Assembly: GCA_965217865.1 (NCBI GenBank)
Contig: CBDCJO010000002.1
Location: forward strand, 160,001-224,000
Length of the DNA stretch: 64,000 nt
From: Candidatus Latescibacterota bacterium
GTDB lineage: Bacteria; Latescibacterota; UBA2968; SICM01
Reading direction: 5' to 3'
This document shows, one piece after another, positions 1-64,000 of the stretch. Every line of letters begins with the position of its first letter. Within the stretch, counting starts at the first letter, position 1. The notes under the pieces were generated by a model, which did not search any database, was not told the DNA's origin, and saw only the letters and a list, made by a program, of their open reading frames with translations. A program made the position numbers and the translations under genes.

Positions 1-523
1 CCATCTACGATCATAGCTTTACGGACCAGGTGCTTTGGGGTGAGATCGAGTTGGACGAGGCGATGTATGGAGGTCATCATAAGGGTAAGCGTGGATGGGG
101 AGCAGCCGGAAAACACTTGGTTTTCGGGCTTTATCAGAGGAACGGAAAAGTCCTCACCTTTCCCATTCCGGATCGAAGTCGAAACACCCTTACACCGCTT
201 GTGACCTCACACACCAAAGCAGGCAGTCTATACTACACCGATGACTGGCACGCCTACACTTGGCTGTCAGTCAAAGGTGACCACGTGGTTGTTCGAAAAG
301 AAGAAGGGGTGCCCAAAGGCAAAGGCCGACATCACATCAATGGCATCGAAGGCTTCTGGAGTTTTTCTAAAAATTGGCTATATCAATACAGAGGAATCCC
401 TCGACATCATTTCCATTTATACCTGAAGGAAACAGAGTTCAGATTCAACCAGGAAAACGAGGATCTCTTCCCAATTATTGCTTCATATCTGGTGAATCTG
501 GTACCAATATCTTCCTAATTACC
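1..523 (+). mobile_element. IS1595-family transposase, 3' part with right end
   Basis: ORF 30..518 has ELDE, YTDDW and HINGIEGFWS...YLKETEFRFN (ISXO2-like DDE motifs). Its end ...CTTCCTAATTACC recurs inverted at 30857. Confidence 0.85.
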
Positions 524-670
524 TAAATTAATTGCAGCACCGGCACCCCCGCAAAATGGTTCAATATACGTGCCATCAAGAAGACCATTGACTTCGATCA
601 ATTTGGCTAGGAAGTTAGATAGAACTGATTTCCCACCAGGGTATCGTAGCGGAGTATTGGATTTACCCAT
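524..670 (-). pseudogene. Dam-like (D12 class) DNA adenine methyltransferase, N-terminal fragment truncated by IS1595
   Basis: Manual translation from ATG 670: MGKSNTPLRYPGGKSVLSNFLAKLIEVNGLLDGTYIEPFCGGAGAAINL (PLRYPGGK and YIEPFxGG motif I). Confidence 0.85.
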
Positions 671-680
671 AACAATTTGG

Positions 681-1500
681 TCAATTAACCTCTGGTTCGA
701 TTAAAATGATCTCAAAAAGGGGCGCCAACTGCCCCCAGAATCTTCGTAGCGACTCTTCTGTCGGCATAAAGTGTTCATTATGTGCGAATAAATTAAGGGT
801 ATCTAATGAGAATAATTTTTCATTTTCTTTTAATAGTTTGTTTAGAGCTTGAATCACTTTTGGATTACCAATAATAGAGTTTTCAGAATTTACAACATAT
901 GAAAGCATTTGTTTATGAGTAGGATTGAAGGTCTTGGGAAAGGTTTGTCCCTTTTTTTCAGCCTTCTTTTTTGCTGCTTCAATCATCTTATCCAGATGTC
1001 CTGTACGATTGAGGTAATAGCTCAGCGACATTTCAAGAAGCCCCCTGAGCAATATCGCGGTCGCATTGGGATATTGCGCCACAGGAAGTTTCTTCAATTC
1101 ATCAAAAATGTAATTAATCCTCTGATTACTTAAATCGCAAGAAAAATCAGATGGCACAATACCACGAGGTTTCGTTTTTCGCCTCGGCTTTCTTTGTGGT
1201 TCTCTTGTGGCTATTTCTTGGGATTTGTAAGCAGTTGATGTCATTAGAGTGGCTGGTGTAAAATGGCCCTTCTTTTTAAGATTGGGTTTTTCATTTACTT
1301 TGAACTTTTTTAAATAATTTGGAATGTCTTGTCTTTTGTATATATCTCTTGATTTTATTGTCCCGGTTGCTATGTCAACAACAATCTTTTTGAATCCTTT
1401 CTTAAATTCTTTAACATCAACTTTACCAACAAAGCCATCGCCGTTATCAAAAGTGATACCTAAGAACTCTCTAACAAGTGGGCTGGCCCTCGACGCTAGA
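681..1500 (-). pseudogene. C-terminal part of an AT-rich protein with a HEPN-like tail, upstream of the Dam-like gene; 5' end lost
   Basis: YPNATAILLRGLLE...LNLFAHN pattern. Abrupt GC change at ~1500 shows the ORF's N-terminal part is a chimeric read-through. Confidence 0.55.
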
Positions 1501-1760
1501 CTGAGGAAGCTCCGCGACGAACCCAGGACAGGCGGTAACCGAGGGGAAACGGTGTCGAGTTTCGTCTCTTTTTGGGTGGGACCCATATCGTCCCGATCAC
1601 CTGAGGAGAGCGATTGTCCGCAGGCATCGGGCAGTGTCCTGAAACTTGGCCAGGATGCACCGGCAAACTGAAGTGATAGAGGCTGCGAGTGGGATATCCC
1701 TTGTTCCACGCGCCGCCGATGTCGATCGTCGGCCACGGTCCATCGACTTCAGCCGCCACT

Positions 1761-1985
1761 GCCGTCTCCGAGTCATTCTTCAAAACCTTGAAGACCGAAT
1801 GGCTGTATCACGTCGACTTGATCGACCTCGATCATGCAGAGCGCGAACTCTTCGAGTACATCGAAATGTTTTACAACAATCAGCGGCTGCACGCTTACCT
1901 GGACTATGTGTCCCCGGCCCTTTTTGAACGCCTATCGCTGCAGAAAGCGGCTTAAACCACTGTCCACTTTCCCCGGGGCATATCA
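1761..1985 (+). mobile_element. IS3-family fragment (orfB C-terminus plus right end), copy 1
   Basis: SESFFKTLKTE...YIEMFYNNQRLH. Ends ...GGGGCATATCA. Near-identical to 25112..25412 and 58728..59030. Confidence 0.85.
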
Positions 1986-2390
1986 GCCAGCCGCCGAAAG
2001 GTCGTAGCCGCTGGACGCTGGAGTTGCTCGCCGACAAGCTGGTTGAACTCAACATCGTCGGGAGCATCTCCTATCGGACCGTGCAACGGGCGCTCAAAAA
2101 AACGAACTCAAGCCCCATCTGAAAACGTGCTGGGTGATTCCGCCCAGGGAAAACGCCGCATTCGTAGCTTGCATGGAGAATCTTCTGGATCTGTATCACC
2201 GGCCCTATGATCCGGAAAGGCCGCTTTTGGCCATGGACGAACACCCCGTGCAGTTGATCGGAGAGACACGCATCCCGGTCCCGGAAAAACCGGGGCATCC
2301 CCGACGTTACGACTATGAGTATGAGCGTAACGGCACAGCCGCGAACTTCTTGTTCCTCGAGCCCCTGACCGGACGTCGGAAGGCGAGATC
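1986..2390 (+). mobile_element. IS630-family transposase fragment
   Basis: RWTLELLADKLV, slippery AAAAAAAC at ~2096, then FVACMENLLDLYHRPYDP...MDE...RRYDYEYERNGT. Confidence 0.8.
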
Positions 2391-2939
2391 GTTCAGTTAT
2401 GAGATACCTGTACAAGATCTGGAGCGGCTAGGACGGTTTTACTCCCAGCCAGATCCCCGCCCGTAAGCGTGAGCGTCGCGATCAACTTCTGAGAATGGAG
2501 TTTCGCGCCTTCCTCGGCACGAACTCGATCACCTCCGGCGAGAGCCGACTGGGCCGCTTCGCCGAACTATCGGTAGGCTCCAGCGGCGCGATTCGTGATG
2601 GCGCACATGGTTGCCACGGGTAGCGGAAAAATCGTTAATGTTTGGGCATTCGCCGCGCCAATGGATTGGCCGGTTCACTCCCGAAGACTTTCCTGGGCTC
2701 TTCTGACATTGCCATGTTCCACTACCGAATCCATGGTGGCGGTTTTTAACCTGGAATGCCAACAAGGGAGTGTTCGAGTAATTGTCCTGGGCCTTGAGCA
2801 GATCTTTCTTATCCTCTCAAAGGGGCGTCAGCACAGTCGTCTGTGGTCGGTTTGGGATTCTCATGGAATATCATTATTCTTCTAAAGAATAGCTCCAAAA
2901 CAAAGAATCAAAAAGTAAAAATAGGAACTAAATGTTCTG

Positions 2940-3028
2940 TCGTATCGTCTTCCCGGTTGCCGAACCCACGTAGCGGGTTGCCGAAGGCCAAGGCGTGCAC
3001 GCGCCGCAGTGGCAACCGGTTGTTACAC
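2940..3028 (-). other. degenerate attC-like site
   Basis: Minus strand GTGTAAC-AACCGGTTGCC...GGCCTTCGGCAACCCGCTACGTGGGTTCGGCAACCGG-GAAGAC-GATACGA. Core shared with the attC at 38178; R' GTT is mutated. Confidence 0.55.
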
Positions 3029-3123
3029 GACGTTGTTGTTAAGCGGCTAAAGGTTGGTCTGTTGGTTGCAGAGTTGGCTCTGATACAGGAAACCGATAAT
3101 GGTCTCCAGCCGCCCACATGTGG

Positions 3124-3397
3124 TCATCGTCTTTCCGTCGAATAGAGTATCAGGTCAATGTCCCTCCCGTGGATCCTGTCGGCCTTTTGGAGCAGCTTTT
3201 CCCGAGTAAACCCGAGACGCTCGAGCAATAGGGCGCTACGGGTGTTACCAACAGCCACGCAGGCCACGACCCTCTTGCGATCGAGCACATCGAAAGCATA
3301 GGCGATCAGGCGACGACCGCAGATGGCCGCGATCCACCTGCCCTGATACGCCGCACCGACCCAGGATTCGAGTTCGATCGCGTGCGGCTGGTCCGCC
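3124..3397 (-). pseudogene. RimJ/RimL-type GNAT acetyltransferase, C-terminal fragment
   Basis: WVGAAYQGR...YAFDVLDRKRV...GNTRSALLLERLGFTRE. Confidence 0.7.
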
Positions 3398-3500
3398 ACA
3401 GGTTGCCTGCGCCGGTCTTCTTGAGTAGTTCATCGCCCATTGCCAGGTCGGGGTTCATCTTGGTGGGAAGCACGGTCAGGCCCAGGTGTTTGCCATTTGC
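3398..3500 (-). pseudogene. fragment of a type III Mod-like DNA methyltransferase
   Basis: LTVLPTKMNPDLAMGDELLKKTGAGNL, recognised from that family. Confidence 0.55.
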
Positions 3501-3574
3501 CAAGGCGACCGGGCGAATCGTCACAAGTGAGCCATGATGGGCACTTACGGGGCCGGGAACAAGCACTGGAATCG

Positions 3575-3840
3575 CTCGGCTGGCCTTCACCCGTGTCACG
3601 GCGTACAATGCTGCGCATCGCGGCGTTGGCCTCCAGTGTCGTAGCATCCACGCCCAACGTCTTCCCCTTCACCAGACCCGCTTTGCACAAGACCCTCAGG
3701 ATCCACTTGAAAACCGCTTCGTGAACTTCCAAGGGAAGCCGATGCCGGATGCGAGACAGGCTGGAATGATCCGGGGTCTGTTCGTCAAGGGCATACCCCA
3801 AAAACCGGCGCAACGTCAGCGAGTCAGATACACGCCATTC
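3575..3840 (-). mobile_element. IS1182/IS5-like transposase internal fragment
   Basis: EWRVSDSLTLRRFLGY...TPDHSSLSRIR...GVDATTLEANAA. Overlaps in identical sequence with 39271..39379. Confidence 0.8.
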
Positions 3841-4155
3841 AGGGTGATTGTGCACTTGACAAAATAGGGCTTGGCAGTTCTTGTGTGTTTCGTTACACTT
3901 TATGGTTTTGACCTCCACTTGGATTTTGTCTCCCATAATGATGCATTGCGATCAGAGGCCCCGTGATCGAGAACACAGAGCTCACACACTAAACATCTTG
4001 CGTCATTTTGCGCGAGATGATGTTCCTTACCCTTCGAACTTGACTCCCGACGATATATACCGGGTCCTCCCTGGCGAAGACCCGGCGGCAGCCTGGAACT
4101 GCTCGCGCGGCGCCGACGTGTCACGCCGCGGGCGCCAAGGACCTATCATCCGCAT

Positions 4156-6153
4156 ATGAGTAACAGCGACCTGCACTGGATCGCGAACTATATCTGGGGG
4201 ATCGCCGACGACGTCCTCCGAGACCTCTACGTCCGCGGCAAGTACCGGGACGTCATCCTGCCGATGACGGTGCTGCGCCGGCTGGACGCGGTGCTGGTGG
4301 ATAGCAAGCCGAACGTGCTTGAGATGAAGGCAGTGCTCGACCAGACCGGCGTCGTCGAGCAGGACGCGGCCCTCCGGCAAGCGGCGGGACAGGCCTTCTA
4401 CAACACCTCGACGTTCACCCTGCGCGACCTCCGGGCCCGCGCTAGCCGGCAGCAGCTCAGGGCCGACTTCGAGGCCTACCTCGACGGCTTCTCGCCCAAC
4501 GTACAGGACATTCTCGAGAACTTTGAGTTCCGCAACCAGATCCCGCGGCTCTCGAAGGCCGACGCCCTGGGTACGCTCATCGAGAAGCTCACCTCGCCGG
4601 ACGTCAACCTCAGCCCAACCCCGGTGAAGCACGCTGACGGCTCGGTCCGGTATCCCGGCCTCGACAACCACGGTATGGGCTCGATCTTCGAGGAGTTGGT
4701 CCGCCGCTTCAACGAGGAGAACAACGAGGAGGCGGGCGAGCACTGGACGCCGCGCGACGCCGTGCGGCTGATGGCGAAGCTCGTCTTTCTCCCCGTCGCC
4801 GACGATCTCAAGTCTGGCACCTACCTGCTCTATGACGGCGCCTGCGGCACCGGCGGGATACTCACCGTCGCCGAGGAGACGCTGGGCCAGCTCGCGGCCG
4901 AGCGCGGCAAGGACGTCTCGATGCACCTGTTCGGCCAGGAGATCAACGCCGAGACCTACGCCATCTGCACGGCCGACCTGCTGCTCAAGGGCGAGGGCGA
5001 GGCGGCCGACAATATCGTCGGCGGCCCTGAGCACTCCACCCTCGCCAACGACGCCTTCCCGTCCCGCGAGTTCGACTTCATGCTCTCCAACCCGCCCTAC
5101 GGCAAGAACTGGAAGACCGACCTGGAGCGCATGGGCGGCAAGAAGGCTATGCGCGACCCGCGCTTAGTTATCGAGTACGCCGGCGATCCCGAGTACTCCC
5201 TGGTCACCCGCTCCAGCGACGGTCAGATGCTTTTCCTCGTCAACAAGCTCTCGAAGATGAAGCAGGACACGCCGCTCGGCAGCCGCATCGCCGAGGTGCA
5301 CAACGGCAGTTCGCTGTTCACCGGCGATGCTGGCCAGGGCGAGAGCAACATCCGCCGCTGGATCATCGAGAACGACTGGCTGGAGGCGATCGTCGCCCTG
5401 CCGCTCAACATGTTCTACAACACCGGCATCGCCACCTACATCTGGGTGCTTACTAACCGCAAGCCCGAGCACCGCAAGGGCAGGGTGCAGTTGATCGACG
5501 CCACGAAGTGGTACCGGCCGCTCCGCAAGAACCTGGGCAAGAAGAACTGCGAACTCGGCGAGGACGACATCGCCCGCATCTGCAACGCCTTCCTCGCTTT
5601 CGAGGAAACCGAGGATAGCCGCATCTTCGACAACGCCGCGTTCGGCTACTGGAAGGTGACGGTCGAACGGCCGTTGCGCATCGAGGCCGCCGACCCGAAC
5701 CGCGTCTACACGGCGGCAGAGATCAAGGCGCTGAAGGAGACTGGCAAGCGCAGCGAGGATGCGCCGCCGGTCCTCCGGAAGATCCACAAGCGCGGTACGA
5801 AGGCCGACCCGCTGCGCGGCCTGTTCGCTACCAACGTCAACGGCCGGCCGGCTGTCGTGGAGTACGAGCCGGATACCGACCTGCGCGACACCGAGCAGAT
5901 CCCGTTGCAGGAAGACGGCGGCATTGAGGCGTTCCTGCGCCGCGAGGTCCTGCCGTACGCGGCCGGCGCCTGGTACCAGGCGGGCAGTGTGAAGGTCGGC
6001 TACGAGATCAGCTTTACGCGCTACTTCTACAAGCCGAAGCCGATGCGGACGCTGGCAGAGATTCGGGCGGATATTCTGGCGCTGGAGCAGGAGACGGAAG
6101 GGCTGCTGGCCGAGATTCTCGGCGGCGGCGAACAGCGGGAGACGACTGCATGA
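4156..6153 (+). CDS. hsdM: type I R-M methyltransferase subunit M
   Basis: GEHWTPR, YDGACGTGG (motif I), NPPY (motif IV); 665 aa. Confidence 0.95.
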   Translation: MSNSDLHWIANYIWGIADDVLRDLYVRGKYRDVILPMTVLRRLDAVLVDSKPNVLEMKAVLDQTGVVEQDAALRQAAGQAFYNTSTFTLRDLRARASRQQLRADFEAYLDGFSPNVQDILENFEFRNQIPRLSKADALGTLIEKLTSPDVNLSPTPVKHADGSVRYPGLDNHGMGSIFEELVRRFNEENNEEAGEHWTPRDAVRLMAKLVFLPVADDLKSGTYLLYDGACGTGGILTVAEETLGQLAAERGKDVSMHLFGQEINAETYAICTADLLLKGEGEAADNIVGGPEHSTLANDAFPSREFDFMLSNPPYGKNWKTDLERMGGKKAMRDPRLVIEYAGDPEYSLVTRSSDGQMLFLVNKLSKMKQDTPLGSRIAEVHNGSSLFTGDAGQGESNIRRWIIENDWLEAIVALPLNMFYNTGIATYIWVLTNRKPEHRKGRVQLIDATKWYRPLRKNLGKKNCELGEDDIARICNAFLAFEETEDSRIFDNAAFGYWKVTVERPLRIEAADPNRVYTAAEIKALKETGKRSEDAPPVLRKIHKRGTKADPLRGLFATNVNGRPAVVEYEPDTDLRDTEQIPLQEDGGIEAFLRREVLPYAAGAWYQAGSVKVGYEISFTRYFYKPKPMRTLAEIRADILALEQETEGLLAEILGGGEQRETTA

Positions 6154-6362
6154 CTGAGATCATCTTCGAAATCACCGAAGACGAAGCGGACGGCGGGTAT
6201 TCGGCAAGCGCGCTCGGGTACGGCATTCACACCCAGGGCGAGTCTGTCGAGGAGATCCGCAGCAACGTCAAGGAAGCCGTCGACTGCTACTTCGACGACA
6301 CCATGCCGCGACCGAAGTTGATCCGGTTGCACTTCGTGCGGGACGAGGTTCTCGTGGCATGA
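6150..6362 (+). CDS. hicB: HicB-like antitoxin
   Basis: 70 aa, GGYSASA..GIHTQGESVEEIRSNVKEAV; ATGA overlaps with both neighbours. Confidence 0.8.
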   Translation: MTEIIFEITEDEADGGYSASALGYGIHTQGESVEEIRSNVKEAVDCYFDDTMPRPKLIRLHFVRDEVLVA

Positions 6363-6601
6363 AGTTGCCCCGCAACGTGAGCGGCGCGACGCTGCAAGCG
6401 TCGCTTCGACGTCTGGGGTACGACACCGTGCGACAGCGAGGCTCCCACGTGCGGATCACGACGCAGATCAACGGTGAACATCATGAGGTGATCCCGCTGC
6501 ACACTCCGATCAGGACGAAGACGCTGTCGAGCATCCTGAAGAGCGTTGCCCGGCACCACGAAATGACCGTCGAGGAGCTTCTCCGTGAACTCGACCTGTG
6601 A
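6359..6601 (+). CDS. hicA: HicA-family toxin (mRNA interferase)
   Basis: 80 aa, LRRLGY..VRQRGSHVRI...IPLH..I..KTL..IL. Confidence 0.88.
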   Translation: MKLPRNVSGATLQASLRRLGYDTVRQRGSHVRITTQINGEHHEVIPLHTPIRTKTLSSILKSVARHHEMTVEELLRELDL

Positions 6602-7931
6602 ACTCGGCCGCCACGCGGCACGCGCACTCAAGCCGTACCCGGACTACAAGGACTCCGGAGTACCGTGGCTTGGAGAGGTGCCGAAGCATTGGGAGGTGCG
6701 GAGACTCAAGAGCTGGTTGGACGTCAATGAATTCGTCCTGTCGGAAGACACTGATCCAGAGTACACATTTGAGTACCTGGACATCGGGTCAGTTGCGACT
6801 GGCCGATTGACCGCAAAGCCCGAACGGATTCGATTCGGAAACTCACCGTCTCGGGCAAGGCGTGTCGTCAGGCCCGGCGATACGATCGTTTCGACGGTGA
6901 GGACCTATCTGAAAGCTGTCTGGCACGCGGAACACCAGGGTGATGATCTAGTCGCGTCAACCGGTTTTGCAGTGCTGACGCCGCGACGCGGCACGTTCCC
7001 GAGGTTCGTGAGCTATTTCTGCCAGAGTGATCCGTTCACAAACCGCGTTACGGCAGAGGCAGTGGGTATCGCATATCCAGCGATTGCCGAGACAAGGCTG
7101 GGAACGTTCGAGGTCTGCATTCCGCCCTATCCCGAACAAGCCGCCATCGTCCGCTTCCTCGACCACGCCGCGTATAGGCCCTCGGGCATCGAATGGTTGG
7201 GTGAGGTGCCGGAGCACTGGGAGGTGCGGCGGGTGAAGAGCTTGTCGCTAGTTAAGCGCGGTGCATCACCCAGGCCCATTGCCGACCCGAATTACTTCGA
7301 TGGCTATGGTGAGTACGCGTGGGTGCGCATCGCCGACGTTACAGCCAGCAGTCGCTATCTTGAGCGAACCACACAGCGGCTCTCCGTGCTCGGGCAGTCG
7401 CTGAGCGTGCCGCTCGAACCAGGCGCACTGTTCCTGAGCATCGCTGGCTCGGTTGGGAAACCGATAATCACCCGCATCAAGTGCTGTATCCACGACGGGT
7501 TCGTATACTTCCCACAGTTCACCGGTGACGTTGAGTTTCTCTGTCGAATTTTCGCGTCTGGCGCTCCCTTCGCTCGGCTTGGAAAGCTTGGAACCCAGCT
7601 TAATCTCAACACAGACACCGTCGGTAATATCTCGCTGGGCTGGCCCCCCTCTAAGGAACAAGCCGCCATCGTGTCCTTCCTGGATCGCACCACCGCAGCC
7701 CTCGATGCGGCGACCACGTCAGCTCAACGAGAAACCTCACTTCTCCGCGAATACCACACCCGCCTCATCGCCGACGTGGTCACTGGGAAGCTCGATGTGC
7801 GCGAGGCGGCGGTGGGGCTACCGGACGAGGTCAAGGAGCCGGAGCCCTTCGACGAAACCAGCGCCTTGATCGACGGCGAGGAAGAGCCCTCCGACGATCT
7901 CGACGCTGTGCCCGAGGAGGCTGCGGTGTGA
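6585..7931 (+). CDS. hsdS: type I R-M specificity subunit S (central conserved region shortened; start uncertain)
   Basis: Two YKxSGxxWLGEVPxHWEV and PPxxEQAAIVxFLD repeats flanking two lower-GC TRDs; C-terminal LIADVVTGKLDVRE. Confidence 0.9.
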   Translation: MNSTCELGRHAARALKPYPDYKDSGVPWLGEVPKHWEVRRLKSWLDVNEFVLSEDTDPEYTFEYLDIGSVATGRLTAKPERIRFGNSPSRARRVVRPGDTIVSTVRTYLKAVWHAEHQGDDLVASTGFAVLTPRRGTFPRFVSYFCQSDPFTNRVTAEAVGIAYPAIAETRLGTFEVCIPPYPEQAAIVRFLDHAAYRPSGIEWLGEVPEHWEVRRVKSLSLVKRGASPRPIADPNYFDGYGEYAWVRIADVTASSRYLERTTQRLSVLGQSLSVPLEPGALFLSIAGSVGKPIITRIKCCIHDGFVYFPQFTGDVEFLCRIFASGAPFARLGKLGTQLNLNTDTVGNISLGWPPSKEQAAIVSFLDRTTAALDAATTSAQRETSLLREYHTRLIADVVTGKLDVREAAVGLPDEVKEPEPFDETSALIDGEEEPSDDLDAVPEEAAV

Positions 7932-10927
7932 CGACCGACACCAGCGAACGCGGCCTCGAACGGCTGATCTGCACGGCGCTGGCCGGGCATGCCTGTGATC
8001 CGCCGCAGGCGGGGCAGGTCTCGGAGCCGCACGCGGGTTACGGCGGCGTGGGGTGGAGCGGTGGCAGTTCGCACGACTACGACCGCGAGTTCTGCGTCGA
8101 TCGGGTCCAGCTCGCGGCATTCCTGAAGTCCACCCAGCCGGACGCCGCCGAAGCGCTGGCGCTGGACGAGGACGGTCCGACGCGGCGCAAGTTCTTGGCG
8201 CGGCTGCAGGGCGAGATCGCCAAGCGCGGCACCATCGACGTGCTGCGCCACGGCCTCAGGCACGGCGCGCACGACCTGGACATCTTCTACGGTACTCCGT
8301 CACCCGGGAACGTGCAGGCGCAGCAGCGTTTCGAGCAGAACCGCTTCACCGTCGTCCGGCAGCTTCGCTACAGCCGCGACGACACCCAACGGGCGCTCGA
8401 CATCGGCCTCTTCATCAACGGCCTTCCGGTCTTCACGTTCGAGCTGAAGAACAGCCTGACCAAGCAGACGGTGGACGATGCGGTGTGGCAGTACCAGAAG
8501 GACCGCAACCCGCGCGAGAAGCTGTTCGAGTTCGGCCGCTGCGTGGCCCACTTCGCGGTGGACGAGAGCGACGTGCGTTTCTGCACCCACATCAGGGGAA
8601 AGGCGTCCTGGTTCCTGCCGTTCAACCTGGGCTGGAACGACGGCGCCGGTAATCCGCCCAACCCGATCGGCATCAAGACCGACTACCTGTGGCGAGACGT
8701 GCTGACCCGCGAAAGCCTGACCGACATCCTGGAGAACTACGCCCAGGTGGTGGAGGCGAGGGACGAGAAGACCGGCAAGAAAAAGCGGACGCAGATTTGG
8801 CCACGCTACCAACAGCTCGACGTAGTGCGCCGGCTGCTGGCCGACGCCGCGACGCACGGGGCTGGCCGGCGCTACCTGATCCAGCACTCGGCGGGCAGCG
8901 GGAAGAGCAACTCCATCGCTTGGCTGGCCCACCAACTGATCGGACTCGCGAAGGACGACGCTTCGACCTTCGACTCGATCATCGTGGTCACCGACCGGCG
9001 CATCCTCGACCGGCAGATCCGCGACACCATCAAGCAGTACGCCCAGGTCGGCGCGACGGTGGGGCACGCGGAGCGCTCCGGAGACCTGCGCCGGTTCATC
9101 GAGGCCGGCAAGAAGATCATCATCTCGACGGTTCAGAAGTTCCCCTTCATCCTCGACGAGATCGGCAACGAGCAGCGCGGGCAGCGCTTCGCCATCATCA
9201 TTGACGAGGCCCACTCCAGCCAGGGTGGGCGCACCTCGGCGTCCATCTCGGCCGCGCTTGGGACAGCCGGTGAAGAGGCCGAGGAGGAGACCACCGAGGA
9301 CCACATCAACCGCATGATGGAGTCGCGCAAGCTGCTCCCCAACGCCAGTTACTTCGCGTTCACCGCCACCCCGAAGAACAAGACGCTGGAGATCTTCGGC
9401 GCGCCGGACCCGCAGCCCGGCGGCGCGGTCAGGCACCACGCCTTCCACAGCTACACCATGAAGCAGGCAATCCAGGAGGGGTTCATCCTGGACGTGCTGG
9501 CGCACTACACGCCGGTGTCCAGCTACTACCGGCTTGCCAAGACGGTGGAGGACGACCCGGAGTTCGACGTCAAGAAGGCGCAGAAGAAACTGCGGCGCTT
9601 CGTCGAGGGCCACGACCACGCGATCCGCCTCAAGGCCGAGATCATGGTCGACCACTTCCACGAGCAGGTCATCGCCAAGAACAAGATCGGCGGCGAGGCG
9701 CGGGCGATGGTGGTCACCAACGGCATCGAGCGCACGATCCAGTACTTCCACGCCATCCGCGACTACCTGCAGGAGCGCAAGAGCCAGTACCGGGCCGTCG
9801 TGGCCTTCTCCGGCGAGCCCGAGTTCGGCGGCGAGAAGGTGACCGAGGCGTCGCTGAACGGCTTTCCGTCCGGCCAGATCGAAGACAAGATCCAGCAGGA
9901 TCCGTACCGCTTCCTGATCTGCGTCGACAAGTTCCAGACCGGCTACGACGAGCCATTGCTGCACACGATGTACGTGGACAAGACGCTGTCTGGCATCAAG
10001 GCGGTGCAGACCCTGTCGCGCCTCAACCGGGCGCATCCGAAGAAGCACGATGTCTTCGTGCTGGACTTCCTCAACGACGCCGACACCATCCGCGACGCCT
10101 TCACCGACTACTACCGCGCGACGATCCTCGCCGGCGAGACCGATCCCGACAAGCTCCACGACCTGCAGGCGGACCTGGATGCCGCCCAGGTCTACTCACC
10201 CGAGCAGATCGACGACTTCGTCGAGCGCTACCTCGACGGGGCCGAGCGCGACCAATTGGATCCGATCCTCGACGCCTGCGTGGCGGTCTATCGGAAAGAC
10301 CTGGACGAGGACGGGCAGGTGGACTTCAAGGGCAAGGCCAAGGCATTCGCGCGGACCTACGGCTTCCTGTCGTGCGTCCTGCCCTACACGAACGCCGCGT
10401 GGGAGAAGCGCTCGATCTTCCTGAACTTCCTGATCTCGAAGCTGCCGGCGCCCAAGGAGGAGGACCTCTCCAAGGGCATCCTCGACGCCATCGACATGGA
10501 CAGCTATCGGGTCGAGAAGCGCGCGGTGCAGCAGATCCTGCTGCCCGACGAGAATGCCGAGATCGCACCCGTGCCACCGAGCGGCGGCGGCCACGTGCCG
10601 GAGCCGGAGCTGGAGCGGCTCTCGAGCATCTTGAGAGAGTTCAATGACCTGTTCGGTGCCATCGCGTGGCAGGACACCGACCGTGTGAAGGAGATGATCA
10701 CGGAGACCATTCCTTTCCGAGTAGCCCAGGACGCTGCGTTCAAGAACGCTCGCCAGAACTCCGATCAGGACAATGCTCGCATTGAGCACGCCAAGGCGCT
10801 CACTCGTGTCATGACGGCGCTAATCAAGGATGATGCCGAACTGTTCAAGCAATTCATGGACAACGACAGCTTCAAGCGTTGGATGACTGAGACCGTGTTC
10901 GGCTTGGCCTGTAAGCAGGCCAGTTGA
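7928..10927 (+). CDS. hsdR: type I R-M restriction subunit R
   Basis: D..LFINGLP..FELK nuclease motif, QHSAGSGKS, DEAH, FTATP, QTLSRLNR; 999 aa. Confidence 0.95.
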   Translation: MTTDTSERGLERLICTALAGHACDPPQAGQVSEPHAGYGGVGWSGGSSHDYDREFCVDRVQLAAFLKSTQPDAAEALALDEDGPTRRKFLARLQGEIAKRGTIDVLRHGLRHGAHDLDIFYGTPSPGNVQAQQRFEQNRFTVVRQLRYSRDDTQRALDIGLFINGLPVFTFELKNSLTKQTVDDAVWQYQKDRNPREKLFEFGRCVAHFAVDESDVRFCTHIRGKASWFLPFNLGWNDGAGNPPNPIGIKTDYLWRDVLTRESLTDILENYAQVVEARDEKTGKKKRTQIWPRYQQLDVVRRLLADAATHGAGRRYLIQHSAGSGKSNSIAWLAHQLIGLAKDDASTFDSIIVVTDRRILDRQIRDTIKQYAQVGATVGHAERSGDLRRFIEAGKKIIISTVQKFPFILDEIGNEQRGQRFAIIIDEAHSSQGGRTSASISAALGTAGEEAEEETTEDHINRMMESRKLLPNASYFAFTATPKNKTLEIFGAPDPQPGGAVRHHAFHSYTMKQAIQEGFILDVLAHYTPVSSYYRLAKTVEDDPEFDVKKAQKKLRRFVEGHDHAIRLKAEIMVDHFHEQVIAKNKIGGEARAMVVTNGIERTIQYFHAIRDYLQERKSQYRAVVAFSGEPEFGGEKVTEASLNGFPSGQIEDKIQQDPYRFLICVDKFQTGYDEPLLHTMYVDKTLSGIKAVQTLSRLNRAHPKKHDVFVLDFLNDADTIRDAFTDYYRATILAGETDPDKLHDLQADLDAAQVYSPEQIDDFVERYLDGAERDQLDPILDACVAVYRKDLDEDGQVDFKGKAKAFARTYGFLSCVLPYTNAAWEKRSIFLNFLISKLPAPKEEDLSKGILDAIDMDSYRVEKRAVQQILLPDENAEIAPVPPSGGGHVPEPELERLSSILREFNDLFGAIAWQDTDRVKEMITETIPFRVAQDAAFKNARQNSDQDNARIEHAKALTRVMTALIKDDAELFKQFMDNDSFKRWMTETVFGLACKQAS

Positions 10928-11029
10928 CGGGCTGGCCGTGAGGAACGGATCGACCGCGCACCCGTACGGTCGGATCGGTCGAACGTCTCAGCCTGTCCGA
11001 TTAGATCGCGGTTCGGCGTCGGACGCCCT

Positions 11030-11109
11030 CGGCCTGCAGCGCGTCGCGCTGCAGGTCCAGCGACTGGGAAGCCGTCCGCCTTCGAGACGCGGGCGTAGCC
11101 GATCAGCAT
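11030..11109 (-). pseudogene. serine resolvase/invertase N-terminal fragment
   Basis: MLIGYARVSKADG. Confidence 0.7.
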
Positions 11110-11419
11110 GTGTCGTAAACGGTCGTTTGCGACACACGTGCAATGATGTGGTCGCTCGCAATCTAATTGATATTTTCGAAACCAACCCGGAGGCGTGAAA
11201 CGCTGTCCGCTTTCTGAATATTCAAGGATCAGTTTCGTGGGACCAGAATCAGGATTTTGGGACGTATCTCCATGGCTGGTATTTGAGGACGCCAAACAGG
11301 TGGCAAAAATACGTGGCGGAGATTGCCAGGCGCTTCGGATACTTCCCAGCCAGCAAACCGGCATTGGTCGGTACAGGGGGGATACAATAAGGTAATTCTA
11401 ACTTTTGGGCTTGGCAGAC

Positions 11420-11585
11420 TGACCAGTATGTCAGCTTCGATATCTTCTACCCACTCGCGTTTTACGTCGTCCAGGCTCCACGTGTCAAGGTAGATCAGAT
11501 CGACGCTACCGGAGTTCATACCACGCATGATGTCCAGATTGTCGCTCGTCCACAGCGTGCGGTTCTTGAAGTTGGGTTCGCTCAT
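11420..11585 (-). pseudogene. N6/N4 DNA methyltransferase N-terminal fragment
   Basis: MSEPNFKNRTLWTSDNLDIMRGMNSGSVDLIYLD; the PPF of DPPF is missing. Confidence 0.75.
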
Positions 11586-11760
11586 GTTGGCGGTGGTGGT
11601 GTTCATACGAGCACCTCTTAGGAGGAATAAATTAGAAAAACTTTTGGAATAAAAAAAACCATTGGGAATTGTCCATAATACCCTCTATTATGTAAAGACA
11701 ATTTAGGATTGAGCACCGACGGTAGGAACTTTCCCGTGAGTCCGTTTAGGAGGAAAGGCA

Positions 11761-12003
11761 ATGCAAAAACTAAAGGATGAGTTTGAATACTACCTTGGGC
11801 ATCAATCCGAACTAGCAGAAAAATATGAGGGAAAGTATATCGTAATCAAAAACAAAAAAGTTATCGGAGTTTACGATGATCAGATAAGAGCGATTGAAAC
11901 TACAGCCAAAGAACATGATATAGGCACATTTCTTGTACAGAAATGCGATCCTGATCCAGATAGCACTATTCACACATTTCATTCACGAGCATACTTTTCG
12001 TAG
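11761..12003 (+). CDS. DUF5678-like small protein
   Basis: 80 aa, LAEKYEGKYIVIKNKKVIGVYD; strong RBS AGGAGG. Confidence 0.7.
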   Translation: MQKLKDEFEYYLGHQSELAEKYEGKYIVIKNKKVIGVYDDQIRAIETTAKEHDIGTFLVQKCDPDPDSTIHTFHSRAYFS

Positions 12004-12537
12004 ATGCAAAAACCACCAATTACAGCTTTTACGACATCTTCGAATGAACATAAAAATGTCCTTATCAACGAGGTTCAAGTTGCCGCTGCTTATAAACCTT
12101 CAGTATATTATCCTTCGCCTATATTCAAGACATATAATGGGATTTGGGATACAGGGGCGACCCAAACTGCAATAACGAAGCGTGCGGTGAATGATTGCGC
12201 CCTCAAACCTATTAGCATGTGTCAGGTTAAAGGTGTTAATCAAACCAGATTGGCTAATGTATACTTAATAAATGCCAGATTACAGAACAAGGTGGAATTC
12301 GTCGAATTGCGAGCAATAGAAGTTGACGAATTATTGGGAAAAAATGTAGATCTGTTGATTGGAATGGATATAATCGGAGAGGGTGATTTTGCAGTTTCCA
12401 ATTATCAGGGGAAGACAACTTTCACATTTCAAATGCCATCACAAGCTAAAATAGATTTTGTCAAAAAAATTCATATGGACTCGATAACGAAAGGAAAAAG
12501 GCTTCGCAAAAAACGACCTAAATCACGAAAACGATAG
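12004..12537 (+). CDS. retropepsin-like (clan AA) aspartyl protease
   Basis: IWDTGA catalytic motif and LLIGMDII; abuts the DUF5678 stop codon. Confidence 0.8.
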   Translation: MQKPPITAFTTSSNEHKNVLINEVQVAAAYKPSVYYPSPIFKTYNGIWDTGATQTAITKRAVNDCALKPISMCQVKGVNQTRLANVYLINARLQNKVEFVELRAIEVDELLGKNVDLLIGMDIIGEGDFAVSNYQGKTTFTFQMPSQAKIDFVKKIHMDSITKGKRLRKKRPKSRKR

Positions 12538-12544
12538 TCTTGTT

Positions 12545-14860
12545 CTACGCGAAGCACCCCTTGAGGAAGGACCCGAACACGTTCTCATTCTTCCGGTTGT
12601 TGTATTTGTAGCAGGCCTCGGCCACGTAGAGCGGCATGTAGTGTTTGTTGTAATGGTGATGGGAACCGTACCAGGCTCTCTTGAGCAGAGACCAGAAGCC
12701 TTCGATGGTGTTGGTATGGGTGGAACCGTCCGCGTGGCTCACGCTGTGGTTGATGACGGAATGAGGCATGAACCTTCGAACGATGTCATAGGCTTGATAT
12801 TCGTCTGAAATGAGGATCGAATCATGGGGGTTGACCGTTCTGGTGAGGAAGTCGATGATGCTTCGTCCGGTGGGTGTCTTCGGCGACGCAGGCCGTGACG
12901 TTCCCGGATCGCTCCACCGCTCCCAGGACCGGAGTCTTTTTCGTCCCGCGGCCTCTTTTTTTTTTGGTTATCGTCATCCTTGCGGTTCCTGCGTCTTCGG
13001 GGTCGTCCTCCGACGTAGGTTTCGTCCGCTTCGATGATGCCCTTGAGCAGAGGAAGCTGTCCAGAGGCCATAGCCGCTCTGGTGCGCTGTTGCATGTACC
13101 AGGCCGTAGGGTTGGTCATGTCCAGGTCACGAGCCAATTGGCAACTGGACAGGCTCTTCTTGGCATTCAGAATAAAAGATATAGCCACAAACCATTTTTG
13201 AAGCGGCATATGCGTTCGGTCAAGTCTTAAGCGTCCTGCAAAATGCAAGCCTTCAACTGGAGGTCCAGTGAGGTTCACGCAACGGCTACCATTTCAGCCG
13301 GTGGTGCGATCTGTCGTTCCTCATAGAGCAGCTGGAGCTGGAGCAGTTCGGTGGCCGTGATGTTGATATTCTGCCACCTGGCAGCGGCACGGATGAGAAC
13401 AGCATAGACGAGCTTCAGGCAACTCTTTTCGGAGAAGAATCGCGGCAATGTTTTGGTTCGGCGGCGTTCCTCGACAAAGCTGCGTTCGATCAGGTTGGTA
13501 GTGCGGGCGAACTTCCGGAGTCGCCAGGGAAGCTGGAGGTGTGCGAGGAGAGCTTCGAGGTCCTCCGTGAGACACTTGCACAGACCGGGGAACTCCTTGC
13601 TGAACTTCTCCAGAAACTCTCGCACCGCACTTTGGCCGGCCTGAAGATCCGGGGCGTCACGAATCATCACCAGATACGGCTTGATCTCATGCCAGCGCGC
13701 ATCGGGCACCTTGGCTGCAAAGTTGCGCATCCGATGCACCCAGCAGCGTCCGCGCAGACTCTTCGGCCACATCTGGTCGATGGTCTGGATAAGCCCATCG
13801 GCTCCGTCGGTCGTGACGAACAGGGGTGCCGGTAAACCACGCCGGTCGAGATCCCGGACGAACTCGAGCCATGCCTCGCCGCTTTCTTTGCTGCCCAGAC
13901 CCAGGGAGATCAGAACTTTCCGGCCGTCCAGTGTGATGCCCCAGGCGCACAGCACGGCCTCCCGGGTGATGCCGTGGGTACGAAGCGGCTCGTACAGGCC
14001 GTCCAGGAACAGGAACAGGAGAGGAAAGTCGCTGAGATCGCGTTCCTGGAAGGCCTGGTATTGTTCCCAAAGGACTTCGGTGACTTCGCTGACCTTGCTG
14101 CGGCTAAGCAGGCAACGCCCCTGCTCATCAGTGAAGGCGTCCTCGATGTCCCGGGTAGACAGTCCACGCGCGTACATCTCGGTTGCCAGGCGCTGCACCA
14201 TCCCTGAGTCGCCGCGCAGAAGATCGTAAAGGCTGCACCGGTAGGGCTCCTCTGGATCCCTGACCTGAGGAATCGCGACCTCGAGGCGGCCTTCGGCAGT
14301 ATCCAGATAGCCCGGCTCATAGCCGCTACGGTAGCCTCGACGACCTTCACCGCGTTTATACCGATCGACACCCAGGTGGTCCCGCTGATGCGCCTCAAAA
14401 CCCTCCTGGCAGATCAGCCGGGTGGACAACTGAACTAGCTGAGTCAACGCCTCCTGGGCGCTCTCGACATCCTGGAGTCCTTCGATGAACTCCTTCAATT
14501 CCTTGCGCAATCTATCACTCGGAGCTATCTTCTTCATACGGCGTGACTCCTTCCTTTTGCCCACTCGGGGCGTCGAGGTTTTTGGGGACCTCTGGAAGAT
14601 AGCTCACGCCGCTTCTTTTTGCAGGAAATCTAAGACATTACCTGCGTTCCTTGAAAAATGGTCTTGGACAGCACATTGAAGCTGGCTTTACATACGTGAC
14701 AATTCCAACGTCCGATTCTTTTTTTTCCGACTTTTTAGCCACATCCGTAAATCCGCAGAGCGGGCAGTAAGGCTCGTTTCCAAACCTGATCCTTTCAAGG
14801 TGGTCTATGCATGATTGTTGGTCTGGAAAACGGTTGAGTATATCAGATAAATTCTATGGT
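12545..14860 (-). mobile_element. IS1595-family transposase pseudogene, interrupted by IS256 and frameshifted
   Basis: N-terminal Zn ribbon (PYCPLCG...WNCHVC) at ~14650..14830 rejoins across IS256 as IFQGT|HMPLQKW; then EADETYVGG and HTNTIEGFWS. Confidence 0.85.
13218..14642 (-). mobile_element. IS256-family element, apparently intact (transposase 13275..14564)
   Basis: Imperfect TIRs GGTCAAGTCTTAAGCGTCCTGCAAAA / GGTAATGTCTTAGATTTCCTGCAAAA. 7-bp target duplication TGCGTTC (13211-13217, 14643-14649). FLDG, TTDG, RTTNLIERSF motifs. Confidence 0.93.
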
Positions 14861-15268
14861 GAACCCTCCTTACCTACAATAATCGTCCACAGGGCATCGG
14901 ATTCTCTCCGTGTGCGACTTTATTCAGGAATCCGGGCAAATTTTAATGCGGAACCTTCAGAAAGCGACCGTGGGGGGGACAGTGGAGTTGCAACAGTGGA
15001 GTTGCAACAGTGGAGTGCGAAAGTCACACGAATGGGGGGAGTTCAGGGAGTTCCTTCAAGGTGTTGTCTAATGCGGGGAGTTCCTTCAGGGTGTCGCATC
15101 AGGTCGAACGGGGGGGAAGTCCTTCCAGAGATCATCGAGCATCTTCGCCCTATCTGCTTCGAGTTCCTTCAGGGCCTTCAGGTCGAACGTGGGGAGGGGG
15201 AAGTCCTTCAGGTCATCGAGCATCTTCGCCCTCACGAGGCTTGAGTTTCGGCTTCCTTCGGCGAACCC

Positions 15269-15676
15269 TCATTTCCGGTCTCCTTTAGGTTGTGATCGAA
15301 CATCCTCGCGTGCCCGAGCTTTGGCTTCCTCGCGAGTCATTCCGCCCTCATATTCCATGATCGCCTCGCGTTCACCCAACGCCTCTTGATCTTCATCTCC
15401 CTTAAGGGGGGGTATCGTATCCGTTACAACGTTACAATCGTTATTTTTTTTGGAGTTAGGCGCAATCGTATCCGTTACAACGCAATCCTCTTGTAACGGA
15501 TAGAAAGTCTCCAAGTTACTGTTTTTATTCATTTGTAACGTTGTGTCGGATACGATACCCCCCTCTGAAGGATAGGACTTCCAAGCCCGTTCCAGTTCCT
15601 CTCGCTTGTACCCTCTCGCGGGATCTCCGACGTCGGGGCGGATCGTGCCCGGATAAACCTTGAACGGCTTGAGCAT
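15269..15676 (-). pseudogene. C-terminal fragment of a phage/satellite replication-region protein (DUF3631-like)
   Basis: LKPFKVYPGTIR...ARGYKREELERAWKSY, followed by an iteron-rich segment. Confidence 0.5.
15406..15563. repeat. iteron-like direct/inverted repeats
   Basis: ATCGTATCCGTTACAACG at 15414 and 15465; inverted TTGTAACGGATA at 15491; GGGGGGTATCGTATCCG (~15407) mirrored at 15547-15563. Confidence 0.7.
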
Positions 15677-15977
15677 GTCGGACAGGCCGCCTCAAACAAT
15701 AAAACCGGAAAATGGCTTTCCTCGAAAGGAGTTACTCGCGTGTGGTTATGGGGCCGCGTTCGGCACTATTGGAAGTGAAGTCTATGAACAGTACCGTCTT
15801 ATCGATGCTGTCTATTCCCTCTTCAATTACACAGCTCGGCTTCAGAATCCCGAGAATGCGCTACAGGCCTTAATTTCATGACTTTTCCGAACTCAAGAAG
15901 CTGGGTCCGAGTAAGTAACTCCTTACCATGAGGTGAAAATGGCTAACCAAGATCAGGATCGGAAGCCGGGAGGGCGC

Positions 15978-16774
15978 ATGAACGAGACGCTGGAGGCGAT
16001 GGCCCGGGTGCTGTTCAAGTCCTGGTTCGTCGATTTCGACCCGGTCCGCGCCAAGATGGAAGGCCGCGACCCCGGCCTGCCCCAAGACCTTGCCGATCTG
16101 TTTCCCGACAGGCTCGTGGACTCGGAATTGGGGCAGATCCCGGAGGGGTGGGGGGCGGGCTGCCTCGCCGATATCGCCATCGCCCCACGGCGGGGAGTCG
16201 ATCCTGCGAACCTGCGCAACGAAATGCCCTATATCGGCCTGGAGCACATGCCCCGCCGCTCAATCGCTCTCACAGAATGGGAAGGTGCCGGGAAGGTTAC
16301 GGGCAGCAAGTCCATCTTTAATAAAGGCTTCTGTACGGCAAGCTCAGACCATACTTCCACAAGGCCGGTATCGCGCCGATGAACGGCATCTGCTCCACCG
16401 ACATCGTTGTTGTGGTACCCAAACTCATTGAGTGGTCCGCATTCGTGTTGGCCTGCATCTCCTCGGTCGAGTTCGTCACCTACACGGATCAGACCTCAAC
16501 CGGTACGAAAATGCCGCGAACGAGTTGGAAAACCATGAGCCTCTACCCACTGTGCCTTCCTGCCAAGTCCGTTGCACGGGCTTTCCAGAATGACGCGCGA
16601 CCGATTATAGGCCGTATTGTCGCCAATATTCACGAGAGCCGTACTCTCGTCGCTCTACGCGACACGCTGTTGCCGAAGCTGGTGTCGGGAGAACTACGGT
16701 TGGCGAACGTTGATATTGTCAGGGGTCGACGTCAGACACCCGCGGCGAGAGCAACCCAGCAGGTATCACCATGA
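15978..16774 (+). pseudogene. hsdS: orphan type I hsdS C-terminal half, frameshifted
   Basis: [20 protein letters not shown]...IPEGW; frameshift near 16330; ends LRDTLLPKLVSGELR. Confidence 0.85.
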
Positions 16775-16971
16775 ACAATAAACCAAAAACTGCGAACGTT
16801 GAAGAAATCACCAAGACATTTAGAGACCTGGGGCTGGATGACCCGGAACTGCGACGTCGCCTCAAAGAGTTCTCTGAACCGAGCAAATGGGCCGCACGAG
16901 TGAATAGGCGCTACTACGCTCTTAGTACTCGAAACAACACCGCGCAAGATGTGGAGGAACGCAATGCCTAA
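16771..16971 (+). CDS. small hypothetical protein coupled to the downstream protease
   Basis: 66 aa, overlaps both neighbours. Confidence 0.5.
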   Translation: MNNKPKTANVEEITKTFRDLGLDDPELRRRLKEFSEPSKWAARVNRRYYALSTRNNTAQDVEERNA

Positions 16972-17923
16972 CTGGAATCAGCTGCTGGACGAATTTCGTG
17001 CCGGGAGTATATATGATGTGATTCGGCGCCGATATCTCACCAAGATCGGCAAAACAACTGGTCGCAACGTGATCCTCTACTATTCAGGTTGGCTCCAGAA
17101 AGGGAATGTTCCGGGCGTCGAAATAAACGACGACGACAAGAACGGGTTCATGACTGTCATTCACGAATTGGACAGGAAGCTCGGCCTCGACCTTGTCCTG
17201 CACACGCCCGGCGGCGATTCAGCAGCCACGGAATCCGTCGTAGACTATCTGCGTTCAATGTTCAGCACTGATATTCGAGCGATCATTCCCCAGCTCGCCA
17301 TGTCCGGAGGCACCATGATTGCGTGTGCCTGCAAGGAGATACTAATGGGCAAGCAGTCGAGCCTCGGACCAATAGATCCTCAATTCCGAGGTATTCCGGC
17401 CCACGGATTGGTGGAGGAGTTTAACCGCGCAAAGAAGGAAGTCAACGAAGACAATTCCACGATTCCAATATGGCAACCTATTATCGCGAAGTACAATCCG
17501 ACCTTAATTGGAGAGTGCGAGAAGGCAATCGCATGGTCCAACGAAATGACAGATGAGTGGCTCCGCTCCGGCATGTTCGCGCAAGATGCGAGCCCCGACC
17601 CAAAAATTCCGAAGATACTTGAGGAACTGGGAGATCACGCACTTACGAAATCGCATGCTCGGCATTTGTCCATAGAACGGTGCCGGGACATGGGCCTGAA
17701 AGTCATTGCACTCGAGGATGATCAAGATCTGCAGGACTCTGTGTTGTCATTGCATCATGCCTGTATGCTCACCTTTACGGCAACTCCGGCATTTAAAGTT
17801 ATCGAAAACCAGCGAGGCATTGCGTTCATCAAGATCGCACAGCCAGTTGTGATTTCCGGGCAGCCGATGGCGAACCCGGAAGTGGATAAATTACCAGTGA
17901 AACAACCGGAAGATTCTCGATGA
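16964..17923 (+). CDS. SDH-family ClpP-fold serine protease (S49-like)
   Basis: LVLHTPGG, AMSGGT (Ser), SLGPIDPQ (Asp), SHARH (His); RBS GGAGG before ATG 16964. Confidence 0.85.
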   Translation: MPNWNQLLDEFRAGSIYDVIRRRYLTKIGKTTGRNVILYYSGWLQKGNVPGVEINDDDKNGFMTVIHELDRKLGLDLVLHTPGGDSAATESVVDYLRSMFSTDIRAIIPQLAMSGGTMIACACKEILMGKQSSLGPIDPQFRGIPAHGLVEEFNRAKKEVNEDNSTIPIWQPIIAKYNPTLIGECEKAIAWSNEMTDEWLRSGMFAQDASPDPKIPKILEELGDHALTKSHARHLSIERCRDMGLKVIALEDDQDLQDSVLSLHHACMLTFTATPAFKVIENQRGIAFIKIAQPVVISGQPMANPEVDKLPVKQPEDSR

Positions 17924-18109
17924 CTTCACACGCGTGGCGTGGAACTGGGAGGCGATCATTGTAACCCGCCAAGTCTGGGTCAAGATGACACTCAGCGGCT
18001 TCGGTGTGAGGTCTGTGGAAAAGCACTCGAAGTTCGGTAGTGGGTGGGCAACTTCCTACTGCGGAAGTGTAACCTCGGGTAGACGATGTTTGAAGATAGA
18101 CGCGCCAGC

Positions 18110-18450
18110 ATGTCTGGTTCGAACGGCGCCCCGGGGTCGGTCTTGGTCTTCTCGATCAGATTGTCAAGCGGGTCCGGCTCGGGTTCGCCGGCGCGCTGCT
18201 CGATGTAGTCCGCAACGTCAACGCCTTCCTCGATGGCGTCGGCAACGTCCCATCCGTCTTTGCGGTCGGGCTCGGGCTTGACGATCTGCACGGCTTCCGC
18301 CTTGGCTTTCGATGCGGTCCCCGTAAGATTGGCCATCGCCTTGCGGCCAGGATCGTCCGCATCCGGCCACAAGATCACGTGACGGCCTTCGAGGCAATGC
18401 CAATCGGTTTTATGGACGGCTCCCGTTCCGCCCATCCAGGAGAGCACGTC
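18110..18450 (-). pseudogene. TOPRIM primase fragment (phage/satellite)
   Basis: SWMGGTGAVHKTDW..LEGRHVILWPDADDPG...GWDVAD. Confidence 0.75.
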
Positions 18451-18720
18451 CGAGCGCCGGATGCGGGCAAACCGCATGTCCGGTTCGACGAGCGTGACGG
18501 GCAACGAGGCTGAGGGGTCCAGTTCTTGACCAACTTCGACGGAATCAGCGCAAAGATCAGGCGGGCGGACGATCACAGGGGACGCGGCAACACAAAACGG
18601 GCGGCACGGCACAGACGGCAAACTGGGCGAAGTGAGAGAAGTAAAGGTGGACTATCGCTATGAGAAGGAACTCGTTGCGCCGGATGGCTTCCGAGCCGAA
18701 CGCGCACATGTCCCCCCCCT

Positions 18721-18858
18721 CAACCCGTGGCACCGTGGCAAGTGTTGAAAAACAAGAAGTTGTGAGTGTTTCAACTCGTGGCATGGATGGTACGGTGCCA
18801 CGGGTTAAAGATCGCGCAATCCCTCGTAAACAAAAGGATGCCACGGTGCCACGGGTTG
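18721..18858. repeat. iteron-like repeats
   Basis: CAACCCGTGGCACC (18721), CAACTCGTGGCA (18772), inverted GGTGCCACGGGTT (18794, 18845). Confidence 0.65.
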
Positions 18859-19442
18859 AACCCCCCCCCCAAGAGCGACTCCTGCGTAAAGAACACTTGT
18901 GACGAAGACCAAAAGGCGTTAGCTCGGGTTCGCGAGATACTCGGCTAGCGGAGATCTAAAACCCGAGACAACCACGAATCGCACCCCCCCACGGGTGCGA
19001 TTTTTGTGTTCAGTCGAAGGCAGTTACGACCGGTGAAGGTCCCGGGCCAAAATCCTGCCTCGAGGTCCAGACTGCAAATTCCCCCCAGTTGGGGAAATTC
19101 GAATCCCAAAAACGGCTCCTAAGGCCCGATCGCCCGAAGGCGCACCCCAAACCCTACCCCCGGAGTCGGAGATGATTACACCGTGCCCATTCCTGTCGGT
19201 GTGTGCGCCTTCCAGAGCGAAGGCCGAGGGGATCCCGGCGCCGTTGACCAGGCGGACGGCTTCGGCCAGGCTGTTCCACTTTCTCATGTGTTCCATTTTC
19301 TCGGCCTTCGCCCTCCATTCCAGGCTGTACCGGTCCTTCATATGGTTTCCGCCTCGACGGTGCGGGCGTAATTACGATATATCCTTTCAATACGGCATGT
19401 TACGTCTGACGAACAGAGAATGGTTCCGGGGAAAGGATCATA

Positions 19443-21323
19443 TGGGGAGCCATATTCCCATCCGCCAACTTAGGCGGTCGTCCGTTAACGCAAGACCCCG
19501 TGGGGCAACCTTTCGGGGTCTTGTCGCTTCTGCCGTATTCACAAACGCTTGTGCCACCTCTCCCCCTCTCTACCGGTTCTCTGTTTCGAAGCGTTTCCCC
19601 CGGTGTTCGAGCGCAACCGTGGGGGTTGCGTCCGCTGAGCAGAGATATCTCTTCCGGATTCTCCGATTCTCTGTTTTTCCCGTCGGCCTTGTTTAACAGC
19701 CCGGTTGCGTCCTTTCGACGTTTCGGAAGGTTCCTCCGGCAAGTATTCACCGGAAGCCGGACCGGCAGGTCCGGTCACCAGCTTACGAGCAGATCACCGG
19801 ACAGCAGAGGCGGCCGTGCGCCCGGAGTCCGAAACCGTAGCTGGCGCAGCCCCCAGTCCCAGCCCGAGCGACGCCTTCTCCGGCGATTTTAGCAAGGCTT
19901 ATCAAAGGCGCGCACGGTTCCCCCAAGGCGTGCGGGGAGATCCGTAAGGCCCGGTTCGTGGCCGCCTCTACGAGGGCTCTCCAGCATGGAATCCACACCT
20001 GGCGATCATGTTCAGGGACGAGCGGCCGGGGAAACGATAGGAGGGGAACGCGATGCCGCAGAACCCAACGCTGGAGGAGCGGCGTCTGCTGACGTTGCGC
20101 CTGCGCATCGCGGGCTGGAGCTATCGCGAGATCGCGACACGGGTCGGAGTGTCCCCGACGCAGGTCTTCCATCTCAGCAAGGAGAAACCATGAGTAAAGA
20201 CAAACTAGTACCAACCTGCGAAAATTCGCGTAATCTGATTGCCTAGCAAAAACAGGATGTTAAAGGCGGATTTGCACGCATAAACTTGTGCAGCTAAGTA
20301 CTAGAAGACGCCGCAAAGAAAAGGTTGAGAGAAGAAACTGAGCCGGTCGAGCGCAGCGATGCGCCGGGGAAGAAACCGGAGAAGCCGGAGAATCCAGGGG
20401 GATTCAGGGACCTGTTCGAGGATATGTGGGGTCACTTCGAGAACCCCCAGGATTCAAAAAAAAGGAAAATGCGATGAGTTCGGTAGTTTGGGACAGAGAC
20501 AACCTGATCCAAAAAGTCGGAGGCAACGTCGAAGAACTGGGGCATGTGAAGTACGACCAGCACTCGAACGGGTACGTCCTTTGGCTTAAGGACACACGCG
20601 ACGTGTTCGGCACCAACAAAGGGTACATACGAGGCGACTCCTTCCCGTCGATGAAGGATGCCAAGCAGCACGCCGCTCTCTCCAAGTCCGCTTGGCTTTT
20701 GCACTACATGTGGATGGTCGGCCTGCGCGACGACGGAAATAAAACCGGCAAAGACGTTACCCAGGGCATAGAAGATTCCGAAAGCGGTAAGCCGCTGACG
20801 GTGTCAACGTTCAAGGAAGAAATGGACAAGCTCACGGACAATCTAGATAGGGCGGAGAAAGAAGCAAGCGAGAAAGAAAGAAAATCCGTAAAGCGAGATA
20901 TTTGCTTTTTCGTCGCCGGACTTGGCATCGGATTGGTCGGAATTTTTGTATAATTTCCGTCCAAAGGTATTGCCAATCGAATCTCTCCTGCAATACCGTT
21001 TCGCAACGTCCAAGCTTTTGAAAACCCGTCTCGGGTCGGATCGTAGTTACAGGCGCATGATGGAAGTTCAGGCCCGGCAACTGTGACGCTGTCGGAAGCT
21101 GCGGCGAAGGAACCGACGCGTGAGGAGATTGCCCCGGAGTTGCCCCCCAATGTATGAAGTGGGCGAAAAGGAACCGCACAGGCTGTACGGCTGGTCCGTC
21201 TTGACCGCCGACCTGCTCGACAAGGCCCTTCATCTCACGAATGAGCGCAGCTGCTTCCCGCCGCTCTGCTTTGCCTGGGGTTGTTCCTCCAATTTCGATT
21301 GAATCCTTCCCCCACCGAGCTTG
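19443..21323 (+). repeat. ~1.88-kb direct repeat, copy 1
   Basis: Near-identical to 59621..61502; I noticed two substitutions and one 1-bp indel. Confidence 0.95.
20474..20953 (+). CDS. hypothetical protein with coiled coil and C-terminal TM helix (copy 1)
   Basis: 159 aa from ATG 20474; ends CFFVAGLGIGLVGIFV. Confidence 0.7.
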   Translation: MSSVVWDRDNLIQKVGGNVEELGHVKYDQHSNGYVLWLKDTRDVFGTNKGYIRGDSFPSMKDAKQHAALSKSAWLLHYMWMVGLRDDGNKTGKDVTQGIEDSESGKPLTVSTFKEEMDKLTDNLDRAEKEASEKERKSVKRDICFFVAGLGIGLVGIFV

Positions 21324-21602
21324 GGCGATCTCGATGGCTTCGGTCTGGTGCCGGTATAACACGAGGCGCCGGAAGATCTTTCCGCATTCCGGGTCGAGAG
21401 TGCCGTGTGACACAAGTTCGTCGACGGACCCACCCGGTACGAAGTTCGGGTTCAACTGGATGAGCGGGACGGGCCAGAAACGGCCACCGGCGTAAGCCTC
21501 GTCGACGGCTTGGTCGATGTCTGCCGCGCGGATGTTGGTGAAGCTTCGAGAAAAGCGTTCGTATTCTGAAATGAGTTCCTCACGGAAAGCGAAGACGTCC
21601 AT
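21324..21602 (-). pseudogene. N-terminal fragment of a large DEAD/DEAH (DUF1998-type) helicase
   Basis: MDVFAFREELISEYERFSRSF...WPVPLIQLNPNF...LYRHQTEAI. Confidence 0.7.
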
Positions 21603-21699
21603 CAGGCACCCTCCCCTCGCTCGAAGCGCTCAAGCACCTCAACCAGGTCAGTCAACGGCACCGCCATCTCGAACTATTGTACCGGTCCTCCGAAGCAGC

Positions 21700-22119
21700 C
21701 GCGGCAGCGTATCACTTGGAGAATACCTGCAGCTCCTGAAGGAGAAACTCGACCTGGAAAGAAAGGGAAAGGCTCTCGCGTCTTTCCTAGGTGTTGAATC
21801 TGATTTGATTCCAAAGTTAGAGACAAATACGGTCTCAATAGTGTCAATACCATTGCGTGAATTATATTCCATGGGTCGTAGCATAGGACTGAATACTGGC
21901 ACCTACCTTGAACTTCTTAGGAAGTCACATAGGCTTCACAACATCGGACCTAGATATAAAGGAGCTGCCAGGTATGATTCTAGGGAGGGAACCAAAGGGA
22001 AGGAGCAATCAATGAAAATCGCCTATGAGGAGCTGCTTCTCAAAGGTAAAGCAGAAGAAAGAGATAATGATCTGGAATCGCATCTGCACGCTCTGAGAGA
22101 GATGTTGGAAAAGAGCTAA
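21700..22119 (+). pseudogene. 3' part of an HTH-like protein preceding ImmA/IrrE
   Basis: SLGEYLQLLKEK...LASFLGVESDLIPKLE. The 5' part of ORF 21517 is antisense to the helicase fragment, so it is chimeric. Confidence 0.45.
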
Positions 22120-22610
22120 TGGAAGAACTCCCAAGGAAAAGAACAGGCTACTGCAGGATGGCAGCGCGGAGTCTGCTTTCGAGATACAGCAAAGGAGCAG
22201 GTGATATCAGACCGCCAATTCCTGTCTGTGATATAGCTAAGTTTAATGGCTATAAGGTGGTGCTCCTTGAAACACTGACGGACAAACACTCGGCCATTGT
22301 GGACTTGCATGAGAAACTTATTGGAGTGAATAAGAAGCATCACTCACACAGGAGAAGGTTCTCCATAGGCCACGAACTCGGCCACATCTATCTTGAACAT
22401 CCTTCGGAAGACGAGCAATCTGAAGAGGAAGTGAAGTATTTTAACCTCGAAGCGAACGAATTCGCCGGTGAGCTACTTGTACCTCTACATTATCTGAAAC
22501 TCGAATTAAAGCAATGCAAGAATATGGATCAGCTTGCGAATCATTTCAACGTGAGTCCCGAAGTGGTATTCAGGAGGATCTCTTCCCAAGGGCTGTTGTC
22601 ATACATATAG
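22119..22610 (+). CDS. ImmA/IrrE-family metallopeptidase
   Basis: RRRFSIGHELGH...EANEFAGELLVP. Confidence 0.9.
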   Translation: MEELPRKRTGYCRMAARSLLSRYSKGAGDIRPPIPVCDIAKFNGYKVVLLETLTDKHSAIVDLHEKLIGVNKKHHSHRRRFSIGHELGHIYLEHPSEDEQSEEEVKYFNLEANEFAGELLVPLHYLKLELKQCKNMDQLANHFNVSPEVVFRRISSQGLLSYI

Positions 22611-22637
22611 TCTTGTAAATTAGTTAGTTAATGGGAT

Positions 22638-22675
22638 AAGGCCGCGTTCTCTCGGGAGCGCGGCCGTTCCTTTTG
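22638..22675 (+). terminator. intrinsic terminator
   Basis: GGCCGCGTTCTC-TCG-GGAGCGCGGCC hairpin followed by a T-rich tract. Confidence 0.6.
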
Positions 22676-23165
22676 TCCGGGGTGTAACCCGGTTTCGTTT
22701 ATATAAGTATAAGGTTCGGAAACCGCCGCGACAAGAACAACACCATGCTGGCCGAAATTGCATCCGGAAGATTTCCGGCAAAAGTGGATAAGGTAGACAG
22801 CGTCACTTCCGCGCTGCCCTCATTTCTTCATCTGCGCGGCGACTCCCGAAGGCAGGCTGAGCCTTCGCTAAAGGACATCCATCGTCCGTTTCCGGGTTCC
22901 GCTCTCGCAATCGATTAACTGAATGTCGGGACGGATCCAGCAATAGAGCTTCGAAAGGGCGGCCGCGGTTCGTACGGCCGAGGGGTACTGCCACTATACG
23001 GAGATCATGCCGGACGAGCCGGGGTTCAGGCCGGATTTCGTGGTGGCCGGCAGCACGGAGCGCGGGAATTCACCGCCGCCTCGGCGAACATCGGATCGCT
23101 ATGATGCGCAATAGGATCGAGTTGTTCGAATTCCCCTTAACTTTCCACAACCGGAGAAACAACCT

Positions 23166-23414
23166 ATGAATGGTGACACGCAAATTATCGTGAGTGGTCG
23201 TGAGTACAAGGTCTCTGGCAATGTCGTGACCTACGAGCAGGTCGTGAAGATCTGGAACGAGCTCCATGATGCAGAGAACAAGCACATCATCGGCACGCCC
23301 GGCATCGACTACGAAGACAGCCTGAAAGGCGAGGACGGTGTCCTCCTGCCGGGCAAGGACGTTGAAGTCAAGGACGGCACGAGCTTCTCGGTAGACCCCG
23401 AGCATGTCTCGTGA
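23166..23414 (+). CDS. single-domain ubiquitin-like (multi-ubiquitin-domain family) protein
   Basis: IIVSGREYKV...VTYEQVV...LLPGKDVEVKDGTSFSV; ends in Ser. Confidence 0.7.
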   Translation: MNGDTQIIVSGREYKVSGNVVTYEQVVKIWNELHDAENKHIIGTPGIDYEDSLKGEDGVLLPGKDVEVKDGTSFSVDPEHVS

Positions 23415-24592
23415 GGGACCGTCTCTCCACGTTCGCTGAGCAGGCCGGGTTTGCCGTCAGGGTCGATTCCGACGTCGTCCTGGCCGTCCGGGTTCCTTGT
23501 CTGCTTGCAGACGGGGTTGTTGGCACTTGTACCATTGAGAAGTCCTACGACCCTATGAACGGGAAACCGAATGACCGGATAGGTGGCGCAGTCCATGCGG
23601 TGCGGATCACCGCTGACGAAGAGCACGACGGGCGCGTGTACCACGCGGACGGGAACCCGATTGAGAGCTACATCGCCGGCGACGGCAAGACCTGGTCGAA
23701 CATCTCCATCCGGAAAGGTAGCCAAAACAGCCCGGAGGAGGACGTGTCGGCGAGCGACTTGATCCACCGCTATGCGAAGCAGATCGTCGGGGCCGTGTCG
23801 GCGGACGGCTACTCCGAAACCGCTTCTCTCGGGAGGCGGGGTCCGTTCAAGATCCCGAACACTTTCGAGGCACGAGCGGCGATAGGCTCGGTTCAGGATC
23901 GCATCCGTGATCAGAGCATTGCGATCATCGGCTTGGGCGGAACGGGCGCCTACGTCCTAGACCTTATTGCGAAGACGCCAGTGGCGGAAATCCATCTTTT
24001 GGATTCCGACGACGTTGACTGGCACAACTTCATGCGCTCACCGGGCGCACCTACTGTCGAGGAGATTGAGTCGCGTCCCAAGGGGCGCCTGCGCAAAGTG
24101 GACTACTACCATTCCAAGTATGCCTCCCTCCGGGAAGGCATCCACCCGCACGCTGTTCGAGTGGACAGCCCGTCCATATTCGCCGAGTTTCTGTCGGCGC
24201 ATCCCGTCGACTATGTCTTCGTGTGTATCGACCAACTGACCGACGGCGATTCGCCGCGTCAGAACGTCGTCTACTGCGCGCTCTCAGCGGCGGAGGTCCC
24301 GTTCATAGACTCGGGTGTGAGCATTACGCTGGAAGACCACGCCGTCAGAGGGGCTGTGACGACGAGCGCCTATGCCGCAGGCTCTCGCGCGTGGAAGGAT
24401 GCCATTCCGAATGCCAGAGTCGAGGGCAATGTCCCCGGCTACCGCAACGTCCAGCTGCCGGAAGTGAACGCGTTGGCGGCGTCGCTTGCCGTGATGGAGT
24501 GGCGGCGTCGCACGGAACAGTATGTTTCGGGGTCGGCTTCGTTCCTCCACAAGTTCCGGCTCGAGACGCCGCGCATTGTCACAGCAGACTGA
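23411..24592 (+). CDS. ThiF/E1-like adenylyltransferase with N-terminal DUF6791-like domain
   Basis: IAIIGLGGTGAYVLD, HNFMRSPGA, FVCID, YRNVQLPEVNALAA; GTGA overlap with the Ubl gene. Confidence 0.85.
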   Translation: MRDRLSTFAEQAGFAVRVDSDVVLAVRVPCLLADGVVGTCTIEKSYDPMNGKPNDRIGGAVHAVRITADEEHDGRVYHADGNPIESYIAGDGKTWSNISIRKGSQNSPEEDVSASDLIHRYAKQIVGAVSADGYSETASLGRRGPFKIPNTFEARAAIGSVQDRIRDQSIAIIGLGGTGAYVLDLIAKTPVAEIHLLDSDDVDWHNFMRSPGAPTVEEIESRPKGRLRKVDYYHSKYASLREGIHPHAVRVDSPSIFAEFLSAHPVDYVFVCIDQLTDGDSPRQNVVYCALSAAEVPFIDSGVSITLEDHAVRGAVTTSAYAAGSRAWKDAIPNARVEGNVPGYRNVQLPEVNALAASLAVMEWRRRTEQYVSGSASFLHKFRLETPRIVTAD

Positions 24593-24601
24593 CTCGCAGG
24601 A

Positions 24602-25027
24602 ATGACGCCCGTGAAACTCCGCCCCGTCTTCGTAGACGTATTGCCCGATTTTGACGCAATCAAAGCCGGTGAGCTCTGGATTAGCCACAAGTACCGGACT
24701 GTCAACCTGCGCTGCCCCTGCGGTTGCGGCGATCTGACAGTGCTGTCTCTCCACCCAAGCCGCTGGCACGTTCATTTCGATGGCAAGTCGGTCTCTCTGG
24801 ACGGTCCTAGGGGTGGGTCCGTGTGGGCCAATTCCGGCTGCGGCAGCCACTACTTCATAAGGAACAACGCTGTCATTTGGGCGCGTAGAATCGATCCAGG
24901 CCGTCATTCGGAGTATGCCCAAGTCGAACGGACGCGGCTGATTGCGTCTCAACGGAGCCGTCTGGCTTGGCGCTCCTGGCTCAAAGGTGTTTTCCGCTGT
25001 CTGTCGCTAGGGAGTTGGCGTAAGTAG
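24602..25027 (+). CDS. DUF6527-family protein
   Basis: GELWIS..Y.TVNLRCPCGCG...SVW..SGCGSHYFIR. Confidence 0.8.
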   Translation: MTPVKLRPVFVDVLPDFDAIKAGELWISHKYRTVNLRCPCGCGDLTVLSLHPSRWHVHFDGKSVSLDGPRGGSVWANSGCGSHYFIRNNAVIWARRIDPGRHSEYAQVERTRLIASQRSRLAWRSWLKGVFRCLSLGSWRK

Positions 25028-25111
25028 AGCGCCGCATTTCTTCTGGGTTGACCAGACGCGTGACCCGCGAGTGTGTGCTTGATTGCGTTCTAGTCGGTAC
25101 GTACATTGGGG

Positions 25112-25412
25112 TGATATGACCCGGGAAAAGTGAACAGTGGTTTAAGCCGCTTTCTGCAGCGATAGGCGTTCAAAAAGGGCCGGGGACACATAGTCCAGGT
25201 AAGCGTGCAGCCGCTGATTGTTGTAAAACATTTCGATGTACTCGAAGAGTTCGCGCTCTGCATGATCGAGGTCGATCAAGTCGACGTGATACAGCCATTC
25301 GGTCTTCAAGGTTTTGAAGAATGACTCGGAGACGGCATTGTCCCAGCAATCGGCCTTCTTGCTCATGCTTTGAACAAACTGATGCGCGTCGACGGCCTTT
25401 CGGAAGCCATCG
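25112..25412 (-). mobile_element. IS3-family right-end fragment, copy 2
   Basis: MSKKADCWDNAVSESFF...; terminal TGATATGACCCGGGAAAAGTG. Confidence 0.85.
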
Positions 25413-25820
25413 CTACAGCCGATTGGCCGGAGGACTTCGCGAATGGCACCGCTCGACAGATATCAATTGGCGGACGACAGGTTTCGGTTATATTTGAGAA
25501 GGTTGGTGACATCCCCTGATCTCAGGGCATCACTCTTGAGAAGTTCGGGCTAGTTACGCCCCACCCTCCGGGAGCAGCACCAAGGGCGTCACGGAGGGAT
25601 CGGAAACCAGTATCTCTTGGAAGGCGACCTTTTCAACACGGTCGGGGGTGGAGACCGTCCGCTCAAACGGGCTCAACGAAGTCAATCATCGTTTGGATGC
25701 CGCGCTGCAATCCTCCCCGCTTTCACAACACTATGATGACGAGGACTCATTCCAAGCTCTTCATGGAATGTCGACTTGTCGACCGGTCGAATAACCACCA
25801 CGCGACGCGAAAACAGGTCT

Positions 25821-28800
25821 ATGAATACAACCAGATACAGCCATCCCTCCTCAAGTGTGTTGCGCGCATGCCTGTTCGCATTGGTCTGTCTCACCTTCTC
25901 GTCTGTCGGGGGATATGCTTCTCCTCAGCCATCGGAAGCCGACAACGTGCATTTTTGCCGACCCCTCGATTTTGAAGAAACGAGAGACCGCGATAGCTCC
26001 TATGCCGCTCGCAAGCAGGCGTTTGACTTGAATGTTGGGGAACCCCGCACCGTACGGATGATCTACTTCTTGCCCAATGACCGCCCGTTTCGCGCAGAAG
26101 TGGTTCAGCGGATGAAAGATGAGATTCGCCAGATTCAGGCCTTCTATGCAGAACAGATGCAGGCGCACGGATACGGGAACAAAACCTTCCGCATTGAAAC
26201 GGATGCGCAGGGCGAGCCGATGGTTCATCACGTGGATGGTCAACACCCCGATAGTCACTATCTTGACAACACATTCCAGGCTATGAATGACGAGATTGAA
26301 CAGGTGTTTGATCGTGATGCGAACATTTACTTCACCGTCATTGACAATAGTATAGATGGAATTCGTACTGGGCGTGTTTGGAATGCGGGAGGAACAGGAG
26401 GCGACCGGGGAAAAAATGCTGGCTTTGTGTTGGTTCCTGGGGGATTTAGCTTCAGGACGGCGGCACATGAACTTGGACATGCTTTCAGATTGAAGCACGA
26501 TTTCAACGATGATACGTACATCATGTCGTATGGCGGCGGCCAGCGACGCTCTCTATCTGCGTGCAATGCCGAATTTTTGGCTGTGCATCCCTACTTCGAT
26601 CCCAGTGTTGAAGCGCAAGAAGCTCCGCCGCCGACAATCGAACTCATTTCACAGACCGGCTATCCGGCAGGCTCAAGAAGCGTCTCCGTTCAACTCGAAG
26701 TCAGCGACCCGGAAGGACTTCACCAAGTGCTCCTGTTCGTTAGAACAAGAGAAACACACTACGCCGCCGGATCGCTTGAAGTGAAGGCGTGTCGTGGATT
26801 GAAGGGCGCAAGAGAAGCCGTCGTTGAATTTGATTATAACGGTGTTATCCCATCTGATGGTTTGACGAGTCTTTCCAACCCTGACGCGCATCCGATTCAT
26901 GTCGAGGCCGTTGATACGGATGGGAATGTGGGCTATGCGTATTTTACCCTTGTGAAAATTTCGCCACAACATATCGCCACCCTGGGGGGGCATACGCGTT
27001 TTGTCCGATCTGTTGCGTTTTCACCCGATGGCACGACCCTCGCTTCGGGGTCACAGGATAGCACAGTCAAGCTGTGGAATGTTGCGACACGAACAAATAT
27101 CGCCACCCTGGGACACACGCATTTGGTTCGTTCTGTGGCATTTTCACCCGACGGAACAACCCTCGCTTCAGGGTCGAATGATGAAGCAGTTAAGCTGTGG
27201 GACATTGCGACACGAACAAACATCGCCACCCTTGAGGGGCATACGCGTGTTGTCCGATCTGTTGCGTTTTCACCCGATGGCACAACACTCGCTTCAGGGG
27301 CAGCGAGCGAAATCAAGCTATGGGACGTGGCGACAGGACGCAATATCGCCACCCTTGGGCATCCGTATATTGTCGACGCTGTTGCGTTCTCGCCCGATGG
27401 AACAACGCTCGCTTCAGGATCGGATGATGAAACGGTCAAGCTGTGGGACATTGCAACGCGAACAAATATCGCTACCCTGGAGGGGCATAAGTCCTGGGTC
27501 AATTCGGTGTCGTTTTCACCCGACGGGACAACGCTCGCTTCAGGATCGGATGATGAAACGGTCAAGCTGTGGGACATTGCAACGCGAACAAATATCGCCA
27601 CCCTTGAGGGGCATAAGTCTTCTGTCCGTTCTGTTGCGTTCTCGCCCAATGGCACGACCCTCGCTTCGGGGTCACGGGATAACGCTTCAGGGTCATTGGA
27701 TAACACGGTCAAGCTGTGGGACGTGGCGACGGGACAAAATATCGCGACTTATAGGCATAGGGATAAGCATTCTGGTCAGGTGCAATCTGTCTATTCTGTA
27801 GCGTTTTCACCCAATGGCACGACCCTCGCCTCGGGGGCAGGGTCTTGGGATGGGAATGGCACGGTCATTCTGTGGGATGTATCTGGGCGGTTACGACCCC
27901 GTCCTCGAACGCTTGTGAAAATCTCAGGCGACAACCAGCAGGGCACGCCCGGTGCCGCGTTGTCGAACCCCATGGTCGTTGAAGTGAACGATCAGTACGA
28001 TCATCCCTTACCGGGTGCGCAAATCATGTTTACGGTCACCGCGGGCGAGGGGAGGCTCAGCGGGAGATTCACTGTCGAGCACGCAAAGACCGGTGCCAAC
28101 GGCAGAGCAGAGAACACTCTGACACTTGGGAGCATTCCGGGGCCGAACACCGTTGAGGTATCTGTCACTGGACTTGAGCCTGTGACCTTCAACGCTGTGG
28201 GAGTTGGAACGTCCACCACATCAATCATGGGTGGTGATTATCGGACATGGCATTTACCCGATGGCGCAATAATCCGCCTGGGAAAAGGACGCATTGGTGA
28301 GGGCGACAGGGCAGTGGCGTTTTCGCCGGATGGTCAACGCCTCGCCGTGGCAAGTGGTATCGGTGTCTGGCTTTACGATGTGGCGACCTCTCGTGAACTC
28401 GCGCTATTCACCGGACACACGGGTGATGTCAGGACCGTGGCGTTCTCTCCCAATGGCACGATGCTGGCTTCCGGGTCTTATAATCACACAGGGTCACGAG
28501 ATAGTGGTACGCTCAATCTGTGGAACGTGGCGACAGGAGAAAATATCGCCACCCTTGGGGGGTACAACCGCACTTGGCGGGAGTCTGTCCAGTCTGTGGC
28601 GTTCTCACCCGACGGCACAACACTCGCCTCGGGGTCTCATGGTGATATCAAGCTATGGGACGTAGCGACACGGACAAATATCGCCACCCTTGAGGAGCAT
28701 ACGGAGTGGGTCTTTTCTGTGGCATTTTCACCCGATGGCACAACACTCGCCTCGGGATCACAGGACCGCACGGTTAAACTGTGGGATGTGGCGACGCGAA

Positions 28801-29318
28801 CAAATACCGCTACCCTGAGGCATGGGACTGGGGACGAGGGCATCATCCGTTCTGTTGCGTTCTCACCCGACGGCACAACACTCGCCTCGGGAGCGTGGGC
28901 TAAAACGGTCAAACTGTGGAACGTGACGACAGGAGAAAATATCGCCACACTAAAGCATCATACGTATAATGTCGAGGCCGTGGCGTTTTCACCCGATGGG
29001 ACGACACTCGCTTCAGGGTCTTATGATGATGTCAACCTATGGGACGTAGCGACGGGAGTAAATATCGCCACCCTTGCACATACGAGTACGGCTTTTTCTG
29101 TGGCGTTCTCACCAGACGGCACAATGCTCGCTGCAGGATTACGGGATGATGGAACGGTCAGACTATGGAATTTCACAACACAAAACATCGCCATACTAAG
29201 GCATAGTACCAGGGTTGAATCTGTTGCGTTTTCACCCGATTCCAGTACATTCGGTTTGAAAAGGAAAACGCTCAATGCGTTGGATTCTCGGGCGGGCCGC
29301 TATATCTTATGTCCGTGA
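25821..29318 (+). CDS. secreted Zn-metalloprotease + WD40 beta-propeller + Ig-like protein; both termini chimeric
   Basis: HELGHAFRLKH; many VAFSPDGTTLASGS..TVKLW repeats; LVKISGDNQ Ig-like module. The repeat breaks off at ~29240. Confidence 0.85.
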   Translation: MNTTRYSHPSSSVLRACLFALVCLTFSSVGGYASPQPSEADNVHFCRPLDFEETRDRDSSYAARKQAFDLNVGEPRTVRMIYFLPNDRPFRAEVVQRMKDEIRQIQAFYAEQMQAHGYGNKTFRIETDAQGEPMVHHVDGQHPDSHYLDNTFQAMNDEIEQVFDRDANIYFTVIDNSIDGIRTGRVWNAGGTGGDRGKNAGFVLVPGGFSFRTAAHELGHAFRLKHDFNDDTYIMSYGGGQRRSLSACNAEFLAVHPYFDPSVEAQEAPPPTIELISQTGYPAGSRSVSVQLEVSDPEGLHQVLLFVRTRETHYAAGSLEVKACRGLKGAREAVVEFDYNGVIPSDGLTSLSNPDAHPIHVEAVDTDGNVGYAYFTLVKISPQHIATLGGHTRFVRSVAFSPDGTTLASGSQDSTVKLWNVATRTNIATLGHTHLVRSVAFSPDGTTLASGSNDEAVKLWDIATRTNIATLEGHTRVVRSVAFSPDGTTLASGAASEIKLWDVATGRNIATLGHPYIVDAVAFSPDGTTLASGSDDETVKLWDIATRTNIATLEGHKSWVNSVSFSPDGTTLASGSDDETVKLWDIATRTNIATLEGHKSSVRSVAFSPNGTTLASGSRDNASGSLDNTVKLWDVATGQNIATYRHRDKHSGQVQSVYSVAFSPNGTTLASGAGSWDGNGTVILWDVSGRLRPRPRTLVKISGDNQQGTPGAALSNPMVVEVNDQYDHPLPGAQIMFTVTAGEGRLSGRFTVEHAKTGANGRAENTLTLGSIPGPNTVEVSVTGLEPVTFNAVGVGTSTTSIMGGDYRTWHLPDGAIIRLGKGRIGEGDRAVAFSPDGQRLAVASGIGVWLYDVATSRELALFTGHTGDVRTVAFSPNGTMLASGSYNHTGSRDSGTLNLWNVATGENIATLGGYNRTWRESVQSVAFSPDGTTLASGSHGDIKLWDVATRTNIATLEEHTEWVFSVAFSPDGTTLASGSQDRTVKLWDVATRTNTATLRHGTGDEGIIRSVAFSPDGTTLASGAWAKTVKLWNVTTGENIATLKHHTYNVEAVAFSPDGTTLASGSYDDVNLWDVATGVNIATLAHTSTAFSVAFSPDGTMLAAGLRDDGTVRLWNFTTQNIAILRHSTRVESVAFSPDSSTFGLKRKTLNALDSRAGRYILCP

Positions 29319-29509
29319 GGTTCTTGTCCCGAGAGCGAAAAGTGGAGAAATAACGATAATTGTTGCTCGCAGGGCGCGGGACTGGGGTGTTCCGAATGGA
29401 AGACATATCATTGTGTACAGGTCATCTGAATCCCGTGGGCAACATCTATCACTTAATAGTCGAGGAGGAAAGGCCATTGCGAAAAGGCTTGGGATATGAC
29501 CATTCTCCT

Positions 29510-30760
29510 TCAGCTCTCCGGCACATATGGCGATTTCCATAATTGACGAATATCATCGATTTCCTGCTTGATCATGGCAATCCGCTCTATTCCCAGCCCA
29601 AAAGCAAATCCGCTTACCCTCTTGACATTGAAACCCGCCTGGCGTAACATATCTTCTTTCAGAAGCCCGCAGCCGCCCATTCCAAACCATTTTTCGTTCC
29701 ATCTGATATCGAATTCAATACCAGCTTCGACAAACTTGAAATCATGATTGCGCCAACGGATCTCGACTTCTCCGAACACCGCAATGAGCGTTTGCCGGAC
29801 CGTTGATTTCAGGGTCTGAAGATCAGCGGTTTGGTCGATGCAAATCCCATCGACTTGATGGAAGACTTTGGAATGACGTCGATCTTCACTGTCCGATCGA
29901 AAAACTCTTCCGGCCGCGAGCAAACGCACGGGTGGTTTCCGTCCCTTTATCGCCTGAAATGTCGTGTGGGTCGTATGGGTCCGGAGGATTTCATTATCGC
30001 TTACGTGATAAGCCATTTCGGTGACTCCCATATCCTCCTCCACCGATCTATCTACGATTTCCTCACCGCCGATGATTTCATACGAGGACAGGGCGGTCCG
30101 GATCTGTTCCCAGATCGTTCTGACCGGATGCCCTTCGATCTCCATCGGTTTTGGCCTATTGAGCAGCTCCCCCACCACTTTCTCGCTGAAACGTTCATCA
30201 GGTGAATGATCCTTCAGGGATTCGCTGACCATTTCGATCATCCTTTCTTTTAATCTCTTTCTGGAGTCGTGCAGTCGCTTTTTGACGGTGGTCACGGGCA
30301 ACTCCAGAAAATCGCCGATTTCTTTTTGAGAATATCCATCGATGTAGAACAAAGCTGTCACGGTCCTTTCGTGTTCCGCGAGGGTCCGAAGGGCCTGGAT
30401 CACTTTTTCCTTCAATTCTTTCGCTTCCATTATTTCATCGGGAGAAGGCTCAGATGAGGTTATCTCAGTCGTGTCTTCAAGCGAAATTGTTGGAACCGGC
30501 CTGTCCCGCGTGAACCGGTCGCAATGCTTGAAGATGATCTTTCGGAACCATCCGGGGAAAGCATCAGGATTTTGAAGCTGCGAAAGTTTCAAGAAGGCTT
30601 CGATGAATGCCTCCTGCGCGGCATCCTCGGCTAACTGAAAGTCATTGAGGAGCGAGTAGCAATAGCCCACGGCCATATCCTGGAAGCGTCGAACGATCGT
30701 TCCATATGCGTTTAGGTCGCCGGACTTGGTCCGAAGGATTAAAGATTGGAGTTCTTCCAC
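29510..30760 (-). CDS. ECF sigma-70 factor fused to a phenylalanyl-tRNA synthetase alpha-like catalytic domain
   Basis: Sigma2 AEDAAQEAF and sigma4 YSQKEIGDFLELPVTTVKKRL; then GHPV, LRTHTT, GRVFR...H...FHQVDG, GCG and GFAFGLGIERIAM. Confidence 0.88.
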   Translation of the reverse strand: MEELQSLILRTKSGDLNAYGTIVRRFQDMAVGYCYSLLNDFQLAEDAAQEAFIEAFLKLSQLQNPDAFPGWFRKIIFKHCDRFTRDRPVPTISLEDTTEITSSEPSPDEIMEAKELKEKVIQALRTLAEHERTVTALFYIDGYSQKEIGDFLELPVTTVKKRLHDSRKRLKERMIEMVSESLKDHSPDERFSEKVVGELLNRPKPMEIEGHPVRTIWEQIRTALSSYEIIGGEEIVDRSVEEDMGVTEMAYHVSDNEILRTHTTHTTFQAIKGRKPPVRLLAAGRVFRSDSEDRRHSKVFHQVDGICIDQTADLQTLKSTVRQTLIAVFGEVEIRWRNHDFKFVEAGIEFDIRWNEKWFGMGGCGLLKEDMLRQAGFNVKRVSGFAFGLGIERIAMIKQEIDDIRQLWKSPYVPES

Positions 30761-30796
30761 TTTTTCCCCGTTTCTGAGAAGGTTCCTTCTATAAAG

Positions 30797-30825
30797 TAAG
30801 ACCCGATTCTTCCTTTAAAGGTTAC
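30797..30825 (-). promoter_or_regulatory. putative ECF-type (autoregulatory) promoter
   Basis: Minus strand GTAACC-N17-GTCTTA, 36 nt upstream of the GTG start. Confidence 0.5.
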
Positions 30826-30856
30826 TGAAGTCCTGAAGAAACTTCAATATTATTAT

Positions 30857-31001
30857 GGTAATTAGGAAGATATTGGTACCAGATTCACCAGATATGAAGC
30901 AATAATTGGGAAGAGATCCTCGTCTTCCTGGTTGAATCTGAACTCTGTTTCCTTCAGGTATAAATGGAAATGATGTCGAGGGATTCCTCTGTATTGATAT
31001 A
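30857..31001 (-). mobile_element. IS1595 right-end fragment
   Basis: Near-identical inverted copy of 379..523. Confidence 0.85.
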
Positions 31002-31444
31002 CACGAGACGCCCTCGCCCGACTGCTCTCCGATTTCGACGCGCCGCCGCCCATCGGGCACCGGCTCACGCGGGAGGCTCGGCTCGACATCCGCAGCGTAG
31101 CAGCAGATCCCTTCACTTCGCCCTCGGGCTCGACCACGCGACGCCCGAACTTGAAGACGGGAACTTCCGTTCGAGCAGCCAGACGGCTGGCTGCCATGTC
31201 GGAGGCTCGGCTTCAGCGGATGAAGCTGATACCCCGGAAGAGTGAGGTCCTGAGGCCTGACGGCTTGGTCAAGGTCCGCCATAGCCACCGCAATCCGCTC
31301 CGCCTGATCAGCGCGCAGCTTGCTGAGATCTCCTCGCTCATAAAGCCGCTTGAGGCCACGATGGCGAAAAGCCCGAATGAAGCTGCGGCAGGTCCCTGAT
31401 CCGAGATGGGAGAGGAAAACTGATTTTTGACGCGGCCTTCCCCC

Positions 31445-31845
31445 TCTGCGGTGCGGGCGTGATTACGGTAGATCCTTTCAATACAGCAAGTTACGACTGA
31501 CGAACAGAGAATGGTTCCGGGGAGAGGATCATATGGGGAGCCAGATTCCCATCCGCCAACTTCGGCGGTCGTCCGTTAACGCAAGACTCCGTGGGGCAAC
31601 CCTTCGGGGTCTTGTCGTTTCTGTCGTATTCACAAACACTTGGGCCACCTCCTTCCCCTCTCTGCCGATTCTCTGTTTCGAAGCATTTCCCCCGGTGTCC
31701 GAGCACAACCGTGGGGTTGCGTCCGTTGAGCAGAGATATCTCCTCCGGATTCTCTGATTCTCTGTTTTTCCCGTCGGCTTTATTTAACAGCCTGGTTCGA
31801 CGTTTGGGAACGTCCCCCGGTATGTATTCACTGGAGCCGGACCAG
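31445..31845 (+). repeat. diverged copy of the non-coding element at 19355..19765
   Basis: Colinear similarity, e.g. GACGAACAGAGAATGGTTCCGGGG, CCCATCCGCCAACTT, GAGCAGAGATATCTC. Confidence 0.85.
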
Positions 31846-31859
31846 TTCCCCCGAATTTG

Positions 31860-32345
31860 AGCAGTTCCGCGTCGGAGGTTTCCCGTCCGGGCTCCGTACC
31901 ACCACGTCACCCACTGCCCCCCCCTGCCGGTGAACGCAGGGTTTTGCTGGTCAGCCTTGTATTTCAGGGTATCGGTACCGGAGACGATCCCGATGATGGT
32001 GTCTGTTTCGTTAGAGTTTGCCGCCTTCCCCGCCGTGTTTCCTGAAACGTCTCTCGTCGTCGCCCTCACGACTATGGTTTCGCCAACGAAATTAATGGAG
32101 TCCGGCGCACCAGATCCCACCGTCACCGCCATGCCGCCCGCGACCGGCTTGGTGCTCGCCTTCAGCGCGACCGTCTTTCGTACGATGAAGCGATTCGCAT
32201 AATTTTGCGCAACGAAGGCGGTCGCGATCCCTGCATCGCTGGTATCCACTGCATTCTTGTGGGAGAACAGAAGGTCGTCGGCCCTGAATTCGACCACGAT
32301 CCTCGCGTTCGACTCCGTGGCCCCCAGGGTATCAACGAAACCCGG
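31860..32345 (-). pseudogene. internal fragment of a beta-rich secreted protein
   Basis: T/S/G/A/V-rich open frame (IVVRATTRDVSGN..DTLKYKADQQNP) without native ends. Confidence 0.4.
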
Positions 32346-33254
32346 TGCTGTGCCGGGCCGTAAGTCATACTCCCCCCACGATCGCTTTTTTTGTGGAGGT
32401 CGCATCGTTGCCCGGATTCCGAATTAAAGTCGCACACGGGCCGGATTCCGTGCCTCAGCGGGCGATTCCGTGCCAAGGGGGGGGGGTTGGATTCCATAAT
32501 TTCGGAGCGAGTATAAAAAGGCGGGTGGGTGAGGTCCCCCCAGCAACGAGGCCGGTCGTCGTGTCCGGGCAGGTCCCTCAACGCCCACCGGATCGAAACC
32601 GCCGTGGTGGAGCACGTCCGCGGCATCGGGATGAACCAACAGGTCGTGGCGGCCACGGTGGCCAAAGCGCGGGAACAACGGCTGACCGCTTCTCCGGGAA
32701 GAGGGTCCCGCTCTTGAGCGGGAAGCCGTGGATGAAAGCGACCTGGCCCCGCGGTGAACGGTGCCCGCGAGCTCGCCTGGGTCTACACGATCGAGACCAC
32801 GCGCATCAAACGGCGCCGGATCGTCTCCGGCTGCTGGCCGGAGTAACGGCCCGCCCAGTCGCTACCGCCCTCCGCAGCGCCAGGGACTGACCGAGTCTCC
32901 AGACCTCAACTGAAGCGCCACCGCCGGATCGGTGCCACTCAGGACTTCAGTCCTTCTCGCCGCTTCGAGAACTCCATCGATCTCGACTCCCGCCGCAATC
33001 TCATCACTGATGCTGGCAACCCGGCTCCCGAGTCCGGATCGCCTAAACGCGGTTAGTTATGGAAAGGATCGTTGGGGCGTGCCCAGAGCCGGAAGAGCTT
33101 GAAGCATCCCCCCGCGAGAGCTTGTCCTGGAAAGCGTAGACCATGCCGGCACTCGAAGGCGGAGGGGTGGGGATGCGGTGGCCTTGTCGCTCCCAGTCGT
33201 AGCGGACGCTTTGCGTCATAGGTAAATGCCCGCGGCGCTCGTCACGGTCATGAC

Positions 33255-33500
33255 CACGGTTCGCCCCCCGCATCCGTTTCAAGGCGGAAGGTTTTGTTCC
33301 CGTATCCATGCGTCTGCATCCGCTCGGCATGGAAGGTCCACGTCTGGCGAATCGAAACTTTCATCTTTACTCATTGACCCCGAAGCGAGCATCGCCCCAT
33401 CGGGTGAAAACGACACCGGACAGACCCCTCCCGCATTCCCTTCAGAGGAAGAGACCCGGTCAACGCGAAAAGGCAAGCCCTTAACAGGAAGTACGGGCGA
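33255..33500 (-). pseudogene. scrambled remnants of a metalloprotease-WD40 paralogue
   Basis: RACLFALTG, VSFSPDGAMLASGS and GYGNKTFRLETD pieces. Confidence 0.65.
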
Positions 33501-33596
33501 CCCTGGCGAGGTGGGGGGGTAAAAGTGTTCAGGGATCGACTTTGTGAAGCCGCATGTCCGCCTTTTGGGTTGCAAGCAATTTCCGTAGGCTGAAAA

Positions 33597-33660
33597 CCAC
33601 AATATGTTGTGGTTTTTGACGGACGAGAATTATATATATTTAATAAACAATATGTTGCGA
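33597..33660. promoter_or_regulatory. tandem NrdR-box-like palindromes
   Basis: CCACAATATGTTGTGG (33597) and AAACAATATGTTGCGA (33645). Confidence 0.55.
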
Positions 33661-33789
33661 CTGCGAAGGGGTACAAACGAGAGGACCTGAATCCTGGCGT
33701 TGTGTGATTTGGCAGGGTTCTTTATATTTGGGATTGAAAATAATTGACAAAACCCGACTCCCAATGGGCGGGCCTGTCGTAGTCTCAGT

Positions 33790-33905
33790 GTGACAAGGGG
33801 AGAGGGTATGAAGCGCGGTATGATCTGGATGGCGATGGCACAATTGGGATTGGTGATTTTTTTGTCTTTTCCAACGACTTCCGCAAAGAAGCGTCATCAA
33901 ATTGA
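33790..33905 (+). pseudogene. EF-hand/dockerin-like C-terminal fragment
   Basis: GYEARYDLDGDGTIGIGDFFVFSNDF; a similar piece lies at 42342..42440. Confidence 0.65.
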
Positions 33906-33956
33906 CCTGTCTGTACGTGCAGGCGGATGTCTTTCACTTGAAAAGAGCATAACCTG

Positions 33957-35378
33957 ATGCAAAAATCCGTTCTTCGTCTCACCTCACCAATCAGATTGAG
34001 GGCTTGCCTTTTCGCGTTGACCGGTTTCTTCCTCTCCCCGATGTTTGTCAGCCATGCTTCTCCACAGCCGGCAAATGATGTGCATTTCTGCCTGCCCCTC
34101 GATTTTGAAGAAATGAGAGAGAGCGATAGTCTCTATGCTGCTCGCAAGCAGGCGTTTGACTTGAACGTTGGCGAATCCCGCACCGTGCGGATGATCTACT
34201 TCCTGCCCAATGACCGTCCGTTTCGCGCAGAAGTGGTTGATTCGATGAAAGTTGAGATTCGCCAGATTCAGACCTTCTACGGCGAACAGATGCAGGCGCA
34301 CGGATACGGGAACAAAACCTTCCGCTTTGAAACCGATGTGCAGGGCGTGCCGATGATTCATCGCGTGGATGGTCAACACCCCGACAGTCATTATCTTGAC
34401 CTCACATTTCCGGCTATGTATGACGAGCTTGAACAGGCGTTTGATCTCCGTGCGAACATTTACCTCCTTGTCATTGATAATAGTGGTGGAATTGATATTG
34501 GTTCTCGGCGTGTGGGAGGAATAGGAGGCGCCCGGGGAAAAAATGCTGGCTTTGCGTTGGTTCATGGGGGATTCGGCTTCAAAACGGCGGCCCATGAACT
34601 TGGACATGCCTTCGGATTGCAGCACGATTTCAACGATCACCCGTACTTCGATGAACCGTACATCATGTCATATGGCAACAGCCAACGATACTCTCTATCT
34701 GCGTGCAATGCCGAATTTTTGGCTGTGCACCCCTACTTCAATCCCAGTGTTGAAGCGCAAGAAGCGCCACCGCCGGCAATCGAACTCATTTCACAGACTG
34801 GCTATCCGGCAGGCTCGAGAAACGTCACCGTTCAACTCGAAGTCAGCGACCCGGAGGGACTTCACCAGGTGCTCCTGTTCGTTAGAACAAGAGAATTCCA
34901 GGCCGCCGGATCGCCTGAAGTGAAAGCGTGTCATGGATTGGCGGGTGCAAGAGATGCCGTCGTTGAATTTGATTATGACGGTGTCATTCCGTCTTATGAC
35001 TTGACGAGTCTTTCCAACCCTAACGCGCATCCCATTCATGTCCAGGCCGTTGATACTGACGGGAATGTTGGGCGGGTGCGTTTTAACCTCTGGGAAATTT
35101 CGCTACAACATATCGCCACCCTTAGGCATACAAATTGGAAGGATGAACCACTCCTTGCATCCCTTACGGCAGCGTCTGTACATGGCACCGTCGCGACAGG
35201 CGAATGGGCTGGACAACGGATCCGTCGTCGCTGGTCGATCCAAAGGAAGGAATCCGGGGCGGATCCCTCTGGGTCTCATCCCGTATTCTCTCATTTGAAA
35301 TGCCCCTTTTTGATGGCCTTTTGTTTTTTTTCACATTTCAACTATAGGCAAAATCAAGAAAAATTTACGCTTGTATAG
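33957..35378 (+). pseudogene. secreted Zn-metalloprotease paralogue of 25821, truncated at the start of its WD40 region
   Basis: Signal peptide, HELGHAFGLQH, YIMSY Met-turn; homology stops at ~35135. Confidence 0.8.
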
Positions 35379-35429
35379 GGAATAGCCTTAGAAGATGTAA
35401 CCTAAGATTCTAAAGGAGCTGAACCCGTG
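35367..35429 (+). repeat. ~62-bp promoter/RBS-like direct repeat, copy 1
   Basis: ACGCTTGTATAGGGAATAGCC...CTAAAGGAGCTGAACCC(G/A)TG, repeated at 38727. Confidence 0.8.
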
Positions 35430-35798
35430 AACGAAAGACAAGACAAAAATCCCGAAGACGACTTCTACCTGCACGTCAACACCACGGCCGGTGCCTTCAT
35501 TATGTCCGACACCGTGTTGACCGAAAACTTCGATAAAGACTACATCGAATTGATCACCCTCTCCGAGCGAAACTTCCTTGAGGGAGAGCTGCGGGAGATA
35601 ACCCCTTTGCCGTATCGAAAGGAGTTGGACGATCTTGTTGAGGAGATCAACCGGCAGATCGGCACGCCGGAGTTCGGCAATGGGATGACGGTCCGTGAAT
35701 CCTGGATACACGGGACCAGGGATTTCCCGTCACCGGAGCAGATCGAGCGGGCGGGGGGACACCTCGTCTTTTCCCGTTTGACGTTTCACGACGTTTGA
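35427..35798 (+). CDS. hypothetical protein
   Basis: 123-aa ORF with AAGGAG RBS; the 3' end may be chimeric. Confidence 0.5.
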   Translation: MNERQDKNPEDDFYLHVNTTAGAFIMSDTVLTENFDKDYIELITLSERNFLEGELREITPLPYRKELDDLVEEINRQIGTPEFGNGMTVRESWIHGTRDFPSPEQIERAGGHLVFSRLTFHDV

Positions 35799-35985
35799 CG
35801 GCTTTTTTGACTTCTGACTTCTGTATTCTGTATTCTGTATTCCGGTGGGGATGGGTGGAAGGGACTTACTTGCTACTGCTTTTCCCGTTTGACGTTTCAC
35901 GTTTGACGTTTGCCTTTCCTGCCGTTGCCACTGCTTTGCCTTCTCACGGTCTTTCCATCGTCTATCGTCCATTGTCCATCGTCAA
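35775..35985. repeat. cluster of heptamer tandem repeats
   Basis: (TTTGACG/TTTCACG)n, (TTCTGTA/TTCTGAC)n and (CCATCGT/CTATCGT)n. Confidence 0.75.
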
Positions 35986-36255
35986 TTTCATATGCGCAAT
36001 TATTTATGACGTAAAGTAGTGTTGAAAAATGTGCTCCAGGTCTATAACGGTCCTAATTTCTCTTATGAAATTCTCTGTCTGAAATCCTTTCAATATAGAT
36101 AGATAAAAGATACAGATCCTCAAATATCCATTTCTACCATTGAGGAATTGCAACCCTTTTACAACCCAAGCGACCCCCTGCTCCCATACCCGATCGGATT
36201 CCGGGTGTTATGACGAAACCTTGATTTTTAAATACGCCCTTCTTCTGCATCAAAT

Positions 36256-36969
36256 ATGTCGAACAGAGTGACCACTGAAAGATGGTCTTGCCATAAAATG
36301 AATGTAACAAGATATTCTATACTTATCACTTCTGTCGTTTCTGTACTATTCTTGACCACTCTAGCAGATGCGACCAACGATCTTGGACTCTGGCCAGAAA
36401 TCGGAATTAAGTTAAAGCAAAAAAACAGAAACTTAAAAGGTAATACACAAGTTCGATTCAGAGATAACATAAAAGATCTACACTACTTCAGAGCGGAATT
36501 TGGTCCTGGCTTCACTCTATCATTATTAGAATTCTTCATAATGTATCGATTCAATCCTCAAGAGAGAAACAGTACCTGGAATACCCAACATTACCTCCTC
36601 GTTGATCCAACAGTTAAGAAAATCAAGCTATTATCAAGCTCAAATCTGCTCCTTGATCTACGTAGTCGTCTCCAAATAAAATTAGGAGATAATGGAAGAA
36701 GCTTCTTGCGTGTACGTCCTCACTTATATCATAAGATGCGTTCGCAGAATATAGATAGTTGGTTTATCAATAACGAGTTCTTCATTCAAATCTCAGATCT
36801 TGGTCAGCGAAGCCGAGTCAATCAGAACCGTTTCTCCGTTGGTCTAAAGCTAAAGAGGGGCAATATCGATTTCTCACCTTACTACTTACTTCGGTCAGAT
36901 AAACCAACTTCTAGTGCTCCTTGGAACCACATTCATGTCATTGGCGTATCAGCGTATATGAATAATTAA
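36256..36969 (+). CDS. DUF2490-like outer-membrane beta-barrel protein
   Basis: Signal peptide, DLGLW, QVRFRDN, NEFF..NQNRFSVG; AT-rich. Confidence 0.7.
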   Translation: MSNRVTTERWSCHKMNVTRYSILITSVVSVLFLTTLADATNDLGLWPEIGIKLKQKNRNLKGNTQVRFRDNIKDLHYFRAEFGPGFTLSLLEFFIMYRFNPQERNSTWNTQHYLLVDPTVKKIKLLSSSNLLLDLRSRLQIKLGDNGRSFLRVRPHLYHKMRSQNIDSWFINNEFFIQISDLGQRSRVNQNRFSVGLKLKRGNIDFSPYYLLRSDKPTSSAPWNHIHVIGVSAYMNN

Positions 36970-36971
36970 TC

Positions 36972-37026
36972 ACGGTAACCCCCCGGCTCTGCCGGGGGAC
37001 TATTAAAGTTTGACAGTTCCGGGAAT
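36972..37026. mobile_element. IS200/IS605-like terminal hairpin remnant
   Basis: CCCCCGGCTCTGCCGGGGG hairpin; no transposase nearby. Confidence 0.55.
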
Positions 37027-37029
37027 ATG

Positions 37030-37100
37030 CCTTTCGCCGTGCGAGCTGCGAAGCGAAGAAGTAGGCAATTCTGTTTGGACAGGATTGACGTACGTTAGAC
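37030..37100 (-). other. partial attC-like site downstream of the PstS-like gene
   Basis: Minus strand GTCTAAC just after the stop, then CTTCGCTTCGCAGCTCG; cut by the IS200-like end. Confidence 0.4.
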
Positions 37101-37131
37101 CTCCCGTTCGTTTGTGCTCAGCAGATTGGAA

Positions 37132-38031
37132 TCACTTGCTGGTATGGAGCTCGGTTAGATGCCATTTACTAAGAAGATCTTTTCCTTCTTGCAGGTTCAC
37201 AGTGCCTTCATTCGAAATAACTGCTTGTCCTTCCTCACTGAGAATGTAATCTAGTAGACGCTTCGTATTCTCATCTGCATGCTTGGGTATTGCCATATAT
37301 AATGGCCTGAAATAGGGGTACTCCCCAGTTGATGTGTTTTCTTTTGAAGGGTAAACACCATCAATTTCTAGTACTCCCACATCTCTCTTTTTGGCTGAAC
37401 TAATCCCTGTCACCCCAATTCCGTTCTTATAGCGGGCGACGATATTCTTCTCAAGTGGACCAGATGACCCAAACTCTGTCGCTGAGGTTGGGAATTTGAA
37501 ATCTTTATCCCCCAATAGCAACAGACGAAACATAAGCCCTACTCCAGATATTTTGCCATCTCTGACAAGCAATATTATCTCCTTATTGTTCCCGCCAAGT
37601 TCCTTCCATGTTCTGGCTTTACCGGAATAGATGTCTTTGACCTGCTGGCTTGTTATGCCATTCACAGGGTTGTCTTTGTGTACTATCAATGCAAGGGCAT
37701 CCCAAGCAACGTGGATCAAATTGACATTGGCCTCTTCTGGGATCACATTATTCTGCTCGTCAACTAACAAGTGGCGGCAAGTACCACCAATGTGCGCATT
37801 ACCTGACGAAGTTAAACGAATGCCCTTTGTAGCACCGCCTCCGAACTTTTTAAATGGGATCCCCGTTTTTTGGGTAAACTTCTCTGCTATCTTCCCCATG
37901 AATGCGTTTTCGGTGATCCCGCAGCCCATCCATATTATCTGTGACTCTGCATGTGCTGAGATCGTCAAGAATAAAGTAAACCAAAATAGAGCCGTTGAAT
38001 TGAGTGTAGATTTCTTCATTGCAACCTCCAA
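37132..38031 (-). CDS. PstS-like phosphate-binding periplasmic protein
   Basis: GGGATKGIR, VAWDALALIVHKDNPV, GEYPYFRPLY, LSEEGQAVI. Confidence 0.85.
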   Translation of the reverse strand: MEVAMKKSTLNSTALFWFTLFLTISAHAESQIIWMGCGITENAFMGKIAEKFTQKTGIPFKKFGGGATKGIRLTSSGNAHIGGTCRHLLVDEQNNVIPEEANVNLIHVAWDALALIVHKDNPVNGITSQQVKDIYSGKARTWKELGGNNKEIILLVRDGKISGVGLMFRLLLLGDKDFKFPTSATEFGSSGPLEKNIVARYKNGIGVTGISSAKKRDVGVLEIDGVYPSKENTSTGEYPYFRPLYMAIPKHADENTKRLLDYILSEEGQAVISNEGTVNLQEGKDLLSKWHLTELHTSK

Positions 38032-38177
38032 AAACGTTCATGTGCCTTCTGATACAACTTCTGATTTTGCGGAAAACTCGGGCATAGTTCATTCGGGGTG
38101 GAAATGACCCAAGATGGGGCAGGGAGTTGCCTTTGTTCCTCTTCTGCTTTTCAGATCAGCCCCCAAACTGACATGGT

Positions 38178-38260
38178 TGGTAACGTTCAACTCATTGCCG
38201 CACCCCGTAGGGGTTTGGCGAAGGCCCTTCTGGGCCGAAGCCGGCAATGGGGTGTTAGAA
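38178..38260 (-). other. integron attC site
   Basis: Minus strand TTCTAAC-ACCCCATTGCCG-GCTTCGGCCCAGAAGGGCCTTCG...CGGCAATGAGTTGAAC-GTTACCA; 83 bp, just after the PAP2 stop. Confidence 0.8.
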
Positions 38261-38296
38261 GCCGTGGCCACTCTCGCTTCAGTCAAACCGCCTTTC

Positions 38297-38610
38297 TCAG
38301 CCGGCTTCGGTTTCCAACGACTTTTCGGTTCTAAGTCTTTCGAAATAGCTTCGTCCAACTGCGAACCCAATCGCAACGCCAATCAGCGCACCTGCTACTG
38401 TGTCCGAAAGCCAATGGAGAGTCGTGACAGACATTCCAATGGCCATATACAAGACATAAAGAATGGCAAGGATTCGAACCCACATCTTCTCCGGGACAAA
38501 GGTCATCAAACCTGTCGCCAAGGCAACGGCGACCGCAGTGTGGCCAGAGGGCCAACCTTCCCACACACCTCCCCTAAGAAATCCGAACCTAAACATTAAG
38601 CTGATATCAC
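38297..38610 (-). pseudogene. PAP2-family phosphatase C-terminal fragment
   Basis: WPSGHTAVA...HWLSDTVAGALIG. Confidence 0.8.
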
Positions 38611-38726
38611 CGGCGGCATCGGTATTGTCGCCACTTCTCCTCCTCAATATGGGACATCTCTGTCTTTGCAAAATAACCATACAAGAGAGGCTGTCCAGAA
38701 AAAAGACGATGACGAGTCACTTCCTC

Positions 38727-38788
38727 ACGCTTGTATAGGGAATAGCCTAGAAGTTGTAATGTAAGACTCTAAAGGAGCTGAACCCATG
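38727..38788 (+). repeat. ~62-bp promoter/RBS-like direct repeat, copy 2
   Basis: TTGTAT-N18-TGTAAT, AAGGAG, ATG. Confidence 0.8.
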
Positions 38789-38906
38789 AGTGAAGCCACG
38801 TCGAGCCACCGCCTCCGGCGTGGCTCGACCTTGGCCCTTCGCGGGCGGGGCATCAAACCCCGCCCTTGACCAAAGGGGAACACATCCCCTTTGGAAACCC
38901 CAGGCT

Positions 38907-39379
38907 TAGCAGCCTGTTGAAAAAGTGCGTTTATGCCAAGATGACTGTTGTCTTTCCTTGTGGTTTGGTCCTATGATATATCAGGTTCAAACTGAGAAGG
39001 GAGGACGAGCAAATGGCAATGGGAAAACGAGGACGACAGAGACAGGAAAACCTGTTCATCGCATCGAACACTTTGGTGAAATCTCCGGGTCATCCGTTCT
39101 ACGAGAAGCTGAATCAGGTATTGGGGGCGAACGGCTTCGACGAGTTCGTCGAGGGGCTTTGCCAGCGGTATTACGCTCCTCATATGGGTCGCAAGGGCAT
39201 TCCGCCCGGGGTTTATTTTCGGATGCTTTTGATTGGGTATTTCGAGGGACTTGATTCGGAACGTGGGATCGAATGGCGTGTATCTGACTCGCTGACGTTG
39301 CGCCGGTTTTTGGGGTATGCCCTTGACGAACAGACCCCGGATCATTCCAGCCTGTCTCGCATCCGGCATCGGCTTCCCT
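38907..39379 (+). mobile_element. IS1182/IS5-like element, left end and transposase N-terminus
   Basis: End TAGCAGCCTGTTGAA (inverted partner at 54130-54144); GHPFYEKLN...GRKGIPPGVYFRMLLIGYFEG. Confidence 0.85.
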
Positions 39380-39879
39380 CCCCGATATACCTCCGTGATA
39401 ACATGCCCACTGTATGCCTGGTTTGTATTAAAAAGATTGATCAAACGGGCTGGAATCCCGGCAACTTGGCTCAAAACGCAACCTACCCTCGCAACGTCAG
39501 TACACCAGTCTGATCCACGTTGGATGATCTCTTCTTCAGTCCCTCCGAACCGCATTTCATCCAAGCTTTCATCCACAACATTTTGGCCTAGCCTCTGAGT
39601 AAATCGTACTATTCCCTTGATTTTATCTTCATCCGAACCACAGTCTCCAACAGATTCTTTTAAATAGCTTTCTAACGTTGGGCGTGATCCTTTTTTATAC
39701 CGCACCTGAGTGGGAGTATATTCCTTGTATAAATATCCAGCAGTTTCGGTGCACAAACGAATCAATCGTTCCCATAACACCCAATCCACTGAACCAGGGG
39801 CATGAGTATCGTTTCCCAACATTTTCTGATACGCACACCCAAATTGACTAATACCTCTGTAATTGGAAAGGTTATCCAA
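39380..39879 (-). pseudogene. transglutaminase-like protein (gene cassette), truncated by IS
   Basis: DWCTDVARV...GIPARL...SGHVITEVY; preceded by GTTAGGC core site. Confidence 0.7.
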
Positions 39880-39959
39880 TGTCTTTTGCCCTTTAACAAG
39901 GATTTTTTATTCGGCGGAAGATAACCGGGGCCACCTTGCAAATGCCGCCTAACGATTTC

Positions 39960-41929
39960 TATATTGAGTAAAGGAGGAAAAAAACAGCGTTGAGGGGCTG
40001 AATCTTCCCTTGCAAGGCAAGGTGTCTTAAGATTCGGCAAGCGCAAGCAAACTCAACCCTCAACGCTGGAGGTATACGATGAAGTCGAAAATCTTCCACC
40101 TTAAACGACAGGCCATCTCCCAGAATTTCGTCCTCGGGATCGATCCGGGCAAGGAAAAACACAGCGGGTCGGTGCTCGATCCCTCCGGACTTCAGCAAGG
40201 CGGGGCCTTCTCATTCCCCGTGACGCGAGCGGGATATGACCATACCCTCTGGCAGCATCTGGAGCGACGCATCAAAGATTGCGGGCCGGATCGGATGGTG
40301 GTGGCCATCGAGACGTCCTGCAATCTGTGGGTTACCCTGGCCCACTACCTCCAGGGGAAGGGGTATCGCGTGCTGCTGGTGAGCCCCCTCACGACGTATC
40401 ACGCAAGACCGATGATGCACCGCGATTTCTCCAAGTCGGATCCCAGGGATGCCTTTCTGGTGGCCGACAGCGCACAGAAGGGAAGCTATGATCTCTTCAG
40501 GACGTTCGAGCCTCACATGGAGGCCGCGCACCAGCTCTCAATCGCCTACGACAAGCTCCGGAAGGACCTCACAAAGTCCCTGCTCCGCACCCGGTCTCTG
40601 ATGGAACGCGTCTTCCCGGAGTTCCTCCACGCGGTCAACATTCGTACGAAGACCTCCCGCTACCTGTTGGAGCGATATTTCTTGCCCCGCCACTTCGAGG
40701 AAATTGACATCGAAGAGGAGGGCCTCCAGATCCATCGGATCTCAAGAGGCAGTTACGGGGTGGCGACGCTGCAGAAGCTGAAGGAGGAGGGCCCGGACCT
40801 CCATCGGGATCCCGGTCGAGGGCCAGGAAGATGTCCTCCGCATCATCCTGAATGGCTGGATCGAGGCGCTCCGGCGGACCGAGACGCAACTCAAAGCTGT
40901 GGAGCAGGCGATGATCGCCCGCACTCAGCAGGATCCGACTTTCCAAATCGTCGACTCGATCCCCAACATCAACAAAAACCTGGCTGCCCAATTTACCGCG
41001 GAGACGCGAGGGGCCACCCACTTCAAACAGATCGAGAAGCTCGCCGGCACGAACGTGCGCATCGCCGACTCCGGAAAGTACAAAGGCAAAAGGCGGATGA
41101 GCAAGATCGGCAATCCCCGGCTGCGGCGAATCATCTACCAGATGACCGAACAGACCGCCCGGGTCGTGCCCCAGGTCCGCCGCCGCTTCCTCGAACGCGA
41201 GCTCAGGAAGAAGTGCTACCGCAAGAATATCGTGGCCGCCTCGTCCCAGCTCCTACGGCTCATCGTAGCCCTGCTCAGAGAAAATCGTCTCTACGAGGAG
41301 AGAGACCACCCCGCGGCATCCCTCAAAACGCTCGAGAGGCGCTACATGAAGCGCTACAAGAAAAAGCAGCATCCCCGACGGCGCGCTCGCGCCGCCGCCT
41401 GACCGCTGCCGCGGTCACACTCGCTCTTTGACTTCGCTGCTCGATTCACACCCGGTGCAGTCTCCTGCCGGACCGGTTACACAAGCTGCCGCCTTCCAAG
41501 GCGGCCAGGGGCGGCCTGCAGAACTGGCTTGAGAGGAGGGCTCCGATAGGAGTCGCTTCGGCTAACAGATCCGCAGGCCTCCCCGTCTTCCTGGATCGGA
41601 TTAGAAAATGCGCGAAGACCGGCACACCTACTCACACAAACAAGAGTGCCGGCCGCGGATGTAAGTTGGTATCGGAAGACACCACCCCCCACACGGGAGC
41701 TTCGCCCCTCTTCAAAGACCGGTCCTGCACCATAAGGGCGAACTGCGCTCCGAACATAGTAAGAATGTCCACTTTACACCCCTTGACGCTGAGAAAACCG
41801 GCATAAAAAATCTCATCCAACCTCGAAATCGTCAACTTTGCTCTTGACTTTCCGCATGTAGTCTGTCCACTCCCGAAGAGGCCGTGCATAGGAAACGCAA
41901 TCAGTGGTTTTAGAATCGGTCAACCTTTA
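39960..41929 (+). mobile_element. IS110/IS1111-family element; transposase 40079..41402 frameshifted near 40790
   Basis: LGIDPGK, AIETS, KSDPRDA (DEDD) and SGKYKGKRRMSKIGN; TA at both junctions; ~525-nt 3' non-coding end. Confidence 0.85.
41585..41652 (+). ncRNA. candidate target-guide module of an IS110/IS1111 seek/bridge RNA
   Basis: Stems GTCTTC/GAAGAC and CGGCAC/GTGCCG; their loops contain TTAGAAA and ACTCAC, matching the two flanks of the insertion site. Confidence 0.5.
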
Positions 41930-42016
41930 ACTCACGGCCTTTTCGGTCGAGCGAAGCGAGCCGGGAGTGGGCTGTTAGGCGAAGTGCCGGCCCGGGGTGG
42001 GGTGGGCTTGGCAGTA

Positions 42017-42338
42017 TGGACTTGACCCGGTTTGGTGGATACCTTATTACTTGGCAGAAAGGAGGATGCCACGATGCCGAGGCCACATCCGCCGTATCCG
42101 CCGGAGTTCAAGCGGCAGATGTTAGAGTTAGTGCGAGCGGGTCGCACGCCTCATGAGTTGTCCCGTGAGTTCGAGCCGTCCGCCCAGGCGATCCGGAACT
42201 GGATGTGGCAGGCCGATCTGGATGCGGGCCGCCGCAGTGATGGTCTGACCACCGAAGAGCGGGAGGAGATCAGACGCCTACGCCGCGAGAATAGGCAGTT
42301 GCGACAGGAGCGGGAGATCCTTGCAAAAACCGCGGCCT
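42017..42338 (+). mobile_element. IS3-family left end plus orfA, truncated
   Basis: TGGACTTGACCCGGTTT end as at 48263; MPRPHPPYPPEFKRQ. Confidence 0.85.
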
Positions 42339-42706
42339 GATGGAAGGTATGAAGCAAAGTATGATCTGGATGAAGATGGCATGATTGGGTTTGGGGATTT
42401 TCTGATCTTTGCCGGCGACTTCGGCAAGGAGATGTCATAACTTGCCCCGCCGGTGATTAGATACATCTGAATCACTACCGGCTAAAGCCGGCAGGTTTCT
42501 AAACTCAGCCGGGAAACTGTCTCACTATTATAGACACGGAGGGAAGCCTCGTTGGGGAACAGCCATCTCGTCCAGCTAAGTCCCATAACGCATATAACTG
42601 ACTTTTTTATATTGACTTATCACGATGCATAAGGATCTGTCCTGTCCCATACCGATCCGCTTAGACCCCTTGCATCCGCTAATCTGTGGTGGATATATTG
42701 GTAGGT

Positions 42707-43884
42707 ATGGCACTCCCCAAGCGACCCCCGCAACGCAAGCCGCGCAGACGGCATCCCAACAACGCCCTGACACCTGCCTTTGTGCGCAACGTGAGCCAGG
42801 CCGGACGCTATTGTGACGGCCAGGGCCTCTATCTCGATGTGCGGCTCTCGGGCAGCCGGGGCTGGATCCAGCGCCTCACGATCCGCGGCCGCCGAACCGA
42901 GCTCGGGCTCGGCGGATTCCCCCTAGTCTCGCTGAAGGAAGCCCGAGAGAAGGCGTTCGCCAACCGGAAGCTCGCCCGTGAGGGAGGCGATCCCCTGTCG
43001 GAGAAGCGGCGGGTCGAGTCGACGCCCACCTTCGCGGACGCGACCCGGCAGGTCTGGAAGCAGCTGCGGCCGGGCTGGCGCTCCCCCCAGCATGCGCAGC
43101 TCTGGCTGAGCAGCCTGGAGCGCTACGCTGTTCCTCGCATCGGGAAGATGCCGATTTCGGAGGTGACCAGTGCCGACGTGATCGGGATCCTCGCTCCGAT
43201 CTGGCACGACATGCCGCCCACGGCCCGGAAGTTGCGCCAGCGCATCCGCGCGGTCATGGAGTGGGCGGTGGCGATGGGTCTCAGGCCCGACAACCCGTGC
43301 GACCGGATCGGCCCGGTGCTCGGTTCGCAGGGGGGCGTCGTTCGACACATGCGGGCGTTGCCGCGCGGCCGGTCGTGAAGCTGGCATTCGAGTTCCTGGT
43401 GCTGACGGCGACACGCTCCGGCGAGGTGCGTGGGGCGCTCTGGACGGAGATCGACCGGGGCGAGGGTGCGTGGATCATCCCGGCCCGACGCACGAAGGCG
43501 GCGCGCGAGCACCGGGTCCCGCTGTGCCGGCGTGCGCTGGAGATCCTCGAGGAGGCGCGGGCGCTCGATCACGGCAGCCCGCTCGTGTTTCCAGGCCTGC
43601 GCAGAAACCCCATTGCGACCACAGCGCTATCGGAACTGCTCAGGGAGTTAAAGATCGCGGCTGTGCCGCACGGGTTCCGGTCGAGTTTCCGGGACTGGGC
43701 GGCCGAAGATACGGATCATCCCCGCGAGGTCGTGGAGGCGGCGCTGGCGCATGTCGTCCAGAACAAGGTCGAGGCCGCCTATCGGCGCACGGACCTGTTC
43801 GACCGGCGGCGCCGACTCATGGACGACTGGGCTGCGTACCTGGCGGGCGAGAGTCGAGACGGGGAGGGTGGACCGACCCGTTGA
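42707..43884 (+). pseudogene. P4-like tyrosine integrase with internal deletion/frameshift
   Basis: GRYCDGQGLYL..LGGFPLVSLKEAR arm domain; TATRSGE, HGFRSSFRDW, LAH, AY; break at ~43370. Confidence 0.88.
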
Positions 43885-44278
43885 TCCACCGCGATAGTCA
43901 CCGGCGCCCGACAGCCATACCGGAGCAAAGATGAACTTTCTCATTCGGCTACTTCATGCGGTTAGATCAGCTTGGTTCTTGGATACCGCCCAGGCGAACC
44001 GTCACGATTGCTCCCACCGCGACGCCCGTATCGAACTCGATCAGCCGACTCAAGGGTGTGTGACCCTCTGTGGCCCGGGTTCTCTCGGGAAATCCGCGAC
44101 AATCAAAGGCGTGACGACTGATCGGATGCGCAGAATCGCCACAGCCAAATCTGAGATTCGGGACAAATACTGTGGGAAACCAGAACTGTATGGGACGACG
44201 TGCTTGTTGCACTGACGCCCGGCCGGGAAGACACAACCTGTGGACTGGAACCATTCTTTAGTAGGAGGCGAAGGAACG

Positions 44279-45413
44279 ATGACAACGGAGACCGAGAACG
44301 GCGAAGAAGCCGGCAAACCGCAAACGAGCGGGCGCGTGAAGATTGAGTGGAACTGGGACCTTGACGATGAATGGCTAGAGATGAAGAGCATCGGGTCGGG
44401 GGATCAAAAGTATGTACTCGGAGAGGAAGGCCGCTCCAGGCTGAAAGGACGATGCAGACGCTGTTGGGGCGGACTCATCGGCAAGAGAGATGCCGGAGAC
44501 GAGCTCATGGCCATTCGGTGTCGCGTTTGCGACCTTCTGCTCGAAGGCGATGAGGCCAGGGAAGAGTATGAACGGATGTCGAAGGAGGGCGGATTGAACA
44601 CATTCGGCATGGTCCTTGGCATGCGGCCGAAGTATCGCGATGACGCGACGTTCGTTCAGAAGACCTTTCCATATATGGACCGACTATCCGCGGAGGAATT
44701 CAGTCAACGCGTCAGAGACGAAGAGCAAAAAGGACCCGAGAGGAATTGGCTAACCCGCAGTTCGTTTCCCGACGGATCCGCGGGATTCCTGGTCCTTGCA
44801 GGCGCGAGCGCTGATGTCCGGGGTCGAGCGACTCCCCAGAGAGTTGTCTGTGGTGCGTTTCTGGGACGTCGATACGCATGACGACAGCTCAGCAACGGTG
44901 CATATCCCCACGGAACAGCTGAGCGAGCATTCCAAGACTAGCGAAAAAGAACTGATGAAGAGGCTCGGTTCGATCATGACCATCGCCTTGATGTCCGCGT
45001 TCGCATGCGAGTTGGCGATGAAGGCGATATGTTTGACCCGCAGGTACAAAGCTCGGAAGAGCCATGACCTGTGGCAGCTGTACAGACACCTCCCGGAGGA
45101 CAGCAGGACGCGGATCGAAGAGGATTTTCCGGAAGTCGGTTCGGTGATGGAGGATGCACGCCACACCTTCGGCGAGTGGCGATACTTCGAGGTGGATGTC
45201 GGCGGTCACGGCATCAGCGCGATGATCGACACGGACCGGGCATTCTCTCTGGCAAAGGCGGCGCGTGTGCTTCTCGACGAGGCCGAGTTGATGGGGCTCG
45301 GATACTCGGTTCATATTGATGCGACGCAACGAATCGCCGAAACCGGCGACGGGCGACACATGCATGTGAGGCACAAACTGCACACTACGGCCAAAGAGGC
45401 CCCGCCACGGTGA
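44279..45413 (+). pseudogene. Zn-ribbon + HEPN-like protein, one frameshift near 44795
   Basis: CRRC...CRVC; SAFACELAMKA...KSHDLWQLY...FGEWRY. Confidence 0.6.
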
Positions 45414-46109
45414 TGCACAGTGCGAGTAGTCTAGCCCGCCGTCGCAACTACGGTCAGCGGGACATCCCCGTCGAGTCCGACTAAGCCCAGTACTATTGCC
45501 GCTAAGAACCTCAGCCAACGATTGCACACTGCACGGAATAATTGGGGGATTATACGGTTAGCTTGATAGCGTCCCGCTCGTTCCTCATCGGGGAGGCTAT
45601 TGGGGATGCACGACCAACTCAAGCCACTCGATTCCGCCACAAACAGGACAACTGATCTCCATGCCGGACCCTGTGGCGATGGCTTCGCATTTGATGCAGA
45701 AGAACGAGCCCTTATGCTCGCCGGACTCGTGAGACCCACCGAGCTTCTTATGATGGCGGATCCCGAACGTGATTCGCTCAAGCTCATCCATAAAGTCGCG
45801 TTGGAAGTCAGACAGGTCGGCACCCCAACGCTTTCGCAACTCTGCGACGTCTGCGGACAAGTCATCACGTAGGGCGGTGCGTTCGTGACTGGGGAGACGC
45901 TCAACTGCATCCCAAAGGACGCGTCGGGTGGCAACAAGAACGCCGCCTAGATTTCCCAAGATGACACCAGATGAGGTCGAGAGCTTGATCGCGATAAGTA
46001 ATCGACAGCGTCGTAGATTGCTGGAGTATGTACGGGGACCCGAGGCATGAGCCCACTTTAGCCCGGCTTGACGCTTGCGACAATTCCTCAACCTTGGTAA
46101 GCTCCAGCC

Positions 46110-46434
46110 GGTCTAACCGGGGAGTCCCAAGACTCTCTATAATTTCAGTCATTACTTCAAACCCATTTCCCGCGCTGATTTCTATCTTGACACCTTGCGG
46201 CACGGGACCCAGATCAGAGATTTCTTCCTGTAGCATCCGGTGATTGTCTTCATCGATTTCAATGAAGTAAAACCACACTTCACAGGTCCGAAGTATCCTG
46301 GAACTATAATCGTGGTTGAGAAAAGTTGATAACGCTACAATTGGAGAACCGGCTTCGCCCGTTTCATGACGCCCTCGTCCGGCATGGGTGTCGAGGTAGA
46401 CAATCCGCCCAGACCAAAGTGTCAGGATTGCCAT
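46110..46434 (-). pseudogene. three-Cys-motif partner (TcmP-like) fragment
   Basis: IVYLDTHAGRG...GSPIVAL...FYFIEID. Confidence 0.6.
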
Positions 46435-46518
46435 TCGAGTTTGGTACTCCGAACTGGGTCGAGAGACTCAAAAAAACCCAATACCTGATGGGTACAGGAG
46501 CTGATGAGAACTGGTCGG

Positions 46519-46682
46519 CCGGCCTTCGTTGAGCGCCGCAGAGAGTCAGGGCGGTTGCAAGTAGCTCACTTGTGTCGCCGGGGTATGCGCCCCGGCCTTC
46601 GTTGAGCGGAGGAGGCTGCCGGAGATGGAGTTAACGTCACCGCGTGTGTCGCCGGGGTATGCGCCCCGGCCTTCGTTGAGCG
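46519..46682 (+). CRISPR. orphan mini CRISPR array (2 full + 1 partial repeat, 2 spacers)
   Basis: 37-bp repeat GTGTCGCCGGGGTATGCGCCCCGGCCTTCGTTGAGCG at 46572 and 46646, 3' half at 46519; spacers 36 and 37 bp. Confidence 0.8.
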
Positions 46683-47154
46683 GTTACGAGTTCAGATCAT
46701 GATCCCGGCTGTCTGGAGAATGATCCACAGCCACGAAGACCCCACCGTAACCTGACCTTCTTTGGAATTGTTTAATGCGATACCAGCTACAATCAGCAAA
46801 ATGAAAGACAATGCCAATATGAGCGCTACGCGCTTACGACTTTTGAAGCCAATCGCCTTGATCGGATAGACAATGTTGACGACGGAAACGATTCCACCGG
46901 CAAGAGCTATCAGTACGAGTATCACCGCCAGTGATTGCATCGTTACGTATTTCCGATCTGCGTCACAGCCTCATTTCAGACCGTTTGCCGTAGCAAACGC
47001 CTTCGTCGTCGTCTCTAGTCGTCTCGCCTTGAGGATGTGCTTCGTGCTAGGGCCCATCGCTCGACTTACCGCTCACGAAGACCATTTATGTTATGTGGTC
47101 CCGGACCCTATTAATATCCTTCTTTCCCGTAGTCCGCCAGCATCGCCACTGCAC

Positions 47155-48045
47155 CGCCGTGTGGTTCCAGCACCGCTGCTGCCGGGTCTGTGGCCAGACC
47201 TGATTGACCGCGGACCAGATGCCCATATTGCCGTCGGCGACGACGAGAACAGGGTGGCTCAGGCCACGATCACGTAAGCCTCTGAGGACCTCCAGCCAGG
47301 ATTCGGTAGACTCCCTGTAGCCGGGCACCAGGGCGAGAACCTCTTTGCGGCCGTCGCTCGTGGCCCCGATGACGACCAGCAGGCACGCCTTATCCTTCTC
47401 GAGCCCGGCCTTGACGTAGATGCCGTCTGCCCAGGCGTAGACCAACTCGCGATCATCCAGGCGTCGTTCCTGCCAGGTTTGGTAGTCGGTTTCCCATTGG
47501 CCGCGGAGTCGGGCAATCGACGATGAAGACAACGGCGCCCCATCTCCGAGCAGACCCCGCAGGGCCAGCTCGAAGTCGCCTTGAGCCAGACCGTGCAGAT
47601 AAAGTTCTGGGAGCAGTTCTCCCACCTCTTTTGTGCGACGCGCGAACAAGGGCAGGATCCGGCTCTCGAAGCGCTCCTTCAATCCACGAACACGGGGCCG
47701 CTTGATCTTTATCGTGCCACAAGAGGTCGACAATCGGCGCAGCTTCCCGTAGCCGTTGCGATAACCGGGGGCCGCATCGACAGTTCCTTTACGCTCATAC
47801 CACCCCCGTCCCAGGAACTGGGTCACTTCTTCCTCGGCAATGGACTGGATGCGAACCTCGATCTCATCTCGAATCCACCCTTCCAGGGTCTCCCAGGTAG
47901 GGATGGACAAACACGGTGTGTCTGACGTATGTTTCTTCACGGCGATCCTCCTTCCCACCGGGCCAATCACCCGGCATCTTGTGGATATTTCTATCTCACC
48001 GGAAGTTTAGGGTCGCCTTCTCTCTTTTTCCACACCTTTCGAATG
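47155..48045 (-). mobile_element. IS256-family element, 3'-truncated
   Basis: GYRNGYG, YAWADGIY, ESTESW, VVADG, QRCWNH. Confidence 0.85.
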
Positions 48046-48049
48046 TAGC

Positions 48050-49745
48050 TCATCCCTTTTGTGGTTGCGCGACAACCTGCGTTTCCGCCGAAAAACTTAA
48101 ACGACAGTGGATAGGCATTGACGTATCACAAAAGGCTTATGACCTGGTTATAGAGCGGCTCAACAGGGAGGTTCCGCCAGATCTGTTCAAAGGTGTTCCT
48201 GTCTTCAGGGCCGATATACCCACACGAACAGATATACAACACAAGAAAGCGCCTACGTTAGATGGACTTGACCCGGTTTCGTGGATACCTTATTACTTGG
48301 CAGAAAGGAGGATGCTACGATGCCGAGGTCACATTCGCCGTATCCACCGGAGTTCAAGCGGCAGATTGTAGAACTGGTGCGAGCGGGTCGCACGCCCCAT
48401 GAGTTGTCCCGTGAGTTCGAGCCGTCGGCCCAGGCGATCCGGATCTGGATGCGGCAGGCCGATCTGGATGAGGGCCTCCGCAGTGACGGTCTGATCACCG
48501 AGGAGCGGGAGGAGATCAGACGACTGCGCCGCGAGAATAGGCAGTTGCGACAGGAGCGGGAGATCCTTGCAAAAGCCGCGGCCTGGTTCGCTCGGGAGAC
48601 CAACTCGGTGCCAGGGGAGTCTACGAGTTCGTGAAAGCCAATCAGGCCTTCTATAAAGTAGCCACGATGTGCCGGGTCCTGGAAGTCTCCACCAGTGGGT
48701 ACTACGCGTGGCTCAAGCGGCCGCTGTCGGCACGAGCGCAGGCCGATGTGGCTCTGACGGAACGGATCGTGAAGATTCACAAGTGTTCTGATGGCACCTA
48801 CGGTGTCCCGCGCATATACGAGGAGCTTGTAGCCGAGGGGGAGCGGATCGGTCGCAAGCGCGTTGCGCGGTTGATGCGTGCTGCAGGCCTGGAGGGCGTA
48901 AGTCGTCGCAAGCGGCATCGAACCACCTACCGTGATCGCGATGGGCGCGTCGCTGCTGACCTGGTCAATCGAGATTTCACGGCTAACGGGCCAGACCAGC
49001 TCTGGGTAGCCGACATCACTTACATCAGTACGTGGGCCGGCTTCCTGTATCTCGCGGTCGTTGTGGACGCCTGGAGCCGCCGCGTCGTTGGCTGGGCGAT
49101 GGCGACCCATCTGCGCGCCGAGCTGGTGCTCGAGGCGTTGAATATGGCGCTCTGGCAACGACAGCCGGAAGCCGTCATCCATCACTCCGACCAGGGATGT
49201 CAGTACACCTCCATTGCCTTCGGTCTACGGTGCCGCAAGGCCGGTGTCCGGCCCTCTATGGGCTCCACCGGTGACTGCTACGACAACGCGTTATGCGAGA
49301 GCTTCTTCGCCACGCTCGAATGCGAACGCCTGGATCGCCGAAACTACCGCACACAGGCCGAAGCTCGGATGTCCGTATTTCAATACATCGAGGGCTGGTA
49401 CAACTCCCATCGGCGACACTCAGCACTCGGATATCTCTCTCCCATGAACTTTGAGCAGACCTCCAGCGCTGTTGCCCATGAAGCCGAATGAATCGCAACT
49501 GATAAACCGTCCGCTAAACCGGGGTAACTCCAAGAGAGGACAAAAAGCATCTCTATGGAAGCCAAAGCGGAAATTGTGCAGGATGCAAACAACATTTCCC
49601 TGATATTCGAAACTTCGAAATTGACCACTACATACCTAAATCGAAAGGGGGAAGCCACGAATGGGACAACCTTCAACTCCTTTGCGGACACTGTAACCGC
49701 ACAAAAGGCGATCGCCCTATGGAATACCTGCGCGCGCTGATCAGT
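48050..49745 (+). pseudogene. C-terminal part of a DNA methyltransferase-HNH fusion, interrupted by IS3
   Basis: PFCGCATTCVSAEKLKRQWIGID before the IS; manual translation after it gives CAGC...EIDHYIPKSKGG...NLQLLCGHCNRTKG. Confidence 0.75.
48263..49532 (+). mobile_element. complete IS3-family element (orfA 48320..48634, orfB ~48631..49491)
   Basis: TG...CA ends with imperfect TIRs; 3-bp AGA duplication; WVADITY, HHSDQG, DNALCESFF. Confidence 0.93.
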
Positions 49746-49747
49746 CT

Positions 49748-50389
49748 CTATACAGCATCTGGCGGCAGCATGACGATCGTCGATGTCCCCAGCCGTGCGT
49801 TACCCCAATCGCAAGGTTCGAAGGTGTATGTCTCTTCCGGCTCTCCGATGGCCTGAACCGTGAGCATGAACCTTTTGAACTTGTCTACTCTCAAGCCTTC
49901 CTTACGCTGAAAGTACACCCAGCCTTTTATCCCTTTCCTGGCGGCAAGAACGATGCCGTCAACCTGTTCGATGTAACCGACGAAAGGATCCGGATGAAAC
50001 GCGAGGAACCTGCAACTCAGGCTTTCCAGGTCGGTCTCAGCTTCCAGTTCCAGCTTACTAAGCCTGGCCTCGACGTCAAGTCCGTTCTCGATTCTGACGT
50101 AGACTTCAACCCTTAGGCCATCCGGGCCGGAATAGCTGATCTGGCTCTGCTCTGGGTCTATCGTGGTTGGGATACGGGATACTGGAGGTTCGACTCGCTC
50201 ACTTTGCAGGGGAGGAACTTTGGTTTCAGTTGTGGTAGGGATCTTACAGCGATTTCTTTTCTTCCGATACTCGGACTGTGCAATATATCCGATCCAAACC
50301 AGCCCAATAGCTGGCATGATGAACTCATTCCAATCCCAAATGAAGTTGACAACTGGTTGCCAAGCACCTAAGAAGTCCAAGTCCCCCAA
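49748..50389 (-). CDS. hypothetical protein with N-terminal TM segment
   Basis: 213-aa ORF; hydrophobic segment followed by a basic patch. Confidence 0.55.
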   Translation of the reverse strand: MGDLDFLGAWQPVVNFIWDWNEFIMPAIGLVWIGYIAQSEYRKKRNRCKIPTTTETKVPPLQSERVEPPVSRIPTTIDPEQSQISYSGPDGLRVEVYVRIENGLDVEARLSKLELEAETDLESLSCRFLAFHPDPFVGYIEQVDGIVLAARKGIKGWVYFQRKEGLRVDKFKRFMLTVQAIGEPEETYTFEPCDWGNARLGTSTIVMLPPDAV

Positions 50390-50544
50390 TCTTTATGCCC
50401 TTCCAAGTCCAATGAATTATTTTCTGGAAAAAAGAAAGGGGCCAGAGTAGAAACGGGATCGAAAACAAGAACTTTCGCATCCCATCAATTTGGTCTCTCC
50501 TCCTTGTCGACGCCCATGAGCTGTAGGGCAGCAAGGATGGCGTT

Positions 50545-50745
50545 ATCACTCGTGGACCGGTCCTCTATCGGAGTGCGCACACTCGGAAAAACACAACGCC
50601 CCTGCCCGGTCAGAGGGTGCAGTTCGCTCAGGGATCTCTACCGATTGGCGAGAGAGGGGAACCAGATGCGGGGTGTCGGTCTTGGTGACGGTGTAACGCC
50701 ACTCGTCCACCTTTAAGTCGATATCCGACCATTCGGCCTTGCACA
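50545..50745 (-). pseudogene. tyrosine integrase internal fragment fused to an IS3 orfA scrap
   Basis: ELCKAEWSDIDL..W....TKTDTPHLVPLSRQ. Confidence 0.65.
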
Positions 50746-51334
50746 ACTCCTGGGGTGCGCGACCCACAGCAAACTCTACCATCTGCCGCTTGAACTCCGG
50801 CGGATACGGGCTAGTTCGTGTCCCAGAAGTTCCTTCCACACACAGCACCCCGAACGCTTCGTAAACGGCCCGCCTCGGCTTACCGCAATACCGACCGAAG
50901 TGTGGATCAACCAACCTCAGAACACCGTTGAATGCGAACGTATTCGTCAGTAACTTTCACGCGAGGCGTCTCATTCACCTTGATACGTTCCGCAGATGGA
51001 GGAAGTAGAAATCCGGTCAGAGTGCGCGGGATATCCCGTTGTGGCTTATGATGTCTATTTAGGCGAGTCTGCGGGAAAGAGTAGAGGATTATCAGCGAGG
51101 AAGGCCGTAACGAGAATGGTAGCGAGGTCACAATGACCGCTGGTAGTTCCACGCGTCCGCGCACTTTTCGCCTTCGACGATCAGCACCGTCCGTCCGTCG
51201 CCGGTCAGCGTCTCGACGCGGTACGGAAAGCGATGTCCGGGCATGCGATGCGCCCACGCCTCGCCTTGGCGTCGGCAGGGATCGGCCGGGGTAGACCGGC
51301 AGGGCAACGACAGGTTCGCGCGTAATCGTTCCCC

Positions 51335-51430
51335 GTCATGCCCCTCTACGTGGCCGAAGCCTGCTACAAATACAACAACCGGAAGAACACAGACGTGTTC
51401 GGGGCGTTCCTCAAGGGGTGCTTCGCGTAA
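51335..51430 (+). mobile_element. IS1595 C-terminal scrap
   Basis: MPLYVAEACYKYNNRK...FLKGCFA, matching 12545. Confidence 0.75.
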
Positions 51431-51833
51431 TCGTGGCAAATCTCGTCAATTCGGCATTAGGAAGTTCTTTTATCAACAGCTTGGTTCCTGATATTCTGAT
51501 ATTGAAATTATGATAGTCTCCCTTCTCGGATAGGGGAAGACGGCATTTGTTCTTGACAAATTGACTTATAGAACCAGAAAATATATTGATGGCGGTACTG
51601 TCCATGCAAGCTAAGACGATCATCCCTCCTTCGATCTGTTCGGTATCCATCATACTTTTCGGGATGGCATACCATGATGTAGATCCACCTAATATACACC
51701 AGTCCTTTCCAGACTTATCCTGTCTCCATATGTCACGCCCCTCAACTTTGCCACCAAGTTTGACACCAAAGTATTTTTCAACTTCGCAAATGACGACCCT
51801 TCGCTCATGCTTGCCAAACTGTTCAGTTGCCAT
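51411..51833 (-). CDS. AT-rich hypothetical protein
   Basis: ORF from MATEQFGK; convergent with the IS1595 scrap. Confidence 0.55.
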   Translation of the reverse strand: MATEQFGKHERRVVICEVEKYFGVKLGGKVEGRDIWRQDKSGKDWCILGGSTSWYAIPKSMMDTEQIEGGMIVLACMDSTAINIFSGSISQFVKNKCRLPLSEKGDYHNFNIRISGTKLLIKELPNAELTRFATITRSTP

Positions 51834-51971
51834 GCCACCATCCCCCCTTTTGTCTCCCGTATATTTATGCACTGCCCAAACTGGCACTGATCTTGCGTGT
51901 TCGTATTCGTGGTGTCTATGCGGTCATTCAGCTTGACATCCAGTTCGTCAATACGACCATTCAACTAGTCC

Positions 51972-52270
51972 TGGAGTTACCCCGGTTTAGCGGACGGTTT
52001 TATCAGTTGCGATTCAGTCGGCTGCAAGGGCGACATCGCTGGAGGTGTTCTCGAAGTTCATTGGAGAGAGATATCCGAGTGCTGAGTGTCGCCGATGGAG
52101 GTTGTACCAGCCCTCGATGTATTGAAATACGGACATCCGGGCTTCGGCCTGTGTGCGGTAGTTTCGGCGATCCAGGCGTTCGCATTCAAGCGTGGCGAAG
52201 AAGCTCTCGCATAACGCGTTGTCGTAGCAATCACCGATGGAACCCATAGAGGGCCGGACACCGGCCTTGC
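51972..52270 (-). mobile_element. IS3-family right-end fragment (same element type as 48263)
   Basis: TGGAGTTACCCCGGTTTAGCGGACGG end; DCYDNALCESFF. Confidence 0.85.
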
Positions 52271-52579
52271 GTAATCCGGCAGAACTGCTCCGACTGCTGC
52301 CCGACTAAGCACGCAACCCAGACGCCGGGGGCGGACGGTTTCGACGTTTCGGAAATTCCTCCGGCAAGTATCCCCTTAGCGCGGCTCCTATCACCCATCG
52401 AATCAGAGGGAACGGAAATGCTGGAAAAATCTTTCCGATCTGCCTGCACCGTTTGATGCTCAGGGTAAGGCTGGATCGGCTTGTGGGCAGCGTTGTTTTT
52501 CGTTATAGCTTGGTTCATTCACAAGAGCCATGCCCATTCGTTACCTGAGACGTCGATCGTTATGCGCCGGGCCTCAAAC

Positions 52580-53391
52580 TCAAGTGCGACGTCCAATCAC
52601 ATGCAGCATCACACCGATGTCTCGGAACTGACTTAGTTCACAGGTCTCAGCGGCTACTTGCATTACGTTTTCGTAGGCTTCGCGATTGGTCTCAGCTAGC
52701 TTTTCGATCGCGGGTTTGAGGCCGGATGCAAATCCCTGTCCACTCGCCGTGCTGATGACCTCCCAGCCCCTTCGGCCAGTTCCTTTGCCGCAACTTTTGG
52801 ATTCCCCCAATATGACTGAGTGAAGGTAGAAAGTTCCCCGGCTTCGAAATGTTGCTCCCCAAGCATGCTCCTGAGAAACTCGATGTCTTCATATCTCCTC
52901 GGGAAATCGTAGACTCCGGCTCCGATTAGACCCCAGGTGTTGAGATAGGAAGCAATACACACACCGCCCTGTCTCACTACACGACTAGCTTCACGAAGGG
53001 CAAGTATGCGGTCTGCACGGTCGAGAATATGGTAGAGCGGCCCCATCAGCAAGGCAGCATCGTAATGTGAGTCTGGGAAGTCCTTCAGATCTCTTGCATC
53101 TCCAACCCTAAAAGTGGCTGCACCGATCTGAGCTTGGGCGATTTTCTCTTTTGCGAGATTAATTAGATCCTGCGAAACATCGAGGAGAGTCACTTCAAAA
53201 CCCCTCCGAAGCAGTTCAATTGCGTACCGTCCCGGACCGCCGCCAATATCCAAAATTCTCCCTTGTGCGGGGAAATGCTTCTCTATTAGATGCATCGTAG
53301 TCGCATACTCCAAGCGCGAATTGGGTTCGGAGAGTCGATCCCATTCACGAATGGGATCAGCGCCGTAGTAGTCTATAAGAGCTTTCGCCAT
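52580..53391 (-). pseudogene. class I SAM-dependent methyltransferase (probable gene cassette), frameshift near 52770
   Basis: ILDIGGGPGRYA, LLMGPLYH; GTTATAT upstream and GCATAAC (52559-52565) after the stop. Confidence 0.8.
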
Positions 53392-53418
53392 CGGTCTTCC
53401 TTGGTCTTGAGGAGTCGC

Positions 53419-53546
53419 ATATAACTGCATTTACGCAGGAAGGCGAAAACTGCACCGCGTCTGACCAGAACCCCGAACCAATCCCGGTTCGGGGGGGGTT
53501 GCGTCCTCCCGACGCCACCAGCGAAATTTCGCTGGGCCTGCGGAAA
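53419..53546 (-). other. long attC-like palindrome (R'' not recognisable)
   Basis: TTTCCGCAGG...CCTGCGTAAA-TGCA-GTTATAT on the minus strand, with internal hairpins CCAGCGAAATTTCGCTGG and CCCCGAACC/GGTTCGGGG. Confidence 0.5.
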
Positions 53547-53784
53547 CAAAATCAAGAAAAGTTTCCCACCTGCAAGCCGCGCATCCGCATGATTGCTCGG
53601 GCTTTGCCCGCTCTTGCGCCCCGACCGCCCGGGGCGTTCCGCGCCGCACATCGAGATTTCGCCATTGAGGGGTGAACGCTCCGGGGACGCCGCAAGTGGA
53701 ACGGCCGACGAGATGAGCAGGCCGCGATATATGCGAATCGACGCCGGATCAAGGGAGATCGCGGCAAGGCCTTGCGCCGAAGTC

Positions 53785-54144
53785 GTGCAGAACGGGTGGA
53801 AAGAACCATCGCTCACACATATGATACCGGTGGCATGCGCAGGTTGCACTTGAGAGACCGCGGCAATATCCTCAAGCGTTTGCTGATCCACATCGGGGGC
53901 TGCAACCTGGCTCTGCTCATGCGCAAAGTGATGGGCGTAGGTACTCCGAAGGCCCTCCAGGACCTGGCCAAGGCCTTGCAGCGTCTACTGCTCGTCCTAC
54001 AATCACGTTTGCTGCCCTCGGTCACCTTTTTAACCTCTTATCAGCGTCTCCTGCTCAATCTCCTTACCTTGATTTATCCGACCCGCACTCCAGGCGTCTT
54101 TTCCGTTTATGTGCGTTGAAAGGTAGTTCTTCAACGGGCTGCTA
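53785..54144 (+). mobile_element. IS1182/IS5-like transposase C-terminus and right end
   Basis: VERTIAHTYDTGGMRRLHLR..NILKR..NLALLMR; end TTCAACGGGCTGCTA. Confidence 0.8.
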
Positions 54145-54159
54145 GCGGATAGGTCGGCA

Positions 54160-56370
54160 TCATTGCCGTTCTTCATACTCCGTTGGCGGTACCGATGGTA
54201 GGTTCAGACCGTGTTCCCGGCAAACGGTGAACGGGATAATAAGAGCTCGATGCCGATAGTGGCCGAAACGGCGAGGATTCTTGGTTGTCCTCACGCCTTT
54301 GATCTGGGTCAAGAGGCGCACGATATTGACCGACGCGAGGGGCGTCTCATGCAAAGCGCTCTTCATGCCATCGTGATTCCACGCAATCAGCAATGTATTG
54401 CGGCTCAACTTAAATCCGTAGCGTACGGTCAGTTCGCGGTGTTCCCATTGTTGATCAATAATACTTTTGCTCACCAGATCGCCGAGAGAAATGTCATTTC
54501 CGGCAGGCACACGGATTCTGGTCGCCATGATCTCATGTAGGGTATCGGAGCCGATATTTTGCGGTACCGCACTGAGCCGAATAGGCGTGTAGTCGTCCGA
54601 CAAGAACCCGGCCCCTGCGGTGAGAGCGGCGATGGTCCACGTCTTTCGGGCCTCCGCTTCTTCCGTCTCCGAGAGGAGTTCGTTTCTAATCTCCTGCGTC
54701 TTTCGCACGATATGCGGTGCGTGGCGGATGATGTGCGTGCGTAGCGCCGCCGCACTGTTCGGTCGCGTTACCTCGTTCATCAGTGTCCGCGCTGCCTGCC
54801 AATCAGCAGTATCTTGGTGGCCAAGCCGGATCGGCATGAGCGGCGATGAGTCCGGGGCGGGCAATTCGAGCCGGAAGCCAGATTCAACCAGGATTGAGAA
54901 ACGATCCTGCGTGATGAGGCCGATGATACCTTCCCTTCGGGTCCGCGGCCCGCTGATGGACTCGGGTTCATGCAACCAGCAAGGGAGCGAGTCGAGGCTG
55001 GCCGCCGTTTCGTTCAGATTCACCGTGGTGGCCTTGGACAATATGCGCATGGCTCCATCAAACAACCACGGCACCAGCCGTCCGCGCAGCATCGTCGTGT
55101 CTTTGTCGATTGGGGTTACCAACGACACGATGGGTGGCTTCGGTAGCGCCCCACCAATCAGTGCAGATACGATCCAGCCGAGAAACGCGCGGCCGTCGTC
55201 GGAAGTGGCCCATCGGTAGCACATCATGGCGTCGTAAAGCGCCCGGCCGAATTCGGGCGCGTGGTTATCATCCACCATTTTTATTGCGGGGCCGGGCCGG
55301 AAAAACAGCCATTCCATCTCCCATAATCGCTTTTCGACACTCAGCTTTCCGTCGGTTCCCGTGACGGCCACGCGGTCGCCTAGGTTGTAGACAATCCTAC
55401 TGCCCTTGTTGTGGGCACCACGTCCCATAGCACGATCCAGTACATCCGCAATCTGCGGCACTCTAGCCGCCTCCAAGAGCGCGTCAGCGACATCAAGCCG
55501 TTTCTCGCGAGACAACCCGCACTGCCCTCGCCACCAACTGAGCGGCGCGATTTCAATCAATTTGTTCTCTCGGGTCAGGGCATCGGGTAGGATATCGAGC
55601 AGTTGGTTCGTCGTTTTAGATTGGATCACTATGTTGCGGCCTTGGAAGCCCAAGACCTTGAAATACTCTGTGTCGTCCATTGACGGGAGTGGCTTGACTT
55701 GTTCGTCGGTGTGCTCAGTCGATTTTCCGGTTGCACCCACGATTTCCTCCTGATCCCGATGTTGGACCGGGTCATCGCGTCCGGTAGGTGAGGACTCCGG
55801 AAGGGCAGCGTCACTCACTACTGGATTGTCAGCCTGTGGACTCGCAACGGCGCTCCAAGGTTGAAAGGCTGCCATGCCGGCAAAGGACAGGGACAGGATT
55901 TGAAGAATTTCTCTCAGGAAACTCTGGGCGGTTGCCTTATCGGCTATGTCCAGATCTGGCTCATGCGGGACGGTTTCGTTATCTAGGCGGCAGTGCCCGG
56001 TTTCACGAACCTGATCGATGATTGCATATTCCAGCCATTCCACATGATCGCGATTCAACCCTCCGCCGGGAGATACGAATACAATACCTCGGTTCCAAAG
56101 CTTGCCTTTCTTATCGTGTTGGCTGATTCGCCTTTTTACGTTCCTCGACTGACCAATATACAGTTGGACGGATTTCGTCTCGCTCAAACAACCTTCCAAG
56201 ATGTAGACGCCGGGGCCGGGGCGCTGCATCTCGCCAAGCTCAAGAATCTCCTTCCACTTCGACCTTGGAAACGCCAGCCCGAGGCCAGTCCAGTTCGATC
56301 GTTTGATCCGGAGTACACCTTGCGTAACGCCGTCCAGCGCATGGATCTCGTAGGTTAGGGGCGAAGCCAT
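54160..56370 (-). CDS. GIY-YIG nuclease fused to a degenerate phage primase/helicase-like domain
   Basis: GVYIL..LYIGQS..RRISQH..LE..LDN; then IAPLSWW, MGRGAH..IVYNLGD, FLGWIVSALIGGALP; no Walker A. Confidence 0.7.
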   Translation of the reverse strand: MASPLTYEIHALDGVTQGVLRIKRSNWTGLGLAFPRSKWKEILELGEMQRPGPGVYILEGCLSETKSVQLYIGQSRNVKRRISQHDKKGKLWNRGIVFVSPGGGLNRDHVEWLEYAIIDQVRETGHCRLDNETVPHEPDLDIADKATAQSFLREILQILSLSFAGMAAFQPWSAVASPQADNPVVSDAALPESSPTGRDDPVQHRDQEEIVGATGKSTEHTDEQVKPLPSMDDTEYFKVLGFQGRNIVIQSKTTNQLLDILPDALTRENKLIEIAPLSWWRGQCGLSREKRLDVADALLEAARVPQIADVLDRAMGRGAHNKGSRIVYNLGDRVAVTGTDGKLSVEKRLWEMEWLFFRPGPAIKMVDDNHAPEFGRALYDAMMCYRWATSDDGRAFLGWIVSALIGGALPKPPIVSLVTPIDKDTTMLRGRLVPWLFDGAMRILSKATTVNLNETAASLDSLPCWLHEPESISGPRTRREGIIGLITQDRFSILVESGFRLELPAPDSSPLMPIRLGHQDTADWQAARTLMNEVTRPNSAAALRTHIIRHAPHIVRKTQEIRNELLSETEEAEARKTWTIAALTAGAGFLSDDYTPIRLSAVPQNIGSDTLHEIMATRIRVPAGNDISLGDLVSKSIIDQQWEHRELTVRYGFKLSRNTLLIAWNHDGMKSALHETPLASVNIVRLLTQIKGVRTTKNPRRFGHYRHRALIIPFTVCREHGLNLPSVPPTEYEERQ

Positions 56371-57039
56371 CTTCTATTCCTAATTATGGTCCTATGGGAT
56401 TCTGCCATATATGTCTTTTCTGCCGGGGCGGCTTCTGCGTCCCTGCCGTTCGGGATCTGAGAAGGGCGGGCAGACCTGGCGAAAGCGTCGGCCGTGAGTG
56501 CCATGAACAGAAACGAAAATGAAATTGGAACCAGACGTTTCATTTTGAACTCCCCGTGGATTTGGCGCATGTGTCTGTTGGAAATCTGCATTCGATCAGG
56601 GCCGCTCCCCCGGTTCGAACTTGGACGGGGAGACGACGTCCGGCGACGTTGGCCAAGTGCGTTCCTTCGTGTCTACCCAACGGCAGATGGAATCCCCGGC
56701 TGCCTGTAGATGGGCAGCGACCTCCACGATACCGGCCCGGCCTTCTTCAGCAGCCGTCTTCGACCAATCTCTCTTCAAGGGAAACCAGACAAACACTGCG
56801 GAAAATATATGAGAATTGGCGTATCCGGTCAACTCTTGAATCCCGTGTAGCCGTTGAATTGGCAAGTGGAAGATGCCAGACGGAAAAACCATTGCTCGGC
56901 CGGGGGCACTCCGTAAAATCACACGGCAGCCGGAAAGTCCTTCACCCGTTTTGTCGTTTCGGATCAGCAGTGTCCGGTCAAGGTTCCGGTGGTTCTTTAT
57001 AACCGTTCAGGTGAAAGACAATTGCGAGGATTCCTGTCT

Positions 57040-57170
57040 GTTTTCGATTTCAATTCGTTCCTGCGTTTCGGCCATAAACACGTTCTTTGAGAAGACAGGA
57101 GCGGACAATGCATTCGGGACGGATCGTCTTCTCGCAATCGATGGACGACCTGCCACATATTGTGGTTTTC
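57040..57170 (+). mobile_element. IS4-family (DUF4372-like) transposase 5' scrap
   Basis: MHSGRIVFSQSMDDLP after an AGGAG RBS. Confidence 0.5.
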
Positions 57171-57524
57171 GGCTTGCCGAAATTGCTCGCAAACAGAAAC
57201 CGCCACGGAGGCACGCAGAAGAGACGCAAGGTAGGAACACGGCACACCGTGCCCGCCCTCACTGATTGTCAACCGACAGCTGCTCCAGATTCACGCAGGC
57301 TTCCTCTCTTCACCGCCTCCGACATCGTTCCTGAAGTACTGGATCACCGTCTCCACCATCCTTTGCTGCCCCTCCTCGGAGACGATCTCCACCGCCGGCG
57401 GGTTAGATCAACCAGAGTTGAACCAACTCCTTAGCTCTCTTATAAACTTGTCCCAGAAGCGTCCCTTAAATATTCCTCCTGGTCTGGTGCTTTGTCCAGT
57501 GCCCTGAGATTACCAATGACCCGA

Positions 57525-57779
57525 TTAATCCAAATCCGGCTGAGCCGTTAATAGATCGGCGAACCAATACGAGGTCGGGTCAAGAGGTGTGTAAAAGAGA
57601 TTAGGCGGCCCGAAGACACCCATCGGATCCAGTCGCTGACCAGGCGGCCACGAAATGATGTAGACTATTCGTTCCGAGTCGGGAAACCACGAAATGCGTG
57701 AATGCCGGCGTCGCCAGACGGAGTTGAGCTCCAGAAGAGAATCCAGGCTCAAAGGTTGTTTACCTTTATCGATGCCCAT
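57525..57779 (-). CDS. hypothetical cassette ORF (possibly truncated)
   Basis: ATG lies 32 nt after the attC R' GTTATGC. Confidence 0.45.
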   Translation of the reverse strand: MGIDKGKQPLSLDSLLELNSVWRRRHSRISWFPDSERIVYIISWPPGQRLDPMGVFGPPNLFYTPLDPTSYWFADLLTAQPDLD

Positions 57780-57811
57780 AAATTAATCCTATACGGGTGT
57801 TCCGCTGTTGC

Positions 57812-57887
57812 GCATAACGTTTCCAGCACTCCCGCAGGGGTTTTGCGAAGGCCCATAGGGCCGAAGCTCGGGAGTGCTGTGTTATGC
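57812..57887 (-). other. integron attC site
   Basis: Minus strand GCATAAC-ACAGCACTCCCG-AGCTTCGGCCCTATGGGCCTTCG...CGGGAGTGCTG-GAAAC-GTTATGC; 76 bp; the upstream stop TAA lies within R''. Confidence 0.88.
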
Positions 57888-58640
57888 GTCGGCGGTCTCT
57901 GATTCTCCTGCCGCGTAGCTTATTACCTCGTCAAGACAATGCTCTGGATCTGAACCCTCCCGAAACAGGTCCTCTATTTCTTCGAAAATTCCTGGGATCT
58001 CTGAGCGGACGACTTCTCGGATAGAACGCCCGGCCTTCAGTCGGAATGCTTGGATGCTCAGTAGTTCACTGGGGATATGATCTAAGCAGATGAGCAACTC
58101 AAGATGAGCTTGCATCGGAAGGAGTTGGTCGATCCGAACCCTCAGGTGCTCCTCGAAGCCGAGGCTTGTCCTCCAATAGGCTTCGGAACAGGCCGGTTCC
58201 AACGTCTCCTGGAAATACTCCCGTCTTTCCGGGTTATCGAAGTACCCGGCTTCCTTAGGGCAGTAAACCAAGTCAGAGAATGCAGAGCAACCCACCCAAG
58301 TTCTCTGCCGTATTTGGTCCGTCGCCTGGATTCCGAGTGATACACTATTCAGCGTTCCACTTGAAACCGGATTCAGATCCCCTTGCCGTCGTCGATTCGT
58401 GTATCCGAAGATACAATTTCGGGGATCAACCCATCTCGGTATCCAGTCGAGGCGATGCCGGTAGTGGGCTTCATAGATAGTTTCGTGACGTTCGGTTGGA
58501 TCCGTTATCTTCCGGGGCTCCAATCCCTCGGCCAAGATGCCACGAAGATTATCAGGCCTGGTTCCGTGGTAGATCAGCCCTGTATCGGTAAAGTCGGCAA
58601 AGATCCAGTTCATTTCTTCCCAAGTCATGACACCAGGCAT
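57882..58640 (-). CDS. gene-cassette protein with ADP-ribosyltransferase-like YHGT motif
   Basis: Start MPGVM at 58640; LIYHGTRPDNLRGILAEGLEP; cassette bounded by GTTATGC (58675-58681) and the attC at 57812. Confidence 0.65.
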   Translation of the reverse strand: MPGVMTWEEMNWIFADFTDTGLIYHGTRPDNLRGILAEGLEPRKITDPTERHETIYEAHYRHRLDWIPRWVDPRNCIFGYTNRRRQGDLNPVSSGTLNSVSLGIQATDQIRQRTWVGCSAFSDLVYCPKEAGYFDNPERREYFQETLEPACSEAYWRTSLGFEEHLRVRIDQLLPMQAHLELLICLDHIPSELLSIQAFRLKAGRSIREVVRSEIPGIFEEIEDLFREGSDPEHCLDEVISYAAGESETADA

Positions 58641-58674
58641 TCTGTCTCCGAGGTTTTGCGTGTTGACCGCTGGC

Positions 58675-58725
58675 GCATAACGTTTTTGTCGAGGGCCGTA
58701 GGCACGAGCCGCAAGCGCCGTGTGA
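58675..58725 (-). other. 3' half of an attC truncated by IS3
   Basis: Minus strand ...CCCTCGACAAAAAC-GTTATGC. Confidence 0.6.
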
Positions 58726-58727
58726 AT

Positions 58728-59030
58728 TTGATATGACCCGGGAAAAGTGGACAGTGGTTTAAGCCGCTTTCTGCAGCGATAGGTGTTCAAAAAGGGCCGG
58801 GGACACATAGTCCAGGTAAGCGTGCAGCCGCTGATTGTTGTAAAACATTTCGATGTACTCGAAGAGTTCGCGCTCTGCATGATCGAGGTCGATCAAGTCG
58901 ACGTGATACAGCCATTCGGTCTTCAAGGTTTTGAAGAATGACTCGGAGACGGCGTTGTCCCAGCAATCGGCCTTCTTGCTCATGCTTTGAACAAACTGAT
59001 GCGCGTCGACGGCCTTTCGGAAGCCATCGC
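58728..59030 (-). mobile_element. IS3-family right-end fragment, copy 3
   Basis: Near-identical to 25112..25412. Confidence 0.85.
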
Positions 59031-59620
59031 AGCAATACTGAATACCTCGTATCGTTCTTGAAAGGCCCGCAGCTTATGGGCGGTAACCCGGATAAACCGC
59101 CTGGAGACATTGGAGGAGGACAGTCCAAAAGCTTCGAATCCCCTTCTCCCCCCCGGAAGTGCAGTAATATAGCCGTTTGGCCGGAAGCTGTCAACCAGGG
59201 AGGCTTCAGATCCGAGCGATCAGAAGGGGCGCCAGCATCTGCATGGCGTCTCATTCCTGTTGGCACACGTTCAGGTCGCGGCCCGTTGGATGACGGCGAG
59301 GTTCGAGACATCCGCCCCGGCCTTTTCAGGGTCTCCAAAAAAAACTCCAGAAATCGCCCCGACTTCGCCGTCACGACCACCCAGACATCCAGGTCCCGCC
59401 GTCGGAGACGCGGCTGATTTGATCCGATGGGGCTTTCTTTTAATGACTGGTAAAACTCCCGAAACTTCCCGGACTTCGCCATCGCGCCACACTGGAGCCA
59501 ACGATAAAAAGCCGTCTCGCTGATTCCTGCACCCTGCATGCGTCCATGTTCCACAACTTCCTCAAATACAAGGGGTTCTCTCTCTGGCGTGACGGTGAGC
59601 GGTTAGGAAAAGGGTGCAGT

Positions 59621-61502
59621 TGGGGAGCCATATTCCCATCCGCCAACTTAGGCGGTCGTCCGTTAACGCAAGACCCCGTGGGGCAACCTTTCGGGGTCTT
59701 GTCGCTTCTGCCGTATTCACAAACGCTTGTGCCACCTCTCCCCCTCTCTACCGGTTCTCTGTTTCGAAGCGTTTCCCCCGGTGTTCGAGCGCAACCGTGG
59801 GGGTTGCGTCCGCTGAGCAGAGATATCTCTTCCGGATTCTCCGATTCTCTGTTTTTCCCGTCGGCCTTGTTTAACAGCCCGGTTGCGTCCTTTCGACGTT
59901 TCGGAAGGTTCCTCCGGCAAGTATTCACCGGAAGCCGGACCGGCAGGTCCGGTCACCAGCTTACGAGCAGATCACCGGACAGCAGAGGCGGCCGTGCGCC
60001 CGGAGTCCGAAACCGTAGCTGGCGCAGCCCCCAGTCCCAGCCCGAGCGACGCCTTCTCCGGCGATTTTAGCAAGGCTTATCAAAGGCGCGCACGGTTCCC
60101 CCAAGGCGTGCGGGGAGATCCGTAAGGCCCGGTTCGTGGCCGCCTCTACGAGGGCTCTCCAGCATGGAATCCACACCTGGCGATCATGTTCAGGGACGAG
60201 CGGCCGGGGAAACGATAGGAGGGGAACGCGATGCCGCAGAACCCAACGCTGGAGGAGCGGCGTCTGCTGACGTTGCGCCTGCGCATCGCGGGCTGGAGCT
60301 ATCGCGAGATCGCGACACGGGTCGGAGTGTCCCCGACGCAGGTCTTCCATCTCAGCAAGGAGAAACCATGAGTAAAGACAAACTAGTACCAACCTGCGAA
60401 AATTCGCGTAATCTGATTGCCTAGCAAAAACAGGATGTTAAGGGCGGATTTGCACGCATAAACTTGTGCAGCTAAGTACTAGAAGACGCCGCAAAGAAAA
60501 GGTTGAGAGAAGAAACTGAGCCGGTCGAGCGCAGCGATGCGCCGGGGAAGAAACCGGAGAAGCCGGAGAATCCAGGGGGATTCAGGGACCTGTTCGAGGA
60601 TATGTGGGGTCACTTCGAGAACCCCCAGGATTCAAAAAAAAGGAAAATGCGATGAGTTCGGTAGTTTGGGACAGAGACAACCTGATCCAAAAAGTCGGAG
60701 GCAACGTCGAAGAACTGGGGCATGTGAAGTACGACCAGCACTCGAACGAGTACGTCCTTTGGCTTAAGGACACACGCGACGTGTTCGGCACCAACAAAGG
60801 GTACATACGAGGCGACTCCTTCCCGTCGATGAAGGATGCCAAGCAGCACGCCGCTCTCTCCAAGTCCGCTTGGCTTTTGCACTACATGTGGATGGTCGGC
60901 CTGCGCGACGACGGAAATAAAACCGGCAAAGACGTTACCCAGGGCATAGAAGATTCCGAAAGCGGTAAGCCGCTGACGGTGTCAACGTTCAAGGAAGAAA
61001 TGGACAAGCTCACGGACAATCTAGATAGGGCGGAGAAAGAAGCAAGCGAGAAAGAAAGAAAATCCGTAAAGCGAGATATTTGCTTTTTCGTCGCCGGACT
61101 TGGCATCGGATTGGTCGGAATTTTTGTATAATTTCCGTCCAAAGGTATTGCCAATCGAATCTCTCCTGCAATACCGTTTCGCAACGTCCAAGCTTTTGAA
61201 AACCCGTCTCGGGTCGGATCGTAGTTACAGGCGCATGATGGAAGTTCAGGCCCGGCAACTGTGACGCTGTCGGAAGCTGCGGCGAAGGAACCGACGCGTG
61301 AGGAGATTGCCCCGGAGTTGCCCCCCAAATGTATGAAGTGGGCGAAAAGGAACCGCACAGGCTGTACGGCTGGTCCGTCTTGACCGCCGACCTGCTCGAC
61401 AAGGCCCTTCATCTCACGAATGAGCGCAGCTGCTTCCCGCCGCTCTGCTTTGCCTGGGGTTGTTCCTCCAATTTCGATTGAATCCTTCCCCCACCGAGCT
61501 TG
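59621..61502 (+). repeat. ~1.88-kb direct repeat, copy 2
   Basis: Matches 19443..21323. Confidence 0.95.
60652..61131 (+). CDS. hypothetical membrane-anchored protein (copy 2)
   Basis: Identical to 20474..20953 except one G>E change. Confidence 0.7.
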   Translation: MSSVVWDRDNLIQKVGGNVEELGHVKYDQHSNEYVLWLKDTRDVFGTNKGYIRGDSFPSMKDAKQHAALSKSAWLLHYMWMVGLRDDGNKTGKDVTQGIEDSESGKPLTVSTFKEEMDKLTDNLDRAEKEASEKERKSVKRDICFFVAGLGIGLVGIFV

Positions 61503-62067
61503 CCGCCGGGAAGGTGGATGGCATCCCGCCGGCATCCGATCCTATGGCGGCTCACTGTGCAGCCGGGCCGGAACTTCCTTCCGGTGCCTTGAGGCGGACG
61601 ATGCACCGCCGGTCTCGATTATGTGGACACGCGTACTGTCCGGGGGCCGTCCTGGCCGAGGAACGCGGCTGGCGAGAACTGCCCGTTCCCGCCATTGGGC
61701 AAGATGGTGTTCAGGCGCTTGGCCCTGACCTGACCGCTCGCCTCGGCGATCTGACGAATCTGCTTGCGATCTCCAGCGGATGAGGCCCCGAGGGACTCTC
61801 CCGACGCGCCATGTATCCGGCCTGCCCAAATTTGAACTGGTTTAAACGGTCATTCCTTGATATATTTGTCGATCGACTACAGAGAGGACTCCGTCATGGC
61901 AGACGTATCGATCCAGGCCCATGACCGTCCGGGACTTGGCAGGGCGCCTGAACGTTGCCGGGCTTCAAGGGAGCCGGCGCATGGAGGTTCAAGCCGTCGG
62001 ACCTTGACGAATGGATCGGCCTGCAAGAAAAGTCCGCCGCAGGCCAAGCGGTTGAAGGAGACAAAGC

Positions 62068-64000
62068 GTGAGCAGCCTGAATATCGGCAACTTCATCTGG
62101 AACATCGCTGACGATGTGCTGCGGGACGTCTATGTGCGAGGCAAGTATAGAGACGTCATTCTGCCGATGACGGTCATTCGGCGTCTGGATGCGGTGCTCG
62201 AGCCGACCAAAGAGGCCGTGCTCAAGATGAAGGGGCAACTCGACAGGGCAGGCGTCGCCAATCAGCACGCTGCGCTCTGCCAGGCGTCCGGCCAGGCCTT
62301 CTATAACACGTCCTCCTTCCGCCTGCGCGATCTCGCCTCCCGGGGCAAGCAACAGCAACTCAGAGCCGATTTCGAGGCTTTCCTGGACGGCTTCTCCCCG
62401 AACGTCCAGGAGGTCCTCGACAAGTTTCAGTTCCGTAATCAGATTCCGACCCTGATCGAAGCCGGCGCGCTTGGATTCCTGATCGAGAAGTTCATCGACA
62501 GCTCGATCAATCTGAGTCCGAAACCCGTCTTGCACCAGGATGGCTCCGTTCGCCTTCCCGGACTCGACAACCACTCCATGGGGACGATCTTCGAGGAACT
62601 GATCCGTCGCTTCAACGAAGAGAACAACGAGGAAGCCGGAGAGCATTTTACTCCGCGTGACGTCGTGGAGTTGATGTCCCGTCTGATCCTTGCGCCCATC
62701 GCAGACATCATTCGGTCAGGCACCTATCTCGTCTATGACGGCGCCTGTGGCACCGGCGGGATGCTGACCGTTGCCGAAGATACGCTCGTCAAGCTCGCCG
62801 CAGAGAACGGCAGGGAGGTGTCTGTTCACCTCTACGGACAGGAGGTAAACCCCGAGACCTTCGCCATCAGCAAGGCCGATCTCATCCTGAAGGGTGAGGG
62901 AGGCGAGGCTGAGAACATGAAGTTCGGCTCGACCCTGTCCGGAGATGCGTTCCCGGGTCGAGAGTTTGACTTCATGCTCTCAAATCCACCCTACGGCAAG
63001 TCCTGGAAGACTGATCTTGAGCGCATGGGTGGGAGGAAAGACATGCGCGACCGGCGCTTCGTCACCGGGCACGCCGGCGATCCGGAGTACTCGCTGATCA
63101 CCCGTTCCAGCGACGGCCAGATGCTGTTTCTGGCCAACATGCTGAGCAAGATGAAACACGGCACCAGGTTGGGCAGCCGCATCGCCGAGGTCCACAACGG
63201 TTCGTCCCTGTTCACCGGCGACGCCGGCCAGGGCGAGAGCAACATCCGGCGCTGGATCATCGAGAACGACTGGTTGGAGGCCGTCGTCGCGTTGCCACTC
63301 AACATGTTCTACAACACGGGCATCGCGACCTATATCTGGGTGCTCGGCAACCGCAAGCCGGAGCATCGCCGGGGCAAGGTCCAACTCATTGACGCCACCA
63401 AGTGGTTCAAGCCGCTGCGCAGGAACCTCGGCAAGAAGAACTGCGAACTGTCGGGCGAGGACATCCGGCGCATCTGCGACGTGTTTCTTGCGTTCGAGGA
63501 AACCGGGCAGTCCAAGATCTTCCCGAACCGGGCCTTCGGCTACCGGAAGGTAACGGTCGATCGGCCGTTACGCCTTGAGGGGATCGACCCCGAGCGCGCC
63601 TGCACTGCCAAAGAGATCAAGGCGCTCAAGGAGGAAGCCGGGCGTTCGGAGACCGCGCCTCCGGTCATCAAGAAGATCCTCAGGAAGGGCACCGAGCCCG
63701 ACCCCGTGCGCGGTCTGTTCGCAGCCACCGTCAAGGGCAAGCCCGTCGTCGTCGAGTACGAACCCGACACTGAGCTGCGTGACACCGAGCAAATCCCGCT
63801 GTTGGAGGAGGGCGGAATCGAGGCGTTCCTGCGCCGAGAAGTGCTGCCCTATGCGCCTGACGCATGGTTTGTGCCGGACAGCATCAAGACCGGCTACGAG
63901 GTCAGCTTCACCCGATACTTCTACAAGCCACAGCCGTTGCGCAAGCTGGAGGAGATCCGGGCGGAAATTCTGGCGCTGGAGCAGGAGACGGAGGGGTTGC
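62068..64000 (+). CDS. hsdM: second type I R-M subunit M (runs off the window; absent from the ORF track)
   Basis: GTG after AAGGAG; NFIWNIADDVLRDVYVRGKYRDVILP, YDGACGTGG, NPPYGK; close paralogue of 4156..6153. Confidence 0.93.
   Translation, partial: MSSLNIGNFIWNIADDVLRDVYVRGKYRDVILPMTVIRRLDAVLEPTKEAVLKMKGQLDRAGVANQHAALCQASGQAFYNTSSFRLRDLASRGKQQQLRADFEAFLDGFSPNVQEVLDKFQFRNQIPTLIEAGALGFLIEKFIDSSINLSPKPVLHQDGSVRLPGLDNHSMGTIFEELIRRFNEENNEEAGEHFTPRDVVELMSRLILAPIADIIRSGTYLVYDGACGTGGMLTVAEDTLVKLAAENGREVSVHLYGQEVNPETFAISKADLILKGEGGEAENMKFGSTLSGDAFPGREFDFMLSNPPYGKSWKTDLERMGGRKDMRDRRFVTGHAGDPEYSLITRSSDGQMLFLANMLSKMKHGTRLGSRIAEVHNGSSLFTGDAGQGESNIRRWIIENDWLEAVVALPLNMFYNTGIATYIWVLGNRKPEHRRGKVQLIDATKWFKPLRRNLGKKNCELSGEDIRRICDVFLAFEETGQSKIFPNRAFGYRKVTVDRPLRLEGIDPERACTAKEIKALKEEAGRSETAPPVIKKILRKGTEPDPVRGLFAATVKGKPVVVEYEPDTELRDTEQIPLLEEGGIEAFLRREVLPYAPDAWFVPDSIKTGYEVSFTRYFYKPQPLRKLEEIRAEILALEQETEGL

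Follow-up and report, generated by a model that had tools for sequence, protein, structure and literature searches.

A sigma factor of the ECF type and a domain that derives from an aminoacyl-tRNA synthetase share a single reading frame at positions 29510..30760 of the window, the 64,000-nucleotide stretch of DNA analysed here (window features lie on the minus strand unless stated otherwise), and the gene is confirmed as real: it encodes a conserved ECF of the one-component type whose C-terminal domain stems from a synthetase. The frame, supported by ORF call, translation, Pfam and homologue search, opens with GTG and runs for 416 aa uninterrupted by a stop, as a preliminary description made from the letters alone had claimed. 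Pfam recovers the domain order given there, placing sigma region 2 (Sigma70_r2, aa 22-78, 30527..30697) and sigma region 4 (Sigma70_r4_2, aa 118-170; mapped here as aa 118-172, 30245..30409) ahead of a class II synthetase core (tRNA-synt_2d, aa 193-410, E 2.6e-51). The sigma part consists of sigma2 and sigma4 without sigma3, and NCBIfam identifies it as an ECF sigma by TIGR02937 (85.9 bits against a cut-off of 42.9).

The fusion family is apparently undescribed in the literature searched: the preliminary description knew of no account of it, and none was found in full-text literature, a coverage that ends at subscription journals. The main text and the consulted part of the supplement of PMC7826278 contain no synthetase, ankyrin or SecA extension among the ECF groups and no GTATCC/GGGTCT motif, while the consulted portions of PMC8999054 make no mention of tRNA and those of PMC11580382 none of sigma. 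The fusion is a PheRS paralogue, of which the text consulted from a 2022 review (PMC9437257) names none, nor does that text name a sigma. If the predicted role is true, this would be the first case, as far as our searches show, of a sigma factor under the control of an aminoacyl-tRNA-synthetase fold.

The fusion family and its surroundings

The preliminary description had allowed for a chance chimera, and a domain-architecture search speaks against it: PF01409 and Sigma70_r4_2 occur in 120 of the 120 homologues listed (of 3,509 matches), Sigma70_r2 in 119 of them, and their identity to the fusion ranges from 47 to 94%. The homologues carry source names such as Latescibacteria, Planctomycetota, Phycisphaerae, Hydrogenedentota and Poribacteria, and a 26%-identical version resides in genome G025. 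With the C-terminal domain as query, a sigma part is found in 28 of the best 150 representatives (50% clustering). The ESM Atlas holds five matches at 0.95 or above with the same domains, and Myxococcota or Acidobacteriota are commonest in the three clusters listed there. A quick, unrooted tree places 53 fused domains on one side of a branch and 35 canonical PheS on the other (SH-aLRT 99). The fusion was detected in 2 of 168 genomes of its own phylum at E 1e-30, two further matches being canonical PheS, and in 5 of 401 genomes of another class; a sigma-pattern scan of contigs (4 of 64 parts) gave 2 full fusions among 80 loci, and two of the 26 metagenome pattern matches (L112 and L128) are not homologues. 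This patchy spread would suit a chimera that lies in a mosaic region and is functionless or selfish, as would the duplicated and truncated copies and the IS-like neighbours in the genome at hand. However, conservation over the full length down to about 25% identity, a mean column conservation of 0.69-0.78 in the core blocks of the domain, and the conserved promoter and codon signal presented below largely refute such a reading, which we regard as highly improbable.

The same genome carries a second full copy of the fusion (90% identical), together with a 5'-truncated copy and a fragment. The truncated copy, L002 (G000 C2:557250-558260), is 99.8% identical and begins at about residue 155, and it has lost the sigma part while retaining the internal Shine-Dalgarno-like sequence and ATG177 described below; its junction is a loose end in run X5, and four contig runs cover the fusion gene piecewise. 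Among the homologues, P0129, P0139 and P0160 are fusions with a third C-terminal part, which is GNAT-like in P0129, and the catalytic arginines are absent from P0160, P0179 and P0226.

As to its standing towards the genuine synthetase, the fusion is, judged by gene content, an additional paralogue besides canonical PheS, since canonical pheS is present along with the fusion in G169, G025 and G047 (three of the four other genomes checked) and pheT is cut in the fusion's own assembly. Canonical pheS was found neither in G168, the fourth of these genomes, nor in the own assembly (G000). The idea that the fusion is the genome's only PheRS alpha was rejected: the assembly's only pheT listed as full-length sits at the end of contig C2 and is cut there (model positions 34-798), so that canonical pheS most likely falls in an assembly gap. 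This pheT is far outside the window, in keeping with the preliminary description, which had seen none by the gene.

That description had also reported no anti-sigma gene, and the neighbours agree, since downstream comes a convergent WD40 gene and upstream a repeated element, leaving no separate anti-sigma gene. The repeated element (30850..31001, no strand assigned; 24 hits in the genome) abuts the promoter, is regarded as context outside the module and has a weak IS1595-transposase match that stays below the cut-off (E 0.033). Rfam returned 0 matches for window positions 25000-36000, no tRNA gene was found in the window, and PADLOC assigned 0 families to the fusion. Across loci, the next gene downstream of the fusion is convergent in 11 of 20 and on the same strand in 9 of 20, and Pfam on 83 of the 102 called neighbours from 24 loci revealed nothing common except methyltransferases, in 5 loci.

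Several other genes of the window deserve mention. A HigB-like toxin ORF (31151-31399, minus strand; Pfam E 5.8e-6) adjoins an IS-like remnant, with no clear antitoxin ORF called. Two related zinc-metallopeptidase-like proteins (25776-29318 and 33957-35378, plus strand), the first with many WD40 repeats, belong to a family that is multi-copy in the genome. On the plus strand, 21517-25027 encodes an IrrE/capP-like peptidase (22119-22610), a Multi_ubiq protein (23166-23414), a ThiF/E1-like protein (23411-24592) and a DUF6527 protein (24602-25027), an arrangement that resembles the ubiquitin-like anti-phage operons of bacteria known as Bub/Bil.

The synthetase-like domain

The PheRS-alpha-like class II core spans aa 202-416 (29513..30157), as delimited by Pfam, the alignment to the E. 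coli protein and a structure model. An AlphaFold2 prediction from 121 sequences (mean pLDDT 84.6) has the PheRS alpha fold, and the best of 48,161 chains for this model is E. coli PheRS alpha (Z 25.8, rmsd 2.1 A over 206 residues), HisZ chains matching at Z about 16. All of the motifs listed in the preliminary description (GHPV, LRTHTT, GRVFR..H..FHQ, GCG and GFAFGLGIERIAM) are present in the translation, and so are HQVDG, FKFVEA and WFGMGG, which it had read at canonical motif sites. Motif 2 (aa 284-304, 29849..29911) retains Arg288, His296, Phe300, His301 and Gln302, with Glu changed to Asp at 304, and motif 3 (aa 384-393, 29582..29611) retains Arg393, which upholds the earlier statement that the motif 2 and 3 arginines are kept.

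The sites were compared across the family, with residue roles in adenylate binding, the Phe pocket and the gate as given in the consulted part of PMC8136816; sites were numbered from the E. coli alignment, and M. tuberculosis residues were assigned to E. coli ones by us from motif spacing. With rows gapped at the sites in question dropped, all residues of the adenylate set (Arg288/Phe300/Glu or Asp392/Arg393) are found in 108/120 close members, 19/28 divergent members and 41/42 canonical controls; the corresponding figures for the full canonical Phe-pocket set are 0/120, 0/28 and 37/41. The pocket changes are consistent, Ser171 being replaced by Thr in 102 of 121, Gln174 by Thr in 80 and Glu210 by Asp in 99 of 121. 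These counts support selection on the adenylate site, and selection has, as far as the alignments tell, kept a nucleotide/adenylate site beside a reshaped pocket. Other parts of the domain have drifted: the degenerate FPFTEPS loop (aa 341-347, 29720..29740) is its least conserved block (0.39), and the Mg-binding glutamates are variable (E349 in 69 of 121, E360 in 62 of 121). The family retains motif 1 HP and the DDIR tail and has, in place of the C-terminal tail and N-terminal flank, the family-specific invariant residues L199, P203, W408, P411 and Y412.

The features that would bring tRNA to the domain are gone. No Phe_tRNA-synt_N (PF02912) match was obtained with Pfam, so the tRNA-binding arm is absent, as described earlier, and another segment (aa 238-257, 29990..30049) stands in place of the NF..LN...HPAR gate for the tRNA 3' end of PheS; the HP[AS] gate is found in 0 of 121 close and 0 of 29 divergent members and in 40 of 50 canonical proteins. 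Since arm, gate and a linked pheT are all missing, tRNA charging or sensing is unlikely, and the fused domain very probably does no charging. Among the ligands that the preliminary description had proposed, uncharged tRNA is therefore not borne out, and plain Phe sensing is doubtful, the canonical pocket set being complete in none of the close members; a PheRS inhibitor or an adenylate fits best. We consider it reasonably likely that the predicted ligand contains an adenine nucleotide.

It is possible to read the same residues as those of a metabolic sensor resembling BirA, the main idea of the preliminary description, in which the domain would bind or adenylate an amino-acid-like metabolite and switch the sigma onto a regulon in trans. 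The adenylate residues retained in 108/120 are in line with this, as are the consistent Ser-to-Thr (102/121) and Glu-to-Asp (99/121) changes, which suggest a new substrate rather than decay. The missing tRNA arm and gate count against it, and the promoter data taken up below bear on it more directly.

Alternatively, the PheS-like half could be an active enzyme, such as a ligase for a non-standard amino acid, a protein modifier or an Ap4A synthase, with the sigma as its self-inducing expression device. Motifs 2 and 3 are intact, aminoacyl-tRNA synthetase paralogues often turn into such enzymes (PMC9437257, in the text consulted), and the internal start considered below would provide the enzyme in free form. 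However, no conserved partner, carrier or substrate gene lies nearby in 24 loci, the FPFTEPS loop and the Mg-binding glutamates vary, and the fusion scores below the cut-off of the model for the 'PheS-related mystery ligase SrmL' (NF051887; 124.6-126.5 bits, 126.5 at best, against 300). We consider an enzymatic role improbable.

Promoter motif, probable internal start and linker helix

The ECF-like promoter proposed earlier (GTAACC-N17-GTCTTA) is found at 30825-30797 and is real as a conserved motif. From upstream alignment and matrix scan, the predicted -35 element is GTAACCT (30819..30825) and the predicted -10 element GGGTCTT (30798..30804), which starts 14 nt past the 7-mer -35. Downstream of the -10 and just past the predicted transcription start lies a conserved AGAAGG..CCTT element with the palindrome AAGGCCTT (30779..30790), and then come the ribosome-binding site and the GTG from which the full-length protein starts (30758..30769). 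AAGG-N0-2-CCTT occurs in 11 of 23 upstream regions, and the palindrome AAGGCCTT in many promoters of the family and of the sigma clade to which it belongs.

The family consensus reads GTA(T/A)CCT-N14-GG(G/C)TCTT, mostly 31-39 nt ahead of the start. Of 23 upstream regions, 14 match at least 10 of 13 positions and nine fall below 10, with a mean match of 10.4 against 8.2 in 200 shuffles, but the seed had been selected by eye among the very loci counted, which makes this test partly circular. As a held-out test, 6.4 Mb were scanned with a matrix built from 50 upstream regions taken from other genomes: the two full fusions have the promoters ranked 1st and 3rd, and two sister sigmas those ranked 2nd and 5th, the matrix being long and including context that favours own promoters. 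That the sigma autoregulates its own gene is thus predicted from these motifs, and we consider it very probable. Two more clade sigmas carry the same promoter (G000 C2:4199056-4199802 and 4225018-4225668); one of them stops shortly past the linker beside an IS-like ORF, and in the other region 4 is missing and the sigma continues into a glyoxalase-like domain (both labels by eye).

How far the promoter reaches beyond the fusion bears on the BirA-like reading. Matrix sites scoring 18 or more number 10, against 0 in shuffles, and only four precede clade sigmas; the six elsewhere make a small regulon possible and would supply the targets in trans that such a sensor needs. However, a scan of the genome with the -35 and -10 elements only finds no excess (5 sites at 19 or above, against 4-6 in shuffled DNA), and the exact pattern, written after two of the upstream regions concerned had been viewed, occurs at 4 sites in five other genomes, and at 2 of these sites it is the promoter of the fusion itself. 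The remaining sites lie antisense within a cas1-like ORF and about 125 bp ahead of a superoxide-dismutase-like ORF (labels by eye), and genes of amino-acid metabolism do not recur near the fusion. A metabolic sensor acting in trans is therefore unlikely, and the motif counts lean towards a regulon that may be very small, possibly comprising only the sigma's own gene.

A second start signal appears to reside within the gene. The Shine-Dalgarno-like sequence AGAAAGGA (30241..30248), complementary to the tail of the genome's 16S, lies within codons Lys171-Met174 and sits 8 nt ahead of ATG177, from which a second product of 240 aa (29510..30232), helix plus PheS-like domain, is predicted on codon conservation. 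Arg173 is encoded by AGG in 23 of 23 loci, whereas AGG reaches at most 4/24 at 22 other conserved Arg sites, and fourfold-site identity is near saturation (0.36). Five loci added later all agree, which brings the totals to 28/28 for AGG at Arg173, 30/30 for ATG177 and 26/30 for RARAGGA ahead of it, with four duplicate loci and two non-homologous matches left out and near relatives perhaps still included. Other in-frame positions score equally in Shine-Dalgarno energy, but without a conserved start codon. Among the 21 loci whose starts align, the long form begins with GTG or TTG in 18, compared to roughly 40% genome-wide by a crude estimate, and the sister sigmas have ATG or TTG at position 177 in only 23 of 31. 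The internal start is probably used, giving a free 240-aa product, though the internal Shine-Dalgarno could instead be a pause site.

Two related ideas were considered. A stand-alone short gene was entertained on 12 proteins of 240-254 aa, 11 of which start at the Met174-177 positions; two of the 12 cluster with full fusions, and a contig ends 93 bp away from P0285, and no clear case of a free-standing short gene emerged. A frameshift is disfavoured, since no more than about 16 of 27 loci have the stop in the +1 frame after the internal Shine-Dalgarno.

The predicted short product would begin with the linker helices (aa 177-201, 30158..30232; MV..L...PDE.F..V..L), which resemble helix 4 of class I anti-sigma domains in a weak match. 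In those domains helix 4 is bound to sigma2, and it probably prevents the polymerase from binding (PMC7406223, as far as consulted). When 79 windows of the protein were compared with a profile made from the N-termini of 30 putative anti-sigmas encoded just after stand-alone ECFs and picked by eye, the three best all covered aa 176-210, with helix 4 as the aligned part (E 3.5e-4, probability 37%, a weak match). Phe191 is invariant across the clade alignment, Pfam gives no anti-sigma match for aa 177-200, and in a sigma-plus-linker model the linker has a pLDDT of 56-59 and the helix is not placed confidently. Whether helix 177-201 inhibits sigma2 strikes us as an even call on this evidence. A superposition of the sigma part of both models, in which anti-sigma-bound SigW or CnrH gave an rmsd of 3.5-4.7 A and polymerase-bound sigmas 22-30 A, was set aside because the predictor may default to compact forms.

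The sigma, the linker, the promoter and, less strictly, the start signal recur in sister sigmas with other C-terminal partners. The 34 C-termini in question comprise 18 with ankyrin, 5 with TPR or BFN+TPR, 2 that are F1 alpha/beta-like, 1 with SecA and 8 unassigned ones. Sister sigmas with shortened F1 alpha/beta-like or SecA-like domains lie at L050:5599-6699, L058:2346-3359 and L031:1192-3240, and in an ankyrin-partner sister (L070:5384-6300) an overlapping ATG opens a different frame for linker and partner, either because the gene is naturally split or because the assembly contains a frameshift.

The commonness of ankyrin and TPR partners in the clade suggests protein binding rather than small molecules, and the PheS-like domain might then be a mimic that binds PheT, or a toxin or phage protein attacking PheRS, with binding freeing the sigma. 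Protein-binding repeats in 23 of the 34 sister sigmas, the retained motif 1 HP and DDIR tail, and the loss of the catalytic arginines from some divergent members are in accord with such an interaction sensor. However, the tail and N-terminal flank have been replaced by family-specific invariant residues, and surface mimicry needs no strongly conserved buried adenylate site; this scenario seems quite unlikely.

A proposed one-gene loop and its relation to known systems

The simplest reading of all data is that a sigma and anti-sigma pair has collapsed into one frame. The best-fitting scenario, tentative and less than even in our estimation, is a sense-and-sponge loop in one gene that would work like mycobacterial ClpC2, with ligand, regulon and internal start all predicted. 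The short form and the fused copy would keep the sigma off through the anti-sigma-type helix, and a weak GTG for the long form combined with a strong ATG for the short one would hold the inhibitor in excess, as with ordinary separate anti-sigma genes. An adenylate-like or PheRS-directed ligand filling the pocket would release the sigma, which would transcribe its own gene and thereby amplify the loop, and the free PheS-like half would accumulate as a sponge for molecules aimed at the real PheRS. With few other targets, the rising product would be the PheS-like domain itself, which makes it a candidate sponge. A protective sponge role is conceivable, at slightly lower confidence if anything, and it is awkward for a faithful decoy that the Phe pocket appears to differ from that of real PheS exactly at the Phe-binding positions and that the FPF loop has the lowest conservation; the prevalence of ankyrin partners likewise speaks against a strict small-molecule decoy.

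It is tempting to extend the idea to the whole ECF clade as one-gene decoy alarms, in which a self-activating sigma and a nested in-frame anti-sigma would use a captured essential antibiotic or toxin target as sensor. The captured targets would be PheS here and SecA and an F1-ATPase subunit in the sisters, but this extension, including the list of targets, is speculative and on the whole unlikely. If true, an attack on the real target would free the sigma and flood the cell with decoy, and the catalogue of captured domains would map unknown natural inhibitors, including those of PheRS. Should the decoy reading hold for the fusion, the gene together with its promoter would provide a ready-made biosensor for toxic analogues of phenylalanine or for PheRS inhibitors of natural origin. 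Encoding a sigma and its inhibitor in a single frame would be a compact circuit design absent from ECF classifications, and each step is directly testable because the module consists of one gene and one promoter.

Set against known systems, the fusion is, by its architecture, an ECF with a regulatory-type extension and not a PheS. It shares with ECFs carrying a regulatory C-terminal extension the sigma2 and sigma4 regions, a fused soluble extension, an autoregulatory promoter motif and the lack of a separate anti-sigma gene, but differs in that its extension is an aminoacyl-tRNA-synthetase core with a conserved internal start signal. With PheS (TIGR00468) it has in common the class II fold, motifs 1-3 and the adenylate residues, whereas it lacks the tRNA arm and the 3'-end gate, has a changed Phe pocket and no adjacent pheT, occupies a separate tree branch and scores below the PheS model (163-165 bits against a cut-off of 237).

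HisZ and GCN2 are regulators of aminoacyl-tRNA-synthetase type derived from HisRS. Like these two and SrmL, the fusion reuses a synthetase core outside translation; those are HisRS-derived or stand-alone. BirA has a class II aminoacyl-tRNA-synthetase-like fold, and in BirA, as in the fusion, an adenylate-forming fold is joined to a transcription domain. BirA, however, is an active ligase and an HTH repressor of its pathway (PMC6391492, in the portion consulted), whereas no target pathway is seen for the fusion. In class I anti-sigma/ECF pairs such as those of RseA and RsiW (PMC7406223, as far as consulted), a helix 4 is likewise followed by a variable sensor, with a ribosome-binding site of its own; in the fusion the equivalent part is in frame with the sigma, the bundle of helices 1-3 and the zinc motif are absent, and the helix match is weak. 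ClpC2, a repressor and partial homologue of ClpC1, senses and sponges a ClpC1 antibiotic (PMC10030653, in the part consulted). The two proteins are not homologous, and ClpC2 is a repressor with a shown ligand, whereas the fusion would have a sigma output in a positive loop and a predicted ligand. At the level of architecture and motif, the fusion nevertheless parallels ClpC2 as a partial homologue of an essential protein that is tied to its own transcription.

Follow-up and report, generated by a model that had tools for sequence, protein, structure and literature searches.

An IS110-family insertion sequence lies beside the crossover point of an attC site at positions 39955-41861 of the window, the 64,000-nucleotide stretch of DNA analysed here, and its predicted two-loop bridge RNA, located in the 3′ end of the element, probably selects the insertion site through two attC boxes separated by a variable spacer. 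The interruption of an attC-type site by an IS110-family element, proposed in the initial annotation, was confirmed. What the sequence itself shows is where the element ends, that its core is a single G, that it lies antisense at R′ and that four guide segments covary with DNA; the steps of the mechanism are inferred. The features are given below, with guides named after PMC11208158 and attC boxes and strands after PMC5027507.

38971-39879, minus strand: open reading frame of the next cassette, with a weak transglutaminase-like hit; it starts 74 nt after the R′ box, and its 3′ part overlaps a DUF772 transposase fragment.
39947-39953, plus strand: left target GCCTAAC, the attC R′ (crossover) box; the attC bottom strand is the plus strand of the window.
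39954, plus strand: core, a single base G repeated at 41861, as seen from the junctions, the homologues and the rejoined copy C2:3466120.
39955-40078, plus strand: left end, with the right donor ATTTCTAT (39955-39962), the -10 box TATATT (39960-39965) and a long hairpin (39985-40068) before the ribosome-binding site.
40079-41402, plus strand: IS110 recombinase gene (PF01548 and PF02371), 443 aa in intact copies.
41508-41706 (ends approximate), plus strand: predicted bridge RNA, with a closing stem, a target-binding loop and a donor-binding loop.
41524-41528, plus strand: distal 5-mer of the predicted right target guide, CTGGC; among homologues, the offset at which it matches the attC L′ box varies, and the match is weak in the element's own sites.
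41561-41566, plus strand: predicted left target guide GCTAAC, in the same sense as the target TAAC.
41600-41609, plus strand: predicted right donor guide; ATTAGAAAAT is the complement of the left end apart from a single bulged RNA base, and it includes TTAGAAA.
41611-41655, plus strand: variable stem-loop capping the donor loop; it contains ACTCAC and is not conserved.
41659-41663, plus strand: predicted left donor guide ATGTA, in the same sense as the right end.
41844-41861, plus strand: right end, with the -35 box TTGACT (41844-41849), the left donor ATGTA (41856-41860) and the core G (41861).
41862-41980, plus strand: rest of the interrupted 127-nt attC, comprising the spacer, the L′ arm from about 41866, a long terminal structure, the L″ arm and the R″ box GTTAGGC (41974-41980).

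The ends were assigned from the junctions of other copies in the genome and from the read depth of contigs. Ten of the 12 left junctions in the genome read TAAC followed by GATTTCTAT (also quoted, from the genome-wide comparison of copies, as TAAC followed by GATTTCTATATTG), one has TCC before GATTTCTAT and one carries a 12-nt deletion. All ten right junctions of the genome copies are identical through CATGTAGT and diverge after 41862. The depth drops in independent DNA runs coincide with these ends: contig depth was 158-367 over 39954-41878 and 13 over 41879-41955 in run X1, and 27-95 and 0, respectively, in run X3. This indicates that GATTTC is located inside the element, that positions 41862-41929 are a part of attC, and that the TA repeated at both junctions of the boundaries proposed previously (39960-41929) is a coincidence. 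The target GATTTC-TA-ACTCAC, deduced from those boundaries, consists of the element's left end and a sequence situated 68 nt outside the element. The BLAST search with 39960-41929 against the genome yielded 18 hits, namely the element itself, six other near-full copies, one copy without the 5′ part and ten shorter pieces. Rejoining the flanks of copy C2:3466120 at one G produced an open frame extending 130 codons before and 133 codons after the joint (263 codons); a second copy, rejoined likewise, has no frame reaching far on both sides.

Joining the ends in silico generates a promoter, TTGACT-17 nt-TATATT, both boxes of which are kept in homologues. The element may excise or copy itself out as a circle, the junction of which would create this promoter for the recombinase and the RNA. 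No end-to-end circle joint was found among the contig joints of four DNA runs, contigs being prone to drop rare forms. Subterminal inverted repeats of 11-13 bp are absent, and the only resemblance, read from the junctions, is that of CTATAT and CTACAT (5/6). The hairpin 39985-40068 (CAGCGTTGAGGG/CCCTCAACGCTG), placed directly before the ribosome-binding site and kept in L038-L040 and L119, may regulate translation. In run X7, the element appears to occupy an attC that is empty in the source genome (G000) at C2:4232137 (one contig on each side), and its right junction in this run stops at 41857, four bases before the usual end.

The transposase copy in the window had been described as frameshifted, and the alignment of seven near-full copies bears this out: an additional base is present near 40789, and 9 nt are missing after 41014. 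The 443-aa frame is intact in four of the seven copies, and two others carry a different frameshift; an intact copy is found, for example, at G000:C2:1987485-1988816. The intact product exceeds the NCBIfam NF033542 cut-off; D22, E78, D121, D124 and S334 (the DEDD residues and the catalytic serine) are invariant across 49 homologues, and a structure model (pLDDT 91) has ISCro4 and IS621 as its top folds at about 20% identity. Scans for homologues gave loci from genomes (32) and from metagenomes (the best 80 of 169), at 38-89% identity. The proteins are mostly 420-460 aa long, the search being restricted to at least 420 aa, and their hosts include Nitrospirota, Bacteroidota, Ignavibacteriota, Calditrichota and others. 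Among 60 relatives of the source genome, a clade member occurs in one and cousins with 27% identity in three; the best plasmid relatives reach at most 28% identity. Six clade motifs (e.g., ETSCN, IDPGK and FPEYL) gave no match in the ISfinder-derived source file of PMC11187229. The relatives from G010, G018 and G052 (27% identity) served as an outgroup only, and no match to the 3′ RNA profile was found in them. Their loci (L120-L129) have a similar left end (GATTGCTATAAT), the target GCGGT and a shorter, different 3′ RNA.

To judge from the sequence around the junctions, insertion takes place at the crossover (R′) end of attC, in antisense to the cassettes, with a single-G core and one base from the G of GTT. 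In the target, an imperfect hairpin situated between co-oriented genes is closed by boxes of the RYYYAAC and GTTRRRY types. The true empty site of 127 nt folds at -27.9 kcal/mol, versus -14.1 kcal/mol for the 67-nt version of the initial annotation, and CACGGCC of the supposed right flank pairs within the stem of the 127-nt fold. A loose attC fold test was passed by 23 of the 40 homologue sites, some of them doubtfully. The left flanks contain the start of a minus-strand ORF within 200 nt of the R′ box in 22 of 35 cases and the end of a plus-strand ORF nearby in three of 35. L015, L018 and L113 have an extra-helical G, which, in the orientation of the element, belongs to the 3′ arm. The spacers found here are up to 8 nt long, whereas the usual unpaired spacer of attC is 5-6 nt (PMC5027507).

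The attC-like sites are scattered genome-wide in many small groups. Seven IS-free attC-like sites carry TAAC followed by GATTTC, the element's first six left-end bases (G000:C2:326259+, 1417144+, 2469512-, 2880899-, 4179153+, 4232137+ and 4315667-), and C2:4980442- has TAAC and then GTAGT, like the right end. Imprecise excision may have left the GATTTC-type sites as footprints, or they may form an attC subfamily of the host. A GAT spacer was found in none of the 16 rows of IS-free attC from homologue flanks, and L146 (G027), a relative without a detected copy, carries one GATTTC-type site. The integron integrase family TIGR02249 gave no match above the cut-off; a split, two-frame intI-like gene located beside cassettes (G000:C2:1657178-1657988 and upstream, L135) falls below it. 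The window also contains a WD40-type repeat array (25900-29300), a duplicated start of a metallopeptidase-like gene with about 90% identity (33957-35378) and a region dense in IS3, IS256 and phage-integrase remnants (42000-52000).

The 3′ non-coding end of the element is predicted to hold a bridge RNA with two ordinary internal loops. With the RNA profile, the 3′ motif was detected in 107 loci, some of them repeated entries of the source genome's copies; 25 loci gave no match, most of them truncated or distant. The structure was assessed on 48 distinct sequences from 71 with complete motifs. Its 41 pairs were formed in 87.7% of 1946 cells, compared to 72.1% in shuffled alignments and 36-50% when the structure was slid, with two-sided changes at 39 of the 41 pairs; these values lean towards the test alignment because the structure was drawn from the RNAalifold consensus and by eye. 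The window's own strand folds alike (z -3.0). The top-strand guide comes first in each loop, and the long non-coding region lies downstream of the gene. A bridge RNA upstream of the gene in relatives with a long left end was considered and rejected, as the RNA stays downstream there. No Rfam family was found in the window or in eight homologue loci. RNA runs X16, X17, X19 and X21 gave two short contigs each, covering the gene and the RNA region alike at a depth of 2-6, and no separate small RNA, with its ends or level, is visible in these contigs. One subclade (L013:4789-4902, L014:4774-4906, L093:417-560 and about 25 more loci) has a second structured element in its left end, 115-145 nt long, highly conserved and multi-stem, with possible pseudoknots GAGAT/ATCTC and GGCG/CGCC and no Rfam match. 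The target loop of L119 (G033), 53% identical, lacks both an inner stem-loop and the greater part of the right guide strand, and the element is still located at TAAC followed by G.

RNA-guided attC targeting with a guide RNA from the 3′ non-coding end was also suggested in the initial annotation, and this general idea holds, but none of its specifics does. The strings on which it was built exist at their places (TTAGAAA at 41601, ACTCAC at 41630 and 41930), but the stem GTCTTC/GAAGAC (41614-41619) is paired in 46.5% of cells against 45.2% in shuffled alignments, 112 of 500 shuffles being as high; GTCTTC pairs instead with the later GAAGAC at 41675-41680. The ACTCAC hairpin, presumed to be the second guide, is not conserved, a relative in run X1 has no counterpart of 41609-41651, the copy at 41930 marks no junction and matches by chance, and a random 68-nt stretch shares a 6-mer with this hairpin 17% of the time. 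The guides appear to be situated in two internal loops and not in two terminal ones. TTAGAAA, interpreted as a target guide, belongs to the predicted right donor guide, for the element's own left end, and the probable left target guide GCTAAC had been overlooked. The covariation expected between guides and targets in homologues is found for the bridge-RNA guides, including TTAGAAA in its donor role. That a target GATTTC-TA-ACTCAC is read by two terminal hairpin loops has, with its wrong boundaries, unsupported stem and unconserved loop, next to no probability. The novelty seen in such loops is replaced by a better supported one, a predicted right target guide acting at a variable distance.

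The homologues comprise about 100 loci of the 443-aa IS110 clade, most of which give one insertion site each; identical guide sets were merged, and L021 (misparsed) and the rows with a misread left donor guide were dropped. The predicted left target, right donor and left donor guides covary base for base with the DNA. Position -1 of the left target matches in 65 of 65 rows (52.1 in shuffles), position +3 of the right donor in 63 of 66 (28.2), and positions -2 and -4 of the left donor in 55 of 56 (26.7) and 56 of 56 (45.3), respectively. Left target positions -5 and -6 match poorly (37/65 and 18/65), and therefore this guide seems to read about four bases. On a quick protein tree, with the changes placed by eye, the change of the left target has about four independent origins (TAAT twice, TACA and TAAA), and that of the right donor about nine, with three mismatched rows.

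The 5′ strand of the target loop gave no strong signal at a fixed register, the best p-values being 0.015-0.036 among 24 tests, and the proximal five bases of the right guide match the target at the shuffled level. The distal five bases were first matched to the outer right flank by eye, and it is likely that they pair with the L′ box at a variable distance, 4-8 nt, from the core. When offsets of 4-9 were allowed, perfect 5-mers were found for 23 of 53 distinct guides (the source genome's copies, L119 and L021 left out) against 3.4 in shuffles, with just five at offset 5. Runs of at least five matches occur in 29 of 53 (5.6 in shuffles), in 18 of 40 (2.5) without the common GCTAA guide, and in one of 48 (1.9) in a control window. 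The matches are spread over six diagonals as 3, 3, 6, 6, 6 and 5; about eight rows are off by one base in the guide register, so this spread is inflated, and the corrected range is still 4-8. GCTAA is matched at offsets 5, 6, 7 and 8 in different elements, and L013/L087 and L074/L082 each show one guide at two offsets. Homologues in which the match is strong include L041, L111 and L094. The matched word is the start of the attC L′ arm in well-folded sites. The shuffles ignore relatedness and the host-specific attC consensus, which is addressed in part by swapping targets between sisters: in 24 hand-picked pairs, mostly near relatives, the own target was better in 15, worse in one and tied in eight, many ties stemming from shared guides. 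Guide and target covary also between the close relatives L101/L111, L062/L069 and L042/L043. The retargeted relatives L101, L111, L063 and L112 (TAAA, TACA) lie in or just after short REP-like hairpins and not in attC, and both of their target guides are changed to fit.

In the ten right flanks of the window's own element, CTGGC scores 30 against 25.9 expected (p 0.07), or 35 against 33.8 with wobble (p 0.36), and the closest relative, L038, has two of five matches. Such a weak match would suit an ordinary bridge system, where site selection rests on the left target guide and the core alone, the protein or the hairpin does the rest, and the right match is an adaptation to the host attC consensus or an accessory dispensable for insertion. 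The hairpin predicts the element's own sites better than the guide does: at least four Watson-Crick guide matches are present in two of the ten sites, and an attC-like hairpin in seven, versus 42 of the 857 TAACGT sites of the genome (by a crude test). One copy lies in a coding sequence without a hairpin. Half-match recombination has also been reported for IS621. The guides alone specify too little, and the attC hairpin probably adds specificity, by analogy with the stem-loop used by ISPpu10. However, covariation is seen between close relatives and outside attC; the right guide tracks the DNA and therefore must pair with it at some step. An ordinary system is considered quite unlikely.

In the mechanism that we prefer, the donor loop would bind ATGTA and ATTTCT on the two sides of the core. 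The target loop would pair with the strand that faces TAAC and, by its 5-nt guide, with the L′ box at a distance of 4-8 nt from the core, and the bases in between would remain unpaired in an opened duplex. Insertion would part L′ from R′ and inactivate the attC site. The same guides might act instead on the folded attC bottom strand, with the R and L boxes taken on the opposite arm at a fixed 5 nt, the longer arm looped out, one strand transferred and the product resolved by replication, as with the integron integrase. The element always reads along the bottom strand, hairpins are enriched at filled sites, and top-strand-only transfer has been reported for CazIS110 and IS621. At 17 partnered sites, the opposite arm measures 5 nt in nine and 3-5 nt in 16 (SD 1.0), compared to guide offsets of 4-8 (SD 1.7). 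However, this fixed R″-L″ arm is attC's own property and no independent evidence, and 25 of the 42 guide-matched sites have no inverted partner within 300 nt. The copy in the coding sequence does not fit the folded strand either, nor do the TAAA and TACA relatives, in which the matches, at offsets 4 and 7, are not accompanied by an attC stem; the fifth base of the left guide fits the duplex strand in about nine of ten sites with differing arms, a weak indication obtained by eye. The opened duplex with an unpaired spacer was put first because of the sites without a partner arm and the retargeted relatives at non-attC sites, and the folded strand is considered rather unlikely.

The element seems to represent a known kind of system, an RNA-guided IS110 with an attC target, in which the predicted variable-distance right target guide would be new. 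It shares with IS621 and ISCro4 the DEDD and serine recombinase fold (PMC11208160, PMC11208158; PDB 8wt6, 8wt9 and 9t56). Its predicted RNA and joined ends further resemble those described in the same two papers, with two internal loops, each with a bottom- and a top-strand guide, a right donor guide whose pairing is broken by unpaired RNA bases, and the circle-junction promoter. It differs in protein length (443 aa against 328-341 aa, at about 20% identity), in the RNA downstream of the gene, in the top-strand guide coming first, and in one conserved core base in place of CT; its right target guide is distal and of variable offset, whereas that of IS621 pairs next to the core (PMC11208160). 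The initial annotation pointed to an IS1111 subgroup that targets attC, the IS1111-attC group (ISKpn4, ISPst6, ISPa21 and ISPa25). The attC target, antisense insertion and 3′ non-coding region are indeed shared (PMC11187229, PMC3001079), as is the top-strand match preceding the bottom-strand match (PMC11187229), but those proteins have 330-350 aa and their elements possess the 11-13 bp subterminal repeats (PMC11187229). ISPa21 and ISPst6 are described as inserting near the 5′ end of attC (PMC3001079) and not at the 3′ (R′) end as here. The element is therefore not assigned to that group. In ISPpu10, target choice by an IS110 element likewise combines RNA pairing with a DNA stem-loop, but the target is REP, the core is CT, and no variable spacer is described in the opening part of that report (10.64898/2026.03.19.712850). 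The long elements of the IS110 subgroup (395-455 aa; PMC11187229) belong to the same size class, and a few share the 3′ non-coding region. In guide-calling as published, RNA columns are set against DNA positions that are fixed relative to the core (10.64898/2026.10.21.760802, section 2.4), by which a floating guide would be blurred. Neither this clade nor a guide with a variable spacer was found described in the literature surveyed, including PMC11213020, 10.64898/2026.08.14.744561, 10.64898/2026.08.31.748434 and 10.1101/2025.10.25.684509; most subscription journals, figures and bioRxiv supplements were outside the scope of the survey.

On a slight balance of probability, the long IS110 recombinases of a widespread clade read two words in their target, one of 4-5 nt at the cut and one of 5 nt that is freely spaced, 4-8 nt away. 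A single short RNA would in this way recognise the succession of box, spacer and box in attC, possibly on the folded single strand used by the integrase. Since the source genome contains intact copies, the claim is directly testable. Bridge recombinases are being turned into genome-editing tools, and a variable-distance guide, if true, would change the prediction of off-targets and widen the range of programmable targets. It would mean an RNA-guided recombinase with a gapped, perhaps structure-reading, target and a new way for programmable recombinases to read DNA. For insertion sequences that parasitise integron arrays, the element also reveals a separate route, leading to the crossover end of attC in many phyla.
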